Source of the DNA: Chloroflexota bacterium
GTDB lineage: Bacteria; Chloroflexota; Dehalococcoidia; UBA2979
Assembly: GCA_027593235.1 (NCBI GenBank)
Contig: JAQCIU010000003.1
Span: 32,001 to 96,000, forward strand
Direction: 5' to 3'
Length of the DNA stretch: 64,000 bases
Shown: positions 1 through 64,000 of the stretch, piece by piece
Layout: each line of letters opens with the position of its first letter
How positions within the stretch are numbered: position 1 is the stretch's first letter
The notes under the pieces: model-generated
What the model saw: the letters and a program-made list of their open reading frames with translations, nothing else
The model's database searches: none
What the model was told of the DNA's origin: nothing
Position numbers and translations under genes: made by a program

Positions 1-1148
1 CGCATGGGCATCGCGAGCATGCCAGCGAACTCCTGTGGGATGGTCGGATCGGCGAAGAGCGCCTGGGTGCCAAAGTTGAGCATCTCGCGGAGGCCGCCGT
101 TCGCGGTGACCACTGTCGGCGTGCCGCAGGCCATCGCCTCGATCGCGGTCATGCCGAACGGCTCGTAGCGAGAGCAGAGCGCGAAGACGGCGGCGGCCCG
201 GTAGTAGTTCGGCATTTGCTCGTCCGGGATGTAGTTCCGCCAGATCACGTGTTCCTCGACGCAGAGCGCCTGGGCACGCTGCTTCCAATCGGCGATCAGC
301 CGCTCGTCGGCAGGTGAGTTCGCGCCGACGGCGAGTTGGACGCGGGCGTCCGGGACGATCTGACGGAGCGCGGGCAGCGACTCGATCAGCAGGTCATAGC
401 CCTTGTTCGTGGCGGCGCGGCCGACGGCGTAGACATCGTGTTGGCGGAACTTGATCCGGCGCCGGATCTTCTTGATCTCCTCGGAGGGGACGGGGGTGAA
501 GCGCGATTCATCGATGCCGGGCGGGATCATCGTGATCTGCTGATCGCGCATGTCGTAGCTGGCACGAAGGATGTCGGCCTGCTGGTAGCTGGTGGCGATC
601 AGGTGATCGCAGCTCCGGTAGACGAGGAATTCGCGCTGGATGCGCTCCTCGAAGCGGTAGCCGTTTGTCGCCTCGGGATCCTGATCGCGGATCGAGCGCA
701 TGTCCGTCTGCTTCCACTTGCCCAGCGAATGCGGGGTGTGGATGTGCGGGATGCCGAGTTCTTCGGCGATGCGCTGGCCGGCCCAGCCGGCGTCCCAGTA
801 GTGCGAGTTCACGGTGTCGTACTCGCGGCCGCTGCGGGCGGTGGTGGTGAGGAAGTTGGTCACGAACTCGGTCAGGTGATCGTGCATGTCCTCTTTGCGG
901 ATGAACTCTTTGCCGCCGAAGGGGATGCGCAGGATGCGGGCGCCGCTGTTGAGACGCTCGACGGCGCGCTGGCCCTCGAACTGACGGGTCACCACGTCGA
1001 CCTGGTAGCCAAGGCGTGCGAACCGGCGCGCCAGCTCGATCACGAAGGTGACCTGTCCGCCGGTGTCCGGCAGGCCCAGTTCCGGCTTCGCGGCGACGTA
1101 GCCGTGGAGCGACAACATGAGGAGCGATCCTCGGTAGCCGGTGGTCAT
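1..1148 (-). CDS. Sucrose-phosphate/mannosylfructose-phosphate synthase-like GT4 glycosyltransferase (runs off window start)
   Basis: Manual translation MTTGYRGSLLMLSLHGYVAAKPELGLPDTGGQVTFVIELARR...SHYWDAGWAG...HTPHSLG...EPFGMTAIEAMACG. ATG overlaps the TGA of the upstream phosphatase (ATGA). Not in the ORF track. Confidence 0.85.
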   Translation of the reverse strand, partial: MTTGYRGSLLMLSLHGYVAAKPELGLPDTGGQVTFVIELARRFARLGYQVDVVTRQFEGQRAVERLNSGARILRIPFGGKEFIRKEDMHDHLTEFVTNFLTTTARSGREYDTVNSHYWDAGWAGQRIAEELGIPHIHTPHSLGKWKQTDMRSIRDQDPEATNGYRFEERIQREFLVYRSCDHLIATSYQQADILRASYDMRDQQITMIPPGIDESRFTPVPSEEIKKIRRRIKFRQHDVYAVGRAATNKGYDLLIESLPALRQIVPDARVQLAVGANSPADERLIADWKQRAQALCVEEHVIWRNYIPDEQMPNYYRAAAVFALCSRYEPFGMTAIEAMACGTPTVVTANGGLREMLNFGTQALFADPTIPQEFAGMLAMPM

Positions 1149-1906
1149 CGGTCTCTCCGTTCGGGGATCAATCCCCAGTGCCGCAGCCCCTCGAGGATGC
1201 CGGCGGCGTAGTGATCGGTTGCGAGGTAGGCGCGCTCCCGGTCGACGCGATCGCGCAGCTCCGTCCGGCCGTTGCCGACGACGACGCCGCGAGACGCGTG
1301 TTCGAACATGACGAGGTCGTTGCCTGAGTCGCCGGCGACGATCACGTGATCGTGCGCGACCGCGAGGTGGTCCGAGACGCGAAACATCGCCTCCGCTTTG
1401 CCGGCGTCGGGCGGGATCACGTCGAAGTCGCTGTCGCCGCTGTGGATGGTCCGCCGCGCGATCGCGGCGGCATCGAGGGCCGCCTCGACAGCCGCGACGG
1501 CGGAGGCGGGGACGGCGAAGCTGGCCTTGTAGGGGGTCTGGAACTCTTCGGCGTGTGGCGCGAAGCCGAGGGCGCGGATGACGCGATCGACCTCGGTGCG
1601 TGGCCAGCCCTTGAAGCGGCGCTCCCAGCCGTCGTCGTGGCCGCAGCCGGCGTAGTCGATCTCGGTGCCGAGGGCGGTAATCACGGCGTCGGCGGGTGGT
1701 GCGCCGGGCGGCCATGCTGCCGCGATTGTGCGGCGGACGCTGGCGGTCGGGCGGCTGGAGTTGAGGGCGATCGGCATCGCGGCGTCGCGCAACGCCTGAA
1801 GGAGTTCGGCTAACGCCCCCTCATCGCCGAGCAGCGTGTCATCGATGTCGGTGACCAGGAGCCACCGCGCGGCGGACGGGGGGCGGTCAGAGCTGGAGGA
1901 CCGCAT
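1145..1906 (-). CDS. HAD-IIB sucrose-6F-phosphate/mannosylfructose-phosphate phosphatase-like hydrolase
   Basis: TDIDDTL, K(AEA) and GDSGND HAD motifs; coupled to the synthase. Confidence 0.85.
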   Translation of the reverse strand: MRSSSSDRPPSAARWLLVTDIDDTLLGDEGALAELLQALRDAAMPIALNSSRPTASVRRTIAAAWPPGAPPADAVITALGTEIDYAGCGHDDGWERRFKGWPRTEVDRVIRALGFAPHAEEFQTPYKASFAVPASAVAAVEAALDAAAIARRTIHSGDSDFDVIPPDAGKAEAMFRVSDHLAVAHDHVIVAGDSGNDLVMFEHASRGVVVGNGRTELRDRVDRERAYLATDHYAAGILEGLRHWGLIPERRDR

Positions 1907-1964
1907 TTCCGCGACGATAACACGCAAGGATTGCGGGGCTGTTTCCGGGTGGTAGAGTCAAGGG

Positions 1965-2570
1965 ATGACAACTGACCCGGCCGAGCGCGACGCGGAGTCA
2001 GCGGAGGCTGCCGAGGCATATCGCCGCGAGCTGCGCGCGAACAAGGTGCGCAAGGGCCTGGTGATCGTGAACACCGGCGACGGCAAGGGGAAGTCGACGG
2101 CGGCCTTCGGGATCGCGTTCCGGGCGCGGGGGCGGGGCATGCCGGTCGCGATCATCCAGTTCCTCAAGCGCGACGGCGCGAACTACGGGGAGTTGCGAGC
2201 GGCGCGCGAGCTGGGCATTGAGGTCGAAGGTGCGGGCGACGGCTGGACCTGGACGAGCAAGGACCTGGATCACTCGGCGGAACTGGCGCGGGCTGGCTGG
2301 GCGCGAGCGCAGGAGCTGATCGAGGCGGATGCCCACACGGTGATCGTGCTGGACGAGTTCACGTATCCGATGACCTACGGCTGGGTCGACACGCACGAAG
2401 TGGTCGCGTGGCTGCGCGAGCACAAGCCGGCGATGCTGCACCTGGTGATCACCGGACGGAACGCGCCGGACGAGCTGATCGAGTACGCCGATCTGGTGAC
2501 GGAGATGCGATTGGTGAAGCACCCGTTCCAGGACCAGGGCATCAAGGCGCAGCCGGGGATCGAGTTCTAG
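1965..2570 (+). CDS. cobO: Cob(I)yrinic acid a,c-diamide adenosyltransferase (CobO/BtuR)
   Basis: VNTGDGKGKSTAAFG, QFLK, VLDE, ITGRNAP, ADLVTEM...KHPF...GIEF. Confidence 0.95.
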   Translation: MTTDPAERDAESAEAAEAYRRELRANKVRKGLVIVNTGDGKGKSTAAFGIAFRARGRGMPVAIIQFLKRDGANYGELRAARELGIEVEGAGDGWTWTSKDLDHSAELARAGWARAQELIEADAHTVIVLDEFTYPMTYGWVDTHEVVAWLREHKPAMLHLVITGRNAPDELIEYADLVTEMRLVKHPFQDQGIKAQPGIEF

Positions 2571-3772
2571 CGCGTCTCGCGAGCGGAACGCCAGGCCTCG
2601 CGCAGGCCGATGCGCGGGCCCGTGCTGAGGATCGCACCGGCGTAGATGCGCCCGGAGAGATTGACGATCGCTCCGATCGACAGGATCAGCAGGGTCAGCG
2701 AGAGCGCGATCTCCCAGAGGGGCGGCGAGCCGACGCCGATCCGAGGTGTCATCGCGAGCGGCGAGGACACCGGCAAGATCGAGAGCACGCGCGCGGTCAG
2801 GCTGTCGGGATTCGAGACGACCAGTGTGAGCGATGTGAAGTAGATGACGATCAAGGTGATGTTGATTGGCATGGTTGCCGCCTGCGCATCTTCCTGGCGC
2901 GCGACCGTCGCGCCGGCCGCCGCGAAGATGAAGCTGTAGAACAGCAGTCCCAGCACGAGGTAGGCGGCGGCGAATGCCCCGACTCGGAAGCCGATCGCTG
3001 GCAGGTCGGCGGTGCCGAAGATGCTGATCGCGATCAAGGCGGCGGCGATGCCGATCGCGATCTGAGAGACGGCGAGGAGGAGGATGCCTCCTACCTTCCC
3101 GAGCAACAGTTGCCACGGGCGCAACGCGCCCATCAATACCTCGACGACCCGGCTGGTCTTCTCCTCAACCACGCCGTTGAGGATCCAAGATCCGTACGCC
3201 GTCAACGAGAGGAGCAACACCACAACTGCGGCGGAGGAGGCGCCGCGGTCGGCCTCGCTGGCACGTTCGCCGTCGGCGGTCTCGGGGTTGAGCAGCGTGA
3301 TCGGGATCGGCTCCGGATTCACGAGCGGAGCAGCCTCCTCGAGCGTCAGGTCGAGGCTGGCGAGGACGTCTGGGAGCGTCGCGAGCCGATAGGCCTGCGT
3401 GACGAGCGCGCTGATGTTGCGGTCTGCTTCGCGGTCGAAGATGAGCGATGGGCCGGCGTAGAACGCAGCGACGGCGCCGCCGTTCGCGACCATGCGGCGC
3501 GCTTCATCGCGATCGGCGACCAGCACGACGTGCACCTCGGTGCCGAGCGATCCGTCGTCGAGGAGCTCTCCGAAGGTGTCATTGACGTCCGACGTGACGA
3601 CAGCGACCACCGGCGTCCCTTGACCGACGATGTCGGGGAGAATCGTCGCCGCGGCGACGGCGCCGAAGGCGATCACGAGGATCAACAGCGTGGAGATGCG
3701 GAAGGTGCGTGCGCCGGTCCGTTCACGGATTTCGCGCTGAGCGACCAGCCATGCGCCGCCGAGGCCGCTCAT
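2567..3772 (-). CDS. ABC-2 type transporter permease (NatB/YhaP-like)
   Basis: Multiple TM segments; VVEEKTSRVVEVL...LLLGKV motif. Confidence 0.85.
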   Translation of the reverse strand: MSGLGGAWLVAQREIRERTGARTFRISTLLILVIAFGAVAAATILPDIVGQGTPVVAVVTSDVNDTFGELLDDGSLGTEVHVVLVADRDEARRMVANGGAVAAFYAGPSLIFDREADRNISALVTQAYRLATLPDVLASLDLTLEEAAPLVNPEPIPITLLNPETADGERASEADRGASSAAVVVLLLSLTAYGSWILNGVVEEKTSRVVEVLMGALRPWQLLLGKVGGILLLAVSQIAIGIAAALIAISIFGTADLPAIGFRVGAFAAAYLVLGLLFYSFIFAAAGATVARQEDAQAATMPINITLIVIYFTSLTLVVSNPDSLTARVLSILPVSSPLAMTPRIGVGSPPLWEIALSLTLLILSIGAIVNLSGRIYAGAILSTGPRIGLREAWRSARETR

Positions 3773-4689
3773 GCCGGCACCTCAACCGCCGGCGCTGCTC
3801 CGATCGCTTCCATGAAGAGGTCGGAGAGGGCGGGGGGCTCGAAGCGGAAGAAGCGCACCTCGCCCGCGGCCTGTGCGGCCCACAGCAGCAGCGCCGGGTT
3901 GGCGTCGTTCGGCACGCGTAGCCTCGATTCCGGACCGCGTTCCCACATCGTTTCGGCGCCCTCGATGCCGGCGTGCCATGTGGCAGCGGCGCCGTCCGTG
4001 ACGACCGAGGCGTGCACGTAGCGCGAGGGCGAGGCGGCGCGGACCGCGTCGAGCTCGCCCGCGAGGACGACGCGCCCGCGATGGATGATCGCGATGTCGT
4101 CGCAGAGGTCCTCGACGAGATCGAGCTGGTGGCTGGAGAACACGACGGCGGCACCGCGTTCGGCCTGTTCGCGCACGACGTCGCCGAGCGCGGCGACGCC
4201 GATTGGATCGAGGCCGGAGAACGGTTCGTCGAGGATCAGCAGATCCGCCTGGTGGGCGAGCGCGACGATGAGCTGGACGCGCTGCTGGTTGCCGTGCGAC
4301 AGCTCCTCGACGCGTGCGGTGGCGCGGTCGGCGAGCCCGAGACGCTCGAGCCAGTGGTCGGCGGCGGTGGCGGCATCGCTGGTGCTCAGGCCGTGGAGGC
4401 GCGCGAAGTAGATCGCCTGATCACGGACGCGCATGCGCGGGTAGAGGCCGCGCTGTTCCGGCATATAGCCGAAGCGCGCGCGTTCCTCGGGACGGATCGG
4501 CGCGCCGCGCCAGTGGACGGCGCCGCGATCGAGGTGCACCAGCCCGAAGACGCTGCGCATCGCGGTGGTCTTGCCGGAGCCGTTGGGACCGAGGAGGCCG
4601 AGCATGCGACCGGGCTGTGCGCGAATCGTGCAGCCGTCGAGGGCGCGCACGTCGCCGTAGCGCTTCTCCAGGTCGGTCAGTTCGAGCAT
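3769..4689 (-). CDS. ABC transporter ATP-binding protein
   Basis: GPNGSGKTT, LSHGNQQR, LILDEPFSGLD; start taken at MLELTDLEK. Confidence 0.9.
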   Translation of the reverse strand: MLELTDLEKRYGDVRALDGCTIRAQPGRMLGLLGPNGSGKTTAMRSVFGLVHLDRGAVHWRGAPIRPEERARFGYMPEQRGLYPRMRVRDQAIYFARLHGLSTSDAATAADHWLERLGLADRATARVEELSHGNQQRVQLIVALAHQADLLILDEPFSGLDPIGVAALGDVVREQAERGAAVVFSSHQLDLVEDLCDDIAIIHRGRVVLAGELDAVRAASPSRYVHASVVTDGAAATWHAGIEGAETMWERGPESRLRVPNDANPALLLWAAQAAGEVRFFRFEPPALSDLFMEAIGAAPAVEVPA

Positions 4690-4777
4690 GGTCCCCCGGA
4701 GCTGCGCTTGAGCATCCATGGTGCCGGGCGACCGGTCGATTGGGTAGCGGAGCGCCCTCGGTCGCGGCGGCCTGCGG

Positions 4778-6265
4778 CTAGGCGAGGCGGCCGAGGATGG
4801 CACGCAGCGTCTCGCGCAGGCGCTCGTTCGGGACGCGCCGCGCGAGCGAGGCGTAACGGCGGACCTTGCCGCCCGCCAGCCACGCGTGCGTGGCCTCGAC
4901 CGCCGCGAGCTGGGCGGAGACGGCGTAGGACGGGTACGCGTGCGGCAGCTCCGCGAGATCGCGGAGTCCGAGGCCCTGTCGCATCGCGAGCGCGAATTCG
5001 TGGATCAGCTCGCCGGCGGCGGGCGCGACGATCTGCGCGCCCTCGATGCGGTCGTGCTTGCCGCGGGTGACGACCTGGACGAAGCCGGGCGCGGCCTGTT
5101 CCACGGTGGCGCGATCGGACTCGGCGAGGGAGGAGCGGTGGACGCGCACGGCGTCTCCCCAGCGGGCGCGTGCTTCGGCCTCGGTGGCGCCGATCGTAGC
5201 GGTCTCCGGATCGGTGTAGGTGACGGCGGGGGTGAGGCGCGGATCGATCGGTCGTGGCAAGAGCAGCACCGAGGCCATCAGCGCCGACACGCCCTCGAGT
5301 GCCGCGAGGTGCGTGAGACGCGGGCCCGGGACAACGTCGCCGGCGGCGTAGACGCGCGGGTTCGAGGTGCGCATGTTCCGGTCCACGGTGATGCCCGTGA
5401 CGCGGTCGAAGGCGATCCCGGCGGCTTCGAGGCCGAGTCCTTCGACCTGTGGCACGCGGCCCGCCGCCACCAGCACCTGGTCGAACGGCAGCTCGGTGCG
5501 ACCGTCGCGGCCCTCGAGGATTGCGCGCGAGCCGGTGGCGCGGGTCTCGATCGCGCGGACGGTGGTCGCGGTGCGGATGGTGACGCCGTCGGCCTCGAGG
5601 GCAGCGCGGAGCGCGGCGCCCAGCCGGCGATCGAGCGCGGGCAGCACCTCGATCGCGGCTTCGACGATCGTGACGGCGGAGCCGAGGCGGGCGAAGGCCT
5701 GTCCCAACTCCAGCCCGACGACGCCGGCGCCGATCACGAGGAGGCGGTGCGGGAGCACCCGCAGCGACCAGATCGTTTCGTTCGTCAGGTAGCCGGCGTT
5801 CGCGAGGCCGGGGACCGGCGGGACAACCGCCGAGGCGCCAGTCGCAACGACGACATAACGCGATGCCAACTCGCGGCCGTCAACGAGCAGGCGATCGGGC
5901 GCCTCGAAGGTCGCGCGGCCCTCGATGACATCGACGCCGCGGGCGCGGAGCAGATCGGGCGCGTCGGCACGTTCGAAGATCGCCTGCTGGTGGTCGTGGA
6001 TGCGGTCCATGACGCTGCCGAGGTCCACGGCCGCGCTGGCCTCGAAGCGGGGGAGCCCGAAGCGCTCGGTGCGCCCGGCGCGGTGATGGGCGTTCGCGGC
6101 GGCGAGCAGCGCCTTGCTTGGCACGCAGCCGGCCCAGGTGCAGTCGCCGCCGAGTCGTGCCGCCTCGATGAGCGCGACGCGGATGCCGAGGCGTGGCGCG
6201 ACGTCGGCGATCGAGAGACCGGCCGGGCCGCCACCGATCACCGCGAGGTCGTAAGGCTTCGCCAT
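4778..6265 (-). CDS. Pyridine nucleotide-disulfide oxidoreductase (dihydrolipoamide dehydrogenase/mercuric reductase family)
   Basis: GGGPAG, GGDCTWAGCVPSK redox disulfide, GAGVVG, YAAGD, HAYPS; start MAKPYDL after GAGGAG. Confidence 0.85.
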   Translation of the reverse strand: MAKPYDLAVIGGGPAGLSIADVAPRLGIRVALIEAARLGGDCTWAGCVPSKALLAAANAHHRAGRTERFGLPRFEASAAVDLGSVMDRIHDHQQAIFERADAPDLLRARGVDVIEGRATFEAPDRLLVDGRELASRYVVVATGASAVVPPVPGLANAGYLTNETIWSLRVLPHRLLVIGAGVVGLELGQAFARLGSAVTIVEAAIEVLPALDRRLGAALRAALEADGVTIRTATTVRAIETRATGSRAILEGRDGRTELPFDQVLVAAGRVPQVEGLGLEAAGIAFDRVTGITVDRNMRTSNPRVYAAGDVVPGPRLTHLAALEGVSALMASVLLLPRPIDPRLTPAVTYTDPETATIGATEAEARARWGDAVRVHRSSLAESDRATVEQAAPGFVQVVTRGKHDRIEGAQIVAPAAGELIHEFALAMRQGLGLRDLAELPHAYPSYAVSAQLAAVEATHAWLAGGKVRRYASLARRVPNERLRETLRAILGRLA

Positions 6266-6386
6266 CGCGCTCTCCTCGGAAGTGGCGTTCGCGGCGCGAT
6301 CAGTATCGCGGGGCGGGGGCTCCGCGCGGTGTGAGCGCGCTTGCGGACGGTGGCTCGCCGCCAGTAGCGAGGCCGCTACCGCGCGA

Positions 6387-7004
6387 CTACGGCGCCGCGA
6401 CTGGCGCGATGTGGCCGGGCTCGATACGCGCCGCCGTCGTGACCGCCTCGACGAGGGCCAGTCGCTCCTCGAGGGGCATCGCGATGACCGCGAGGACGTG
6501 CGCGGCGAGGCGCTCGAGGGCGGCGATCGTCGGCGCATCGGTGTAGCGCCCGGCGTCGTCGGACTTGGTGCGAGGCGCGGCGATCCCGAGGTGGTCGACG
6601 ACGTGGGCGCCCTGCCAGGTGAGCGTCTGGATGAGTTGCCGGCGCACGTGTTCACCGCCGGTACTGCCGGCGCTGATCAGCGCGACGGTCTTGCCGTAGA
6701 GATCGCCGGCGCCGACGTTCCAATCGAGGGCGTTCTTGAGCGCGCCGGGGAGTGCGCCGGCGTATTCCGGTGCGGCGATGATCACGGCGTCCGCGCGGGC
6801 GAGGCGGGCGCGGAACGCCAGCACCGGCGGCGTTGGCGCGTCCTCGAGATCGGGGTTGAACGGCGGCATCGAGGCGACCTCGTCCGCTTCGTCGACGGCG
6901 ACGCCGTCACGCGCGAGGAGCGCGGCGCGCACGACATCGAGGGCGGATCGATTCGCGGAGTGTGCCTGCAGGCTGCCGCTGATCAGGAGGATGTTCGTCG
7001 TCAT
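6387..7004 (-). CDS. NADPH-dependent FMN reductase (flavodoxin-like fold)
   Basis: ISGSLQAHSAN, APEYAGALPGALKNALDW. Confidence 0.85.
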   Translation of the reverse strand: MTTNILLISGSLQAHSANRSALDVVRAALLARDGVAVDEADEVASMPPFNPDLEDAPTPPVLAFRARLARADAVIIAAPEYAGALPGALKNALDWNVGAGDLYGKTVALISAGSTGGEHVRRQLIQTLTWQGAHVVDHLGIAAPRTKSDDAGRYTDAPTIAALERLAAHVLAVIAMPLEERLALVEAVTTAARIEPGHIAPVAAP

Positions 7005-7047
7005 CGATCCAGCGTACGCCTCGCGTCGAGTCGCGCCGTGTGGCCGC

Positions 7048-7083
7048 GAAGCGGGCTCGGAAGCGGATTCGGAAGCGGGGCCG
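7048..7083. repeat. 3 x 12-bp imperfect tandem repeat GAAGCGGnnnCG
   Basis: gaagcgggctcg gaagcggattcg gaagcggggccg. Confidence 0.7.
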
Positions 7084-7136
7084 GTGCACCGGTGTTCCTC
7101 GATGCTGGCGGTGGCTGGGGGAACGCTCGGCGAAAG

Positions 7137-7175
7137 TCTCAGCAGAGGTTTAGGGGCATCTCAGAGTTCCCTTAG
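7137..7175 (+). promoter_or_regulatory. OmpR-family (MprA-box-like) tandem hexamer array at 11-bp period
   Basis: TCTCAG-N5-GTTTAG-N5-TCTCAG-N5-CCTTAG upstream of an operon containing an OmpR-type response regulator and kinase. Confidence 0.6.
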
Positions 7176-7237
7176 ACGCGGGGCCGAATCTGATTTCAAC
7201 GCACAACGCGTACAGGAGATTCGACGAGGAGAGAACG

Positions 7238-8011
7238 ATGGGTTGGAAGAGCAAGGTTCCGTTGATCGGTGGTCTGGGGTTGGTTGCGATCGGTGGCGTG
7301 GCGATGGCTGCGCCGGTGGCGAGCGCGGCTTCGGTTTCCGGCGACGTGGTCAGCGCCGCGATGCAACAGATCAGCGGCGACGAGGGCGCGCACCCCTTCG
7401 CCGGGCAGCGTCACCACCGTGGGATGCGCGGCCAGGCGATCGCCGAGGAGCTGGGCATTGAGGTGGAGGTCTACCGCGACGCGGTGAAGGCCGTGATTGC
7501 CGACCGGATCGCGGACGGCGAGGAGCGCCCGGTCTGGGCGGACCTCACGCCGGCGGAGCGGCTGGAGACGCGCGCGGAGTTCACCGCCGACGTGGCCGCC
7601 GAGCTGGGGATCAGCGCGGACGATCTCCAGGCGGCGCACGACACGGTGTTTGCGGCGAAGCTGGCCGAGGCCGTGGAGGATGGGCGGCTGACGCAGGCCG
7701 AGGCCGACGAGATGCAGGCCGCATACGAGGACGGCACGCTCTTCGACGTGGCGCAGGACCGGCGGATCGACGCGCTGGGCGACCGGCTGGAGCAGCTCCT
7801 GGAGAACGGCTTCATCGATGACGCGCAGTACGATGCGCTGCAGGCGGAGCTGGACGACAAGGACCTGCGCGGCTTCCACGAACTGCTCCGCGAGTACCGC
7901 GAGGCGAACGGGTTCGAGGGCCGATGGTTCCGCGGGATGCGCGGTGGACCGGCGGGCCTCGATGGTCTGGGGGCGGACGTGGCCGCCGAGCTCGAAGGGA
8001 TCTCGCTGTAG
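7238..8011 (+). CDS. Secreted acidic alpha-helical repeat protein (hypothetical)
   Basis: RBS GAGGAG; signal peptide-like N-terminus; repeated (I/V)AxELGI and [26 protein letters not shown] units. Confidence 0.75.
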
Positions 8012-8013
8012 AT

Positions 8014-8697
8014 CTGCAAGCTGACGTTCTGGTCGTCGATGACGACCCGGCGATCATCGTCGCCCTCGAACGCGGTCTCCGCGTCGAGGGCTTCGATGTG
8101 CGCAGCGCCAACGGTGGCGTGGCGGCGCTTCACGCCGTCGACGAACGAGAGCCGGACGTGATGGTCCTGGACATCAACATGCCAGATCTGGATGGCGTAA
8201 GCGTGACACGGACGCTGCGCGCGAACGGCCACGAGGTGCCGATCTGCATCCTCTCCGCGAACGACGAGGTCTCGGACCGCGTCGCCGGGCTGGAGGCGGG
8301 GGCGGACGACTACCTCGTGAAGCCGTTCGCGCTGCCGGAGCTGGTCGCGCGGCTACGGGCGCTGCTCCGGCGCGCGCGTGCTGCGGCTACCGAGGATGGC
8401 GATCGGATCGAGGTAGGCGACCTGGTGGTCGATCCGGCGCGGCGACTGGTGCTGCGCGGCGATCGCGAGATCGAGTTCACCCGCCGCGAGTTCGATCTCC
8501 TGGAGTTGCTCGCCCGCAACGCGGGGATCGTGCTTTCGCGATCGCAGCTCCTGGAGCGCGTCTGGGGCTACGACTTCGAGGTGGACAGCAACGTCGTCGA
8601 TGTCTTTGTCGGGTATCTGCGGCGGAAGCTCGAGGCGGCAGGCGAGCAGCGGCTGGTGCAGACGGTGCGCGGCATCGGGTTCGTGCTGCGGCCATGA
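8014..8697 (+). CDS. OmpR-family response regulator (MprA/PrrA-like), probable CTG start
   Basis: [23 protein letters not shown], winged helix [13 protein letters not shown]...TVRGIGF. Confidence 0.9.
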
Positions 8698-10070
8698 GCC
8701 TGCGCACGCGCGTTTCGCTGGCCGCGGTGCTTGCGACCGTGGCGGCCGTGTTGCTGGCGGGGATCGCGATCCTCGGGTTCACGACACGTACGCAGACGGC
8801 GGACCTCGATCGCGAGTTGGAGGCGCAGTTGGAGCAATTGCGACGTCAGGGCGTGGCGGCGCTGCTCGATCTGCGACAGGTGCCGCGACCGGCGCAGCGG
8901 AGCGATCTCAACTTTGGCGTGCGCGTCCTCAACGGCGAGACGGTGCTCTTCGAGAGCGAGTTCCCGAGCATCGACGAGGAGGCGCCGGAGGGCTTCTCCG
9001 AGCAGTCCGCGGGCGACGAGCAGTGGCGCGTGCTGTCCCGGCCAGTGCGTGTCGCGCCTCGGGTGATCGAGGAGCCGCTGACGATCGAGGTGGCCGCGTC
9101 GATGGCCGGCATCGAAGCGACGCTGAAGGGCCTACGACGGCTGTTGTTCTTCGTGGGCCTGCTGTCGATCGGCGGCGCGGGCCTTGGTGGCTGGGTGCTG
9201 GGAGCCGTCGCGATGCGCCCGCTGGCGGGGCTGCGCCGCGAGGCCGAGCGCGTCAGCGAGACCGCCGACCTGAGCGTCCGCGTTCCCGTCGATCAAGGCC
9301 CGTCCGAGGTGGATGACCTGGCGCGGAGCCTGAACGTGATGCTCGAACGGATCGAGGAGGGCGCGCAGCAGACGCAGGCGGCGCTCGACGCCTCGCGCGG
9401 GTTCGCCGGCAACGTGGCGCACGAACTGCGCACGCCACTGACCAGCATGCAGACCAACCTCGAGGTGCTCGCCGCCAACCCTGATCTGGCGGCCGCGGAG
9501 CGGGCCGCGATCGTGACTGACGTGGTGGCGCAGCAGCGGCGCCTGCTGGAAGCCCTCGAGGCGCTGCGGCTCCTCGCGCGCGGCGATCTCGCGGCCGCGG
9601 ATCTGTTCGAGGTGAGCGACCTCGCGGAGTTGATCGACGCCGCGGTGGCGCAGGCGCGCGGTCGCTTTCCGGAGGCGACGATCGAGCTGACCGTCCCATC
9701 GGACCCGCCACCGACCGCGGTCTGGCCGGAGGGCGTGCGGGTGCTGGTGGACAACCTGATTCGCAATGCGGTGACACACGGGACGCGTCCCGGCGTTGCG
9801 CCGCTGGCGCGGATCGCGCTGACGCATGACGCCACTGAGTGGGTACTTGCGGTTGAGGACGGCGGCGACGGCATCCCGATCGAAGAGCGCGCGCGGGTTC
9901 TCGAACGGTTCGCGCGTGGGAGCGGGGCGCGCTCCGCGGGGAGCGGCCTGGGGCTCGCGCTGGTGGCACAGCAGGCCGAGCTGCACGGGGGACGCGTGGT
10001 GATCGGTGACGCCTCGGGCGGGGGCGCGCGGATCGAGGTGCGGGTGCCGCTGCGGGGAGTCGGGCGCTAG
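8694..10070 (+). CDS. HAMP-domain sensor histidine kinase
   Basis: Two TM segments, [13 protein letters not shown]-box, NLIRNA, EDGGDG, GSGLGL. Confidence 0.92.
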
Positions 10071-11167
10071 CCGGCCATGCCCTGGTTCGGTCGTGCGTTG
10101 GCGCGTGCCAGGGTGGTATCCAGCAGCCGCTCCATCTCGTCGACGAAGCGGTTCCAGCCGAAGCGTTCGCGGGCCAGCGTGCGTCCGCGTCGCCCGAGAT
10201 CGGCGGCAGCGCCGGGTTCGGAGAGCAGACGACGGGCGGCGCCGGCAATGGCGGCGGGATCCTCGGGAACGACGAGCAGGCCGTTCCCCTCCTGTTCGAT
10301 CACCTCGGTCAGTCCGCCGATCGCGGAGGCGATCACCGGTCGCAGCAGTTGTCCACCGAGGATGGCGATCGCGCAGGACGAGACCGGCACCCGCGCCGGT
10401 ACGACGACCAGGCTCACCTGGTTGACGATCGCGGGCAGTCGCGAGGTTGCGACGTTCCCTCGGAATGAGACGGCCTGACCGAGTCCGAGGGCAGCGGCCT
10501 GAGCCTGCAGCGCGTCGCGCTCGGGGCCATCGCCGACGATCACGAGTTCCGCGGTGCGGATGCGCTCGCGGATCTCGGCGAGCGCGTCGATCGCGACGTC
10601 GAAGCCGGAGTCACGGGTGAGCGGTCCCACGCAGAGCAGCGTCGGCCGCTTGAGGAGGCGCGGTCCGGGCGCCAGTTCGGTCAGTGGCAGCCCGGCACGG
10701 ACGACCGTCGTTCGCGCCGCACTGTCGCGCGCGACCGCGCGAAGCTGGCCGGCCAGGGTTTCGGTGTCGACCACAATCGCGGCGGCGTACTGGAGCAACG
10801 CGCCTTCGATGTTGCCGTCCTCGTGCGTGTTGTTCGCGAGCGGGCCGTGAATCGAGACGGCGAGCGGGCGTCCATCGCGGCGCGCGACCTCGAGGGCGAG
10901 CGCGGAGAGCGGGCCGCCTGTCTCGACGAGATCGATGTCCGGGGATTCGGCGACGGGGGCCGGGAGCGCGGTGGCGTCCGTCCCGACGGTTGCGTCGACG
11001 CGGTGGATCGACAGTCGTTCACTGACGATGGCGTCCGCCGGTCGATCGCTCCGCGGGGCGACGAGGGTGACGGTGTGGCCGCGAGCGGCCAGTGCCGGGG
11101 CCAGACGCGCGGCGACGTCATCGAGGTCGTCGAGGTCGAACTGGCCGGACCAGTAGCGGATACGCAC
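10067..11167 (-). CDS. GT4-family glycosyltransferase-like protein (degenerate motifs)
   Basis: GHTVTLVA, IVGDGPER, PVIASAIGGLTEVI...GLLV; GTG start after GAAGGA. Confidence 0.75.
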   Translation of the reverse strand: MRIRYWSGQFDLDDLDDVAARLAPALAARGHTVTLVAPRSDRPADAIVSERLSIHRVDATVGTDATALPAPVAESPDIDLVETGGPLSALALEVARRDGRPLAVSIHGPLANNTHEDGNIEGALLQYAAAIVVDTETLAGQLRAVARDSAARTTVVRAGLPLTELAPGPRLLKRPTLLCVGPLTRDSGFDVAIDALAEIRERIRTAELVIVGDGPERDALQAQAAALGLGQAVSFRGNVATSRLPAIVNQVSLVVVPARVPVSSCAIAILGGQLLRPVIASAIGGLTEVIEQEGNGLLVVPEDPAAIAGAARRLLSEPGAAADLGRRGRTLARERFGWNRFVDEMERLLDTTLARANARPNQGMAG

Positions 11168-11324
11168 CGGGAATCCTTCTGTTGGCAAACGGTTGGCGGT
11201 TCCCGCAAGGCTGGTGACCGCAGGATTCAGAACGAATAAGAAGTTAACCACCGACTGACGCCGGCCGCGCTGGTACAGGGTAATCTTCGGTCGCTTGCGT
11301 CCTGAACGCATCAAAGGAGCGCAC

Positions 11325-12050
11325 GTGACTCTCGTGATTTCGCATCGCACGCAGATGGGTTCGATGCCGGAGAACACGATCGCCGGCATCGAAGCGGCGA
11401 TTGCGAGCGGTGCGGATGGCATCGAGATCGACGTGCGCGCGACCGCTGACGGCACGCTGGTGCTGATGCACGACGCGACGCTGCAACGGACGGTTAGCGA
11501 TCCACGATTGCTCGCGGACGTCACGTTCGAGGAGTCACGAGGGCTCGCAGTCCTCGATCCGTTCGCGGGCGCGGGTGCGCAGCCGATCCCGACCTTCGAC
11601 GAGACGTTGGCCTGCGTGGCCGGGCGTGCGTTGCTGGTGATCGAGCTGAAGGAAGCGGGCCTGGAGGAGCGTGTCGCGGCGGCGGTGCGCGCGCACCACG
11701 CGGCGGGGTGGTCCTGGATCTGGTGCTTCGACGCCGACGTGGTGGCGCGAGCGCGCGAGGTACTGCCGGAGGTGCCGGGCTGGCTGAACTGGTCCGCGCG
11801 TGGCGCGGCGCGGATTGGCGGTGAAGACCCGATCGAGCTGTCGCGACGGATCGGCGCGGCCGGTATCAGCGTGAACCACCTCGATCTGGACGCAGCCCTC
11901 GTGGACCGCGCGCGACGGCGTGGCCTGCTCACGGCGACGTGGACGGTCAACGAGGCGGAGTCGCTCGCGCGGGCGCGGGACTCTGGCGTCGACGCGATTT
12001 GCGGCGACTTCCCGGATCGCACCCGTGCCGTACTCGGCGGTGCCGGGTGA
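11325..12050 (+). CDS. Glycerophosphodiester phosphodiesterase family protein
   Basis: SHR...PENT, IEIDVRATADG..VLMHD, IELK, WTVN; RBS AAGGAG. Confidence 0.88.
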   Translation: MTLVISHRTQMGSMPENTIAGIEAAIASGADGIEIDVRATADGTLVLMHDATLQRTVSDPRLLADVTFEESRGLAVLDPFAGAGAQPIPTFDETLACVAGRALLVIELKEAGLEERVAAAVRAHHAAGWSWIWCFDADVVARAREVLPEVPGWLNWSARGAARIGGEDPIELSRRIGAAGISVNHLDLDAALVDRARRRGLLTATWTVNEAESLARARDSGVDAICGDFPDRTRAVLGGAG

Positions 12051-12057
12051 TCCGAGG

Positions 12058-13299
12058 ATGACCGCGTCGCCGGCGGCGACCGAGCCAGCCGGGCCATCCG
12101 TACCGCCCGGGCGCGGCAATATTCTCGAGGTGTTCCTTGTCGCGCTGCGGCTCGGATTCACGTCCTTTGGCGGGCCGGTCGCCCACCTCGGATACTTCCG
12201 CGAAGAGTACGTGCAGCGCCGTCGCTGGCTGGACGACGCGGCGTACGCGGATCTCGTGGCGCTCTGCCAGTTCCTGCCGGGTCCCGCCAGCTCGCAGGTC
12301 GGGATCGCGATTGGCGCGTTGCGCGCCGGGTGGCTTGGCGGCTTCGTGGCGTGGTTCGCTTTCACCGCGCCCTCCGCGATCGCCCTCGTGCTGTTCGGAC
12401 TCGCCGTCGAGGAGTTCGAGTTGGCGGATGCGGGCTGGCTGCACGGGCTGAAGATCGCGGCCGTGGCGGTGGTGGCAAACGCAATCTGGGGGATGGCGCG
12501 CAACCTGACACCAGATCGCGAACGGATCACCCTCGCGGTGATCGCCGCCGCTGTCGTGCTGATCGAGCGCACGGCACTGACACAGGTGCTGGTGATCGTC
12601 GCCGGGGCGGCGATCGGCTGGCGCCTCTTCCCGGCGGCGGTCATCGAGGTGGTGCCGCCGACTGTCCGCCGTGGCGGCTTCGGGATGAAGGTGGCGGTTG
12701 CGGCCTGGGTGCTGTTCTTCGGGCTGCTGATCGGCCTGCCAATCGCGAGACAGTTCTCCGACGCGCAGCCGCTGGCGCTGTTCGACAGCTTCTATCGGGC
12801 GGGGTCACTGGTCTTCGGCGGCGGGCACGTGGTGCTGCCGCTGATCGAGTCCGAGGTAGTCACGCCCGGCTGGCTCAGCCGCGACGAGTTCATCGCCGGG
12901 TACGGCGCGGCGCAGGCCGTTCCGGGCCCATTGTTCGCCTTCTCCGCCTACCTCGGAGCGATCGCCGATCCGCGACCGAACGGCTGGGCCGGCGCCTCGA
13001 TTGCCCTCGGCGCCATCTATCTGCCCTCGTTCCTGTTGCTTGCGGGGACGCTCCCGCTCTGGGAGCGGCTGCGCGCGCGCCCCGAGGTGCAGTCGTCGCT
13101 CAAAGGCGTCGGGGCGGCGGTGGTCGGGCTGCTGGTGGCGGCGATGTACGAACCGGTGTGGACCAGCGCGATCCTCGCTCCGAAGGACTTCGCGTTGGCC
13201 CTCGTGGCGTTCGGGCTGCTCATCGCCTGGTGGTTGCCCGCGTGGGCGATCGTGCTGGTGGCGGCAGCCGGCGGGGAGCTGATCGCGGCCACGGCGTAG
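12058..13299 (+). CDS. chrA: Chromate efflux transporter
   Basis: LGFTSFGGPVAHLG, CQFLPGPASSQ, VFGGGHVVLP, AQAVPGP. Confidence 0.92.
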   Translation: MTASPAATEPAGPSVPPGRGNILEVFLVALRLGFTSFGGPVAHLGYFREEYVQRRRWLDDAAYADLVALCQFLPGPASSQVGIAIGALRAGWLGGFVAWFAFTAPSAIALVLFGLAVEEFELADAGWLHGLKIAAVAVVANAIWGMARNLTPDRERITLAVIAAAVVLIERTALTQVLVIVAGAAIGWRLFPAAVIEVVPPTVRRGGFGMKVAVAAWVLFFGLLIGLPIARQFSDAQPLALFDSFYRAGSLVFGGGHVVLPLIESEVVTPGWLSRDEFIAGYGAAQAVPGPLFAFSAYLGAIADPRPNGWAGASIALGAIYLPSFLLLAGTLPLWERLRARPEVQSSLKGVGAAVVGLLVAAMYEPVWTSAILAPKDFALALVAFGLLIAWWLPAWAIVLVAAAGGELIAATA

Positions 13300-13377
13300 G
13301 CGGCGGCGCGCGCTGGTACGGCCCGTCGCGATTCATCTCCGACAGAACGAGCGCGGCCCGAGGCGTAGCATGCTTGG

Positions 13378-14667
13378 ATGATCGCCCGCTGGTATCAAAC
13401 GACGTTTGAAGCGCTCGGCGTACGCGACTATCGCGTGCTCTGGTGGGGCAGCACCCTCGCCACCCTGGCGTTCATGATGACGCGCACCGTCCAGAGCGTG
13501 GTCGCATTCGACCTGGCGGGGAACAGCACCGCGGTCGGGATCGTGGCCCTCGGTAGCGGCATCGCGATGATCTTCATCGGGCCGCTGGGCGGTGTGCTCG
13601 CGGATCGGTTGTCGAAGCGGTTGGTGCTGCTCTTCGGTCAGTCCCTCGTCGGGATCTGTTTTGCGACCATTGGCGTGCTGATCATTACCGACGTGATCGC
13701 GCTCTGGATGCTGGTGGCCCTGTCCTTCGTGATGGGGATATCGTTCTCGTTCATTGGTCCGACCCGGCAGGCCTACGTGGGCGAGCTGGTGGATCGCGAT
13801 TTGTTGCCGAACGCCGTCGCGCTCAGCCAGCTCTCGCAGGGTTTCTCGCGCGTGGTTTCGCCAATGCTCGCCGGCGGCCTGATCGCGCTCTCCGTATCCG
13901 GGACGGGCGGCACCTACCTGGTGATGGGCGCGATCCTGTTCGCGGTCGTCGGGACGATCTCGATGCTGCCGGCCTCGCGGCCGGCCTCCAGCGGCAAGTC
14001 GATCACCGGTGATTTCACCGCTGGCCTGTCGCACGTGCGTGAGCGGCCGCGGCTGTTGGTGCTGATTCTGTCGTTCGTGCTGGTGGTCGTCTTCGGGATG
14101 CCGTACGTCACCGTCTTGCCCGCGCTCCTGGAGTCTGAGTTGGGGCACTCGTCCGAGACGATCGGGATCCTCTTCACGGTCGAGGCGATCGGCGGCCTGG
14201 TCACCGGGCTGTTGGTCGCGGGATCGGTGCGAGGCGCCGGGGCGGCGCGGATCATGTTCGGCCTCGGGATCGTCTTCGGCGTCGCGCTGATCGGCCTGTC
14301 GATTGTTCCCAGTCTTGCGCTGGCGCTCGTCGCGATGTTCTTCATGGGCGTCGGGCTGACCGGGTTTCAGCTCACCAACAACGCGCTGCTGATGATGGAA
14401 GCGGATCAGGAGTACTTCGGGCGGGTGATGTCGCTGGTGATGATCGCCTGGGGCGGTCAGGGCCTGACCGCGTTGCCGATCGGCATCCTCGCGGACCGCA
14501 TCGGCGAGCGGCCGGTGCTCGCGATGGAGGGCGCGGTGATCCTCGCGATCGTGATTGGCTCCGCGTTCGCCTATTCAACCGTCGGCCGCGGCGCCTCGAC
14601 GTCCTCGTGGGCGGCCGCCCGCAAGACGGACACCGAGGCCGGTGGCGCCGTCGCCGGCGGTAGCTAG
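13378..14667 (+). CDS. MFS transporter (MFS_3-like)
   Basis: About 12 TM segments; GGVLADRLSKR; YFGRVMS. Confidence 0.88.
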   Translation: MIARWYQTTFEALGVRDYRVLWWGSTLATLAFMMTRTVQSVVAFDLAGNSTAVGIVALGSGIAMIFIGPLGGVLADRLSKRLVLLFGQSLVGICFATIGVLIITDVIALWMLVALSFVMGISFSFIGPTRQAYVGELVDRDLLPNAVALSQLSQGFSRVVSPMLAGGLIALSVSGTGGTYLVMGAILFAVVGTISMLPASRPASSGKSITGDFTAGLSHVRERPRLLVLILSFVLVVVFGMPYVTVLPALLESELGHSSETIGILFTVEAIGGLVTGLLVAGSVRGAGAARIMFGLGIVFGVALIGLSIVPSLALALVAMFFMGVGLTGFQLTNNALLMMEADQEYFGRVMSLVMIAWGGQGLTALPIGILADRIGERPVLAMEGAVILAIVIGSAFAYSTVGRGASTSSWAAARKTDTEAGGAVAGGS

Positions 14668-14672
14668 CGCCA

Positions 14673-15296
14673 GTGGAACCGGGCGATTCGGGCCGGATCG
14701 TTGTCCTCAACGGAGCGCCTCGGTCCGGCAAGTCGAGCATCGCGGCCGTTATCCAGGAATCGTTCGACGGGATCTGGATGAACCTGGGTGCTGACGTGTT
14801 CGTTCGCGAGGTCACGCCGCCCGGGTGGCGGCCGGGAATTGGCCTGCGCCCCGGCGATGAGCGTCCCGAGTTGCGACGGATCGTGCCACGCCTCTATGCG
14901 GCGCTGTACGAATCGATCGCGGCGCACAGCCGGCTTGGCCTCAATGTCGTGGTCGACGTTGGGCACTACGACGAGACGGTGCTCGCCGATTGCGCGCGGC
15001 GTCTCCTGGGATTGCCCGCGTGGTTCGTCGGCGTGCGCTGTCCGATCGAGGTGGTGATGGAGCGTCGGAACGCCGGACAGCCGGGGCGCGCAGGTGAGTA
15101 CGCGACTGGTACTGCCGAGGAGCCCGTGCCTGATCCGGTGCAACGCTGGCAGGACGCCGTGCACATCCCCGGCAGCTACGACCTGGAGGTCGACACCTCG
15201 CTGCTGAGCGCGGAGCAGTGCGCGGCGGAGATTCGAGGCCTGATCGAGACTGGTCGAGGCCCGTCCGCGTTCCAGCGGATCGTCAATCGCAGCTAG
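14673..15296 (+). CDS. Chloramphenicol phosphotransferase (CPT)-like P-loop kinase
   Basis: VLNGAPRSGKSS, VGVRCP...RR, YDLEVDTS. Confidence 0.8.
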   Translation: MEPGDSGRIVVLNGAPRSGKSSIAAVIQESFDGIWMNLGADVFVREVTPPGWRPGIGLRPGDERPELRRIVPRLYAALYESIAAHSRLGLNVVVDVGHYDETVLADCARRLLGLPAWFVGVRCPIEVVMERRNAGQPGRAGEYATGTAEEPVPDPVQRWQDAVHIPGSYDLEVDTSLLSAEQCAAEIRGLIETGRGPSAFQRIVNRS

Positions 15297-15871
15297 CGCT
15301 TGTCGCGGCCCAGCCACTGCGGTTCCTCGATGGCGGCGCGCGCATTGACGACGCGGGCCATTGCGAACAGCAGATCCGAGAGCCGGTTCAGGTAGCGGAT
15401 GATCGGCCCGGCAACCGCCGCGCCGCGCCCGAGGGTGATCACGCGCCGTTCGGCGCGACGGCAGACGGTACGCGCGTGATGGAGGTGGGCGGCGGCGATG
15501 TGGCCGCCGGGCAGGATGAACCGCACCAGCGGCTCCAGCTCCTCGTCGAGGGCGTCGATCCAGCCCTCGAGGCCGGTGATGTCCTCGTCCGTGACGCGCG
15601 GGCCGACCGGCTGGTCCTTGGCGATGCGCTCCTCGATGTCCGGCGTCGCCAGTTCGCCGCCGATGTCGAAGAGGGCGGACTGGATCGTCGTGAGCCAGCT
15701 GCGGAGGTCGTCGTGGTCGATGGCGGCGGCGCAGACGCCGAGCACGGAGTTCAGCTCGTCGACGGTGCCGTAGGCCTCCAGGCGGGCGTCGTCCTTCGGG
15801 ACGCGCGGTCCGCCGAAGAGGCCGGTCTCACCGGCGTCGCCGGTGCGTGTGTAGATCTTTGGGCTGGACAG
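15293..15871 (-). CDS. pduO: PduO-type ATP:cob(I)alamin adenosyltransferase, CTG start
   Basis: KIYTRTGDAGETGL...EAYGTVDELNS, FILPGG, ARTVCRRAER, YLNRLSDLLF. The ORF track truncates it; GAGGAG-6nt-CTG at 15871. Confidence 0.92.
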   Translation of the reverse strand: MSSPKIYTRTGDAGETGLFGGPRVPKDDARLEAYGTVDELNSVLGVCAAAIDHDDLRSWLTTIQSALFDIGGELATPDIEERIAKDQPVGPRVTDEDITGLEGWIDALDEELEPLVRFILPGGHIAAAHLHHARTVCRRAERRVITLGRGAAVAGPIIRYLNRLSDLLFAMARVVNARAAIEEPQWLGRDKR

Positions 15872-15898
15872 GGTGGTCTCCTCGGCCGCCTGTGCAGC

Positions 15899-16957
15899 CT
15901 AGACCGTGACGCCCTCGCGCGGGCGTACGTCCGCCAGATCGGCCATCAGGTGGAGCACCTCGGGATCGCGGGTGACCACGGTCAGCCCGGTCACGCCGGA
16001 GTCCGCCCAGGCGGTGTAGCGCTCGCGGATGCGTGCGACCGGGCCGATCAGCGCACCTTCATCGAGGAACTCGTCGGGAACCTCCTCGAGCGCCTCGGCC
16101 TTGCGCCCGGCGAGGTACAGCTCCTGGATGCGCTCGGCGGCTTCGCCGTAGCCGCGCTGGATCATCTGGTTCTTGTGGAAGTTCATCGAGGAATGGCCCA
16201 TGCCGCCGACGTAGAGGGCGACGTTGGGCTTGAGGGCGCGGAGCGCGCCGCGCACGTCGTCCGTGACGTTGACGGAGACGCTGGTCTGCATCTCGAAGCT
16301 ATCCCAGCCGTTCGTCTTGCCGGCCTTGGCGAAGCCTTCCTCGATCGACTTGCGGTACTCGGGTGCGCGGCTGGGGACGAAGCCAAACGGCAGCAGGCCG
16401 TCGCAGAGTTCACCAGCCATGCGCAGGTTGTCCGGGCCGCCACTGCCGAGCCAGATCGGCAGGTTCGGGTTGGTGTGAAGGATCGACTTCAGCGGCTTGC
16501 CGATGCCGAGCGCACCGGGTCCGGTGTACGGCAACGAGATCTCGCGGCCCTCGTGGCTGACGGGTTCATCGCGGGCGAAGATCTTCTTCATGATCGAGAC
16601 GTAGTCGCGGATCCGCCAGTACGGCTTGCCCCACGGCTGGCCGTACCAGCCCTCCACGATCTGGGGGCCGGAGACGCCAAGGCCGAGGATGAAGCGGTTG
16701 CCACCGGCGAGCGCGTCGACCGTCTGCGCAGCCATCGCGGTGGCGGCCGGGGTGCGCGCGGCGAGCTGGATGATGCCGGTCCCGAGGCGAATGTGTTTGG
16801 TGTGGGCGGCGATGAACGCCAGCGGGGTGATCGCGTCGGAGCCATAGGCCTCGGCGGTCCAGACGGAGTCGTAGCCGAGCGCCTCGGCCTCCTTGATGAA
16901 GTCGATGGGCATGCCCATGTCGGCGCCCGAGTAGCCGATGCTGATTCCGAGTTTCAC
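15899..16957 (-). CDS. LLM-class F420-dependent oxidoreductase
   Basis: WTAEAYGSD, LGLGVSGPQIVEGWYG. Confidence 0.9.
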   Translation of the reverse strand: MKLGISIGYSGADMGMPIDFIKEAEALGYDSVWTAEAYGSDAITPLAFIAAHTKHIRLGTGIIQLAARTPAATAMAAQTVDALAGGNRFILGLGVSGPQIVEGWYGQPWGKPYWRIRDYVSIMKKIFARDEPVSHEGREISLPYTGPGALGIGKPLKSILHTNPNLPIWLGSGGPDNLRMAGELCDGLLPFGFVPSRAPEYRKSIEEGFAKAGKTNGWDSFEMQTSVSVNVTDDVRGALRALKPNVALYVGGMGHSSMNFHKNQMIQRGYGEAAERIQELYLAGRKAEALEEVPDEFLDEGALIGPVARIRERYTAWADSGVTGLTVVTRDPEVLHLMADLADVRPREGVTV

Positions 16958-17119
16958 GAGGGACCCCCTACCACTAGCGCGGAGAGGATACTATCCGGAA
17001 TTCAAACTGAGTTCGATTCAGTTGGCGGTCGGATCACCGATTCACTCGGCGGCGGCTGGGTCCTGGATGACCCGCTGCGCGGTGGGGCGCATAATCCGGC
17101 TGTTCCGATGGGGATGCAG

Positions 17120-18367
17120 ATGGCGATGGCGCTCGAAGGCGTGCGGGTACTCGATGTGACCGGGCCGATTGGGCACTACGCCAGTCGCATGCTGGCGGAC
17201 CTGGGCGCCGACGTGATCAAGATCGAACCACCCGAGGGCGATCCGGCGCGGCGCTGGGCGCCGCTACTGCCCGGCATTCCCGAGCCGGAGTCGGGATCGC
17301 AGTTCCTGCTGCTGAACGCCAACAAGCGCGGGATCACGCTGGACCTGACGCAGCCGCACGGGCGCGACCTGTACCTGGAGCTGGTGAAGACCGCAGACAT
17401 CGTGATCGACTCGTTCCAGACCGCCGAGGCGGCCGAGTTGCGGCTCACCACCGAGGATTTGATCGCGGTGAAGCCGGACGTCATCCACACCTCGATCACC
17501 GGTTGGGGGCTGAGCGGCCCGCGCGCGAACTGGGCGTACGCGGACATCGTCGGCTGCGCGATGTCCGGGACGATGCAGCTTGCCGGGGTGCAGGAAGGGC
17601 CGCCCGAGCAGCTCCCGGACATGCAGGGGTACCACTCCGCCTCGATCCAGGCGGCGGCGGGGGCGATGGGTGCGCTGGTCTATCACCAGGCGACGGGCGA
17701 GGGGCAGCGGGTGGAGGTCTCCATGCAGGAGGCGATGTCGATGTCGCAGGAGACGGCGATGATGCAGGCCGACATCCTGGGGACGAACCGCGAACGCGGC
17801 GTCCCGATGCGCGGCCTCGATATTCCCGGGCTCGGCCTCCACGAGACCGCCGACGGGCACGTCTACATGATGGCGTCCGGCCTGGCCGGGGCGGGTTTTC
17901 AGGGCCTGGTGGAGCTAATGGAGCTGACCGGCGACGCGCAAGACCTGATCGAAGAGCCCTACGTCTCGTTCATCGACGAGAAAATGAATACCAACTTCAT
18001 CATGGCCGCGCTCAGCGACGAGTCGCAGCGCGCAGCGGTGCAAGACACGCTGGTTCACATGGACCAGGTGGTGCGGGAGTTCACGAAGAAGCACCCGAAG
18101 CTCTACCTCTACGAAGAGGGCCAGGCGCGCCGGGTGTTGGTCGGGATGGTGAGCACACCGCAGGACATCCTGGACAGCCCGCAACTGGCGGGACGGAACT
18201 GGTTCGTTGACCTGCAGGACTCGGGGCGCGGCGTGACGCTGCACTACCCGGGGCCGCAGTGGGACCTGCACGGGACGCCGGCGACGCTACGCCGCCCGGC
18301 ACCGTTGCTGGGCGAGCACAACGACGAGGTGTTCGCGGAGATCCGCGCCCAAGGAGTGACGGCATGA
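17120..18367 (+). CDS. Family III (CaiB/BaiF) CoA transferase, subunit 1
   Basis: LEGVRVLD, LADLGADVIKIEPPEGD, NANKRGITLDL, APLLGEHN; exact start among several ATGs at 17108-17126. Confidence 0.9.
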   Translation: MAMALEGVRVLDVTGPIGHYASRMLADLGADVIKIEPPEGDPARRWAPLLPGIPEPESGSQFLLLNANKRGITLDLTQPHGRDLYLELVKTADIVIDSFQTAEAAELRLTTEDLIAVKPDVIHTSITGWGLSGPRANWAYADIVGCAMSGTMQLAGVQEGPPEQLPDMQGYHSASIQAAAGAMGALVYHQATGEGQRVEVSMQEAMSMSQETAMMQADILGTNRERGVPMRGLDIPGLGLHETADGHVYMMASGLAGAGFQGLVELMELTGDAQDLIEEPYVSFIDEKMNTNFIMAALSDESQRAAVQDTLVHMDQVVREFTKKHPKLYLYEEGQARRVLVGMVSTPQDILDSPQLAGRNWFVDLQDSGRGVTLHYPGPQWDLHGTPATLRRPAPLLGEHNDEVFAEIRAQGVTA

Positions 18368-19641
18368 CGACGAACGGCCACAGCAGCGCGAGCGGCGCGA
18401 CGCCACGGATCCTGGAGGGGGTGAAGTTCCTCGATCTGACGTGGTTCGGCGCCGGGCCGATCGCGACGCGGACGATCGCGGGGATGGGCGCGGAGGTGAT
18501 CCGCGTTGAGACGGAGAAGCGACCGGACGGGCTGCGTGTCGCTCAGCCACGGCCCGTGGACGCGGCCGGATACAACGTGTCCGGCTACTACAACAACTTC
18601 AACACGGACAAGAAGAGCGCGACGATCGACCTCACGACCGAGCGCGGCCACGAGCTGGGCATGGAGCTGGTGAAGTGGGCCGACATCATGATGACCAACT
18701 TCACCCCGCGCGCGATCCGTCAGATCGGGATGGACTGGGAGACGGTGAAGGCCGCCAACCCGGGCATCATCGCGATGTACCAGCCGATGCAGGGGATGAC
18801 TGGACCGCACACGGAGTACGTGGGCTTCGGTTCGATCCTGGGGACCGTTTGCGGGATCAACGGGCTGGCCGGTTCCGAGGGCAATCCACCGGTCGGCGTC
18901 GGTACGAACTACACGGACTACGTGGTCAACCCGATCCACGCGGTCACCGCACTGCTCGCCGCGCTCTATCACAAGCGCCGGACCGGCGAGGGGCAGATGA
19001 TCGACATGTCGCAGCTCGAGTCATCGGTCGCGGCGTTGGCGGGACCGCTGTTCGTGCAGTCGAACGGCGGCGACAACTACCTGCGCGAGGGCAATCACGT
19101 GAAGTACGCGGCGCCGCACGGCGCGTACCAGGTGCGCGACGGCGTGACTGCAAACGGCGAGCCGCGCCCCGATCGCTGGCTGGCGATCGGCTGCATCGAG
19201 GAGTCGCAGTGGCAGCGCCTTGCGGCCGCAGCCGGTCATCCGGAGTGGGCCGCTGACGCGCGCTTCGCGACGCTATCCGCGCGGAAGGCGAACGAGGCAG
19301 CCCTCGATGGGTTGATCGCCGACTGGGCACGGGAGCAGGACGGCGACGCGGCGCAGGCCGCGCTGCAGGCGGCCGGGGTGCCGGCCGGGTTGGTGCTCAA
19401 CGCGACCGAGGTGCTTGCCGACGAGCAGATGGTGGCGCGGGAGTACTTCCGCTACATCCAGCACCCGGAGGCCGGCCTGCGTGCGCAGGACGGTTCTGGC
19501 TTCAAGTTGTCGAAGACGCCGTGCGAGCCGACGGTGCATGCACCGCTGCTGGGCGAGCACACGTACGAGGTGGCGACGGAGGTCCTGGGACTGACGCCGG
19601 AAGAGATCGGCAACCTCGTCGCGGAGGCGGTGCTCTTCTAG
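18364..19641 (+). CDS. Family III (CaiB/BaiF) CoA transferase, subunit 2
   Basis: LEGVKFLDL, GAEVIRVE, NTDKKSATIDL, YTDY, APLLGEHT; ATGA coupling. Confidence 0.9.
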   Translation: MTTNGHSSASGATPRILEGVKFLDLTWFGAGPIATRTIAGMGAEVIRVETEKRPDGLRVAQPRPVDAAGYNVSGYYNNFNTDKKSATIDLTTERGHELGMELVKWADIMMTNFTPRAIRQIGMDWETVKAANPGIIAMYQPMQGMTGPHTEYVGFGSILGTVCGINGLAGSEGNPPVGVGTNYTDYVVNPIHAVTALLAALYHKRRTGEGQMIDMSQLESSVAALAGPLFVQSNGGDNYLREGNHVKYAAPHGAYQVRDGVTANGEPRPDRWLAIGCIEESQWQRLAAAAGHPEWAADARFATLSARKANEAALDGLIADWAREQDGDAAQAALQAAGVPAGLVLNATEVLADEQMVAREYFRYIQHPEAGLRAQDGSGFKLSKTPCEPTVHAPLLGEHTYEVATEVLGLTPEEIGNLVAEAVLF

Positions 19642-19693
19642 CGTGCCCGTCGACCTCGCTGCCGGCGCGCCCCCGCGCCCTTGCGTCCGAGGG

Positions 19694-20764
19694 CTAGACG
19701 AAGTCGAAGTCGCCGAGCGTGACGTGGAACCGGCTTGCTGGATCGCGGAGGATTGCAGCGGGTTCGGGCGGTCCACCGTCCGGCGGACTCGCCAGATCGT
19801 AGACAGCGCTCCCGGCCTCGATGAAGCCCGCGCGGCGGAGTGCCTGTTCGTACGGATGACCCGGTGGGAGCCAGCTGACGGTCGTCGTACAGCCCTGTTC
19901 GCCGATCCGCCTGACGCCTTCGGCGAGTAGCCGCTCCGCGAGATCCGGGTGATCCGGGTGGGCGAGCAGGTCGGGGATCGTCGCCGCGTCGCCGTCCGCC
20001 TTCAGCACGAGGTAGCCGAGGCAACGATCGCCCTCGAGGCTGGCGAGCACGACGGTCCGGCCGCCGCGTGGGTCGCGGTAGCGCCAGTTGAGGTACTCGG
20101 CGGTGCGGACCGTGGCAACCTCGAAGTCAGCGCGCGCGGCGTGCCAGAGCTGGTCCGTGCGATCGTCGAAGCGGTCGAGGAGCGTGATGGTCATCGCCTC
20201 GGTCGGTCGGGATCTGGCGCGGCGGCGAGAGGCGGCGGCACGCCATAGCGTGCGCGCGAGCTGCCCGATGCCACCGGCGGCGAGCTGCGCCCTGGCGAAA
20301 CCACGTGCGCGGTGATGGCGCCGCCAGATCGTCAACGGGCGCAGCGTCTCGGGGGCGTCGTTGATGTGCAGGACCTGCGGGCTGTTGCTGGGCGTGCCGA
20401 ATCCGAGGTGGCCGTTCTCGGCGAACTGCGCGTCGCGGTAGGCGGCGAGGAGCCTGGAGATGCCGCGCCCCTGGAAGTCGGGATGGACGCTGAGATCGGC
20501 GCCGTTCTCCGTCGTGTATTCCCGGTCGCCGACACGGACACGCCCGAACCAGCGGAGCCGCGATCCGATCACTTGCCCGTCGAGTTCGACGACGGTGTGT
20601 TTCGCGCAGTCCGCGACGCCGCCCAGCCCGAGCTTCCAGGTCAGGTGATCGAGTGGCGGCACGTCGATCGCGAAGGCGGGCCAATGCGGGAACGATGCCT
20701 CAATCACCGAGAGCATCGATGGCAGGTCGGCGACGGTGGCGTTTCGGATCGTCGGTTCGGCCAT
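19694..20764 (-). CDS. GNAT-family N-acetyltransferase (tandem GNAT)
   Basis: DLSVHPDFQGRGIS acetyl-CoA motif; RTAEYLNWRY. Confidence 0.8.
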   Translation of the reverse strand: MAEPTIRNATVADLPSMLSVIEASFPHWPAFAIDVPPLDHLTWKLGLGGVADCAKHTVVELDGQVIGSRLRWFGRVRVGDREYTTENGADLSVHPDFQGRGISRLLAAYRDAQFAENGHLGFGTPSNSPQVLHINDAPETLRPLTIWRRHHRARGFARAQLAAGGIGQLARTLWRAAASRRRARSRPTEAMTITLLDRFDDRTDQLWHAARADFEVATVRTAEYLNWRYRDPRGGRTVVLASLEGDRCLGYLVLKADGDAATIPDLLAHPDHPDLAERLLAEGVRRIGEQGCTTTVSWLPPGHPYEQALRRAGFIEAGSAVYDLASPPDGGPPEPAAILRDPASRFHVTLGDFDFV

Positions 20765-20967
20765 GGGCTCACGTCTCAGCGTTGTTTAGCGTCGTTCGGA
20801 GTTGCCTGACGTGCCTCGGCGCGTGCGGCGAAGCGTAACGGGGTTTTACGCCTCGGCAGGTGGACTTTTACTCAGCGGTGAGGTTCTGGCGAAACTCCGT
20901 GGCCGGTATGATCAGAGGACTCACTCTTCCGTCGTTCCCACCGACGGGTAGCCTGAACGGGCCATCC

Positions 20968-22359
20968 ATGACTCTCGAGACGCTCACCAGATCCGGCGAG
21001 GCCGGGGATTCACGCACGGCAGACGGTGCGCTTGCGGCCTCGCAGATCGCGGGGCTCCGCGAGGCGTTCGACGCGGATCCTCGGAACCGCGTGGCGCAGA
21101 ACGCGGTCACGCGGACGGCGATCGACGACATCGCGGTGAACCGCGAGATCGTGACGAGCACGGATCACACGTTCTCGCACCTCCTGGATCGCTGGACGGT
21201 CACCGATCAGAAACAATCGGGTCGCTGCTGGCTGTTCGCCGGTATGAACCTCTTTCGCGTTGGAGCGATGGAGCAGATGGGGTTGAAGAACTTCGAGTTC
21301 AGCCAGACCTACCTGTTCTTCTGGGACAAGTTCGAACGGGCGAACTATTTCCTGGAGGCGATGATCGAGACGTCCGATCGTCCGGTGGACGATCGCGTGG
21401 TCGCCTGGTTGCTGGGGCACCCGCTGGACGACGGCGGACAGTGGAACATGTTCGCGAGCCTGGTCCAGAAGTACGGCCTGGTGCCGAAGTCGGTGATGCC
21501 AGAGACGATCAGCTCCGAGAAGACGCCGCCGATGAACCGTCACCTGGTGCAGCGCCTGCGCGAGGGCGCGCGGGACATTCGCGAGCAGCGCGAGGGCGGC
21601 GCGGCGATCGATTCGCTGCGCGCGACCAAGGATGTGGTGCTGGCGGACTTCCATCGGATCCTGTCGATCCACCTCGGGACGCCGCCGGAGAAGTTCGACT
21701 GGCAGTGGAACGACCGCGACGAGCACTTCCACCGTGACGGGGAGATGACGCCACAGGCGTTCGCCGAGAAGTACGTGAACGTCCCGTTCGACGACTACGT
21801 CTGCCTGGTCAACGACCCCCGGCCGGGTAGCCCGTACGGGCGCACGTTCACGGTGGAGTACCTGGGCAACGTCGTTGGCGGCGAACCGGTGCGCTACCTC
21901 AACGTCGAGATCGACGTGATGAAGGAGCTGACGATGCGCTCCATTGTCGAACGCGGCGAGCCGGTATGGATGGGCTGTGACGTCGGGAAGATGATGCAGC
22001 GCGACCTCGGTATCTGGGACGCGAAGATGTTCGACTACGGGTCGATCTACGGGCGCGACTTCGACATGACCAAGGCGGAGCGGCTCCGCTATCACCAGAC
22101 GTACATGACGCACGCGATGCTGTTTACGGGTGTCGACGTGGTCGAGCACCACCCGCGGCGGTGGCGTGTGGAGAACTCGTGGGGCGACACGACCGGTCGC
22201 AAGGGTTTCTACGTGATGAACGATTCGTGGTTCGACGAGTACATGTTCGAGGTGGCGGTGCGGCGCGAGGACCTGCCGGCTGAGTTGCAGGCGGCGTTGG
22301 CGCAGGAGCCGATCGTGCTGCCGCCTTGGGACCCGATGGGTGCGCTGGCTTCGAGGTAG
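20968..22359 (+). CDS. pepC: Aminopeptidase C / bleomycin hydrolase (C1B)
   Basis: QKQSGRCWLFA, DGGQW, THAMLFTG, WRVENSWG, PWDPMGALA. Confidence 0.95.
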   Translation: MTLETLTRSGEAGDSRTADGALAASQIAGLREAFDADPRNRVAQNAVTRTAIDDIAVNREIVTSTDHTFSHLLDRWTVTDQKQSGRCWLFAGMNLFRVGAMEQMGLKNFEFSQTYLFFWDKFERANYFLEAMIETSDRPVDDRVVAWLLGHPLDDGGQWNMFASLVQKYGLVPKSVMPETISSEKTPPMNRHLVQRLREGARDIREQREGGAAIDSLRATKDVVLADFHRILSIHLGTPPEKFDWQWNDRDEHFHRDGEMTPQAFAEKYVNVPFDDYVCLVNDPRPGSPYGRTFTVEYLGNVVGGEPVRYLNVEIDVMKELTMRSIVERGEPVWMGCDVGKMMQRDLGIWDAKMFDYGSIYGRDFDMTKAERLRYHQTYMTHAMLFTGVDVVEHHPRRWRVENSWGDTTGRKGFYVMNDSWFDEYMFEVAVRREDLPAELQAALAQEPIVLPPWDPMGALASR

Positions 22360-22382
22360 GCGCGTCTCCTCGGAGGTGTGGA

Positions 22383-22491
22383 CGCGGGCTACGCCCGCGG
22401 GGTGATGTTCGGATGATCCCACCCGCCCTCCCAAAGGATCTCGGGGGCAAGCCCCCGCAGCCCCCCGGTCGCGACTCGCTTCGCGGTCGCG
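22383..22491. repeat. Cluster of short GC-rich palindromes (REP-like)
   Basis: cgcgggc-tac-gcccgcg (22383-22399), cgggggc-aa-gcccccg (22442-22457), cgcgactcgcttcgcggtcgcg (22470-22491). Confidence 0.45.
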
Positions 22492-22558
22492 CTCGGAACG
22501 GCGGTTGCAGCGGGGCAGGCGTGGACTTCGCGCCGCCGGACCGGAGTTGGTGTGACCG

Positions 22559-23521
22559 ATGCCCCGAGATGAGCGACGGCGCGACCGGGTGGAGCCTTTC
22601 CTTCGTGCGCGGCCGCCCGAGATGACGCTGCGCTGGGCGGCTGGTCAGCTCGGCTCGCGCCAGCGGGTCATTGGCGCGCGCAGGCTGCCGGGCGGGAAGG
22701 CGGTGGCGACGCATCTGCTGGCCGTCGAGTCGCCTCGAGGGGTGCGGAGTCGCGTGGTGTTGCGACGGTACGTGCGGGAGGACTGGATGGCGCGCGAGCC
22801 GGACGCGCCGGCGAAAGAGGCGCTCGCCCTCGGACTTGCCGAGCGGGCGGTGCTGCCGACGCCGCATCTGATCGCGGCCGACCTCACCGCCGAGGTCACC
22901 GATGCCCCCGCGTTGTTGCTGACGCGCCTCGCTGGTCGTCCGGACCTCCAGCCGAGGAACCTCGACTCGTGGCTGCGGCAGCAGGCTGAGGCGTTGCCGC
23001 CGATCCACGCCGTCGAGGGCGACGATCTCTCGCGGCTCGAGCGGTACGTGCCGTGGATTGACCTCGATGGGCTCCAGCCGCCTCGATGGTCTCGAGAGAC
23101 CGAGGCGTGGGGGCGTGTGATCGCGCTGGCGCGTGGACCGCGGCCGCGGGTGCGCTGGCGGTTCATCCACCGCGACTATCACCCGATGAATCTGCTCTGG
23201 TCTCGAGGGCGGCTGACCGGCGTGGTGGACTGGACCAACGCTCGCTACGGGCCGCCCGGGATCGACGTCGCGTGGGCGCGTCAGAACCTCGTGGTCTCGC
23301 ATGGCGTCGAGGTGGCCGAGCGGTTCCGCGCGTTTGCCGAGGCGGCGCTGGGACGCGAGCAGGACCCGGTATGGGACGCCCTCGGTGTGGTCGAGACGCT
23401 GCATGAGCCGGACATCGGCTCGCTCTCGCAGTGGCACGACCAGGGGCTGACGTCGCTGACGAAGGCGACGGTGCGTCGCCGCCTCGACAGCTACGCCGTC
23501 TCGATCGCCGCTCGCAGCTAG
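22559..23521 (+). CDS. Aminoglycoside phosphotransferase (APH)-family kinase
   Basis: FIHRDYHPMNLL, VVDW. Confidence 0.82.
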   Translation: MPRDERRRDRVEPFLRARPPEMTLRWAAGQLGSRQRVIGARRLPGGKAVATHLLAVESPRGVRSRVVLRRYVREDWMAREPDAPAKEALALGLAERAVLPTPHLIAADLTAEVTDAPALLLTRLAGRPDLQPRNLDSWLRQQAEALPPIHAVEGDDLSRLERYVPWIDLDGLQPPRWSRETEAWGRVIALARGPRPRVRWRFIHRDYHPMNLLWSRGRLTGVVDWTNARYGPPGIDVAWARQNLVVSHGVEVAERFRAFAEAALGREQDPVWDALGVVETLHEPDIGSLSQWHDQGLTSLTKATVRRRLDSYAVSIAARS

Positions 23522-23538
23522 CGAGGGGTGCGCCGCGC

Positions 23539-24417
23539 CTAGAGGTCGGCGATCTGGGGGATCACCTTCGTCGCCATCTGCTCGATGACGCGCGGGTCCT
23601 CGACGTTGATGGCGCTGCCGAGGGCGGCCTGGACGCCGACCGCGGCGAAGCGGCCGAGCCGGTCGACGAGCTCGCTGGCGTTCTCGCCGTTGGGGCCGGG
23701 ATCGAAGCGGGTGACGATCGTCTTCTCGATGTCGTCGTAGTCGCGCCCCTCGTTGTCGCAGTGGTTGGCGAGGATGCCGAGGCGGCGCTCCACGTTCTCG
23801 GGGTTGTCGCCGGCGATGTTGCAGAAGTTGGCGTGCTTCGCGACGAGGCGAAGCGTCTTCTTCTCGCCGCTGCCGGCGATCAGGAGCGGGGGGTGCGGCT
23901 GCTGGATCGGCTGCGGTGAGCAGAGGGTCTCAGCGAGCTGGTAGTGCTTGCCCTCGTAGGCCCCGTTGTTGTCGCTCCACATCTGCTTGAGGATCTCGAT
24001 CGTCTCCTCGAGGCGTTCGAAGCGCTCCTTGAGCGGCGGGAAGGGGATGCCGAGGCCGAGGTGCTCGCGCTCGTACCAGGCGGCGCCGACGCCGGCCCAG
24101 GCGCGGCCGCCGGAGAGCACATCGAGGCCGGTGATATGCTTCGCGAGGAAGCCGGGGTGGCGGTAGGTGATGCCGGTGGTGAGCACGCCGAGCTTCACCT
24201 TCGAGGTGCGCGCGGCGAGGTAGCCGAGGATGCCGTACGCCTCGAACATCTCGTGCTCGGCGGGGCCGACGTTGGCGATCTGGAAGTAGTGGTCCATGAC
24301 GGAGACGCGGTCGAATCCGCCCTCGTCAGCGGCGGCGAGGATGTCATCGAGCTTCGCGGCGAACTCGGCGGTGGGGACGCCGTAGGTGAAGTTGGAGAGG
24401 TGCAGTCCGAGCTTCAT
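23539..24417 (-). CDS. LLM-class F420-dependent oxidoreductase
   Basis: SVMDHYFQI, TYRHPG.LAK, DVLSGGRAW, IAGSGEKKTLRLVA. Confidence 0.9.
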   Translation of the reverse strand: MKLGLHLSNFTYGVPTAEFAAKLDDILAAADEGGFDRVSVMDHYFQIANVGPAEHEMFEAYGILGYLAARTSKVKLGVLTTGITYRHPGFLAKHITGLDVLSGGRAWAGVGAAWYEREHLGLGIPFPPLKERFERLEETIEILKQMWSDNNGAYEGKHYQLAETLCSPQPIQQPHPPLLIAGSGEKKTLRLVAKHANFCNIAGDNPENVERRLGILANHCDNEGRDYDDIEKTIVTRFDPGPNGENASELVDRLGRFAAVGVQAALGSAINVEDPRVIEQMATKVIPQIADL

Positions 24418-24516
24418 GGATGCTCCTTGTCGTGACGGGTGCGGGGACAGAGATGTTGCCTCAACGTACCAGCGCCGTTTGGCTGAGCGGTCATGTTCCA
24501 TGCCTGCTGGCAAGAA

Positions 24517-25179
24517 TTAGCAGTTGTCGAACCAGGGCTGGCAGCCGAACGCGAACGTCACCTCGACGTGGAGCATCTGCGCGGGGTCGCCGCGGAGGAC
24601 CGCATCGAAGGTGACGGACCCTTCGATGTGGTCGGACGTCCAGGTCTCGATCTCAAGCGATCCCGATTCCGGCACGGTTTCGTAGCGCCCGTCTCCCTCG
24701 AACACAACCTCTGTGAACATCGTCCCGGCAGCCCCGTTCAGCTTGAGCCGTCCCTCGGCTACCGCGTAGCTTCCGGGCCCCGCTGGGATATCCGCGCGTG
24801 TTGTACCGCTCGTCGCCGCGACGTTCACGCCGTCCCGTCCCGCGAGGTAGGTGCCTTGCGAGGTGATCGTCCCGGAATCAACGCAGGCGATCCGTAGCAG
24901 CGTGACGATCTGCGCGCTTTGGGCCATCTGGGCGTCGAACGACTCCTCGCTCGTGTCGGCCACCGCCTCCAGGTACGCGTCCGAGAACCAGTAGTCGGTG
25001 GTGAAGGTCTCGATCGTCTGTGGGTATGTCCACGCTTCGTCCCGCGCGCCGGTCAGCGTGATGGCACAACCGTCGTCGGTCCGACTCCTTGACTCGCCTT
25101 CGCCACAGGCCGCGATCAGGGCGAGAACGGCCACCGGCCACAGCAATCGCATGTACCAGTCGCTCCGATTGGTCGACAC
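24517..25179 (-). CDS. Putative lipoprotein (hypothetical)
   Basis: Lipobox LIAAC after a hydrophobic stretch; beta-rich mature region with four further Cys. Confidence 0.6.
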   Translation of the reverse strand: MSTNRSDWYMRLLWPVAVLALIAACGEGESRSRTDDGCAITLTGARDEAWTYPQTIETFTTDYWFSDAYLEAVADTSEESFDAQMAQSAQIVTLLRIACVDSGTITSQGTYLAGRDGVNVAATSGTTRADIPAGPGSYAVAEGRLKLNGAAGTMFTEVVFEGDGRYETVPESGSLEIETWTSDHIEGSVTFDAVLRGDPAQMLHVEVTFAFGCQPWFDNC

Positions 25180-25386
25180 AGGCTCACCTTCCCCCACGAG
25201 TCGGGGCGTGCTTCGTGAGTCTAGGGACAGTTTAGGGGCGAAGCTGGGATCAGAGGGAGGCGTCGACCGACCGTCAATAGAGGGTGGCCGGCGGGTTTGT
25301 TGGGTCGCCAAACGCGGTTTGAGATTGACGGCTGTATCGCAAGGGTGATACCGAAGGCAGTCGAAACGATTGAAAGAGGAGGACGC

Positions 25387-26571
25387 GTGGCCCAGCAACG
25401 CGAGGCGGCGATCGTCGGGATTCATGAGTACCCCAGCCGGTACGACCCCGACGTGTCGGCGATTCAGATCAAGGCAGCATCGATCAAGGCCGCGCTCGAC
25501 GACGCGGGGTTGAAGTGGAGCGACGTTGACGCGCTCTACGACGCGCAGGACGGCGAGGGAGGCGGCGGCCTTGGGCTGGCGGCCTACCTCGGGCTGAAGC
25601 CGACGGTGTTGGACACGACGCAGGTCGGTGGGTCCTCGTACGAGTTCCAGGCGGCGCACGCGATGCGCGATATCGCGGCCGGGAAGTGCAACGTGGCCGT
25701 GCTGTCGTACGGCTCCAAGGCGGCGACGCTGCGGACGCCGATCGGTACCGGTGGCGCGACCGGTGGCGGTAGCTGGCAGGCCAACATGGAGGCGCCGTAC
25801 GGCCAGACGCTGATCGCGAACTACGCGATGGTGGCGCACCGGCACATGCACGAGTTCGGGACGACCAGCGAGCAGCTCGCGGAGATCTCGGTGGCGACGC
25901 GCTACCACGCGATGCGGAACCCGCAGGCGGTGCAGGCGATGAACGACCTGCAGTTCGTCGGGGTGAACGAGATCACCATCCAGGACGTGCTGGACTCGCG
26001 GATCATCGCGGACCCGCTGCACCTCCTGGAATGCTGCATGGTCAGCGACGGCGGCGGCGCGGTGATCATCGCTTCGGCCGATGTCGCGCGCGGTACGAAG
26101 AAGAAGCCGGTCTGGCTGATCGGCAGCGGTGAGGCGACGAGTTACCGCGAGAACGGCGGCGACATCACGACGAGCGCCGGTGCGCAGAGCGCGCCGATCG
26201 CCTTCGCCGAGGCGGGTGTGTCCCCCTCGGAGATCGACGTGGCGATGATCTACGACTCGTTCTCGATCACGGTCGCCGTGATGCTCGAAGACCTCGGCTT
26301 CTGCAAGAAGGGCGAGGTGGGCGAGTACATCAGCGGCGGCCGGATGAAGTTCGACCAGCCGGGTGGTCCGGCGTTGAACACCGACGGCGGCGGGCTGTCC
26401 TCCAACCACCCGGGGATGCGCGGCATCTTCCTGCTGCTGGAGAGCGCGCGGCAGCTCCGAGGTGAGTCCACCTCGCAGGCCGCGAACGCGAAGCTGGCGG
26501 TCGCGCACGGCAACGGCGGGCTGCTGGGCGGCACGCACACCGGCGGCACCGTCATCATGGCCTCGGACTAG
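25387..26571 (+). CDS. Thiolase-superfamily protein (SCP2/Ltp2-like)
   Basis: RBS GAGGAGG; CCMVSDGGGA, IYDSF, NTDGGGLSSNHPG, RQLRGE. Confidence 0.88.
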   Translation: MAQQREAAIVGIHEYPSRYDPDVSAIQIKAASIKAALDDAGLKWSDVDALYDAQDGEGGGGLGLAAYLGLKPTVLDTTQVGGSSYEFQAAHAMRDIAAGKCNVAVLSYGSKAATLRTPIGTGGATGGGSWQANMEAPYGQTLIANYAMVAHRHMHEFGTTSEQLAEISVATRYHAMRNPQAVQAMNDLQFVGVNEITIQDVLDSRIIADPLHLLECCMVSDGGGAVIIASADVARGTKKKPVWLIGSGEATSYRENGGDITTSAGAQSAPIAFAEAGVSPSEIDVAMIYDSFSITVAVMLEDLGFCKKGEVGEYISGGRMKFDQPGGPALNTDGGGLSSNHPGMRGIFLLLESARQLRGESTSQAANAKLAVAHGNGGLLGGTHTGGTVIMASD

Positions 26572-26592
26572 TCGGAACGAAGGAGAAGCAAC

Positions 26593-27006
26593 ATGTCCAA
26601 GCGACCGATGCCGAAGTTCTTCGAGCCCGACACGCAGGCGTTCTGGGACGCGACGAACGACGAGCAGCTCGTCTACCAGCAGTGCAAGGCATGCAACGAG
26701 GTGGTGTTCACGCCTCGGGCGCACTGCACCAGCTGCGGCAGTGCTGACCTAGAACAGAAGACGTCCAAGGGGGATGGGACGGTGTACACCTACTCGGTGG
26801 TGCGCCAGAACCGGAACCCGGCGTTCGCCGACCTCGGTGCTTACGCGCTGGCCTACATCGACCTCGACGAGGGCTTCCGCATGCTCTCGAACGTGGTCGG
26901 GGTGGCGAACCCACAGACCGACGTGAAGGTCGGGCAGCGGGTAAAGGTGAAGTTCGAGAAGCAGGATGAGGGCGAGTACCTGATCCCGCTGTTCGAGCCG
27001 ATCTAG
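26593..27006 (+). CDS. DUF35 Zn-ribbon/OB-fold partner protein
   Basis: CKAC...PRAHCTSC, GTVYTYSVV, LDEGFRMLSNV. Confidence 0.9.
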   Translation: MSKRPMPKFFEPDTQAFWDATNDEQLVYQQCKACNEVVFTPRAHCTSCGSADLEQKTSKGDGTVYTYSVVRQNRNPAFADLGAYALAYIDLDEGFRMLSNVVGVANPQTDVKVGQRVKVKFEKQDEGEYLIPLFEPI

Positions 27007-27032
27007 CCTCGGAAGCACCGCCAGCAGATCGA

Positions 27033-27059
27033 AGCGGCCCCCTCATCGAGGGGGCCGCT
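27033..27059. terminator. Perfect 12-bp hairpin after the thiolase/DUF35 operon
   Basis: agcggccccctc-atc-gagggggccgct; weak U-tail. Confidence 0.65.
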
Positions 27060-27122
27060 GTCGTGCCGGGCGGGCGTCGTCGACTCGTACACTGCGAAGT
27101 GAAGCGACGTGGAGGCGAGCTG

Positions 27123-27398
27123 ATGCTGTACGAATACAAGCACACCGGTCGGCGGCGACGCGGTTGCCTCGAGACGTTCGAACTCCGCCGCGGCGTCTCC
27201 GCCCGCGACGATGACGCTCCTTGCCCAGAGTGCGGAACCCTCGAAACCGAGCGCCTCAAGTTCCAGTCCTTTGCCGTCGCTACCCCCTTCGACGCCGCTG
27301 CCGCGCGGGCGCCACGGCCACCCAGACGCGGCCCGTACGACGACTTCACGCGGGAGAATGTCGCCGACGATCGCGATAGCGACGTCGCGCACCTTTAG
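27123..27398 (+). CDS. FmdB-family zinc-ribbon-like small protein
   Basis: GGAGG RBS; MLYEYKH...C.ETFE...APCPECG..ETER. Confidence 0.7.
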   Translation: MLYEYKHTGRRRRGCLETFELRRGVSARDDDAPCPECGTLETERLKFQSFAVATPFDAAAARAPRPPRRGPYDDFTRENVADDRDSDVAHL

Positions 27399-27488
27399 GG
27401 CGCGAGGTGTGAGCGTTGTTGCTGCGTAGCCCCCCCGAGGGGGCAGTTTCCCGCCTGTCCGTCCTGGGGACTGGGGAGCGTGTTCTGT

Positions 27489-27519
27489 CAGTTGACAATT
27501 AGTCAACTGGGACTATGCT
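27489..27519 (+). promoter_or_regulatory. Sigma70-type promoter with overlapping palindromic operator
   Basis: TTGACA (27492-97), 16 nt, TATGCT (27514-19); inverted repeat CAGTTGAC-N5-GTCAACTG at 27489-27509. Confidence 0.7.
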
Positions 27520-27568
27520 CACCGGCATCAACAGCGGCAAGGATGCCCGCACTGAGAGGATTCCGGCC

Positions 27569-27679
27569 GTGAAGTATGAGCGACCGCAGATCGTGCGCAA
27601 CCGCGTGATCGGTCAGATGATTCAGGAGACCTCCCTCGTCATCTGCACCTTCCCGGATCAGCTGAACTGCCAGTTCTAG
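27569..27679 (+). CDS. 36-aa putative RiPP (lasso-type) precursor MKYERPQIVRNRVIGQMIQETSLVICTFPDQLNCQF
   Basis: RBS GAGAGGA 8 nt before GTG; own promoter and terminator; GC3-rich codons; YxxPxI and G-x5-T leader motifs. Confidence 0.7.
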   Translation: MKYERPQIVRNRVIGQMIQETSLVICTFPDQLNCQF

Positions 27680-27696
27680 ACCGCGCATCGTTCGGC

Positions 27697-27726
27697 AAAC
27701 GGCCCCCTCATCGAGGGGGCCGTTTT
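27697..27726. terminator. Intrinsic terminator, likely bidirectional, between the peptide ORF and the S9 peptidase
   Basis: aaacggccccctc-atc-gagggggccgtttt. Confidence 0.8.
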
Positions 27727-27774
27727 CGTTGGAGGCGCATTCGTTGGCGCGCCAGGACCGGGCATGGCGCGCAG

Positions 27775-29745
27775 CTACAGCGTGCGCTTCAACCAATCGA
27801 GGACGTGCTCGTGGTAGGAGCGGACCATTGCCGGGTGACCGGCGCGGACGAAGCCGTGGTAGCCACCGGGGAACCGCACGAATTCGACCTGTTTCCCGAG
27901 GCGTTTGAGCGCGGTGTAGTACTCCTCCGACTGTGAGATCGGGCAGCGGATATCCGCTTCGCCGTGGAGCAGCAGCACCGGCGTCTTCACGTTCGGGGCA
28001 TAGGTGATCGGCGAGTGGGCGACGTAGGCCTCGAAGTTCTCGAGGGGCGTGCCGCCCCATTGCTGTTCGCCGAACTGCACGGAGATGTCGGACTGGCCGT
28101 ACATCGAGACGAGGTTGGTGACGGGGGCCGCGACGATCGCCGTCTTGAACCGATCGGTGTGGCCGACGGTCCACGAGGTCATGAAACCGCCGTACGAGTA
28201 GCCGTGAATCGCGAGGCGGCTCGCGTCGACGTAGTTGCGGCGGAGGACGCGGTCGACGGCGGCCATCTGATCCTCGTAGTCCTCGCCACCCCAGTCCTCG
28301 AAGACGCGCGAGACGAAGTCGCGGCCGTAGGTCGATGACCCGCGAGGGTTGATGTAGAGCACGAGGTAGCCGGCGCCGGCGAGCATCTGGTGCAGCGGCA
28401 TCCAGCCGTTGCCGAAGAAGCCGTTGGGGCCGCCGTGAACCTCGAGGACCAGCGGGTACTTCTTCTTGCGATCGAAGTCGGGCGGGAAGGTCAGCCAGCA
28501 CTCGATGTCGAGGCCGCCGCGCTGGAAGGTGAAGCGCTCGGTCTTGCCGACCCCGTAGCCCTCGAGGTACCCGGTGCTCACGGCGCTGACGGCGTGCTCG
28601 CTCTCATCCTCGATATCGACGGCGGTCACCTCGTTGGGGCGGGTGAGGCGGGAGTTGAGGACGGCGGCGCGGGTGGCGTCAGCGGAGAGCGAGAGGCCGG
28701 CACCCAGCTCCTCGGTGGCGCGGAGTGGCTCAACCGTGGAGCCGCTGGGGGTGGTGCTGTAGAGGCCGGTGGAGCCGTGCCGTTCGGCCTGGAAGGTGAT
28801 GCGTCGCGCACCCCAGTGCATCGGCGGCGGGTCGGCGAGCGGGATGTTGGCGCCGGTCGGCTGCAGCGAGTCGTCGGTGATCTGCTTTGGCGCGGCGCCG
28901 TCCTCGAGGGCGACGGTCCAGAGGTAGGACTGCGCGTACGCGTATTCCTGGCCACCCGAGACGAAGGCAAGGCGGTCGCCCTGGGGTGACCAGGCGATCG
29001 GGCTGAGGCCGGAGAGGTTGCGGACGATCCGCCGTACCGCGCCACCGCCCGAGGGCACCACGCACAGCTCCAGCTTGCCCGGCGTGCGTCGCTCGCGCTG
29101 CGCGGAACGATCGCCGGAAGCGAAGGCGATCGATGCGCCGTCCGGCGACGGCGTTGGCGAGTAGCAGTCGTAGTCGCCGCGGGTGAGCTGCTTCGCTTCG
29201 CCGCTGTCGAGGTCGACCCGGAAGAGCTGGCGGTGGGTGTCGCCGCGCCAGCCGAGGCCATCCGCACGGAAGTAGATGCGGTTGACCCGCTTCGCCCTCG
29301 GGATCGACGGGTTGGCGGTAGGGGCGGGCGCGTCCGGATCGACATCGACGGCGAGGACGAGCGCGCCGCCGTTCGGGAGCCAGGCGAGCGAACGGATCGG
29401 CCCGGCAAGGCTGGTGAGCTGACGTGCTTCCCCGCCGTCGATCGGGAGCAGCCAGACCTGGGCGTTCGCAGTGGAGCCGTCGTCATCGCGGCGGCTGCGG
29501 AGGAAGGCGACGGTCTTGCCGTGCGGTGACCAGGTCGGGCGCGAGTCGAGTGGGCCGGCGGTGAGCTGGCGTGCGGTGCCGCCCTCGAAGGGGACGAGCT
29601 CGAGCACGGAGCTGCGCTGGAGGGTGGTGGGATCGACCGCGCCGCGGACGTAGGCGATGGCGCCGCCGTCCGGGCTGATCGCCGGCTCGGCGACGGTGTC
29701 GAGGTCGACGAGCATGCTGGGGTCAATCGGGCGGGTGGCGGGCAT
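27775..29745 (-). CDS. S9 family (prolyl oligopeptidase/acylaminoacyl peptidase) serine peptidase
   Basis: PD40 propeller repeats, VHGGP, GYSYGG nucleophile, HGEADIRC, GGYHG. Confidence 0.92.
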   Translation of the reverse strand: MPATRPIDPSMLVDLDTVAEPAISPDGGAIAYVRGAVDPTTLQRSSVLELVPFEGGTARQLTAGPLDSRPTWSPHGKTVAFLRSRRDDDGSTANAQVWLLPIDGGEARQLTSLAGPIRSLAWLPNGGALVLAVDVDPDAPAPTANPSIPRAKRVNRIYFRADGLGWRGDTHRQLFRVDLDSGEAKQLTRGDYDCYSPTPSPDGASIAFASGDRSAQRERRTPGKLELCVVPSGGGAVRRIVRNLSGLSPIAWSPQGDRLAFVSGGQEYAYAQSYLWTVALEDGAAPKQITDDSLQPTGANIPLADPPPMHWGARRITFQAERHGSTGLYSTTPSGSTVEPLRATEELGAGLSLSADATRAAVLNSRLTRPNEVTAVDIEDESEHAVSAVSTGYLEGYGVGKTERFTFQRGGLDIECWLTFPPDFDRKKKYPLVLEVHGGPNGFFGNGWMPLHQMLAGAGYLVLYINPRGSSTYGRDFVSRVFEDWGGEDYEDQMAAVDRVLRRNYVDASRLAIHGYSYGGFMTSWTVGHTDRFKTAIVAAPVTNLVSMYGQSDISVQFGEQQWGGTPLENFEAYVAHSPITYAPNVKTPVLLLHGEADIRCPISQSEEYYTALKRLGKQVEFVRFPGGYHGFVRAGHPAMVRSYHEHVLDWLKRTL

Positions 29746-29850
29746 GGTGCTGGCTCCTCGGTCGTCGGTCGTCGCGCGCCGGGGCATGCTAGCGGAACGA
29801 GAGGCGCGATCGTCAGGTCGCGACGAGACAACCGGGAGGCGAAGAGGGCG

Positions 29851-30675
29851 ATGAGCAAGCTCGACGGACAGGTCGCGATCGTGACCGGCGGGGCGTGGGG
29901 CATCGGCGGCGCGACGGCGCGACGCCTCGCGAGCGACGGGGCGCGGGTGCTGGTCGCCGACCTCGACGTGGCGGGTGCGACCTCGAACGTCGCGCGGATC
30001 GCCGAGGCGGGCGGGACGGCGATCGCGATGTCGGTCGACGTCGCCGACGGCGCGCAGATCGAGGCGATGGTCGCTCGCGCGGTGGCGGAGTGGGGGCGGC
30101 TCGACATCCTGTTTCAGAACGCCTACCGCGACGACGGGTCACACGCCGGGAGCGCGGTCGAGCTGGAAGAGGCGTCGTGGGACGGGGCGATGGCGATCCT
30201 GGTGAAGGCGCTATACCTCGGGGCGAAGTACGCGGTGCCGCAGATGCGGGCGAGCGGCGGCGGGAACATCGTCAACACTGCCTCGGTGCACGGGGTGCTG
30301 ATGGCGCCGCGGCGGATCGCATACGAGACGGGGAAGTCGGCGGTGATCGGGCTGACGCGCCAGATGGCGACCGACTTTGGCCCCGACAACATCCGTGTGA
30401 ATTGCATCCTGCCCGGGCACATCGTCACGGAGCGGACGGCGCCGCGCTGGGCCGAGAACCCGGAACGTCTCGAGTTCTTCAAGCAGCACTACCCGTTGCG
30501 CCGGGTCGGCGCGCCGGACGACATTGCGAACGCGGTCGCGTTCCTCGTGTCCTCGGAAGCGTCGTTCATCACCGGGCACGCGCTCGCGGTGGACGGGGGG
30601 ATGACAGTGCAACTGCAGGAGGATCTCACTGTCGCGACCGCCCGCTACGCGCGCGAGCACGACTTCGAGCTGTAG
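29851..30675 (+). CDS. SDR family oxidoreductase
   Basis: TGGAWGIG, YETGK, NIRVNCILPG. Confidence 0.9.
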   Translation: MSKLDGQVAIVTGGAWGIGGATARRLASDGARVLVADLDVAGATSNVARIAEAGGTAIAMSVDVADGAQIEAMVARAVAEWGRLDILFQNAYRDDGSHAGSAVELEEASWDGAMAILVKALYLGAKYAVPQMRASGGGNIVNTASVHGVLMAPRRIAYETGKSAVIGLTRQMATDFGPDNIRVNCILPGHIVTERTAPRWAENPERLEFFKQHYPLRRVGAPDDIANAVAFLVSSEASFITGHALAVDGGMTVQLQEDLTVATARYAREHDFEL

Positions 30676-30684
30676 GCGAGTCCC

Positions 30685-31458
30685 ATGCGCGTAGCGCTGT
30701 TCTCGGATATTCACGGCAACTCGATCGCCCTCGATGCCGTGCTCGCAGATATCGAGGAACACGGCGGGGTCGATGCGACCTGGGTGCTCGGTGACCTCGT
30801 GGCGATCGGGGCCGACCCGGTTGGTGTCCTTGAACGACTCGAGGCGCTGCTATCCACGACCATCATCCGTGGCAACACCGATCGGTATGTGACCACAGGT
30901 GACCGACCGCCGCCGACCGAGCCGGACGTGCGTGGCGACCCCTCGTTGTTTGCGCGATACACCGAAGTACAGCGGAGCTTCGCGTGGACACAGGGAATGG
31001 TCACCGCAGCGGGCTGGCTCGAGTGGCTGTCAGCGCTACCGCTCGATGCCCGTTTGCTCTTGCCAGACGGAACACGGCTGCTCGGTGTTCATGCGTCGCC
31101 CGGAACCGACGACGGTCCGGGGTTCCATCCCGGACAAGGCGACGACGAGCGTGCCGCCGCCGTCGCCGGTTGCGAGGCAGATCTCGTAGTGGTTGGGCAC
31201 CGGCACTACCCGGCCCGGTGGTCTGTCGGTGGCATCGACGTCATTGCGCTCGGCAGTGTCAGCAATCCGCTCGCTCCGGATCTGCGAGCGAGCTACGTGG
31301 TCCTCGAGGCTGACGAGCGCGGCTACGAGGTCGAGCATCGCCGCGTTGCCTACGACCTCGATGCGTCGATCGCTGCGACCGACGATGTGCGGCACCCGGC
31401 GGCCGAATTCATCAACCGGTACTTCAGAGGCGAGATGGTTCCGCATTGGCGGCGCTAG
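30685..31458 (+). CDS. Metallophosphoesterase (calcineurin-like)
   Basis: SDIHGN, LGDLV, RGNTD, VH, GHRH. Confidence 0.88.
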   Translation: MRVALFSDIHGNSIALDAVLADIEEHGGVDATWVLGDLVAIGADPVGVLERLEALLSTTIIRGNTDRYVTTGDRPPPTEPDVRGDPSLFARYTEVQRSFAWTQGMVTAAGWLEWLSALPLDARLLLPDGTRLLGVHASPGTDDGPGFHPGQGDDERAAAVAGCEADLVVVGHRHYPARWSVGGIDVIALGSVSNPLAPDLRASYVVLEADERGYEVEHRRVAYDLDASIAATDDVRHPAAEFINRYFRGEMVPHWRR

Positions 31459-31485
31459 GCATCGCTCAGTCGAGACGAAGTCGCG

Positions 31486-31537
31486 ACTCTTTCCAAGATG
31501 GAAAATGCCAGATAAACTCTTTCCGCAATGGAAAGTG
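31486..31537. promoter_or_regulatory. Two palindromic operator-like repeats, 30-bp period
   Basis: ACTCTTTCCAAGATGGAAAATG and ACTCTTTCCGCAATGGAAAGTG. Confidence 0.7.
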
Positions 31538-31545
31538 ATGCTGCA

Positions 31546-32034
31546 ATGACAGACGAAACGAGATACGTGGGTCCGGACGAAGCGCGGTCCGCTCTCGCAT
31601 CATTGGCCGAGGCGGAGCGAGCGGGCCGGATACGCAGCGCGCGTCCGCGCTGGTTCGGCGTGGTGATGGCATTCCTCCTCGGCGGTTTGGTGGCGACTCC
31701 CGCGTTGGCGGATGCGGAGGGGCTGGTGAGCAAGGAGCTCGCCACCATCGTCCTGATCCTTGGGTTCGCGCTCGTTGTGGCCGGTCAGCGCCAACGAGCG
31801 GATGCCTGGCCGCAGGATTTCCCGGGTGGCAAGGGGCAGACGGCATTGGCTCTGACGATCACGATCGGGCTCTCACTGGCCCTGTACGCCATTGGCATCG
31901 TGCTGCGCGATGCTGCTGACCTGTGGTGGGGACCACTGGCCTCCGGCGTTGTCGCGGGCGCCCTCGTCTTCTTGCTCGTTAATCGGGAGCGTCGGTCGAT
32001 GCTCGCGCCGATCGACCGGACGCACTCGGGGTGA
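31546..32034 (+). CDS. 4-TM membrane protein (hypothetical)
   Basis: Four hydrophobic segments; coupled (GTGA) to the HTH gene. Confidence 0.7.
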   Translation: MTDETRYVGPDEARSALASLAEAERAGRIRSARPRWFGVVMAFLLGGLVATPALADAEGLVSKELATIVLILGFALVVAGQRQRADAWPQDFPGGKGQTALALTITIGLSLALYAIGIVLRDAADLWWGPLASGVVAGALVFLLVNRERRSMLAPIDRTHSG

Positions 32035-32348
32035 CCGAGGCACGTTTTGACGCGGTCATCCATGCCCCGAAGCGGCTCCAGATCTGCGCGTTACTGATCC
32101 CGCTGGAAGAGGCTGAGTTCCAGGTGCTTCGTGACGAGATTGGGGTGAGTGACTCGGTGCTATCGAAGCACATCAAGCAGCTCAGCGACGCGGGGTATGT
32201 GAAGGTTCGCAAGAACAAGCTGGGTGGCCGTCAACGAACCTGGGTGCAATTGACCGGTGCTGGTCGCCATGCGTTCGCCGCGCACGTCGAGGAGCTGCGG
32301 CGCCTCGCGGAGCTGACCGACGGTCGCCAGTCGCTCGAAACGGCATAG
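32031..32348 (+). CDS. Winged-helix transcriptional regulator (HTH_34/ArsR-MarR-like)
   Basis: FDAVIHAPKRLQI, SDSVLSKHIKQL..AGYV, RTWVQLTGAGR. Confidence 0.85.
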   Translation: MTEARFDAVIHAPKRLQICALLIPLEEAEFQVLRDEIGVSDSVLSKHIKQLSDAGYVKVRKNKLGGRQRTWVQLTGAGRHAFAAHVEELRRLAELTDGRQSLETA

Positions 32349-32380
32349 CTACGCCCGACAGCCACGCGGGCGCCCGGGCG

Positions 32381-32434
32381 GCCGGACTGGGATCGCCAGG
32401 CTGCGAGCAGTCTCCACCAGATCGAGTGCTCGGG
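32381..32434. repeat. 54-bp dispersed repeat, copy 1
   Basis: 44/54 identical, ungapped, to 35069-35122. Confidence 0.8.
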
Positions 32435-32453
32435 GTTTCCCGCGTGGTCGGGA

Positions 32454-33278
32454 CTACGCCTCGTTGGCGTTCTGCCAGTTCAGGTTGACGACGCTGATCT
32501 CTTCGTCGAAGCCCTTGAGGCTAACTGGCTCAATCGGACCGAACGGGAACCGCTTGCCGATCGCGAGGTCGCGGACCGCCGTTGACAGGCAGATGCCGTC
32601 GGTGGTGGCGCGGTCGCAGAGGCGGGCGGCCAGTTGAACCGCGGCGCCGAAGAGATCGCCGTGCTCGGTGACCGGCTCGCCGGCGGCGATTCCGATTCGC
32701 ACGTGGATGCGTTCGTCGTCGCTCGTCAGGTCGGCGTTGTAGGCGCGGATGGATCGCTGGATCGCGATCGCGCAGCCGAGCACGTCGGTGACGGATTCGA
32801 ACGAGGTCATGAAGCCGTCGCCGGTGTGCTTTACCTCGACCCCACGGTGTGCGGCGAGGGCGTCGCGGATGAGGGAGTTGTGCTGACGAAGCACCTTCAT
32901 CGCGCCGTCGTCGCCCAGCCGCTGCGTCTGTGCGGTGGAACCCTGCATGTCCGTGAACATGATGGCGCGGAAGGCCGCACGTCCGGGGTTCTCTTTCCCG
33001 TGGTCGACGACCCGTCCGAGGAACATCTCAACGGCGCCGCGGTCGACCGGCATGATCTGGCTGGGGAGCATTCCGTGCGAGGCCTCGTGGACGGCACGCG
33101 CGCGATCCGCGTCCGGGGCGTCGATGAGGCAGAAGGCTGAGTGCTGGTCGTAGTCGAACCAGTACGAGAGGTACTTCACCCCGAAACGGTCCTGCACCGC
33201 GAGGTCCTGCAGGTGCGCGGCGGCCACGTCTTCCGCGGTCGCGCCCGGCAAGTCGTGGCGGTCCATGAAGTAGGGCAT
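32454..33278 (-). CDS. DUF4242 (SCO4226-like) domain fused to class III adenylate/guanylate cyclase
   Basis: MPYFMDRH...AAHLQDL...FCLIDAPD...VH..SHG; FTDMQGST, VKHTGDG, RIGI, LKGF. Confidence 0.85.
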   Translation of the reverse strand: MPYFMDRHDLPGATAEDVAAAHLQDLAVQDRFGVKYLSYWFDYDQHSAFCLIDAPDADRARAVHEASHGMLPSQIMPVDRGAVEMFLGRVVDHGKENPGRAAFRAIMFTDMQGSTAQTQRLGDDGAMKVLRQHNSLIRDALAAHRGVEVKHTGDGFMTSFESVTDVLGCAIAIQRSIRAYNADLTSDDERIHVRIGIAAGEPVTEHGDLFGAAVQLAARLCDRATTDGICLSTAVRDLAIGKRFPFGPIEPVSLKGFDEEISVVNLNWQNANEA

Positions 33279-33533
33279 CTGGCCTCCCCGGCGCGCCAAT
33301 CATAGCGGGCGGTTTCGGGCTCGTCCCCCGTCGCCGGACGTCCGTCTGGAACGAACGCACACCCCAGCGACGGTTCCTCGGGGGTCCTGCCGCGCTCCGA
33401 CGAGCCACCTCGGTCCCGCTCGCTCACCCGGGATACGTGCGCTCTCTCGACGTGTCTCCTGGGAGTGGGCTCCTGTGCACCTCGAGTACGACCTCGAGAT
33501 GTCGGGGGGCGTCGGGCACTCCTCGGCCCGCTG

Positions 33534-34253
33534 TTACTCGATGACGCCGAGGTAGAGCTGCGTCAGCAGGATCAGGTCGAGCGTGGCGTGAGCGGCGATC
33601 AACGGCCACAGTCTCCGCCCCGTGACCAGGTACATCAGGCCGAGGCCAGCACCCAGAGCGGCCGTGGAGATCACTCCACCGAAGCCCCACTCGAAATGGA
33701 TCAGCCCGAAGATCAGTCCGCTCAGGAGTGCGGCTCCGATCGCTGAACGGCGCCCACCTCCCAGCACTCGATCGAGACGGTCGATGAGGAGACCGCGGTA
33801 GATCACCTCCTCGATGAACCCGCCCGTGAACATTGCGCCGAGCACCGTGAATAGGAAGAGCGGTAGATCGCCAACGAGGGGGTCGTACCGCGAGAAATCG
33901 GGTTCCGGCGCGCCGAGGAGTATCGCGAGCGCGGGGACTACCGTGAGCTGGAGCAGGATCGAAACGACGAGGACTGCGAGGCCCCAGGCCGGCACGCTCC
34001 ACCAGCGCCTGGGACGCTGCATGCCGAGGTCAAACAGGCGCTGGCCGTGTCGACGCTGCAGCGCAGCCACCACGAAGAGTGAGGCGAAGAGCGTCGGGGC
34101 ACCTCGGAAGATATCGGCGTGGGGCAGGAGATCGAACTGTTCGAACCCTCGTTCGAGCGCGAGGAACAGGAAGGCCGTCGCGACATACAACGCGATATCG
34201 ATCGCGGCGCTGCGGCGGTCGATGCTGGTCGGCGCGGTCCCAGTCGGGTCCAT
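33534..34253 (-). CDS. CPBP/CAAX (Abi) intramembrane glutamic endopeptidase
   Basis: EEVIYRG, FGLIH, AHATLD. Confidence 0.88.
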   Translation of the reverse strand: MDPTGTAPTSIDRRSAAIDIALYVATAFLFLALERGFEQFDLLPHADIFRGAPTLFASLFVVAALQRRHGQRLFDLGMQRPRRWWSVPAWGLAVLVVSILLQLTVVPALAILLGAPEPDFSRYDPLVGDLPLFLFTVLGAMFTGGFIEEVIYRGLLIDRLDRVLGGGRRSAIGAALLSGLIFGLIHFEWGFGGVISTAALGAGLGLMYLVTGRRLWPLIAAHATLDLILLTQLYLGVIE

Positions 34254-34372
34254 CGGTAGCTCCTCCGGCAGTCGGGCACAGGTATGAAATCGTTGATATG
34301 TGAGAACGATAACAACGTTATTGTGTCATGGACGAATTGATAGCATGCGCTTCGCCATGACTCGGAGGCCGT

Positions 34373-34954
34373 TTGGTGGTCGACACCCGCGAGCGGATTC
34401 GTGCAGCCGCGCTCAAGTTGTTCGTTGAGCAGGGCTATCGACAGACGTCGATCGCCGCGATCGAAGCTGCGTCAGGCCTCGCACCGCGGACTGGTGGCTT
34501 CTACCGCCACTACTCGAGCAAGGACCAGTTGGCGGCGGAAATCTGCGAACTGCAGATCATCGAGACCAGCGCTGACCTCGGTTTCGGCGGGGTGCTGCCG
34601 CTCGGCGATACGCGCGCCGAGCTGGTCCTGATCGCGAAAGGCTATGCGAAGGCATTCGATCGCCAGGCGCCGCTGGAAGCGCTGATCGCGGAGGTCAGGC
34701 ACCTGCCGGAGATCCGGGAACTGGAGGGGCGCGTCGATGTCGAGTTGACGGAGCTACTGACCGGCTGGCTGAAGGGCAAATCCTATGCTGCGGCCCTGGA
34801 CGAAGCCGGCCTGACCGTCCTGATGCTGACGGTGTTCGGGGGCTGGATCTTCTTCCTCGCAAAGCGCGGATCGCCGGCCGGTCCTCCGGGATTAGATGAC
34901 CAGTTCGTGCTCGATCAGTGGGCCGATTTCTGGTCGGGCGTCCTGGACGCCTAG
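34373..34954 (+). CDS. TetR family transcriptional regulator
   Basis: TRERIRAAALKLFVEQGY..TS...FYRHYSSKDQL; divergent from the CPBP gene. Confidence 0.88.
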   Translation: MVVDTRERIRAAALKLFVEQGYRQTSIAAIEAASGLAPRTGGFYRHYSSKDQLAAEICELQIIETSADLGFGGVLPLGDTRAELVLIAKGYAKAFDRQAPLEALIAEVRHLPEIRELEGRVDVELTELLTGWLKGKSYAAALDEAGLTVLMLTVFGGWIFFLAKRGSPAGPPGLDDQFVLDQWADFWSGVLDA

Positions 34955-35068
34955 GCCTCGACGCCCGCGGAGCGTCACCCGTCGACCGAGGCGGAGGTGC
35001 GCGCCAATCCCTCGTGATTTGCCCGGTACACCGGCCACGTGCCGGGGATTCGCGCCGGCGCCAAGACC

Positions 35069-35122
35069 GCCGGACTGGGATCGGTGGTCTGCGAGGGCCC
35101 TCCAACAGATCGAGCGCTCGGG
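35069..35122. repeat. 54-bp dispersed repeat, copy 2
   Basis: 44/54 identical to 32381-32434. Confidence 0.8.
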
Positions 35123-35223
35123 TCCTACGAGTCCGGACTGTGGCTCGTTGGCGTCCCTCGAGCGGCGCGCCCGCCGGTGACGCGCGCGAGCACGCCTTCG
35201 GGCTGTAGTCGCGAGGCTGGATT

Positions 35224-36027
35224 TCAGGCTGGGACGATGACGTCGACTTCGACCGGCTGCTCGAAGCCCTTGAGGGTGACCTGGCGGTGATCCGAGATCG
35301 CCGGTGGCCGCGTCGCGCGCAGGAGGGTGGCGTGGCTGACGAGGATCTCGCCGCCGCGCGCCGCGCCCGAGAGACGTGACGCGAGATTGACCGCCTCGCC
35401 GAGTGCGGTGAAGTCCGCGAAGTCACCATCAACACCGACCGAGCCCATATAGGCCTCGCCGGTGTGGATGCCGGCGCCGACCTCGAGCGCCGTGTCGCCG
35501 TCGCCGATGTCCTTCGTGCGGCGGAGCAGGGTGCTTGTGGCCTCGATCGCCTGATCGATGTGGTCGCTGCCGGCGAAGCCGGGGAGGAAGAAGCCGTTCA
35601 CGGCGTCGCCGACGAGCTTGTCGACGAACGCTCCGTTCACGGTGAGGGCCTGACGCGCGGTGTCGTAGAAGCGCCCCATCAGCACGCCAAAGCCGGCGTT
35701 CCCCAGGGATTGCGACAGCTCGGTGGAGTGCCGAACGTCTGCGAAGACGATGGTCATCTCTACCGTCGCACCGCCTGGGTGCTCGCCGGCGAAGTGTTCG
35801 CAGAAGAGGCAGATCGCGGGATTCTTCGTTCCGCGGCTCCGCTTGATTGCCCGCGCGACGATGGCGCCGGGGCCGGAGAACGGCGCACTACAGAGCTTGC
35901 AGCGCGGCTCGCTGGGTATCAGACCCCAGATTCGCCGGCCTCGTCGCAGCTTCGGGTCTTCGCCGCTGAGGATTGCCTCCCACAGCTTCGAGGGCTCCTC
36001 GGTCGTTGGTGCCAGTTCATCGGGCAT
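35224..36027 (-). CDS. Class III adenylate/guanylate cyclase with N-terminal CxxC...CxxC module
   Basis: RCKLC...NPAICLFC; FADVRHST, DKLVGDA, GIHTG, ALGEAVNLASRL, LKGF. Confidence 0.88.
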   Translation of the reverse strand: MPDELAPTTEEPSKLWEAILSGEDPKLRRGRRIWGLIPSEPRCKLCSAPFSGPGAIVARAIKRSRGTKNPAICLFCEHFAGEHPGGATVEMTIVFADVRHSTELSQSLGNAGFGVLMGRFYDTARQALTVNGAFVDKLVGDAVNGFFLPGFAGSDHIDQAIEATSTLLRRTKDIGDGDTALEVGAGIHTGEAYMGSVGVDGDFADFTALGEAVNLASRLSGAARGGEILVSHATLLRATRPPAISDHRQVTLKGFEQPVEVDVIVPA

Positions 36028-36101
36028 CGAGGCTCCTGTGGCCGCGGATCGCCGGGACCCTCTGCGCGGTCGCTGCTGGCGCGCTCCGACCGACGCGGCA
36101 C

Positions 36102-38330
36102 CTACGCGTGCGTCATCTGATGATGCGCCTCGGCGGTGGCGGGTGCCGCGATCGCCGCGGGTGTCAGCACGACGCGGCGGAGGAGCTGCGCGTTGAGCGC
36201 GACGATCACTGTGGAGAGGCTCATCAGCAGCGCGGCAACGGCGGGCGGCAGGATGAAGCCCCACGGCGCGAGTACGCCGGCGGCGAGCGGGATCGCGAAG
36301 ATGTTGTAGCCGGCGGCCCAGACGAGGTTCTGGATCATCTTCCGGTAGCTGGCGCGGGAGAGCCGGATGGCGGTCACGACGCCCCGCGGATCGTCCGAGG
36401 CGAGCACGATGCCCGCCGACTGAATCGCCACGTCCGTGCCGGCGCCGATCGCGATGCCGATGTCGGCGCGGGCGAGTGCGGGCGCGTCGTTCACGCCGTC
36501 GCCGACCATCGCGACGGTGAGGCCGCGCGCCTGGAGTTCGCGAACCGCGCGGTCCTTGTCTTCCGGGAGCACTTCGGCGAACACCTCGTCGATGCCGAGT
36601 TCGGCGGCGACGGCGTTCGCGACGGCACGCGAGTCGCCGGTGATCATCCCGACGCGGACGCCGAGGCGGTGTAGTTCCGCGACGGCCGCTCGCGACTCGG
36701 AGCGGATCTCGTCCTCGAGGGCCAACGCGCCGATCACCTGACCGGCGCGGACGACGTGGAGCACGGTCGCGCCGCGGGCTTCCCACGGCGCGGTGGCCTC
36801 GAGGAGTGCGGCGGGAACCGCGAAGCCGCTGTCGCGGAGGAGTGCGGGGCCGCCGACGTGGGCCTCGACACCGTCGACGATGGCGCGTGCGCCGCGACCG
36901 GCGTCGGCGCGGAAGTCGGCGGCGGCAGGGATTGGGCCGCGCTCACGCGCGGCAGTGACGATCGCCCTCGCGAGCGGGTGCTCAGAGTCGGACTCGACCG
37001 CTCCGGCGAGTGCGAAGAGCGCGTCCTCGTCACCGTCGAGCGCGTGCGCGCTGGTCACGACGTGGTTGCCGGCGGTGAGCGTGCCGGTCTTGTCGAACAG
37101 CACCGCCTGGACGTTGCGCATGCGTTCGAGGGCGATCCGGTCCTTCACTAGCAGGCCGTTGCGGGCGGAGAGTCCGGTCGCGAGTGCGATCACGAGCGGG
37201 ATGGCGAGCCCGAGTGCGTGGGGGCAGGCGATCACCAGCACGCCGACCATCTGGATGACGCCGCGGCCGGGGTTGCCCGCGATGCTCCAGGCGATCAGGG
37301 TGACGAGCCCGGCGACGACGGCGACGTAGAAGAGGAGCGCAGCCGCGCGATCAGCGAGGGCCTGCGCGCGTGAGCGCGATGCCTGGGCGTCGCGAACCAT
37401 CCGCTCGATGCCCGCGAGCGCGGTGTCGTCGCCGACGGCGACGACACGGACGCGGACGGCGGTCCCGGCGACGACGGCGCTTGCGACGACGCGGTCACCG
37501 ACGCCGCGGAGGACGGGGCGAGACTCGCCCGTGAGCATCGATTCGTCGAACTCGGCCTCGCCCTCGACGATCTCGCCGTCGGCCGGGACGCCGGCGCCGG
37601 GGCGCACGAGGACGACGTCGCCGGTCACCAGTTCGTGCGCGGCGACGGTGCGGGTGCCCTCGGGTGTGACGAGCTCAGCCTCGTCGGGGAGGAGCGCGGC
37701 GAGCGCCTCGAGGGCGCCGCTCGCCTGTCCGAGGGCGCGCATCTCCTGCCAGTGGCCGAAGAGCATGACGACGATCAGGCCGGCGAGTTCCCACCAGAAC
37801 TCCAGCTCGAAGACCTCGAAGAGGCTGAGCACGCTGGCGACGAACGCGACGCTGATCGCCATCGAGATCAGCGACATCATCCCGGGGCGGCGATCCTGCA
37901 CCTCGCCCCAGCCACCGCGGAGGAAGACGGGGCCCCCGTAGACGAAGATCGCCGTCCCGAAGATGGCCGGGATGAACCGGTCGCCCTGGAACTCGGGCGT
38001 GGAGAAGTGCAGCCAGCCCTGGATGGTTTCACTGAAGATGAAGACCGGGATCGACAGCAGCAGCGTGCCCCAGAAGCGGCGCCGGAAGATCTCGCCGTGC
38101 GCGCCATGGCCGGCATGCCGGTCGTGCCCTGCGTGACCGCCGGGGGCACTCTGCTCATTCGGAGCAGCGTGTCCTGCATGGGCGTCCGTGCCGGACACGG
38201 ACCCGTGACCGCCATCGGCGGCGTCGCTCATCGGCATCGCGTGGCCGTCGTGCGTGGCGTGATCGGTCGCTGCCTCGGGGGATTCAGGGTCAGGCGGCGC
38301 GGTCATGTGCGCGCTGTGATCGTTTGCCAT
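36102..38330 (-). CDS. copB: Copper-translocating P1B-3 ATPase (CopB-type)
   Basis: His-rich N-terminus, TGES, CPHALGLA, DKTGT, HP, GDGVNDAP. Confidence 0.9.
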   Translation of the reverse strand: MANDHSAHMTAPPDPESPEAATDHATHDGHAMPMSDAADGGHGSVSGTDAHAGHAAPNEQSAPGGHAGHDRHAGHGAHGEIFRRRFWGTLLLSIPVFIFSETIQGWLHFSTPEFQGDRFIPAIFGTAIFVYGGPVFLRGGWGEVQDRRPGMMSLISMAISVAFVASVLSLFEVFELEFWWELAGLIVVMLFGHWQEMRALGQASGALEALAALLPDEAELVTPEGTRTVAAHELVTGDVVLVRPGAGVPADGEIVEGEAEFDESMLTGESRPVLRGVGDRVVASAVVAGTAVRVRVVAVGDDTALAGIERMVRDAQASRSRAQALADRAAALLFYVAVVAGLVTLIAWSIAGNPGRGVIQMVGVLVIACPHALGLAIPLVIALATGLSARNGLLVKDRIALERMRNVQAVLFDKTGTLTAGNHVVTSAHALDGDEDALFALAGAVESDSEHPLARAIVTAARERGPIPAAADFRADAGRGARAIVDGVEAHVGGPALLRDSGFAVPAALLEATAPWEARGATVLHVVRAGQVIGALALEDEIRSESRAAVAELHRLGVRVGMITGDSRAVANAVAAELGIDEVFAEVLPEDKDRAVRELQARGLTVAMVGDGVNDAPALARADIGIAIGAGTDVAIQSAGIVLASDDPRGVVTAIRLSRASYRKMIQNLVWAAGYNIFAIPLAAGVLAPWGFILPPAVAALLMSLSTVIVALNAQLLRRVVLTPAAIAAPATAEAHHQMTHA

Positions 38331-38381
38331 GGGATGTCTCCAAGGCCTCCCGTGTCAGGTGGTCTCCTCGTCTCGAAGGCC

Positions 38382-38398
38382 ACCCCCCGGGGAGGGGT
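38382..38398. promoter_or_regulatory. Possible CsoR-type operator upstream of the Cu ATPase
   Basis: ACCCC-N7-GGGGT C/G-tract palindrome about 52 bp before the ATG. Confidence 0.4.
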
Positions 38399-38464
38399 TT
38401 ACTCATACGACAGTATCACCTCGGTCAAGCGCTGTTTCAGCGGGATCTCGCGCAGACGGGGCGG

Positions 38465-38863
38465 CTATTCGATGCCGGCGGCTCGTTGTTCGGCGCGCAC
38501 GAAGTCGACGATCGCCTGGATCTGCTCGTCGCTCAGGCCCTCGACGGGCGGCATGTTGCCGAAGTTCCAGTGATGCGAGCGGGCGCCGGTCTTCGCGGCG
38601 AGGAAGAACGCGGCGTCGGAGTGGTGTCCCGCGCGGTAGATCGCGTCGAGGAACGGCGGTCCCTGGTCCGTGCCGTTGAGGTCGGTGCCGTGACAGGCGG
38701 CGCAGGCCTGCTGGAACAGGGCGGCCCCGTCGGTGCCCTCGAAGGTGCGTGCTGGCGCGGCGTCCTCGTCGCCGCCGCCGCATGCGACGCTCGCGGCGAG
38801 TGCAGCGGCGAGGGCGACCGCAGCGAGGATTAGCAGTCGGGGGGAGCTATTCGTTCGCGGCAA
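38465..38863 (-). CDS. Monoheme cytochrome c lipoprotein
   Basis: TTG after GAGGAG; lipobox SVAC; CAACHG; distal Met in NMPP. Confidence 0.85.
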   Translation of the reverse strand: MPRTNSSPRLLILAAVALAAALAASVACGGGDEDAAPARTFEGTDGAALFQQACAACHGTDLNGTDQGPPFLDAIYRAGHHSDAAFFLAAKTGARSHHWNFGNMPPVEGLSDEQIQAIVDFVRAEQRAAGIE

Positions 38864-39152
38864 GATCCAGCTCCTCGTAGTGCTCGACCGTCGGGAACGG
38901 GTCGTAGAAACGGTGCAGTAGCTCGCGCCAGCGTCCGTACTACGCGGAGCCACGGAAGCCCTCGGTGTGGGCCTCGAGCGTTTCCCACTCGGCGAGCAGG
39001 AGGTAGCGGGAGTCCGCCTCGATGCAGCGCAGCAGGCGGTGGTTCAGGTAGCCGGGCATCGAGGAGATGATCGCCTGCGCCTCGGAGAACGCGGCTTCGA
39101 ATGCGGCCTGCTGGCCTGGGCGCACGTCGAGGACGGCCTGTTCGAGGATCAC
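38847..39152 (-). pseudogene. Antibiotic biosynthesis monooxygenase (ABM) family gene with in-frame TAG
   Basis: ...HTEGFRGSA*YGRWRELLHRFYDPFPTVEHY...; the frame continues with family-typical sequence past the TAG at 38940-38942. Confidence 0.75.
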
Positions 39153-39185
39153 GTGCGTGCCTTTCGAGGTGGGCGGCCCATGCGG

Positions 39186-40760
39186 CTAGAGGCCGTAGTC
39201 GCCCGGCTGGGTGCGAATGAACTCGCCGATCCGCTCGCCGATCATGATGCTCGTGAGGTTGGTGTTCGCCCTCGGTACCTCGGGGGTGATCGAGGCGTCG
39301 GCGACGACGAGGCCATCGACGGCGTGGACGCGTCCGTACTGATCGACGACGGCGTCGGGGTCGGTGGCGGGGCCCATCTTCGAGGTGCCGCAGGGGTGGT
39401 AGCCGGAGCGGGCGGTGCGGCGAAGCATCGAGGCGATGTCGTCGTCCGAGGGGTTCGCGGTTTCGGGCACGAGGATCTCGGCGATGTAGTCCGCCATCGG
39501 CTTCGCGTGGGCGAAGGTGAGGCAGTCGCGGTAGTTGGCGACGAGGCGGAGGGTGTCGCGATCGTCCTCGCAGAAGTGCTGCGCGACGACCGGTTGGGCG
39601 TGCGGGTCGGCTGATTCGAGGCGGACGCCGCCGCGGCCATACGACTGTTCGAGGACGGCGGCGATCGAGAAGATGCCGGGCACGTCCTCGCGCTGCGACC
39701 AGGTGAGCAGCTCGATCTGCAGGTCGTTGCGGTGCTCCGGGTAGAGCGGGCTCGGCGGTGCGGTGTAGCGGGTGATCGTCTGGATCAGCGGAAAGTCTTG
39801 CGAGGCGACGGCGATGTCCTTCGCGCGCACCTGGACCGTCGCCATCGGGTGGTCGCAGAGGTTGGCGCCGACGCCGGGGACGTCTGCCACCACCTCGATG
39901 CCGAGCGCTTCGAGGTCGCGCCGGGGGCCGATGCCGGAGCGCCAGATGATCGGCGGGGTCTGGATGGCGCCGCCGCTGACGACGATCAGCTTTGCCTCGA
40001 TACGGCGGACTTCGCCGTCGATCTCGACGTCGACCGCGGTGGCCCGTTTGCCCTCGAAGACGACGCGGTGGAGGTGGGCGTTGCCCTGGATGCGAAGGTT
40101 CTCGCGGGCGCGCGCGGGCGCGAGGTAGCCGATGGCGGTCGAGACGCGGAGGCGGCCGAGCTTGTTCATCGGCTGCGGGCCGGTACCCCAGCCGTGCGGG
40201 TCGTTCTGGTCGTCGCAGTCGGGGTACCCGAGGGCGCGCGACGTTTCGATGTAGGCCTGGTGCGTCTCGGTCAGCTCGTCCCAGGGGTGGCGGCGGATGG
40301 TGATCGGACCGGCGTCACCGTGGAAGTCGGCGTCGCCGTAGTCGAGGTCGCGCTCCAGCCGCTTGAAGGCTGGCAGCACCTTGTCCCAGGTCCACTCGGG
40401 GCTGCCGAGGTCAGCCCAGCCGTCGTAGTCCTCGGGGACGCCGCGGAGGGCGATCGCGGTGTTGACCGCGCTGGAGCCGCCGGTGACCCGGCCGCGCGGG
40501 AACGGCGTGAGCGGGAACTCGGCGGTCGGCTGGTACTCGTGCTTCCAGTCGTGGTCCTCGATCGAGTTGTGGTCGCCGTTGACGAGGTCCTCGGGGGTCT
40601 CGTCGACGCGGGAGTAGTCGGGACCGGCATCGAGCAGGAGGACGCTGCGACGCGGGTCCTCGGAGACACGGGCGGCGACGACGGATCCGGCAGAGCCGGC
40701 GCCGACGACGATCACGTCGTACTTCGCTTCGAGCGCACCTCGAACGTTCGGGCTAGGCAC
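39186..40760 (-). CDS. GMC oxidoreductase (choline dehydrogenase-like)
   Basis: GAGSAG, RGRVTGGSSAVN, YHPCGT, VADAS..P..PRANTN; start uncertain. Confidence 0.9.
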   Translation of the reverse strand: MPSPNVRGALEAKYDVIVVGAGSAGSVVAARVSEDPRRSVLLLDAGPDYSRVDETPEDLVNGDHNSIEDHDWKHEYQPTAEFPLTPFPRGRVTGGSSAVNTAIALRGVPEDYDGWADLGSPEWTWDKVLPAFKRLERDLDYGDADFHGDAGPITIRRHPWDELTETHQAYIETSRALGYPDCDDQNDPHGWGTGPQPMNKLGRLRVSTAIGYLAPARARENLRIQGNAHLHRVVFEGKRATAVDVEIDGEVRRIEAKLIVVSGGAIQTPPIIWRSGIGPRRDLEALGIEVVADVPGVGANLCDHPMATVQVRAKDIAVASQDFPLIQTITRYTAPPSPLYPEHRNDLQIELLTWSQREDVPGIFSIAAVLEQSYGRGGVRLESADPHAQPVVAQHFCEDDRDTLRLVANYRDCLTFAHAKPMADYIAEILVPETANPSDDDIASMLRRTARSGYHPCGTSKMGPATDPDAVVDQYGRVHAVDGLVVADASITPEVPRANTNLTSIMIGERIGEFIRTQPGDYGL

Positions 40761-41646
40761 GCGGCGGGTCACCCTCGAAGACATCGTAGCGGTAGGCGGA
40801 GCCGTCGCGGCGGAAGTAGCCGGTGGCGGGCGTGTGGAAGTGGGTGCCGAGCACGACGACGTCGGTGTCGGCGTAGCGCTCGAGGAGCGCGAGTCGGGCG
40901 GCCCGCGCCTCCTCGATGAAGCTGTCGAGCGGCGGGCGCTGCTCGGGCGCTGCGCACTGGATCGGGCTGTGCATGACGTCGCCGATGATGACGGCCTCCT
41001 GGCCCGCCGAGCCGATGCGGACGCAAACGTGGCCGGGCGTGTGGCCGTGGCTCGGCTCTAGCCACACCGAGTCGCTGACGCGGTGGTCGGCGGGAACGAG
41101 GTCGACCACGCCGGCCTCGACGACCGGGCGGACGCTGTCCTCGATGATGTCGGGTGGCTCCGGGAGCTGGCCCCAGTAGTTCCACTCGGGCTCGGCGAAC
41201 TGGTAGCGCGCGTTCTCGAAGGTTGGTACCCAGCCGCCATCGACCCACTTCGTGTTCCAGCCGGCGTGGTCGCCGTGCATGTGGGTGTTCAGCACCACGT
41301 CGACGCTCTCGGCGGGCGCGCCCGCCTCGGCGAGGTCGTCGAGGTACGGCCCGTTGCGCATGTGCCAGCCGTCGAAGCCGCCGCCCGCGCGGTCCTTGTC
41401 GTTGCCGATGCCGGTGTCGACGACGATGCGCATGCCGTCGGCCTCGATCACCCAGCTATGGATCGACTGCAGGATGTGGCCGCGCTCGTTGAGCATGTGC
41501 GGCTCCAGCCACGGCCGGGCGGCCTCGAGAATGTCGAACGGCGCCTCGTGATCCGGGAACATCCACTTCGCCGAGGTAGGCATGACCAGCTCCTCGACGA
41601 GTGTCAGCTTCACGTCGCCGATGTGGATGGTGTTGCGGACGGGCAT
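40753..41646 (-). CDS. MBL-fold metallo-hydrolase (YtnP-like)
   Basis: VDTGIG, THMHGDHAGWN, GHTPGH, IGDVMH, GTHF. Confidence 0.88.
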   Translation of the reverse strand: MPVRNTIHIGDVKLTLVEELVMPTSAKWMFPDHEAPFDILEAARPWLEPHMLNERGHILQSIHSWVIEADGMRIVVDTGIGNDKDRAGGGFDGWHMRNGPYLDDLAEAGAPAESVDVVLNTHMHGDHAGWNTKWVDGGWVPTFENARYQFAEPEWNYWGQLPEPPDIIEDSVRPVVEAGVVDLVPADHRVSDSVWLEPSHGHTPGHVCVRIGSAGQEAVIIGDVMHSPIQCAAPEQRPPLDSFIEEARAARLALLERYADTDVVVLGTHFHTPATGYFRRDGSAYRYDVFEGDPPRA

Positions 41647-41814
41647 GGCGCGCTCCTCGTGTGGTGCGCGTGCACGGTACGAGTCCAACCATCCCCAGGG
41701 CCAGCAGAGCCTCCGACGTGCCGTATTGATTTGTGGTTCTCAGCAATTAGTACGCTCGTCTGCGCGTCACACGTAGACTCACGAGAGACACACCAAGGCG
41801 GCAAGGAGCGTCCG

Positions 41815-42198
41815 ATGAGTGCTCGATCTGAACGAGCCGAAGCCATCCTCGACGCGTGCGATCTCACGCCCACGAAACGAGGAGCGGCCAGCGGGGAGTA
41901 TCGCCGGACAGAGGACTTCGCGGACCGAGTCCGCTACGTAGCGATGACGTTCCTGCGCAGAAAGATGGATGGATTCGGAGTTCAGTTCTACGGAGCCGAT
42001 GCCGTATCGCGGGGGAGTGTGTTCGAGGATCAGCTGCGCACGATCGGTATCAGCAGGCGCGGACACCGGAACAACCAACTAACGCTCGTCTGCGAAGTCC
42101 CCTGGCGTGGTGGTGACGTGGATGCCGCTCAACTGGCCCTACTCAAGTGGGCGGCGGCTGGGATTGTCACCGGTGCGCTGGCGCGCCTAGATCAGTAA
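41815..42198 (+). CDS. Hypothetical protein (127 aa)
   Basis: AAGGAG RBS, fills the intergenic gap, lower GC. Confidence 0.55.
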   Translation: MSARSERAEAILDACDLTPTKRGAASGEYRRTEDFADRVRYVAMTFLRRKMDGFGVQFYGADAVSRGSVFEDQLRTIGISRRGHRNNQLTLVCEVPWRGGDVDAAQLALLKWAAAGIVTGALARLDQ

Positions 42199-42305
42199 GT
42201 CCGCTTGGCTTACGGCCGTGGGTGACGCCGGCGTTCTCGATCTTCCCGAGTTACCTGCCGGCAGGCCGCGTGCCGCCGCACTGACGCCGCGCCAGACGCC
42301 CGCGC

Positions 42306-42731
42306 CTAACGAATCGTCCGCAACCGCACGAGGTGAATCGTCACCCCGGTTGCGATCGCGGCGAGGACGGCGGCGAGCCAGATCGGCGCGTCGATCCAGT
42401 AGGCGGCGGCGCCGATGCCCACCCAGAGGAAGGCGATGCTCACGACCTTCGTTCGGACCGTCGCGCCGCGTTCTTCCTGGTAGTTGCGCAGATACCGCCC
42501 GAACAGGCGGTTTGTCATGAGCCAGCGGTAGGCACGTTCTGAGCTGCGCCCGTAGCAGGCCGCGGCGATGAGCAGGAAGACCGTGGTCGGGAGCAGCGGC
42601 AGGAAGATGCCGAGCACGCCGATTCCCACGAACAGGGTCCCCGTGCCTAGGAGGAGCGCGCGAATTGGCCACGCCAGGGGGCGCTGAGCAGCCGTTTCCA
42701 AATCTCGGACAGGAGCTGCCATTTCTGCCAT
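42306..42731 (-). CDS. YbaN/DUF454 inner membrane protein
   Basis: GIFLPLLPTTVFLLIAAACYGRSSER...WL. Confidence 0.88.
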   Translation of the reverse strand: MAEMAAPVRDLETAAQRPLAWPIRALLLGTGTLFVGIGVLGIFLPLLPTTVFLLIAAACYGRSSERAYRWLMTNRLFGRYLRNYQEERGATVRTKVVSIAFLWVGIGAAAYWIDAPIWLAAVLAAIATGVTIHLVRLRTIR

Positions 42732-42871
42732 TCCCGCAGCGCGCACGGTCTGGAACGGGCACCAGGTGGATTGTATCGCGCCCGCGCGCGGCCTCCGTTC
42801 CCGCTGGGGTCTGGGGATGGTCCGACGACGCCGGCGATCCGGGAACGGGCCAACTGACCGTCCGACACAAG

Positions 42872-42903
42872 ACAGCCCGGGGCGCATTCGTGCCCCGGGC
42901 TGT
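42872..42903 (-). terminator. Hairpin downstream of clpB
   Basis: acagcccggggcgc-attc-gtgccccgggctgt. Confidence 0.6.
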
Positions 42904-42925
42904 GCGTGGCGGTGTTTCGCTGCTC

Positions 42926-45580
<2,655 letters not shown>

Positions 45581-45605
45581 GTGATCTACCTTCATCGTGT
45601 GATGA

Positions 45606-45630
45606 TATATGAGTGTGTACCACTCAGATA
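45606..45630. promoter_or_regulatory. HAIR-like (HspR) operator upstream of clpB
   Basis: tataTGAGT-gtgtacc-ACTCAgata versus consensus CTTGAGT-N7-ACTCAAG. Confidence 0.7.
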
Positions 45631-45853
45631 ATGGTAGATCGCCCGAAATAGATCAAGGGCCGAATGGCCCGTGCGGCGATAACTGCGGATCCGTGTCGAA
45701 GGGGCGGGGAGGCGAGCCAGCGGAAACTGGCCCAAGAAGCCTGGTCAACGAGGGGAGTGTGGTGGCGGGCGGGCCCAGCCGTTCAGGCGACGATGAGCGG
45801 CTGCATCACCGGAGGCGCCAAGGGGCGGCGTCGCAACCGGTGGGAGGAATGGC

Positions 45854-45883
45854 ATCGGCGCGAGGCGGGTGCCTCGCGCCGAT
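45854..45883. terminator. Perfect 13-bp hairpin downstream of the BON gene
   Basis: atcggcgcgaggc-gggt-gcctcgcgccgat. Confidence 0.55.
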
Positions 45884-45924
45884 TACCGGACAGCGGAGCC
45901 AGGGCAGGGGCCGCTGAGCGAACG

Positions 45925-46242
45925 CTAGGCGGCGGACTCCCCAGGGATACGCAGGAAGTTGTTGATCCGCCGCGTCGGGTGGACGGTGGCCACTACTCGC
46001 TGAACTTCCTTGCGGAGTTCGGCGGTGGGGACCTCGCCCTTCAGCATCGCCATGCCTTCCCAGAGTTCGACCGTCACGGCGCCGACCGGGAGGCCTTCGA
46101 TGCGCTCGATACGGTGGCGGACCATGGCCAGGTGGCCGCGGTCGCCTGGCAGGCGCTCGGTCACGAACCCAGTCACGCTCTTGAGGATTTGTCCCACTCC
46201 ACGACCGGAGGTCTGTGGTGCCATGCCTGCTGCGGATGCCAT
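45925..46242 (-). CDS. Small BON-domain protein
   Basis: VTVELWEGMAMLKGEVPT...V..VHPTRRINNFL; RBS GAGAGG. Confidence 0.7.
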   Translation of the reverse strand: MASAAGMAPQTSGRGVGQILKSVTGFVTERLPGDRGHLAMVRHRIERIEGLPVGAVTVELWEGMAMLKGEVPTAELRKEVQRVVATVHPTRRINNFLRIPGESAA

Positions 46243-46329
46243 CGTGCTGTACCTCTCTCATCGGCTCACGCGATGCGGTCAGTGTGCGGGATGGCGAATT
46301 TGCACTTCGTTTGTGATTGCTTCGAGTTT

Positions 46330-47640
46330 TCACATCGTTCCGTCGTCGACGCCGGGGGTGGTGACCACGGTCGGCACGGCGGTCGACGGGAGCGTCACTT
46401 CGACGCGCAGCCCGCCGCGCGCGCCCTGTCGCGCTACGACGGAGCCGCCGCGGCGTTCCGCGATGGCGCGCACGATCGCGAGGCCGAGGCCGGCGCCGGT
46501 ACCAGGTGCGTGGGATCCGGCCTCGGGGGTGCGTGCTTCGTCGACCTGCGCAAAGCGCTCGAAGATTTTGGGTAGATCGGTGGTCGGGACACCCGGTCCG
46601 TCGTCCTCTACCGCGAGGATCGCCGTCCTCGGATCGTTGCGGCATTCCAGGAAGGCGGTCGTGCCGCGCGGCGTGTGACGCACGACGTTCTCCAAGAGCG
46701 CGCGGACGAGTCTTCGGACCTCGCGTTCGGAGGCGAGCACGGTCGCGGGCGGGAGATCGGTGGCACAGGTGACGCCCGCCTCCTCGAGCCAGGGACGGAG
46801 CCGCGCCAGCTCGTCGCCGGCGACCGCGGAGAGGCTGGTCTGTGGCGCCTGGTTACTCGCGGGCGTGGTGAGGCGCGCGAGTTCGAGCAGTTCGTCGAGC
46901 ACGACGTTTGCTTCCGTAGAGACGCCGTGGATCTCCTGGACCAGTTCGCGCTCGTCGGAGGAGAGGTCGCGACGGAGGAGGAGATCGGCGGCAGTCTGGA
47001 TCACCGCGAGCGGCGAGCGCAGCTCATGCGAGGCATCCGCAACGAACGCCTCCTGCCGCTCGTAGGCGAGCCGCAACGGCCGAATCGATCGCCCCGCGAC
47101 GAGGTGTCCGACGGCCAGGGCAGCGCCAAGGCCGAGCAGCGCGCCGCCCCCGAGGAGCCGCCGCACCAGCCAGAGCCGATCGTCGCGCAGCTCCAGGGAG
47201 CGCCCGGCGATCACGGCGCCGGCGACACGCCCTGACTCGACGACGGGCTCGGCGAGGATGCGGAGCCGCTCATCCTCGGCGGCTACCGTGTGCCAGTCGC
47301 GGCGGCCGACGAGCGCCCGGCGCACGAACTCGCCGAACGGCGCGGCGGGCAGGCGCACGTCCGAGGGGTTCGCAAGCAATTCCCCGTTGTCGTCGTAGAC
47401 GAGCACGAAGACCCCGCCTTCCTCGGCGACCGGATCGGTGCCGCGGTCGACGGTGGGTGCGAGTCGGAGGGGGCCGAGGTCGGCGACGACCGCGTCAACG
47501 GTGGCGCTGATGTCGGCATCGATCTGGGCATCGAGGGTGCGGGCGATCCAGACGTAGCCAAGCAATTCGGAAATCAGCACGGTGCCGAGCAGCACCGCGG
47601 CGGCCCAGAGCGTGATCTGAATCTGCGTGCGGCGGAACAA
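46330..47640 (-). CDS. Sensor histidine kinase
   Basis: ADASHELRSPL, LLENVVRH, EDDGPG, GAGLGLAI. Confidence 0.9.
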   Translation of the reverse strand: MFRRTQIQITLWAAAVLLGTVLISELLGYVWIARTLDAQIDADISATVDAVVADLGPLRLAPTVDRGTDPVAEEGGVFVLVYDDNGELLANPSDVRLPAAPFGEFVRRALVGRRDWHTVAAEDERLRILAEPVVESGRVAGAVIAGRSLELRDDRLWLVRRLLGGGALLGLGAALAVGHLVAGRSIRPLRLAYERQEAFVADASHELRSPLAVIQTAADLLLRRDLSSDERELVQEIHGVSTEANVVLDELLELARLTTPASNQAPQTSLSAVAGDELARLRPWLEEAGVTCATDLPPATVLASEREVRRLVRALLENVVRHTPRGTTAFLECRNDPRTAILAVEDDGPGVPTTDLPKIFERFAQVDEARTPEAGSHAPGTGAGLGLAIVRAIAERRGGSVVARQGARGGLRVEVTLPSTAVPTVVTTPGVDDGTM

Positions 47641-48309
47641 CTACAGGTCCGTGACTTCCAGCCGATAGCCGATGCCGCGCACGGTGCGTAGCGGCAAGTC
47701 ATCGCCAAGCCGCCGTCGCAGGTAGTGCACGTACTGATCGACGGCGTTTGCCTCCGGCTCCTCCGCGTAGCCCCAGACCTGTGCGCGGATGCGCTGGCGC
47801 GAGAGTGCTTCGTTCGGATGACGCAGGAAGAGTTCCAGCATGCGGAACTCCGTCGGCGACAGTTCCACGGGTCTGCCGTCCTGTCGCACCTCGTGGCGGG
47901 GCAGGTCGATCGTGATCGCGCCGACGGCCAGGCGAGTGTCGCTCGGGTCCGGCGGACGCCTGCCGAGCGCGCGCAGACGCGCGAGCAGCTCGTCGAAGGC
48001 GAACGGCTTTGTCAGGTAGTCGTCGGCGCCGGCGTCGAGCCCGCGTACGCGGTCCTCGATGAGGTCGCGGGCGGTCAGCAGCAGGATCGGTGTCATCAGC
48101 TGCAGCCGTCGCAGCTCGCGCACGATCTCCAGGCCGCTGAGGCCAGGCATCATCACGTCGAGGACGAGCACGTCGAACCCGCCCTCGGAGGCGAGTGCGA
48201 GCGCCTCGCCGCCGTCGTGTACGACATCGACGACGTGGCCCTCGGCCTCGAGGCCGCGCTCGAGCAGCCGCGCCATGCGGCGGTCATCCTCGGCAACGAG
48301 TAGGTGCAC
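47641..48309 (-). CDS. OmpR-family response regulator
   Basis: LLVAEDD, LDVMMP, GADDYLTKPF, TVRGIGY; GTG after GGAG. Confidence 0.9.
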   Translation of the reverse strand: MHLLVAEDDRRMARLLERGLEAEGHVVDVVHDGGEALALASEGGFDVLVLDVMMPGLSGLEIVRELRRLQLMTPILLLTARDLIEDRVRGLDAGADDYLTKPFAFDELLARLRALGRRPPDPSDTRLAVGAITIDLPRHEVRQDGRPVELSPTEFRMLELFLRHPNEALSRQRIRAQVWGYAEEPEANAVDQYVHYLRRRLGDDLPLRTVRGIGYRLEVTDL

Positions 48310-48467
48310 GGGCAACTCCAGCGTTCCGTCCGCGAGCACGATGAGCGTAGCGGCTCACCCGCTGAGCGTGGCGGTCGCCCGTCCGATCCGATGGGGAACG
48401 GCTCACCAGGCAGCGACCGGGCCGGGTCATCCTCCTATACCGTGAGCGCGCACGAAGGGGAGACGAG

Positions 48468-49430
48468 ATGCCGGCCGAACTGACGCACCACCAACTCGAG
48501 GGCGTGAACGGGTTGTCGATGCACGTCGCCGAGCAGGGCGCCGGCCCGGCGATCGTGCTGTCACATGGTTGGCCCGAGCTCTGGTACTCGTGGCGTCACC
48601 AGATCCCGGTACTCGCCGAGGCTGGCTTCCGCGTCCTCGCCCCAGATCAGCGCGGCTATGGGGGCACGACGGCGCCCGAGGCGATCGAGGCCTACACGCA
48701 GCGTGACTTCTGTGGCGACCTCGTCGGGCTGCTCGACAAGCTGGAGATCGATCAGGCGATCTTCATCGGCCACGACTGGGGCGGCGCGGTGGTGTGGAAC
48801 ATGGCGCTGCATTTCCCGGAGCGCGTGCGCGCTGTCGCCGGCGTGAACACGCCCTTCCGAGGCCAGCCGCCCCTCCCGATGCTCAAGGCGCTCGCCGCGA
48901 GCCCCGGCATGTTTGACTACCAGTTCTACTTTCAGGAGCCGGGCGTTGTGGAGGCTGAGGTAGAGGCCGACGTGGAGCGCTCATTGCGTCTCATCTTCCG
49001 GAGCAGCGACCCCGCTGACGAGTTCGATGTGCTGGCCGGCTTCGACACGGTCCGCGAGCGCGGCGGGATTCTTGCCGGCTACCCGCCTGACGCGCCTCGG
49101 AGCGTGATGCTCACCGAGGAAGAACTCAATGTCTTCGTCGAGTCGTTTCAACGAACCGGGTTTCGCGGCGCCTTCAACTGGTACCGCAACAGTGACGCGT
49201 CGTGGGAATGGGGCGAGCAGACGAAGGGCCGCACGATCGATTGCCCGGCGTTGATGGTGACTGCGGGCAAGGACCCGGTGCTTACGCCGGCGATGGCCGC
49301 CGGCATGGAGTCGGTGGTCCCCAACCTGACCCGTGGCCACATCGAGAACTGCGCCCACTGGACGCAGCAAGAGCGTCCCGAGGAGCTGAACCGCATCCTG
49401 CTGGACTGGCTTGCGACGCTGCCGAAGTAG
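48468..49430 (+). CDS. Alpha/beta-fold epoxide hydrolase
   Basis: HGWPELWYSWRHQ, GHDWGG, NWYR, AHWTQQE. Confidence 0.92.
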   Translation: MPAELTHHQLEGVNGLSMHVAEQGAGPAIVLSHGWPELWYSWRHQIPVLAEAGFRVLAPDQRGYGGTTAPEAIEAYTQRDFCGDLVGLLDKLEIDQAIFIGHDWGGAVVWNMALHFPERVRAVAGVNTPFRGQPPLPMLKALAASPGMFDYQFYFQEPGVVEAEVEADVERSLRLIFRSSDPADEFDVLAGFDTVRERGGILAGYPPDAPRSVMLTEEELNVFVESFQRTGFRGAFNWYRNSDASWEWGEQTKGRTIDCPALMVTAGKDPVLTPAMAAGMESVVPNLTRGHIENCAHWTQQERPEELNRILLDWLATLPK

Positions 49431-49483
49431 CGTCGCCAGCTACGGTGCGCCGACGCCGGTCTCCGAGCCCCGAAGGGGCGGCG

Positions 49484-50284
49484 CTAGTAGTGGATGGCGT
49501 TGCCGGCGCCGCCGCCGACGGCGATCGCGTCGCCGTTGATGGCGATCGATCGAGGTGAGGCGAGGAACGTGATGACGTTCGCGACCTCCTCGGCGGTGAC
49601 GAGGTGGCGGATCGAGTTGTTCTCGGCGAACTGGCGCTCGGCTTCCTCGATCGAGATGCCCTGCGCCTGGGCGCGCGCCTCGAAGACGGCGGGCATCCGC
49701 TCGGTCATCGTCATGCCGGGGTGGACGACCGTGACGTTGATGCCGTGGGGGCCGAGTTCGTTGGCGAGGTTCTTCGTCAGCGCCGCGACCGAGACGTTGC
49801 GGATGCTGCCGATCGTGGAGCCCGCGCTGCGGGCGGCGAGGCCGGAGATGTTGATGATGCGCCCCCAGCCCTGCGCCTTCATCAGCGGTGCGGCGGCCTG
49901 CGCGACGCGCAGGTAGCCGAGGACCTTGACGTTCATGTCGGCCCAGAACGCCTCGGCGGTGATGTTCTCGAGGGTGGGCGGCGGCCCGCCACCGCCGGGC
50001 ACGGCGGCGCTGTTGACCAGGATGTCGAGGCGGCCGAGTTCGCGGTGGACGTGCTCCACCATCGAGCGGATGGAGTCCTCGTCGCTGGTGTCGGCGACGA
50101 CGGGGAGGATGCGCTGGCCGGTCTCCTCGGCAAGCTCGATCGCGGTGGCGCGGAGGGTCTCCTCGGTGCGGGCGGCGATGGCGACGGTGGCGCCCTCGGC
50201 GGCGAGCTGGCGGGCGACGGCCTTGCCGATGCCCTTGCTGGCGCCGCTCACGAGGGCGACCTTGCCGGCGAGTTCGAGGTCCAT
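49484..50284 (-). CDS. SDR family oxidoreductase
   Basis: SGASKGIG, LVNSA, atypical GSIRN active-site segment. Confidence 0.88.
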   Translation of the reverse strand: MDLELAGKVALVSGASKGIGKAVARQLAAEGATVAIAARTEETLRATAIELAEETGQRILPVVADTSDEDSIRSMVEHVHRELGRLDILVNSAAVPGGGGPPPTLENITAEAFWADMNVKVLGYLRVAQAAAPLMKAQGWGRIINISGLAARSAGSTIGSIRNVSVAALTKNLANELGPHGINVTVVHPGMTMTERMPAVFEARAQAQGISIEEAERQFAENNSIRHLVTAEEVANVITFLASPRSIAINGDAIAVGGGAGNAIHY

Positions 50285-50350
50285 GGTGTGCTCCGGAGAT
50301 GCGGTGTCGTAGGTCGGGTCAGAGGCTCCGCAGCATACCTGCGGCGCGAT

Positions 50351-51316
50351 CTAGGTTGCCGACGAATACCAGTCGAGCACCCGCAGGGCGCGCAACGTGT
50401 TCCAGCGGCTCGGCGTCCCGGCGCCGCCTTCCAGCTCGAAATGGACTGTGCCGGGGTGCGGTTCGCCGAGCGGCCAGCCTCCATCTGGCCGCTGTTTGCT
50501 CACCACGATGCCGATCGCCTCGGTGGCGCGTTCGTCAGGCGTCACGCCGGCTTTCCGCAGGTAGTCGAGACCCCAGAGCAGGTCGTAGTGCCAGCGCGGC
50601 GGGAAGGAGAACTCCGTCCAAGACGTCCCGCCCTTCCGGTCGCGCTCGATGATCTTGCCGGTTGACCCGGAGCGGAGGAGGCTCCGTTCCAGCAGGTACT
50701 CCTCACCGCGGAGGCGGGCGTCGCGGACAGTGGATGCGCCCTCGGTTGCCTGCTCGTACTGCCAGAGGCCCTCGAGGACGCAGATGGTCGAGTTGAACGA
50801 GGAGCGCGTGCTGGGCGGGGCGTCGCAGTTCCAGCCGCCGTCCTCGAGCTGTTCGCCCAGCAGACGGTCGAGGAGCCGTTCGCTTGCCGCGCCGAAGTAG
50901 GCACCGCAGGCGAGGACCCTGCCGTTGATACAGGGCTCGACCTCGCCGTCGAAGAACGGCGAGTTGCCGTGTTCGGGGCCGAACGTGCTGTGGTCACGGA
51001 CGAGGGCGATCGCGGCGCGGGACCGGTCGCTGGCGAGGTCGAGGCCCATCTCACGGAGCAGCATCAGCGTCTCCATGGTGGAGGCCCAGCTCTGGTAGAC
51101 CCAGGCGCCGCCGCCCCAGGCGCCGTCCGCTGCCTGGAGGCTGAGCAGGCGGTGGCCCCAGCCCTCGGTGGAGACGCGCGCACGCTCGGCTGCGGCGGCT
51201 GGGCCGGGCTCGCCGGTGAGGTCGCGCATGACCTGCCAGCGGATCGAGGGGTCGGAGTCGAGCAGCCAGCGGATCACCGACGGGTCGAGGTTCGCGATCG
51301 GTTCTGATGCCGCCAT
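50351..51316 (-). CDS. Prenyltransferase/squalene-cyclase-repeat (alpha-alpha toroid) protein
   Basis: QAADGAW, QLEDGGWNC and QRPDGGW QW-like repeats; SRWNTLRALRVL. Confidence 0.7.
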   Translation of the reverse strand: MAASEPIANLDPSVIRWLLDSDPSIRWQVMRDLTGEPGPAAAAERARVSTEGWGHRLLSLQAADGAWGGGAWVYQSWASTMETLMLLREMGLDLASDRSRAAIALVRDHSTFGPEHGNSPFFDGEVEPCINGRVLACGAYFGAASERLLDRLLGEQLEDGGWNCDAPPSTRSSFNSTICVLEGLWQYEQATEGASTVRDARLRGEEYLLERSLLRSGSTGKIIERDRKGGTSWTEFSFPPRWHYDLLWGLDYLRKAGVTPDERATEAIGIVVSKQRPDGGWPLGEPHPGTVHFELEGGAGTPSRWNTLRALRVLDWYSSAT

Positions 51317-51345
51317 TGCCGCGTCCCGCACTCCTTCCCGCGCGT

Positions 51346-51720
51346 TCAGCGCAGCCGCAGGATGAGCGCGCCAGTCAGTGCCGCAGTGAGTAGCCACGTC
51401 ACCACGACGATCGCGAGGCCGAGCCGCGAGATGCCCGTGCCGACCGAGCTGGCGACGGCGTCGCGATGGGCCTCGAGGACTTCGGGCGGGATCAGACGGC
51501 GGGCGAGCAGGAGCCCCGCGGGAACGATCAGCAGGTCATCGAGGTAGCCGATCACGGGGATGACATCGGGGATCAGGTCGAGCGGGCTGAGCGCGTAGGC
51601 GACCGTGGCGAAGGCGATCACACGGGCGTACCACGGCGTGCGTGGATCGCGTGCCGCGAGGTAGAGCACGTAAGTCTCGCGGCGCAGCGCCCGCACGCGG
51701 GCTTGCCAGTTCGCGAACAT
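51346..51720 (-). CDS. DUF1232/YkvA membrane protein
   Basis: [28 protein letters not shown]. Confidence 0.9.
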
Positions 51721-51764
51721 CGGGGCGAGCGCTCCTCGGGGATCGACGTTGCGATCGCGATTCG

Positions 51765-52124
51765 TCAGTCGTGGTGCCGCGGCGGTCCGCCGTTGGAGTA
51801 GCCAGGTGGGGTCGCCTCGGTGGGCGCATCGCGCCGGGAGCGGGGATCCTCACGCTCCAGGAGGCCGACCGGCACGGCGGGCAGGGTGACGATGTGTGCG
51901 CCGGCGCGGACGCCGAGCTCCAGCGAGAAGCGCGCCGCAGCCTCGTTGTCGGGCGCCTCGAGGATGGTCACGAAGTCGTAGTCACCGAGGACGGCGTAGA
52001 GGCCGAGGCATTGCACGTCGGACACCTCGATCTCGGCCTCGGCGCGGCGGAGGCTGTCGGGGTCCTCGAGCATCAGGGCGCGGCCATCGCCATCGAGGGT
52101 GAGTAGCAGGACATAGGTGGCCAC
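51765..52124 (-). CDS. GYD-domain protein
   Basis: GTG after GGAGG; ATYVLLLTL...[17 protein letters not shown]. Confidence 0.8.
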
Positions 52125-52231
52125 GGACGCCTCCGGACGGCTTGGGACGGGCTTGGTGTCCCGATATTCGCACGCGCGGGCGGAGCGGGGGAGCGGCCTC
52201 GATCGAATCGACTGCGCTCTGACGCGCCCGG

Positions 52232-53431
52232 CTACATATTGCGGAGCTGGGACCTCGATGCGATGAGCACGGCGCCGATGGCCATCAGCCCGCCCATGAT
52301 GGCGAGCGTGTCGCCAGGCCCGAACTGGGTGCGCATCAGCCCGACGTAAATGGCGGAGATCGGCAGTAAGCCGTTGAAGGTGAGGGCGAAGAGCGCCATC
52401 ACGCGACCCATCATGTGTGGCTCCGTGAACTCCTGGAGCAAGGTCCGCTGGGAGGTCATCAGTACGCCGCCGCAGCCGCCCCAGATAATCATGATGAGCA
52501 CGGTCAGTGGGTAGCTGTTGGACAGGCCAATCGCCATCAAGCCGGGGCCGAAGCAGTTGAAGGCGATGAGGAACATCAACCCGCGGCGGCTGATCTCGCG
52601 TCGTGAGGCGAGGTAGAGCGAGGTGCTGATCATTCCAAGGCTGAGCATGCTGATCAGCAGCGAGGTGGCGAAGACGCCCTGTCCGAGTTCGTTCTTGGCG
52701 ATGTCCGGCATGAGGATGCCGTAGGCGCCGCTGCCGGATCCCATGAACAGGCCGACGATAATCAGCGAGCGGAGCGGGTCGCGGCCGAAGGCGTAGTGCA
52801 GGCCGCTCCTGATGTCGCTGACCATGGAGCGCACGGTGCCGCCGGCGGCGCGTTCGGCGCGCTCGTAGGCGGGGACGTTGACCACCCACATCAGGGCGAC
52901 GCCGGCCAGCATGATGGCGGTGAAGACGAGGAACGCGGGGCCGAGACCGAACACCGCGATCGAGCCGCCGCCGATCACGGCGCCGGCGACCTGGGCGACG
53001 GACTGGCCCATGTTCTGGAAGCCGACGGCGCTCATCAGGCGGTTCGGGGGCACCAGTTGCGGGATCATAGCCTGCAGCGGCGGGACGATGGCGGCGATCG
53101 CCGATCCGACACCAAAGCCGAGCACCATGGCGATCGGGAGATTGATGAGGTCCGCGCCGATCACGGCGGCGGTCGCGAGCAGTCCTGCCGCGGCAGCGAG
53201 GCCGACGTAGATCGTCATCAGCCGGCGATCGACGCGATCCGAGATTGCGCCAGCCGGGAGCGAGATGAGCAGGCCGGGGATTCCGACGGCGAAGCCGAGG
53301 AACGCCGGGGCCGCGGCGTTGTCGCTGATCTCGAGCGCAATCCAGATGAAGGCGAACCGGGTGATCCCGGCGATGAGGGACGTGAGGAAGTTCGCGAACC
53401 AGAAGAGCCGGTAGTCGCGGAGCGCAAGCAC
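52232..53431 (-). CDS. MFS transporter (possible ATC start at 53497)
   Basis: RDYRLFW, AGAISDRVDRR, MMGRVMA, about 12 TM segments. Confidence 0.88.
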   Translation of the reverse strand: MLALRDYRLFWFANFLTSLIAGITRFAFIWIALEISDNAAAPAFLGFAVGIPGLLISLPAGAISDRVDRRLMTIYVGLAAAAGLLATAAVIGADLINLPIAMVLGFGVGSAIAAIVPPLQAMIPQLVPPNRLMSAVGFQNMGQSVAQVAGAVIGGGSIAVFGLGPAFLVFTAIMLAGVALMWVVNVPAYERAERAAGGTVRSMVSDIRSGLHYAFGRDPLRSLIIVGLFMGSGSGAYGILMPDIAKNELGQGVFATSLLISMLSLGMISTSLYLASRREISRRGLMFLIAFNCFGPGLMAIGLSNSYPLTVLIMIIWGGCGGVLMTSQRTLLQEFTEPHMMGRVMALFALTFNGLLPISAIYVGLMRTQFGPGDTLAIMGGLMAIGAVLIASRSQLRNM

Positions 53432-53618
53432 TTCGCGCAGCGGGTTTCGTTCCGCCGGGGCGGTAGTCGCTGGGCGGGATGCTTCGGAGGTGGCGATGGG
53501 ACAGCCTCGTTCAATGCAATTGTGATGAAGCTAGGATTATACTCGCAGGCTGTCAGCGGTGCATAAAGTGGTAGTTACTCGATCCGGCTGACTAGGGGCT
53601 GTTGGGCGAACGGTACGG

Positions 53619-54380
53619 CTAGAAGCCGCCGCCGTTGACGTAGATGCGCTGGTTGGTGACGTAGCTGCCCTGTGGCCCGACGAAGTAGAGCACGGCGTTG
53701 GCGATGTCCTCCGGCTGGCAAACGCGGCCGAAGGGGCTGGTGGCGTCCAGTTCGCGGATGTCCTGGACGCCGCGGGTGGCCCGGACCAGGCGCTTCCCCA
53801 TGTCCGTTTCGACGAGGCCGGGCGCGACGATGTTGACGTGGATGCCGTTCGCGCGTTCCTCCTTGGCGAGGCTGAAGGCGACGGCCTCCATGGCGGTCTT
53901 GCCCATGTTGTAGGGCGCACCGCGACCGCTGAGGCCCGCCGTGGCGCCCGAGGAGATCATGACGACGTCGCCGCGATCGAGTTCGCGCATTTGCGGGACG
54001 AGCAACTGGCTCATGTAGAACGAGCCGAAGGCGTGGGTGGCGACGACACGGCGCATCTCGTCCGGGTCGGTCTCCGCGATAGTGTTACCGCGCGAGGCGA
54101 TGCCAGCGTTGTTGACGAGGATGCCGATCGATTCGAAGTCGGCGAGTGCGGCGGCGACCATGCGCTCGCACTGCTCGTAGTCGGAGACGTCGGCCTGGTA
54201 GGTCGCGGCGCGGCGTCCGAGGGCGCGCACTTCCTCGGCGAGCGCGTCGGCGGATGCGGCGTCACGGGTGTAGTTGATGGCGACATCGGCGCCTGCCTGT
54301 GCGAGGCCGCGGACGATCCCGGCGCCAATGCCGCGTCCACCGCCGGTTACGAGTGCCGTGCGTCCGCTGAGATCGGTCAT
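53619..54380 (-). CDS. SDR family oxidoreductase
   Basis: TGGGRGIG, NNAG, YNMGK. Confidence 0.9.
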   Translation of the reverse strand: MTDLSGRTALVTGGGRGIGAGIVRGLAQAGADVAINYTRDAASADALAEEVRALGRRAATYQADVSDYEQCERMVAAALADFESIGILVNNAGIASRGNTIAETDPDEMRRVVATHAFGSFYMSQLLVPQMRELDRGDVVMISSGATAGLSGRGAPYNMGKTAMEAVAFSLAKEERANGIHVNIVAPGLVETDMGKRLVRATRGVQDIRELDATSPFGRVCQPEDIANAVLYFVGPQGSYVTNQRIYVNGGGF

Positions 54381-54863
54381 GGTGCCTCCGTCGTCGCTGC
54401 TTCGCTGGGTGCCCGGAGTGGGCGGCGCACAGTCTAGCGAGACGGGGCGTTGGCGGTCAGCCGATCACGGTTCGAGCGTGGACACCTCGGGTGGCGTTGG
54501 CCGTCGGACGACGGCGGTGAATGGCGAGCGCGCGCGAAGGCGAGCGGGGTCACACTTCGACCTCACCCGCGCTGATCCGGGCGTCGAGGATGGCAACGAG
54601 GGATTGGAGGGCCGCCCGCGCCACAGGGGAGGCGAATCCAGCCGTGACGCGGGCAGCACCATGGGACGTGAGGGCTAGCCCTCGCTCAACTCGACCCACG
54701 TTGGCCGGGTGGCCGCGGCGAGTGGGATCGGCGGAACTCCGATCGTCGACGGTGCGATGACGAAGCCCCCGATCCGAGGCCGATGTTGCGCGACCGCAGA
54801 GCGGATGCGCAGAGCCGGAAGTCCCGAGGAGTGGGGACCGATCGCCGCGCTCCGTGCGGCGAC

Positions 54864-55922
54864 TCAGTGAGTCCCACGGAGCGAGGCGACCATCCCGCCG
54901 ATCGCGTCGAGGGCCTCGTGGCTACGTGCCACGATCACTCGTGAGCGGTGCAGCAATGCTTCGCGGAGCAGGAGTTCAGCGGCGTCGTCCTCGGTGTTGC
55001 CGGGGTCGAACGCGATGGTGTCGACCAGTCCGGCGCTGAGCTGCGTGCGGACATCGGTTGGCTCGGCAACGGCACGACCGTCGGCGGCGAGCCCGATCAA
55101 CCGTGCTATGTCGTGCTCCCGTGCGGCAGCCGCGGATGCCCGCGCTTCCGGCCAGACGCGGTCCGCGATGGCGTCGAGCGGCGTGCGGATGTCGAGGTGG
55201 GTGAGCGCCTCCACACGCTCGTTGAGCTGTGGTGGGAGCGCGCCGCGCAGAGGGCCGGTGATCACCTCGTCACCGGCAATCACCAGGTGATCGAGGTGAT
55301 TGGCCGCCATCTCCGCGGCGATCGTTTCGGCGATGTCGAGGGCAAATCGCTCGACGATGGTGTCTTGCGATCGCTGGTAGTTCGCTTCGCTCCAGCCGCC
55401 GAGTTGCGAGTGGTGAACGGTCTTCCACTGAGCGCGCTGCGGACCGGGCTCCTCGTGGGTGCCGCCACGATCGAGGCGGATCAGACGCGCGGCGTTGGTG
55501 TCGACGAGCGCGGCGAGGGTGCGCACTGCTTCCTGCGTCGCCTCGGCGATGGGGAGCAGGCGCGGGCGCTCACCGGAGTGAACGGCGGTCTCCACCGGCA
55601 CGCCGAGCGCGACGGTCCACCAGAGGCCACGTCCGTGGCAGGCGTAGATCGCGTATCCGGTCGCCGAGGGCAGCGCTTCGTCCGAGAGGAACGCCGTGAT
55701 GCGCTCGAGGTCGGCGTCGAACGATTCGCGGGCGGGGCCGCGGGTCGGCAAGAGCGCTTGCGCGGTGTGAAGATCCTTGCGGACGACGGTCTGTGCTTCG
55801 TGCAGTCCGCGCCCGCTGACGCGCCAGTCGACGTAGCAGGTGATGACCGGGTGTTCCGAGGGCTCCCAGGCCACGAGGACCTCGGGAATCCCGAGTTGGG
55901 GTTCGATCGCTGGTGTGTTCAT
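54864..55922 (-). CDS. Bacterial archaeo-eukaryotic release factor (baeRF/VLRF1-like) family protein
   Basis: eRF1-like layout; LVDTNAARL, GGWSEANYQR loop, LVIAGD. Confidence 0.75.
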   Translation of the reverse strand: MNTPAIEPQLGIPEVLVAWEPSEHPVITCYVDWRVSGRGLHEAQTVVRKDLHTAQALLPTRGPARESFDADLERITAFLSDEALPSATGYAIYACHGRGLWWTVALGVPVETAVHSGERPRLLPIAEATQEAVRTLAALVDTNAARLIRLDRGGTHEEPGPQRAQWKTVHHSQLGGWSEANYQRSQDTIVERFALDIAETIAAEMAANHLDHLVIAGDEVITGPLRGALPPQLNERVEALTHLDIRTPLDAIADRVWPEARASAAAAREHDIARLIGLAADGRAVAEPTDVRTQLSAGLVDTIAFDPGNTEDDAAELLLREALLHRSRVIVARSHEALDAIGGMVASLRGTH

Positions 55923-56011
55923 GCATCCAGTGAAGGCCCTGCGCGGCGATCGGCGCAGTTGCAGCAGTCCCGGAGCGGTGTGACCAAAGCACCGCGATCG
56001 AGTGGGGCGCG

Positions 56012-57505
56012 CTACCGGTCGCGGGGCGGTGAGGGCGGTGAGGCCTCGGCCGCGAGCCGGCGTGCGAGGTTGAGGGCGCCCGCGGTGTCGGTGATGTCGC
56101 CGGCGGCGGCTGACTCGCGGATGGCCTCGAGGATTGCGCCGATGGCGGGGCCGGGCGGCAGGCCGGTGGCGGCGATGACGGCGGTGCCATCGACGATGCG
56201 CGCGATGTCCTGGGCGGAAGCCGGCGGGTGCCAGCAGGCGATCCGCTGTACGTGGCGGACGTAGGCCGGCCAGCGGGGTAGCAGTTCCTCCACGCCGGCG
56301 GTGGCGAGCGAGTCCGCGAGGAAGAGGAGGCAGACGTCAGGCGTGGCGTCGCCAAGCCGGAGGTGAAAGCGGTGGAGCGCCGCAGGCGACGGCGGTTCAC
56401 CAGGTGCGGCGACCTGGCCGGGGCGGAGGTGCTGTTGGAGGAGCAGCTTGACGCGCGCGGTGGTCCGCTCGGGGAAGCGCCAGGTGCGCAGCCGCGACGC
56501 CGCAATACGCGCGCCGACGGGGCCGTGCTCGAAGAAGCGGGTGCGGCCGTCCGGTTCGACGGAGCGCGTCGAGGGTTTGCCGACATCGTGCAGGAGTGTC
56601 GCGACGCGCAGGGTCGGGGCGTGAGCGGCGAGGTGGTCGCGGATCGCGCCCCAGCGGGTCTCCGGCCACGGCGCATCCCAGGTGTTGTGCCAGATCGCCG
56701 CGCTCGACGGATCGTCCGGGGGCGCGGGTGCGAGCAGGACGTCCAGCCATTCGAGGGCGACGAGCTGGTGTTCGAGTACGTCCCAGGTGTGATGCGGCCG
56801 TTGGCCGATGCCGAGTTCGTCGAGCAGTTCGGGGAAGCAGACCTCGAGGAGCCGTGTTTGATCGAGCAGTCGGACGCCGGTCGCGGAGCGAGGGCTGGCG
56901 AAGAGCAGCGTCAGTTCGTGGCCGACACGCTCCGCGGCGACCCGTTGGAGCGGGCCAGCCGCTGCCTCGATGGAGCGCAGCGTGTTCGCCTCGATGGTGA
57001 AGGCGAGGGTGGTGGCGAGCCGGACGGCGCGGAGTGCGCGCAGCGGATCCTCAGGGATCGCGGTGGCGGCGAGCTGGCGGATCAGCCGCCGATCGAGGTC
57101 GGCGAGGCCGCCGTGGGGATCGATCACGGTGGAGCGTTCGATCGCGGCGATGCGATCGGGCAGCGCGGTGAGCGGGAGCGCGAGCGCGTTGATCGTGAAG
57201 TCGCGGCGAGCGAGGTCCGCGTCGCGGGCGCCGTGCTGCGGGGTGACGTCGATCCAGCCGTCCTCGAGTGGTACGCGGCGCAGTTCGTGCGGCCCGCCCA
57301 GCGGGACGACCGAGGAGCCGACGATCGCGGCGAGGGCGCGTGCCGCCTCGGCGGGTGTTGGGCTGGCGATGTCCAACTCGGCGACGGGGCGAACGAGGAG
57401 CGCGTCGCGGACGGCGCCGCCGACGAGGTAGGCCGCGGACAGCGCGGGCTGCCGCGCGGCCTGAGCGCTGATTGCGGCAACGGCGGCGGAGATGCTGAGC
57501 GGCAT
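56012..57505 (-). CDS. CCA-adding/poly(A) polymerase family nucleotidyltransferase with HD domain
   Basis: YLVGGAVRD, ELD, DLARRDFTINA, EDPLRALRA, LLHDVGKP. Confidence 0.9.
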   Translation of the reverse strand: MPLSISAAVAAISAQAARQPALSAAYLVGGAVRDALLVRPVAELDIASPTPAEAARALAAIVGSSVVPLGGPHELRRVPLEDGWIDVTPQHGARDADLARRDFTINALALPLTALPDRIAAIERSTVIDPHGGLADLDRRLIRQLAATAIPEDPLRALRAVRLATTLAFTIEANTLRSIEAAAGPLQRVAAERVGHELTLLFASPRSATGVRLLDQTRLLEVCFPELLDELGIGQRPHHTWDVLEHQLVALEWLDVLLAPAPPDDPSSAAIWHNTWDAPWPETRWGAIRDHLAAHAPTLRVATLLHDVGKPSTRSVEPDGRTRFFEHGPVGARIAASRLRTWRFPERTTARVKLLLQQHLRPGQVAAPGEPPSPAALHRFHLRLGDATPDVCLLFLADSLATAGVEELLPRWPAYVRHVQRIACWHPPASAQDIARIVDGTAVIAATGLPPGPAIGAILEAIRESAAAGDITDTAGALNLARRLAAEASPPSPPRDR

Positions 57506-57522
57506 ATGCGGACGGACGGCGG

Positions 57523-58995
57523 TCAGTTCCAGCTGTGGTTGTCGAACGACCAGTCGAGCAGTTCCGCGGCCTGCCCGTAGCGATCGCTGGAGTTCAGCAG
57601 CACGACGTAGAGACGGTGACCATCGCGCATCGCGGAGCCGACGAAGGTGCGGCCGGCGTCGTCGGTGAAGCCGGTCTTCACGCCATCGGCATCCTTGTAG
57701 GAGTTCAGGAAGCCGTTGATGTTGTACATCGTCATCCGGCGGCTGCCGTTGGCGGTCCAGACGCTGGATGACACCGTGCTGCGGAATTCCGGGATCTGCA
57801 TGCCGTAGCGGGCGAGCATCGCGAGGTCGTAGGCGGAGGAGACGTGGCCGACGGCATCGAGGCCGTGTGGGTTGGCGAAGTTGCTGTCGGTCAGGCCGAG
57901 CCTGGTGAGCAGCGTGTTCATCTGGTTGACGAAGGCGGCGTCGGATCCGGCCTCGAAACGGGCGATGGCGAGCGCGGCGTCGTTGCCCGAGCGGAGCATC
58001 AGACCGTGGAGAAGGTCGCGGACCTGGAAACAGTCGCCGGGCTGCAGGCCCATCACGCTGCTGCCAATCATCCTGCGACTGTCCACCTCGTTGGTGACCC
58101 ATGCGTCGAGATCGGTGCCTTCGATCGCGAGGATCGCGGTGGCGATCTTCGTGAGGCTCGCGGGGGCGAGCGCCCGGTGTTCGTTGTTCCCGTAGAGGAC
58201 GGCGCCGGAGGCCTCGTCGATCACGATGGCGGCGGCGGAGTCGACGGACGAGGCTGGCACGCCGGTGGTCAGCGTGGGTGCGAGGCCGGTCGTGAGCGGG
58301 GCGGAGGCGGCGGGTACGCGCGAGCTGGCGGCCGTCGCCTGGTTGGCGGGCCCGCCGCAGAGGAGGAGGAGGCCGGTGCCGGCTGGCACCTGCTCGCCAC
58401 CGAAGTGGGCGAACCACGCCTGGTTGACGAACGCCGGGGAGCCCGGCCGGTAGCCGACGAACGCGCCGTTGACCACGGTAAAGATGCCGGACAGATCGCA
58501 GCCACCGGCGAGCGCGGTATTGACGATGCCGCTGAGGGTGCCGCCACCCCAGGACTGGATGCTGATGCCGCGTGCGGGCAACGCGCCGGACAGGCCCGGT
58601 CGAGTCGAGCTGGCACTCACGGCGCAACTGGGGGTGACCGCGGTGTACGGCTCGAGGAACTCGTCGGCCATCCAGCCGCTCTGGGTGCCGATGGAGACGC
58701 GCTGCCAGCGGTATTCGCCGACGATTTCGGCGCCCTCGAGGACCGTCACGAGGGAGCCGTCGGCGAAACAGTCGAGGCGTTCGCCATCGGGAGCGTCGCG
58801 CAAGCGGAGGCAGCTCCCGTCGGCGCGAATCACGGCGGTAGTGCCGGCGACGAGGGGTTCGGTGCGGATCGCCTCGGTGCGGCTGACCGCGGGCACGGGC
58901 TGGGGTGTGGCGGCGGCGAGGGCGCTCGTGGGGAGCACGGACAACAGCACCGCGAGGAGCGAGAGGATCAGGAGTGGACGGGCACCATGTCGCAC
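57523..58995 (-). CDS. D-alanyl-D-alanine carboxypeptidase (S11) with N-terminal SH3b-like domain
   Basis: Signal peptide; CLRLRDAP...GWMA SH3; ASLTK, SGN, NPHGL, KTG. Confidence 0.88.
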   Translation of the reverse strand: MRHGARPLLILSLLAVLLSVLPTSALAAATPQPVPAVSRTEAIRTEPLVAGTTAVIRADGSCLRLRDAPDGERLDCFADGSLVTVLEGAEIVGEYRWQRVSIGTQSGWMADEFLEPYTAVTPSCAVSASSTRPGLSGALPARGISIQSWGGGTLSGIVNTALAGGCDLSGIFTVVNGAFVGYRPGSPAFVNQAWFAHFGGEQVPAGTGLLLLCGGPANQATAASSRVPAASAPLTTGLAPTLTTGVPASSVDSAAAIVIDEASGAVLYGNNEHRALAPASLTKIATAILAIEGTDLDAWVTNEVDSRRMIGSSVMGLQPGDCFQVRDLLHGLMLRSGNDAALAIARFEAGSDAAFVNQMNTLLTRLGLTDSNFANPHGLDAVGHVSSAYDLAMLARYGMQIPEFRSTVSSSVWTANGSRRMTMYNINGFLNSYKDADGVKTGFTDDAGRTFVGSAMRDGHRLYVVLLNSSDRYGQAAELLDWSFDNHSWN

Positions 58996-59134
58996 GGGGC
59001 TACTGCCTCACGAACACCCGCCTACCCCAGCATACGACAGCGGGACACGGTCACCAAACCGCCCGCCAGTGCATGACCTCCGCCCCTGCTGATCGCGATC
59101 AACGAGGGGTAGCGTTCGTGTGGAGGAGGACGCC

Positions 59135-59554
59135 ATGTTCAAACACGTTCTGGTTCCGATGGATGGTTCAGATCACGCACGCGCGGCGCTCGACCTCGCG
59201 GTCGAGTTGGCCGATGAGCACGATGCCGAGGTGACGGTGCTGGGCGCGCTGGACGCGGAGGCGCTGATGCAGGCGCCGTTCAACGCCGCGATCACGGACG
59301 CGTCGCTGGCGGCGTACCAGCGATACGTCGATGCGCAGCTCCTCCACGTGCCGGAGGCGCGGCGCGGCAAGGCCGTCGCTCGCTATGGTGAGCCGGCCAC
59401 CTTGATTTCCGCATACGCGAAGGAACAGGGCGCCGACGTAATCGTGATGAGCACCCACGGGTTGGGTGCGAAGGGCGGTTACGCACTCGGCAGTGTCGCG
59501 CTGAAGGTGTTGCAGCATGCGCCGTGTCCGGTCCTGTTGAAGCGGATCGACTGA
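59135..59554 (+). CDS. Universal stress protein
   Basis: VLVPMDGS, IVMSTHG...LGSVALKVL..APCPVL. Confidence 0.92.
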   Translation: MFKHVLVPMDGSDHARAALDLAVELADEHDAEVTVLGALDAEALMQAPFNAAITDASLAAYQRYVDAQLLHVPEARRGKAVARYGEPATLISAYAKEQGADVIVMSTHGLGAKGGYALGSVALKVLQHAPCPVLLKRID

Positions 59555-60348
59555 GCAGCGGGGCGCCGGGAGGCGGTCCCGGGACCGCCCTGTTCGGCGT
59601 CGATTCGGTTGTCCGACGGGTGAACGGCGAGGGCGCACTGCTGATCGGCGGCGGGCGGGCGTTGCTGATGCAGATCGCGCATCCGCTGGTGGCGCAGGGC
59701 GTCGCCGAGCACTCGGATTTCGCACACGATCGGATTGGGCGGCTGCTGCGGACGCTGCGGCCGGTCTACGCGATCAGTTTCGGGACACCGGCGCAGGCGG
59801 AGGCCGCCGCGGCACGCGTGCGGCATCGTCACGAGGCGGTGAGCGGCAGCGGCTATCGGGCGACCGATCCGGAGTTGCTGCTCTGGGTGCACGCGACGCT
59901 GATCGACTCCGCACTGCTGACGTACCAGCGGTTCGTGCAGCCGCTCTCGCGGCGCGATGCGGAGCGGTACTACGAGGAAAGCGGGCGGATCGGCGAGCTG
60001 TTCGGCGTGCCGCCTTCGATGCTGCCCGCTGACCTCGAGGGGTTCGAGCGGTACGTCGCGGGGACGGTGGCGGAACTGGCGGTGAGCGCAACGGCGAGGC
60101 GGATCGCGCAGACGATCTTCACGCCCGATCCGCTGTGGCTGGCGCCGGCGCTGCTGCTGGCACGGGAGGCGACGGCCGGGCTGTTGCCACCTCGATTGCG
60201 CGATCAGTACGGGCTGCGCTGGGGTTCACCTCGGGCGCGGCTGCTCAGCGGGCTGGCGGCCGGGTCGCGTGCGGTGCTGCCGCGGCTCCCGCGGACGTGG
60301 CGTGCGCCGCCTCGGCCGTTTCTCCCCGCGGGGGTCACCGTCGTGTAA
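59551..60348 (+). CDS. DUF2236/MpaB-like oxygenase family protein (CTG or upstream GTG start)
   Basis: GGGRALLMQIAHPLVAQGV, RHRH..V, DPELLLWVHATL. Confidence 0.85.
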   Translation: MSSGAPGGGPGTALFGVDSVVRRVNGEGALLIGGGRALLMQIAHPLVAQGVAEHSDFAHDRIGRLLRTLRPVYAISFGTPAQAEAAAARVRHRHEAVSGSGYRATDPELLLWVHATLIDSALLTYQRFVQPLSRRDAERYYEESGRIGELFGVPPSMLPADLEGFERYVAGTVAELAVSATARRIAQTIFTPDPLWLAPALLLAREATAGLLPPRLRDQYGLRWGSPRARLLSGLAAGSRAVLPRLPRTWRAPPRPFLPAGVTVV

Positions 60349-60419
60349 CTTCTGGTGGCTCGTGGTCGACGCCCGAACCGGGCGTGGCGGATGCGCGCTG
60401 GATCGAGGTTTCAGAGACC

Positions 60420-62114
60420 GTGACCGTGGAGACCCTGCCGCAATTGCTCGCGCAGAGCGTGGCGACGTACAGCGAACGGATGGCGTTCCGCGCGCCGTGG
60501 AACGGCGCGCTGGAGTCGATCACGTTCGCGGAGCTGGGCCTGCGGGCCGCCGGTGCCGCCGAGGCGCTGGCGAGCGACGTGCATCCGGGTGAGTTCGTAC
60601 TGCTGGGCGCGCCCAATTCGCTGCCGTGGGTAATCGCGTTCTACGGGATCCTCGTGCGTGGCGCGGTGCCGGTTCCGGTCGACACGGAGATGCCGGACGA
60701 GGCGCTGACCGCGATTGTCGCGGAGCTGCGGCCGGCGGCGGTGATTGGCGACGACGAGTTCCTGGAGCGGGTGGGTGAGCTGCGCACTCGCCGGATCTCC
60801 GTCGAGGAAGTGCACGACTGGCCGGAATCCGAGGCGCCGCTTGCTCCGGCAGGAGGCCCCGATCCGGATTCGGTGGCGTTGCTGCTCTACACCGGCGGGA
60901 CCACCGGGCACCCCAAGGGCGTGATGCTGAGTCACCGCAACATGCTGGCCGGCATCGAGGCGACGGTCGACGCGGCTGGGATCGTCGACGACGACGTGCT
61001 GTTCGTGGTGTTGCCGCTGTTCCACGTCTTCCCACTCACCACGGGCTGCCTGACGCCGATGGCCGCGGGGATCCCGGCCGAGCTGGAGTACCGGTTGCTG
61101 CGGGTGGCGTCGCGCGCGGCGGAGACGCCGCCGACGATCTTCCTGGGCGTGCCGGCGCTGTTCGAGACGCTGCTGCGACAGGTGGAGCGGAACGCGCACG
61201 GTGGCGTAAAGGGCGCCTATTTCAAGGCGGCGCGCGGTTTCAACACGTTCCTGATCCGCAGCATCGGCGTGAACCTCGGACGGTTGTTGTTCCGTCCGGT
61301 GCACCAGGCGCTGGGCGGGCGGCTGCGCTTCATGGTGAGCGGTGGGGCACGCCTCGATCCGGCGGTGCACCGCGGGATGATGGCGATCGGGCTGCCGGTG
61401 ATTCAGGGCTACGGGCTGAGCGAAGCGGCGCCGGTGGTGACCGGGCAGCGCTTCATTGGACGCGACTACTGGTGGCGGGCGCGCCGCTACTGGGGACAGA
61501 TCGGCTCGGTCGGCTGGCCGCTGCTCAACGTCGAGATCGCGATTGAGCCGGACGAGCATTCCGAGCCCGGCGAGGGGGAACTGGTGGTGCGCGCGCCGAA
61601 CGTCATGATGGGCTACTACCAGCGGCCGGCGGACACGGCGCGGGTACTGCGCGACGGGACGCTGCACACCGGCGACCTGGCGCGGATCGATAGCCGAGGG
61701 CACGTCTGGATTACGGGCCGCGCGAGCCTGGTGATCAGCATGCCGAACGGCAAGCAGGTGAACCTGGAGACGTTCGAGGCGGACCTGTTGGAGGCGGCGG
61801 AGATCGCGCAGATCCGGCTGACGGTGGAGCAGGAGCCGCACTGGCAGCTTGTGGCAACGGTGTTCCCGAGCGCGGACGCGCTGGCGCCCGGCGACATCAC
61901 TGATGCCGATCGACTGCAACGAGTGATCCGCGACGCGGTGCGGCGGGAGAGTCGGTCGTTGCCGTCCTGGCTGCGCGTGGACGAGGTGCGGCTCACCGAT
62001 GAGCCATTCCCGGTCACGCGCCTGGGCAAGCTGCGGCGCGTGGAACGGTCAGAGCACGCCTTCGACTTCGAACGGTGGCAGGGACACATACGCGCGCTGG
62101 TGGAGACGGCCTAG
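60420..62114 (+). CDS. Long-chain acyl-CoA synthetase (AMP-binding)
   Basis: YTGGTTGHPKG, GYGLSE, LHTGDL, TRLGK; start uncertain. Confidence 0.9.
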   Translation: MTVETLPQLLAQSVATYSERMAFRAPWNGALESITFAELGLRAAGAAEALASDVHPGEFVLLGAPNSLPWVIAFYGILVRGAVPVPVDTEMPDEALTAIVAELRPAAVIGDDEFLERVGELRTRRISVEEVHDWPESEAPLAPAGGPDPDSVALLLYTGGTTGHPKGVMLSHRNMLAGIEATVDAAGIVDDDVLFVVLPLFHVFPLTTGCLTPMAAGIPAELEYRLLRVASRAAETPPTIFLGVPALFETLLRQVERNAHGGVKGAYFKAARGFNTFLIRSIGVNLGRLLFRPVHQALGGRLRFMVSGGARLDPAVHRGMMAIGLPVIQGYGLSEAAPVVTGQRFIGRDYWWRARRYWGQIGSVGWPLLNVEIAIEPDEHSEPGEGELVVRAPNVMMGYYQRPADTARVLRDGTLHTGDLARIDSRGHVWITGRASLVISMPNGKQVNLETFEADLLEAAEIAQIRLTVEQEPHWQLVATVFPSADALAPGDITDADRLQRVIRDAVRRESRSLPSWLRVDEVRLTDEPFPVTRLGKLRRVERSEHAFDFERWQGHIRALVETA

Positions 62115-62171
62115 CCACAAGCGCGTGCAGCGAGGCGGCCGCACGGCGGCGAGCCCGCGAGGGTTCGAGGG

Positions 62172-63140
62172 TTATTGGGCGGTTGGCCAGTCGCTCGCCG
62201 CGGATGACAGCGGGACCTCGAGGGCATCATCGCCGGGAAGCGTAGTCGCGGAGGGGTTCGGAGCGGGCGCGTCCGCCGCCGAGGTGGCGCTCGTCGCGGC
62301 GGCGGCGGCGGCGGCAACGGCTGCGCGGTTGGCGGAGGCGACCTCGCGGGTGCGGCGTTCCTCGGCGGTGCGTTCGGAGCGGCGCTTCAGGTTCTGCAGG
62401 TGCGCCAGCATCATCACGACGTCGCCGGCTTCCCCGAGCAGGGCGGCGAGCTGCGCGAGCGGGCTGGCGGATGCGCGGCCGCGGATGCGCTCGACCAAGC
62501 GGGTGTTGTAGTCGTCGATCGGTTCGAGCCAGAAGAGCCAGCTCACGGTACCGAGGCGGCCCTCGCCGGCGAGCACGAGGAAGCGCTCCGGTTCGACATC
62601 GTGCACGCGGAAGGCGGTGCGCGGGCCGGTCGGCACCTCATCGCCGATCGCGAGCTGCTGGTATTGCGGGAGCGGGCGCTGTGCGCTGGGACGTCCGAGG
62701 TTGTCGAGCAGATCGAGCGAGTACCAGCCACCGCGGCCGTAGCCCATCTGAACGATCCAGGGCCAGATGTCGGATGCGCGGGCCTCGATGGTGATGGCGC
62801 GTGTGATCACCTCGGCGTGGCCGAAGAGGTCGTCGCCGGGGTAGGTGCGGCGGAGTTCGGCCTGGTTCGCACCGAGACGGCGGAGCCAGGGGCGAACGAG
62901 GAGCCAGCCGGTGCCGAGGTAGGCGAGCACGTTGACCGCGCGGAGGGCGCGCTGGCGCTTCGGGGTCGGCGGTTCGTACCAGGGCAGCCAGCGCCAATTC
63001 GGCAGCGACACCCAGTCCGGGAGCGCGCGCAGGAGGCGACGCCGCAGCGAGCGGCGACGACGAAGCGACAGCCCTCGGTGGCGCCGGGGTAGGTGAGGTT
63101 CGGGAAGCTGGGAGCGCCAGCTCCGGCTACGTCGGATCAC
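62172..63140 (-). CDS. SRPBCC-like protein with basic/membrane N-terminus
   Basis: PGDDL, TRAITIEA...IWPWIVQMGYGRGGWYS.D.LDN. Confidence 0.75.
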   Translation of the reverse strand: MIRRSRSWRSQLPEPHLPRRHRGLSLRRRRSLRRRLLRALPDWVSLPNWRWLPWYEPPTPKRQRALRAVNVLAYLGTGWLLVRPWLRRLGANQAELRRTYPGDDLFGHAEVITRAITIEARASDIWPWIVQMGYGRGGWYSLDLLDNLGRPSAQRPLPQYQQLAIGDEVPTGPRTAFRVHDVEPERFLVLAGEGRLGTVSWLFWLEPIDDYNTRLVERIRGRASASPLAQLAALLGEAGDVVMMLAHLQNLKRRSERTAEERRTREVASANRAAVAAAAAAATSATSAADAPAPNPSATTLPGDDALEVPLSSAASDWPTAQ

Positions 63141-63177
63141 GGTCGTTCCCCGTGCATGGTCATTCCGCCCGCCGGAT

Positions 63178-63253
63178 TGTGGATGAGCGTATCACTCATC
63201 GGCATTCACCGATGATCGGCTGGTTTGTCCACAACTGGCAAGACCGTGGATAG
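63178..63253. promoter_or_regulatory. Cluster of three DnaA-box-like 9-mers
   Basis: TCATCCACA (rc, 63178-86), TTGTCCACA (63225-33), CTATCCACG (rc, 63245-53). Confidence 0.4.
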
Positions 63254-63256
63254 CGG

Positions 63257-63928
63257 TCAGCGTTGCCGCTTCGCCAGCCAGTCGCGAATAAAGGGGTTCG
63301 AGGCGCGCTCGTCGCCGATCGAGGTTTGCTGCATGTGGCCGGGCAGCACCGTGGTCTCGTCCGGAAGCGCGAGCAGGCGATCGCAGATGCTCGTCATCTC
63401 CTCGTCGAAGTCGCCGCCGGGAAAGTCGGTGCGGCCGATTGAACCTCGGAAGAGGGTGTCGCCGCTGAAGAGCAGGCCTTCGTCGGCGTAGTAGCTCACG
63501 GAGCCGGGCGTGTGGCCGGGCGTGGCGATCGCGCGGAGGCGCAGCCCGGCCACCTCGAGGATGTCGCCGTCGCTGACGAAGGCGGTTGGATCGGGCGGCG
63601 GGTCGTTGGGATCGAGGCCGAAGCGCTCCGCCGAGCTGCGGAAGCCGTCGCGGAGGAGCGCCAGATCGGCCTCGTGGAGGAGGAACCCGGCGCCGGTGGC
63701 GCGATGCACGCCGGCGACGCCGAGGATGTGATCGATGTGGGCGTGCGAGTTGGCGATGACCTTGATCGTCACGCCCATGTCCTTCGCGAGCGCGAGCACC
63801 TCGTCCGGCTGATCGCCGGGGTCGATACAGATCGCCTCGCCAGTCTGGCGGCTGCCGACCACCCAGCAGTTCTCCTGGAACACGCCGACGACGATGCCGC
63901 GGACCATCAGTTCGTTCGCTACTTCCAT
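63257..63928 (-). CDS. MBL-fold hydrolase (glyoxalase II/GloC-like)
   Basis: IDPG, SHAHIDH, TPGHTPG, FSGDTLF..SIGRTD, PGH. Confidence 0.92.
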   Translation of the reverse strand: MEVANELMVRGIVVGVFQENCWVVGSRQTGEAICIDPGDQPDEVLALAKDMGVTIKVIANSHAHIDHILGVAGVHRATGAGFLLHEADLALLRDGFRSSAERFGLDPNDPPPDPTAFVSDGDILEVAGLRLRAIATPGHTPGSVSYYADEGLLFSGDTLFRGSIGRTDFPGGDFDEEMTSICDRLLALPDETTVLPGHMQQTSIGDERASNPFIRDWLAKRQR

Positions 63929-64000
63929 TGGTCCACGGTCCCCCCGGCGTCGCGCCGCGTCAAGCGCGACCGGCGTCGCCTCGGCGCGACCGGGACCTCG

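Follow-up and report, generated by a model that had tools for sequence, protein, structure and literature searches.

A plus-strand Zn_ribbon_8 ORF, ending at 27398, and a minus-strand S9 peptidase ORF, with its stop at 27775, are separated by a gap of 376 nt that is occupied by a compact unit comprising a promoter-like site, a 36-codon ORF and an intrinsic terminator (Table 1). Positions refer to the window, by which we mean the whole 64,000-nt stretch of DNA analysed, taken from an uncultured Chloroflexota MAG (hereafter G000). The ORF at 27569..27679 translates as (M/V)KYERPQIVRNRVIGQMIQETSLVICTFPDQLNCQF. An earlier note on this DNA had described it as a stand-alone transcription unit encoding a lasso-peptide-like RiPP precursor. 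The ORF is present as described there and its translation was verified, and the TTGACA/TATGCT promoter, the GAGAGGA ribosome-binding site and the terminator can all be found in the sequence. With its own promoter and terminator and no maturase adjacent, the unit is indeed a stand-alone one.

Table 1. Features of the small transcription unit (positions within the window)
Feature	Position	Strand	Remarks
Promoter-like site	27492..27519	+	-35 TTGACA (27492-27497), 16-nt spacer, -10 TATGCT (27514-27519)
Palindrome TTGAC-AATTA-GTCAA	27492..27506		overlaps -35; candidate operator
Conserved 5'UTR motif GGCAAGGATGCC (GGC / AAGGAY / GCC)	27536..27547	+	21 nt 5' of start codon
Shine-Dalgarno-like GAGAGGA	27554..27560	+	8 nt 5' of GTG; read from the sequence
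36-codon ORF and stop	GTG 27569 to TAG 27679	+	encodes precursor-like peptide
Leader, codons 1-22 (MKYERPQIVRNRVIGQMIQETS)	27569..27634	+	ends at near-invariant Ser22
Variable core LVICTFPDQLNCQF	27635..27676	+	Cys26 and Cys34 (C-x7-C)
Intrinsic terminator	27698..27730	+	12-bp stem AACGGCCCCCTC / GAGGGGGCCGTT, loop ATC, then TTCGTT

A small gene transcribed on its own

The promoter-like site agrees with the consensus at 10 of 12 positions and is the sole one returned by a consensus scan of 27000-28200, where shuffled sequences gave a mean of 0.1. Four terminator-like sites lie in the same interval (0.6 in shuffles); direct reading of the sequence places the stem arms of the terminator at 27698-27709 and 27713-27724, and the consensus scan places one of its terminator-like hairpins at 27704-27719, with a run of T behind it. 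An in-frame ATG at 27515 is the start chosen by the ORF lister and by one public gene call (P0023, 54 aa). We favour the GTG start because that ATG falls within the -10 hexamer and because the alignment of the family described below agrees with GTG.

Ten further copies with the same leader, recovered from the same genome by a six-frame HMM search (E 5e-13 to 0.39), indicate that the ORF is more than a chance frame. Its coding nature is supported by codon-position GC, which is 0.62/0.48/0.80 over the 381 codons of the 11 copies compared with 0.60/0.59/0.62 in the 99 nt upstream, by synonymous changes between positional orthologues and by conserved terminators. Where copies in G000 and its congener G003 are positional orthologues, the leader is kept through third-position changes while the flanks do not align, and one terminator is kept via compensatory changes. 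A metagenome contig of approximately 94% identity has 20 differences in the 69-nt spacer at 27405-27473, one in the 5'UTR and two in 89 nt of the ORF. The latter two, K2E and N11S, both fall at variable leader positions, and in the related contig a C>G change at 27518, within the -10 hexamer, retains the TAnnnT form. Together, these sequence features show the 36-codon ORF to be a real small gene that is transcribed separately.

The 5'UTR motif occurs once in the window, with 0.03 matches expected. Allowing up to three mismatches, 12 of the 24 family copies have it at a distance of 16-23 nt from the start, on the 5' side, a count that omits a match on contig C32 placed 4 nt from the start and the lasso precursor on contig C26, which has none there. 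The strict form of the motif has seven matches in the genome, three of them upstream of family ORFs and four within long coding frames. A 9-codon upstream frame that begins in the motif of the target was considered and dropped since other copies carry ACG, not ATG, at that place. The palindrome at the -35 element is an instance of TTGAC-N0-7-GTCAA, of which the 3.39-Mb genome has 10; one such site lies at the promoter of the target ORF and another at that of the C26 lasso precursor, and the palindrome possibly acts as an operator.

A short unit with its own promoter and terminator and a conserved 5' motif presenting GGA in a possible loop could also be an RNA that is non-coding or regulatory, in which the ORF arose by chance. 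We regard this as scarcely credible, as it is the amino-acid sequence that is conserved, with synonymous changes at third positions, the GC3 signature is typical of coding sequence, and start codon, frame and length are retained in 24 genomic copies. Nor does the 5'UTR of the target fold better than its shuffles (z = -0.21), and no Rfam family was matched at the target or at nine other copies. The sole Rfam match near the target ORF is a viral element at E 0.36; elsewhere in the loci of the nine copies the search returned tRNAs, a tRNA-Sec and a TPP riboswitch.

A dispersed family sharing one leader

Among 99 genomes of the order, the leader family has 11 dispersed copies in G000, nine in G003, three in G001 and one in G016, G003 and G001 being congeners of G000; a sample of 400 other genomes of the class yielded none. 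In the genomes searched, the family hardly extends beyond a single genus of uncultured Chloroflexota. The search for paralogous short ORFs proposed in the earlier note was productive, in this genome and in relatives. The family profile is matched by 73 database proteins (E <= 1e-3), almost all of 26-48 aa. No Pfam or NCBIfam family matched seven family peptides at E <= 10, a related-locus search of genome contigs with the multi-unit relative P0019 gave no relative, and we found no published description of the leader family among the papers listed on orphan YxxP precursors, PF14907, Chloroflexota lasso or RRE systems, or HprK/nucleotidyltransferase tailoring. A protein atlas returned weak leads only, with scores of 0.87 or lower. 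Gene callers and family libraries overlook these short genes, of which this genome has 11 and public data hold at least 73 clusters, all of them unnamed.

All copies have in common a 22-residue leader, M-x-Y-x-[KR]-P-x-[IV]-E-R-x2-[LV]-[VI]-[GA]-x-[ML]-x4-S. Among 78 small members, Y3, P6 and M/L17 are each found in 78, G/A15 in 76, R10 in 75 and V or I at position 8 in 68; the target holds Y3, P6 and I8. The RRE-binding motif YxxPx(L/I) that had been recognised in the target is therefore present, and its Tyr and Pro are universal among the homologues. Ser occupies model position 21-23 in 77 of the 78, 19 residues past the Tyr. A stand-alone unit with an RRE-type leader motif supports the proposal of a RiPP-precursor-like peptide. 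The leader is without a hydrophobic signal-peptide stretch.

The cores that follow have a median length of 13 residues (15 or more in 30/77) and contain 12.1% Cys, 2.9% Ser and 3.0% Thr. Two Cys are present in 51/77, and the first Cys lies 1-4 residues past the Ser in 59 of the 67 cores that bear any. Of the two-Cys core predicted from the target, the number of Cys is conserved across the family and their positions are not. Positional orthologues keep the Cys pair and have an acidic residue at no fixed place; in one subfamily the core C-x3-GG-x-W-x-G-x2-3-C is conserved between species. Sets of this kind, with one leader and many Cys-loop cores or with positional orthologues whose cores differ, are natural test sets for substrate tolerance.

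A hairpin whose stem measures 10 bp or more, with a T-rich tail, stands 3' of 17 of the 23 evaluable copies, compared with 105 of 2000 random 90-mers. No RiPP enzyme is encoded beside the 22 dispersed copies examined in G000, G001 and G003 except at contig C57, where the copy is divergently oriented from a lasso-cyclase-like gene. The convergent S9 prolyl oligopeptidase that adjoins the target was considered as a processing enzyme and dropped, since no peptidase recurs beside other copies.

Copies spread out between housekeeping genes and away from enzymes, each with its own promoter, the shared 5'UTR motif and a terminator in the manner of an independently regulated small gene, would suit an unmodified small protein or peptide whose N-terminus docks to, or is exported by, a non-RiPP partner and whose Cys loop is itself functional, for example as a signal or competition peptide. 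The conserved C-x3-GG-x-W-x-G-x2-3-C core suggests a folded or recognised loop, and the copy-richest genome is without an LPP-like module (the gene set of phosphorylated linear peptides, LPP) in its assembly. Against this stand the absence of a signal-peptide stretch, the homologous leaders within RRE/kinase clusters of relatives, the invariant N-terminal Y-x-x-P-x-[IV], which is the RRE-bound motif (PMC13381572), and the presence of a PqqD gene in all four copy-bearing genomes, compared with 13 of the 95 others in the order. We consider an unmodified peptide an unlikely but serious alternative.

Candidate maturation genes and the lasso alternative

Comparison with relatives shows the leader, at the level of sequence, to be homologous to precursors inside clusters of PqqD, HprK-related kinase and NTP_transf_5 genes, the similarity being moderate (E 4e-6 to 2.3 over 13 loci searched). 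In G016, two leader-bearing peptides are encoded with an acyltransferase gene on one side and the gene for an HprK-related kinase on the other, at a locus that also holds an S24/S26-type peptidase ORF, NTP_transf_5 and PqqD. Four genomes of three sister genera combine NTP_transf_5, a precursor (MTYExPxIV..SVVGQL..GSG...), an HprK-related kinase, ABC genes and PqqD, and neither a B2 peptidase nor a cyclase was found at these loci. G001 and G003 carry PqqD, NTP_transf_5 (PF14907) and an S24/S26-type peptidase, with the HprK-related kinase encoded opposite. The accompanying gene is thus an ABC exporter in the sister genera and an S24/S26-type peptidase in the congeners and one further genus. The kinase assignments lie far below the curated cut-off (HprK_rel_A, 28-58 bits against 200), as do those of the peptidase (sigpep_I_arch, 16-18 bits against 51.85). 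On Pfam Peptidase_S24 the G001 and G003 peptidases score 25.2 and 23.0 bits (cut-off 23.3), their best NCBIfam match is archaeal-type signal peptidase I (E 0.002 and 0.006), and a PDB sequence search with the S24-type peptidase gave no match.

No NTP_transf_5 (PF14907) was found in the assembly of G000, and tblastn found in it no orthologues of the PqqD, kinase, peptidase or acyltransferase of the congeners. The only RRE and HprK-like kinase found there are lasso-type ones on contig C26, so that the machinery would be either borrowed or encoded in the approximately 10% of the genome that is not assembled. The fallback offered in the earlier note, in which the peptide founds a new subclass or serves some other RRE-dependent system as substrate, comes close to what the evidence favours; its example of a radical SAM enzyme is not supported, as SPASM (PF13186) has no match in G000, G001 or G003, with eight of 14 control genomes positive. 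Eight Radical_SAM matches occur in G000, none near a copy. LanC (PF05147) was matched neither in the same three genomes nor in any of the 14 controls. YcaO was found only in G003.

The cluster on C26 is a complete-looking lasso cluster, with a 46-aa precursor MYERPTVTRLGLLADLTS..., a methyltransferase, PqqD, a B2 peptidase (NF033537, 66.6 bits with the cut-off at 33), an HprK-like gene, an Asn_synthase that showed no GATase match and an MFS gene. The target could genuinely be a lasso precursor that bears a ring-tail disulfide and is processed in trans by the B1/B2/C (and kinase) genes of this cluster, and cleavage after Ser22 would yield a Leu1-Asp8 ring. The C26 precursor aligns with the family leader, the C26 PqqD is the sole one above cut-off in the assembly, Thr21 and an Asp at core position 8 are present in the target, and the rare palindrome overlaps the -35 of both genes; the nearest named protein-atlas clusters are lasso leader families, a lead only at scores of 0.80-0.83.

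The target's fit to a lasso template is not shared by its family. The target has Thr21-Ser22, as the proposed Thr at -2 demands, but Thr precedes Ser in only 6/77 members. Asp or Glu at core positions 7-9 occurs in 31/77 cores, no excess over the 34.2 +/- 4.1 of shuffled cores, and in 38/77 or 34/77 if the Ser is instead placed at -2 or taken as residue 1. Of the positions that the earlier note had expected homologues to conserve, Tyr and Pro are thus kept throughout and the Gly (as G/A15) in most, and the Thr and the acid are not. Cores with a median of 13 residues, of which 30/77 reach 15, the retention of a Cys pair rather than a fixed acidic residue in positional orthologues, and a Tyr that would lie at -20, compared with -17 in the cluster's own precursor, also argue against lasso maturation. 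The whole-genome search for lasso genes did find PqqD, B2 and Asn_synthase on C26; among the five genomes searched for B2 (G000, G001, G002, G003 and G016, 86-90% complete), however, NF033537 matched solely C26, and B2 was not found in G002 or in the copy-bearing G003 (nine copies), G001 (three copies) and G016. A macrolactam for the whole family, with its ring on an acid 3-6 residues past the Ser, was also considered and rejected, as no single cut site fits the dispersed copies. The class III-like topology proposed for the target is therefore not supported at the family level by Thr, acid or B2 distribution, and we judge a lasso product improbable. The lesson for genome mining is that one precursor may agree with the lasso template (Thr at -2, Asp8) by chance alone, and conservation across paralogues is the test for it.

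Our preferred reading, to which we give a little less than an even chance, is that the target is an orphan precursor from an RRE-dependent family of RiPPs not represented in the libraries searched. Tyr3, Pro6 and Ile8 would dock into an RRE, an HprK-like kinase would phosphorylate the near-invariant Ser22, a nucleotidyltransferase may extend the phosphate and a peptidase would cleave off the leader, and the two Cys would be joined as a disulfide loop in the acidic, Pro/Gly-rich peptide so released. A single set of enzymes would act in trans on the many dispersed precursors. Ser22 is the likely modified residue, although the conserved Ser could instead mark the cleavage site.

Comparison with known peptide systems

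Lasso disulfide classes and Leu1 cores exist. Lasso precursors, including disulfide-bearing and paeninodin/pseudomycoidin-type phosphorylated ones, share with the family the YxxPx[L/I/V] leader motif; a PqqD B1 is present in G000, and a Leu1-Asp8 ring can be sketched for the target when it is taken by itself. The family differs in having no conserved Thr at -2 or acid at core 7-9, in cores mostly too short for a ring and a threaded tail, and in the lack of B2 in its congeners. HprK-type kinases and PsmN-like NTP transferases modify the Ser of paeninodin/pseudomycoidin-type precursors (Zyubko et al. 2019, PMC6993621).

In LPP precursors the N-terminus is conserved (YxxP...S) and the C-terminus varies; core Ser3 is polyphosphorylated, and Tyr at -16 and Ser at +3 lie 18 residues apart (Popov et al. 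2026, PMC13381572). The target looks more like a relative of LPP than like a lasso peptide; the family has the same YxxPx[V/I] N-terminus, a conserved Ser approximately 18-19 residues past the Tyr, highly variable C-termini and co-existence with lasso clusters in the same lineage. [quoted passage not shown] The module was not found in the G000 assembly, and family copies are dispersed (11 per genome), whereas LPP precursors lie in the cluster. LPP was reported to be restricted to Bacillota, whereas the target family belongs to Chloroflexota, and LPP lengths are 35-200 aa against the 26-48 aa of family peptides; a Cys pair is found in most family cores and none is described for LPP. Past the shared N-terminus the leaders diverge (...IER..LVG.M....S in the family, ...VLxHQxIxFETxxS in LPP), such that between the family consensus MxYxKPxxERxxLVGxMxxxxS and the published LPP form YxxPxVLxHQxIxFETxxS only Y, P, [VI] and S coincide. 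If the RRE/HprK-kinase link holds, linear phosphorylated peptides extend beyond Bacillota, and a lasso-type leader would be reusable for a dispersed, hypervariable precursor library. Such leader reuse bears on RRE discrimination between YxxP-sharing pathways, the open question of Popov et al. 2026.

The preferred reading can be carried further, to a prochlorosin-like combinatorial system, which we hold to be possible but doubtful. In a genus of uncultured aquatic Chloroflexota, around a dozen dispersed, fast-diverging disulfide-loop peptides per genome would be matured either by one RRE/HprK-kinase/nucleotidyltransferase/signal-peptidase-like module or by a lasso B1 and kinase that are borrowed, with a tag on the invariant Ser beside the first Cys and shared control through a GGA-hairpin 5'UTR, possibly by CsrA, which this genome encodes on contig C32. 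Prochlorosins have one ProcM enzyme for many dispersed ProcA precursors with a Nif11-like leader, and lanthionine formation needs Ser/Thr. The two systems are alike in their many scattered precursor genes, single conserved leader and hypervariable Cys-containing cores, and by this analogy one maturation system acting in trans may be implied here. They differ in leader, YxxP in the family and Nif11-like in prochlorosins, and in chemistry, with only about 3% Ser and 3% Thr in family cores. If such a combinatorial system is borne out, it would have no precedent, either as an LPP-like phospho-RiPP system from outside Bacillota or in its trans-acting orphan precursors.

Coding status and constraint of the short reading frame

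The 36-codon reading frame pointed out in the earlier note, which translates as (M)KYERPQIVRNRVIGQMIQETSLVICTFPDQLNCQF, is confirmed together with its promoter, ribosome site and terminator by frame translation, a consensus scan and reading of the sequence (see table). No Rfam family fits the unit, and its product is present in the protein database as a 54-residue call starting at an upstream ATG.

Coordinates of the features discussed, as window positions unless a locus (L) or contig (C) is named
Feature	Position	Strand	Remarks
Zn_ribbon_8 ORF	27063-27398	+	After thiolase gene; flank of the target's gap
Palindrome TTGAC-N-GTCAA	27492-27506; C26 41455		Overlaps the -35 of the target and of the C26 lasso precursor
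Promoter-like site TTGACA-16-TATGCT	27492-27519	+	10/12 consensus match; sole one in scan of 27000-28200, 0.1 expected
5'UTR motif GGC-AAGGAY-GCC	27536-27547
Ribosome site GAGAGGA	8 nt 5' of the target GTG	+	Read from sequence
Target frame	GTG 27569 to TAG 27679
Terminator-like hairpin, then T run	27704-27719 (scan); 27698-27709 / 27713-27724 (12-bp stem, sequence reading)	+
S9 prolyl-oligopeptidase ORF	27775-29787	-	Convergent to the target; other flank of its gap
Lasso cluster	L022 3172-9078 = C26 about 35456-41362	-
Second lasso-cyclase-like gene	L020 4676-6781 (C57)
Word TGACAATT	C57 6589		Upstream of the C57 copy
CsrA gene	C32 44032-44181
Partial acyl-CoA ligase-like frame	C12 about 10180-10791	-	228 codons
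Leader-bearing cluster of G016	L053 8414-16224 (C56)
tRNA-Sec gene and TPP riboswitch	L012 2112-2204, L013 3780-3882		Fetched flanks

Across 381 codons of the eleven related copies in the window's own genome (G000), GC content by codon position is 0.62/0.48/0.80 in frame; the corresponding values for the 99 nt upstream of the copies, taken in the same phase, are 0.60/0.59/0.62. For two copies there is a positional orthologue in the congener G003, one in the GNAT-CtaG interval and one in the greA-UbiA-family interval. DNA alignments of these pairs show leader codons that align with third-position changes and flanks that barely align; the two Cys are retained in otherwise different cores, and one terminator hairpin is preserved through compensatory changes. 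In a contig of approximately 94% identity from another metagenome, the 69-nt spacer ahead of the target promoter accounts for 20 differences, the 5'UTR for only one and 89 nt of the ORF for two, both at variable leader positions. A hairpin of 10 bp or more with a T-rich tail comes after 17 of the 23 copies that could be evaluated; random 90-mers gave 105 in 2000. These patterns of substitution and composition indicate that the family is coding and under constraint.

In contigs of two other metagenome runs (X5 and X8), which represent a more distant relative, the genes flanking window positions 27391-27767 are joined by 211 other letters and not by these 375; the site in this relative therefore carries another insert or lacks a family copy.

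A multi-copy family of short leader peptides

The paralogous short YxxP frames for which the earlier note had proposed a search do exist. Searching with the target peptide by tblastn found the same N-terminus in further short frames of G000 and a congener, and a 23-position leader profile run against the six-frame translation of the G000 assembly (3.39 Mb, 78 contigs, 89.7% complete) identified eleven copies, on C32, C35, C15 (the window), C36, C5, C66, C42, C7, C20, C57 and C38, with a longer peptide on C26 as a weaker match. G000 belongs to an uncultured member of the Chloroflexota, whose MetK shares 79% identity with that of a MAG labelled Dehalococcoidia bacterium. At E ≤ 1e-3 the profile matches only 4 of 99 genomes of the order: G000 (11 copies), its congeners G003 (9) and G001 (3), and G016, from another genus. 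No copy reaches this threshold in a third congener (1.8 Mb), and 400 other genomes sampled from the class have no match at E ≤ 1e-4. Among 1.84 billion representative proteins there are 73 matches at E ≤ 1e-3, nearly all of 26-48 residues with the family architecture preserved, and ten that were inspected have either no name or 'hypothetical'. Seven family peptides compared with Pfam and NCBIfam returned no family at E ≤ 10. None of the libraries searched contains the family, which is present in many copies, diverges fast and, among the genomes searched, is nearly confined to one genus.

Among 78 non-identical small members, Tyr at leader position 3, Pro at 6 and Met/Leu at 17 occur in every one (78/78 each), accompanied by Arg at 10 (75/78), Gly/Ala at 15 (76/78) and Ser at 21-23 (77/78). 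The sequence beyond this Ser is hypervariable, with a median core length of 13 residues (range 2-26). Two Cys are found in 51 of the 77 cores counted, four in 4, one in 12 and none in 10. Of the 67 cores that contain Cys, 59 have the first one 1-4 residues past the Ser. Cys (12%), Asp (10%), Gly (9.6%) and Pro (9.6%) are abundant in the cores, whereas Ser and Thr are scarce (approximately 3% each); a C-x3-GG-x-W-x-G-x2-3-C sub-type is seen in several species. Three larger database relatives, P0010 (197 residues), P0019 (132) and P0070 (96), consist of 2-4 tandem units, each a leader-like YxxPxIxRR(E/D)P stretch followed by a segment ending …SDVHxK(D/E)N(I/V)xPVxW, and resemble multi-core precursors for a related type of peptide.

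Proposed lasso and radical SAM maturation

The proposal that the target is a lasso precursor is not supported as stated, as its lasso-like traits are not family-wide. The Thr assigned to position -2 precedes the Ser in just 6 of 77 members, and 31 of 77 have, at core positions 7-9, an acidic residue that could close a ring, where shuffled cores give 34.2 ± 4.1. The majority of family cores are too short to form a ring and still thread a tail.

The search for maturases suggested in the earlier note succeeded in G000 itself, where a cyclase, a B2 peptidase and a PqqD protein (the only one above cut-off in the assembly) are encoded on C26, and failed for B2 in the copy-bearing relatives. The C26 genes form a convincing, complete-looking lasso cluster comprising precursor, methyltransferase, PqqD, B2 peptidase, HprK-like kinase, a cyclase that gave no GATase hit and an MFS transporter; the 46-residue precursor starts with TTG, and a cut before Ala19 would place Tyr at -17 and Thr at -2. 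No B2 peptidase was found in G001, G002, G003 or G016 (86-90% complete), though G003 has nine copies of the family. The radical SAM maturase offered as an alternative fares no better: no SPASM domain was detected in three copy-bearing genomes, in a search whose controls worked. YcaO was found in only one of the three.

On C57, a second lasso-cyclase-like Asn-synthase homologue and a Cys-free family copy (…LSHADLADGAQAS) are divergently oriented. The homologue scores best in NCBIfam against NF033535, with 262 bits where the cut-off is 525, its N-terminus (MAGFGFAV) provides no Cys2 nucleophile, and it is 44% identical to a cyclase-like gene of G016; neither B2 nor RRE was found beside it.

A 12-nt 5'UTR motif, GGCA[AGC]GGA[CGT]GCC, is present in 12 of 24 family copies at 16-23 nt ahead of the start codon, a count that leaves out a match on C32 only 4 nt before its start and the C26 lasso precursor, a 25th row with none. 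The strict form occurs seven times in G000, three times upstream of family ORFs and four times within long coding frames. At the target, and at the equivalent position of 11 other copies, the GGA of the shared motif sits in the loop of a 3-bp hairpin, approximately 20 nt before a GGA-containing Shine-Dalgarno site. CsrA targets have a two-site layout, which this arrangement resembles by analogy; G000 encodes CsrA, and PF02599 was found in all five genomes checked. The word TGACAATT precedes the target as well as the C57 copy, and these are 2 of its 9 occurrences in G000.

Cluster-borne relatives and comparison with known systems

In G016, the genes of two leader-bearing peptides are flanked by those of an acyltransferase and an HprK-related kinase and adjoined by a Peptidase_S24-type ORF, NTP_transf_5 (PF14907) and PqqD. 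The cluster also encodes an acyl-CoA ligase, a lasso-cyclase-like Asn-synthase homologue without the Cys2 nucleophile lies close to the peptides, and no B2 was found anywhere in the genome. Both precursors contain x-S-P-x3-[D/E] followed by only 2-3 residues, and could form a seven-residue head-to-side-chain ring, which would be unthreadable. G001 and G003 have the same string of PqqD, NTP_transf_5 and S24-type peptidase, and opposite it are encoded an HprK-related kinase and an acyltransferase. The S24-type peptidase is conserved across all three genomes, its best NCBIfam match being archaeal-type signal peptidase I at only 16-18 bits.

Furthermore, four genomes of three sister genera (L148, L149, L150 and L152 in G115, G113, G082 and G024) have clusters of PqqD, ABC-2 permease and ATPase genes, an HprK-related kinase, NTP_transf_5 and a small precursor ORF, with neither B2 nor cyclase in the four loci. 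The leader of this ORF, MTYExPxIV..SVVGQL..GS, aligns with the family leader, and its core is rich in Gly, Arg, Asn and Tyr without an acidic residue. This appears to be a cluster like that of the linear polyphosphorylated peptides (LPP) outside Bacillota. PqqD occurs in 17 of the order's 99 genomes, comprising 4 of 4 with the peptide family and 13 of 95 others, although these genomes are kin and do not constitute an independent test.

Elsewhere in G000, the C12 frame is 48% identical to the first 200 residues only of the G016 acyl-CoA ligase and may be a truncated remnant. Two RNA elements lie in the fetched flanks as well: a tRNA-Sec gene scoring 72.7 bits, and a TPP riboswitch that precedes a thiamine-related transport operon.

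We read the target as a putative orphan precursor of a Chloroflexota relative of the LPP system. Best supported is the wider idea of the earlier note, that of a RiPP precursor of RRE type which is matured in trans. The data show leader homology and gene contexts, whereas the chemistry is inferred throughout: an RRE would dock through Tyr3, Pro6 and Ile8 of the leader, the near-invariant Ser22 would be modified, the leader would be removed and the Cys pair would close a disulfide loop. The G000 assembly has neither NTP_transf_5 nor, by tblastn, any orthologue of the PqqD, kinase, peptidase or acyltransferase of the congeners. The eleven copies would therefore depend on the B1 and kinase of the lasso cluster, on genes in the tenth of the genome missing from the assembly, or on nothing. 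The rare palindrome common to the target and C26 lasso precursor promoters, 2 of 10 such sites in G000, hints at co-regulation and keeps alive the idea of borrowed lasso machinery.

Pseudomycoidin carries a precursor Ser phosphorylated by an HprK-type kinase, with an NTP transferase required for adding hexose to the phosphate (PMC6993621). LPP precursors are reported in 2026 to have a conserved YxxP...S N-terminus and variable C-termini, to be polyphosphorylated at core Ser3 and to be restricted to Bacillota (PMC13381572). The PqqD, HprK-related kinase and NTP_transf_5 genes in the clusters of the target's relatives are the same gene set as that of LPP.
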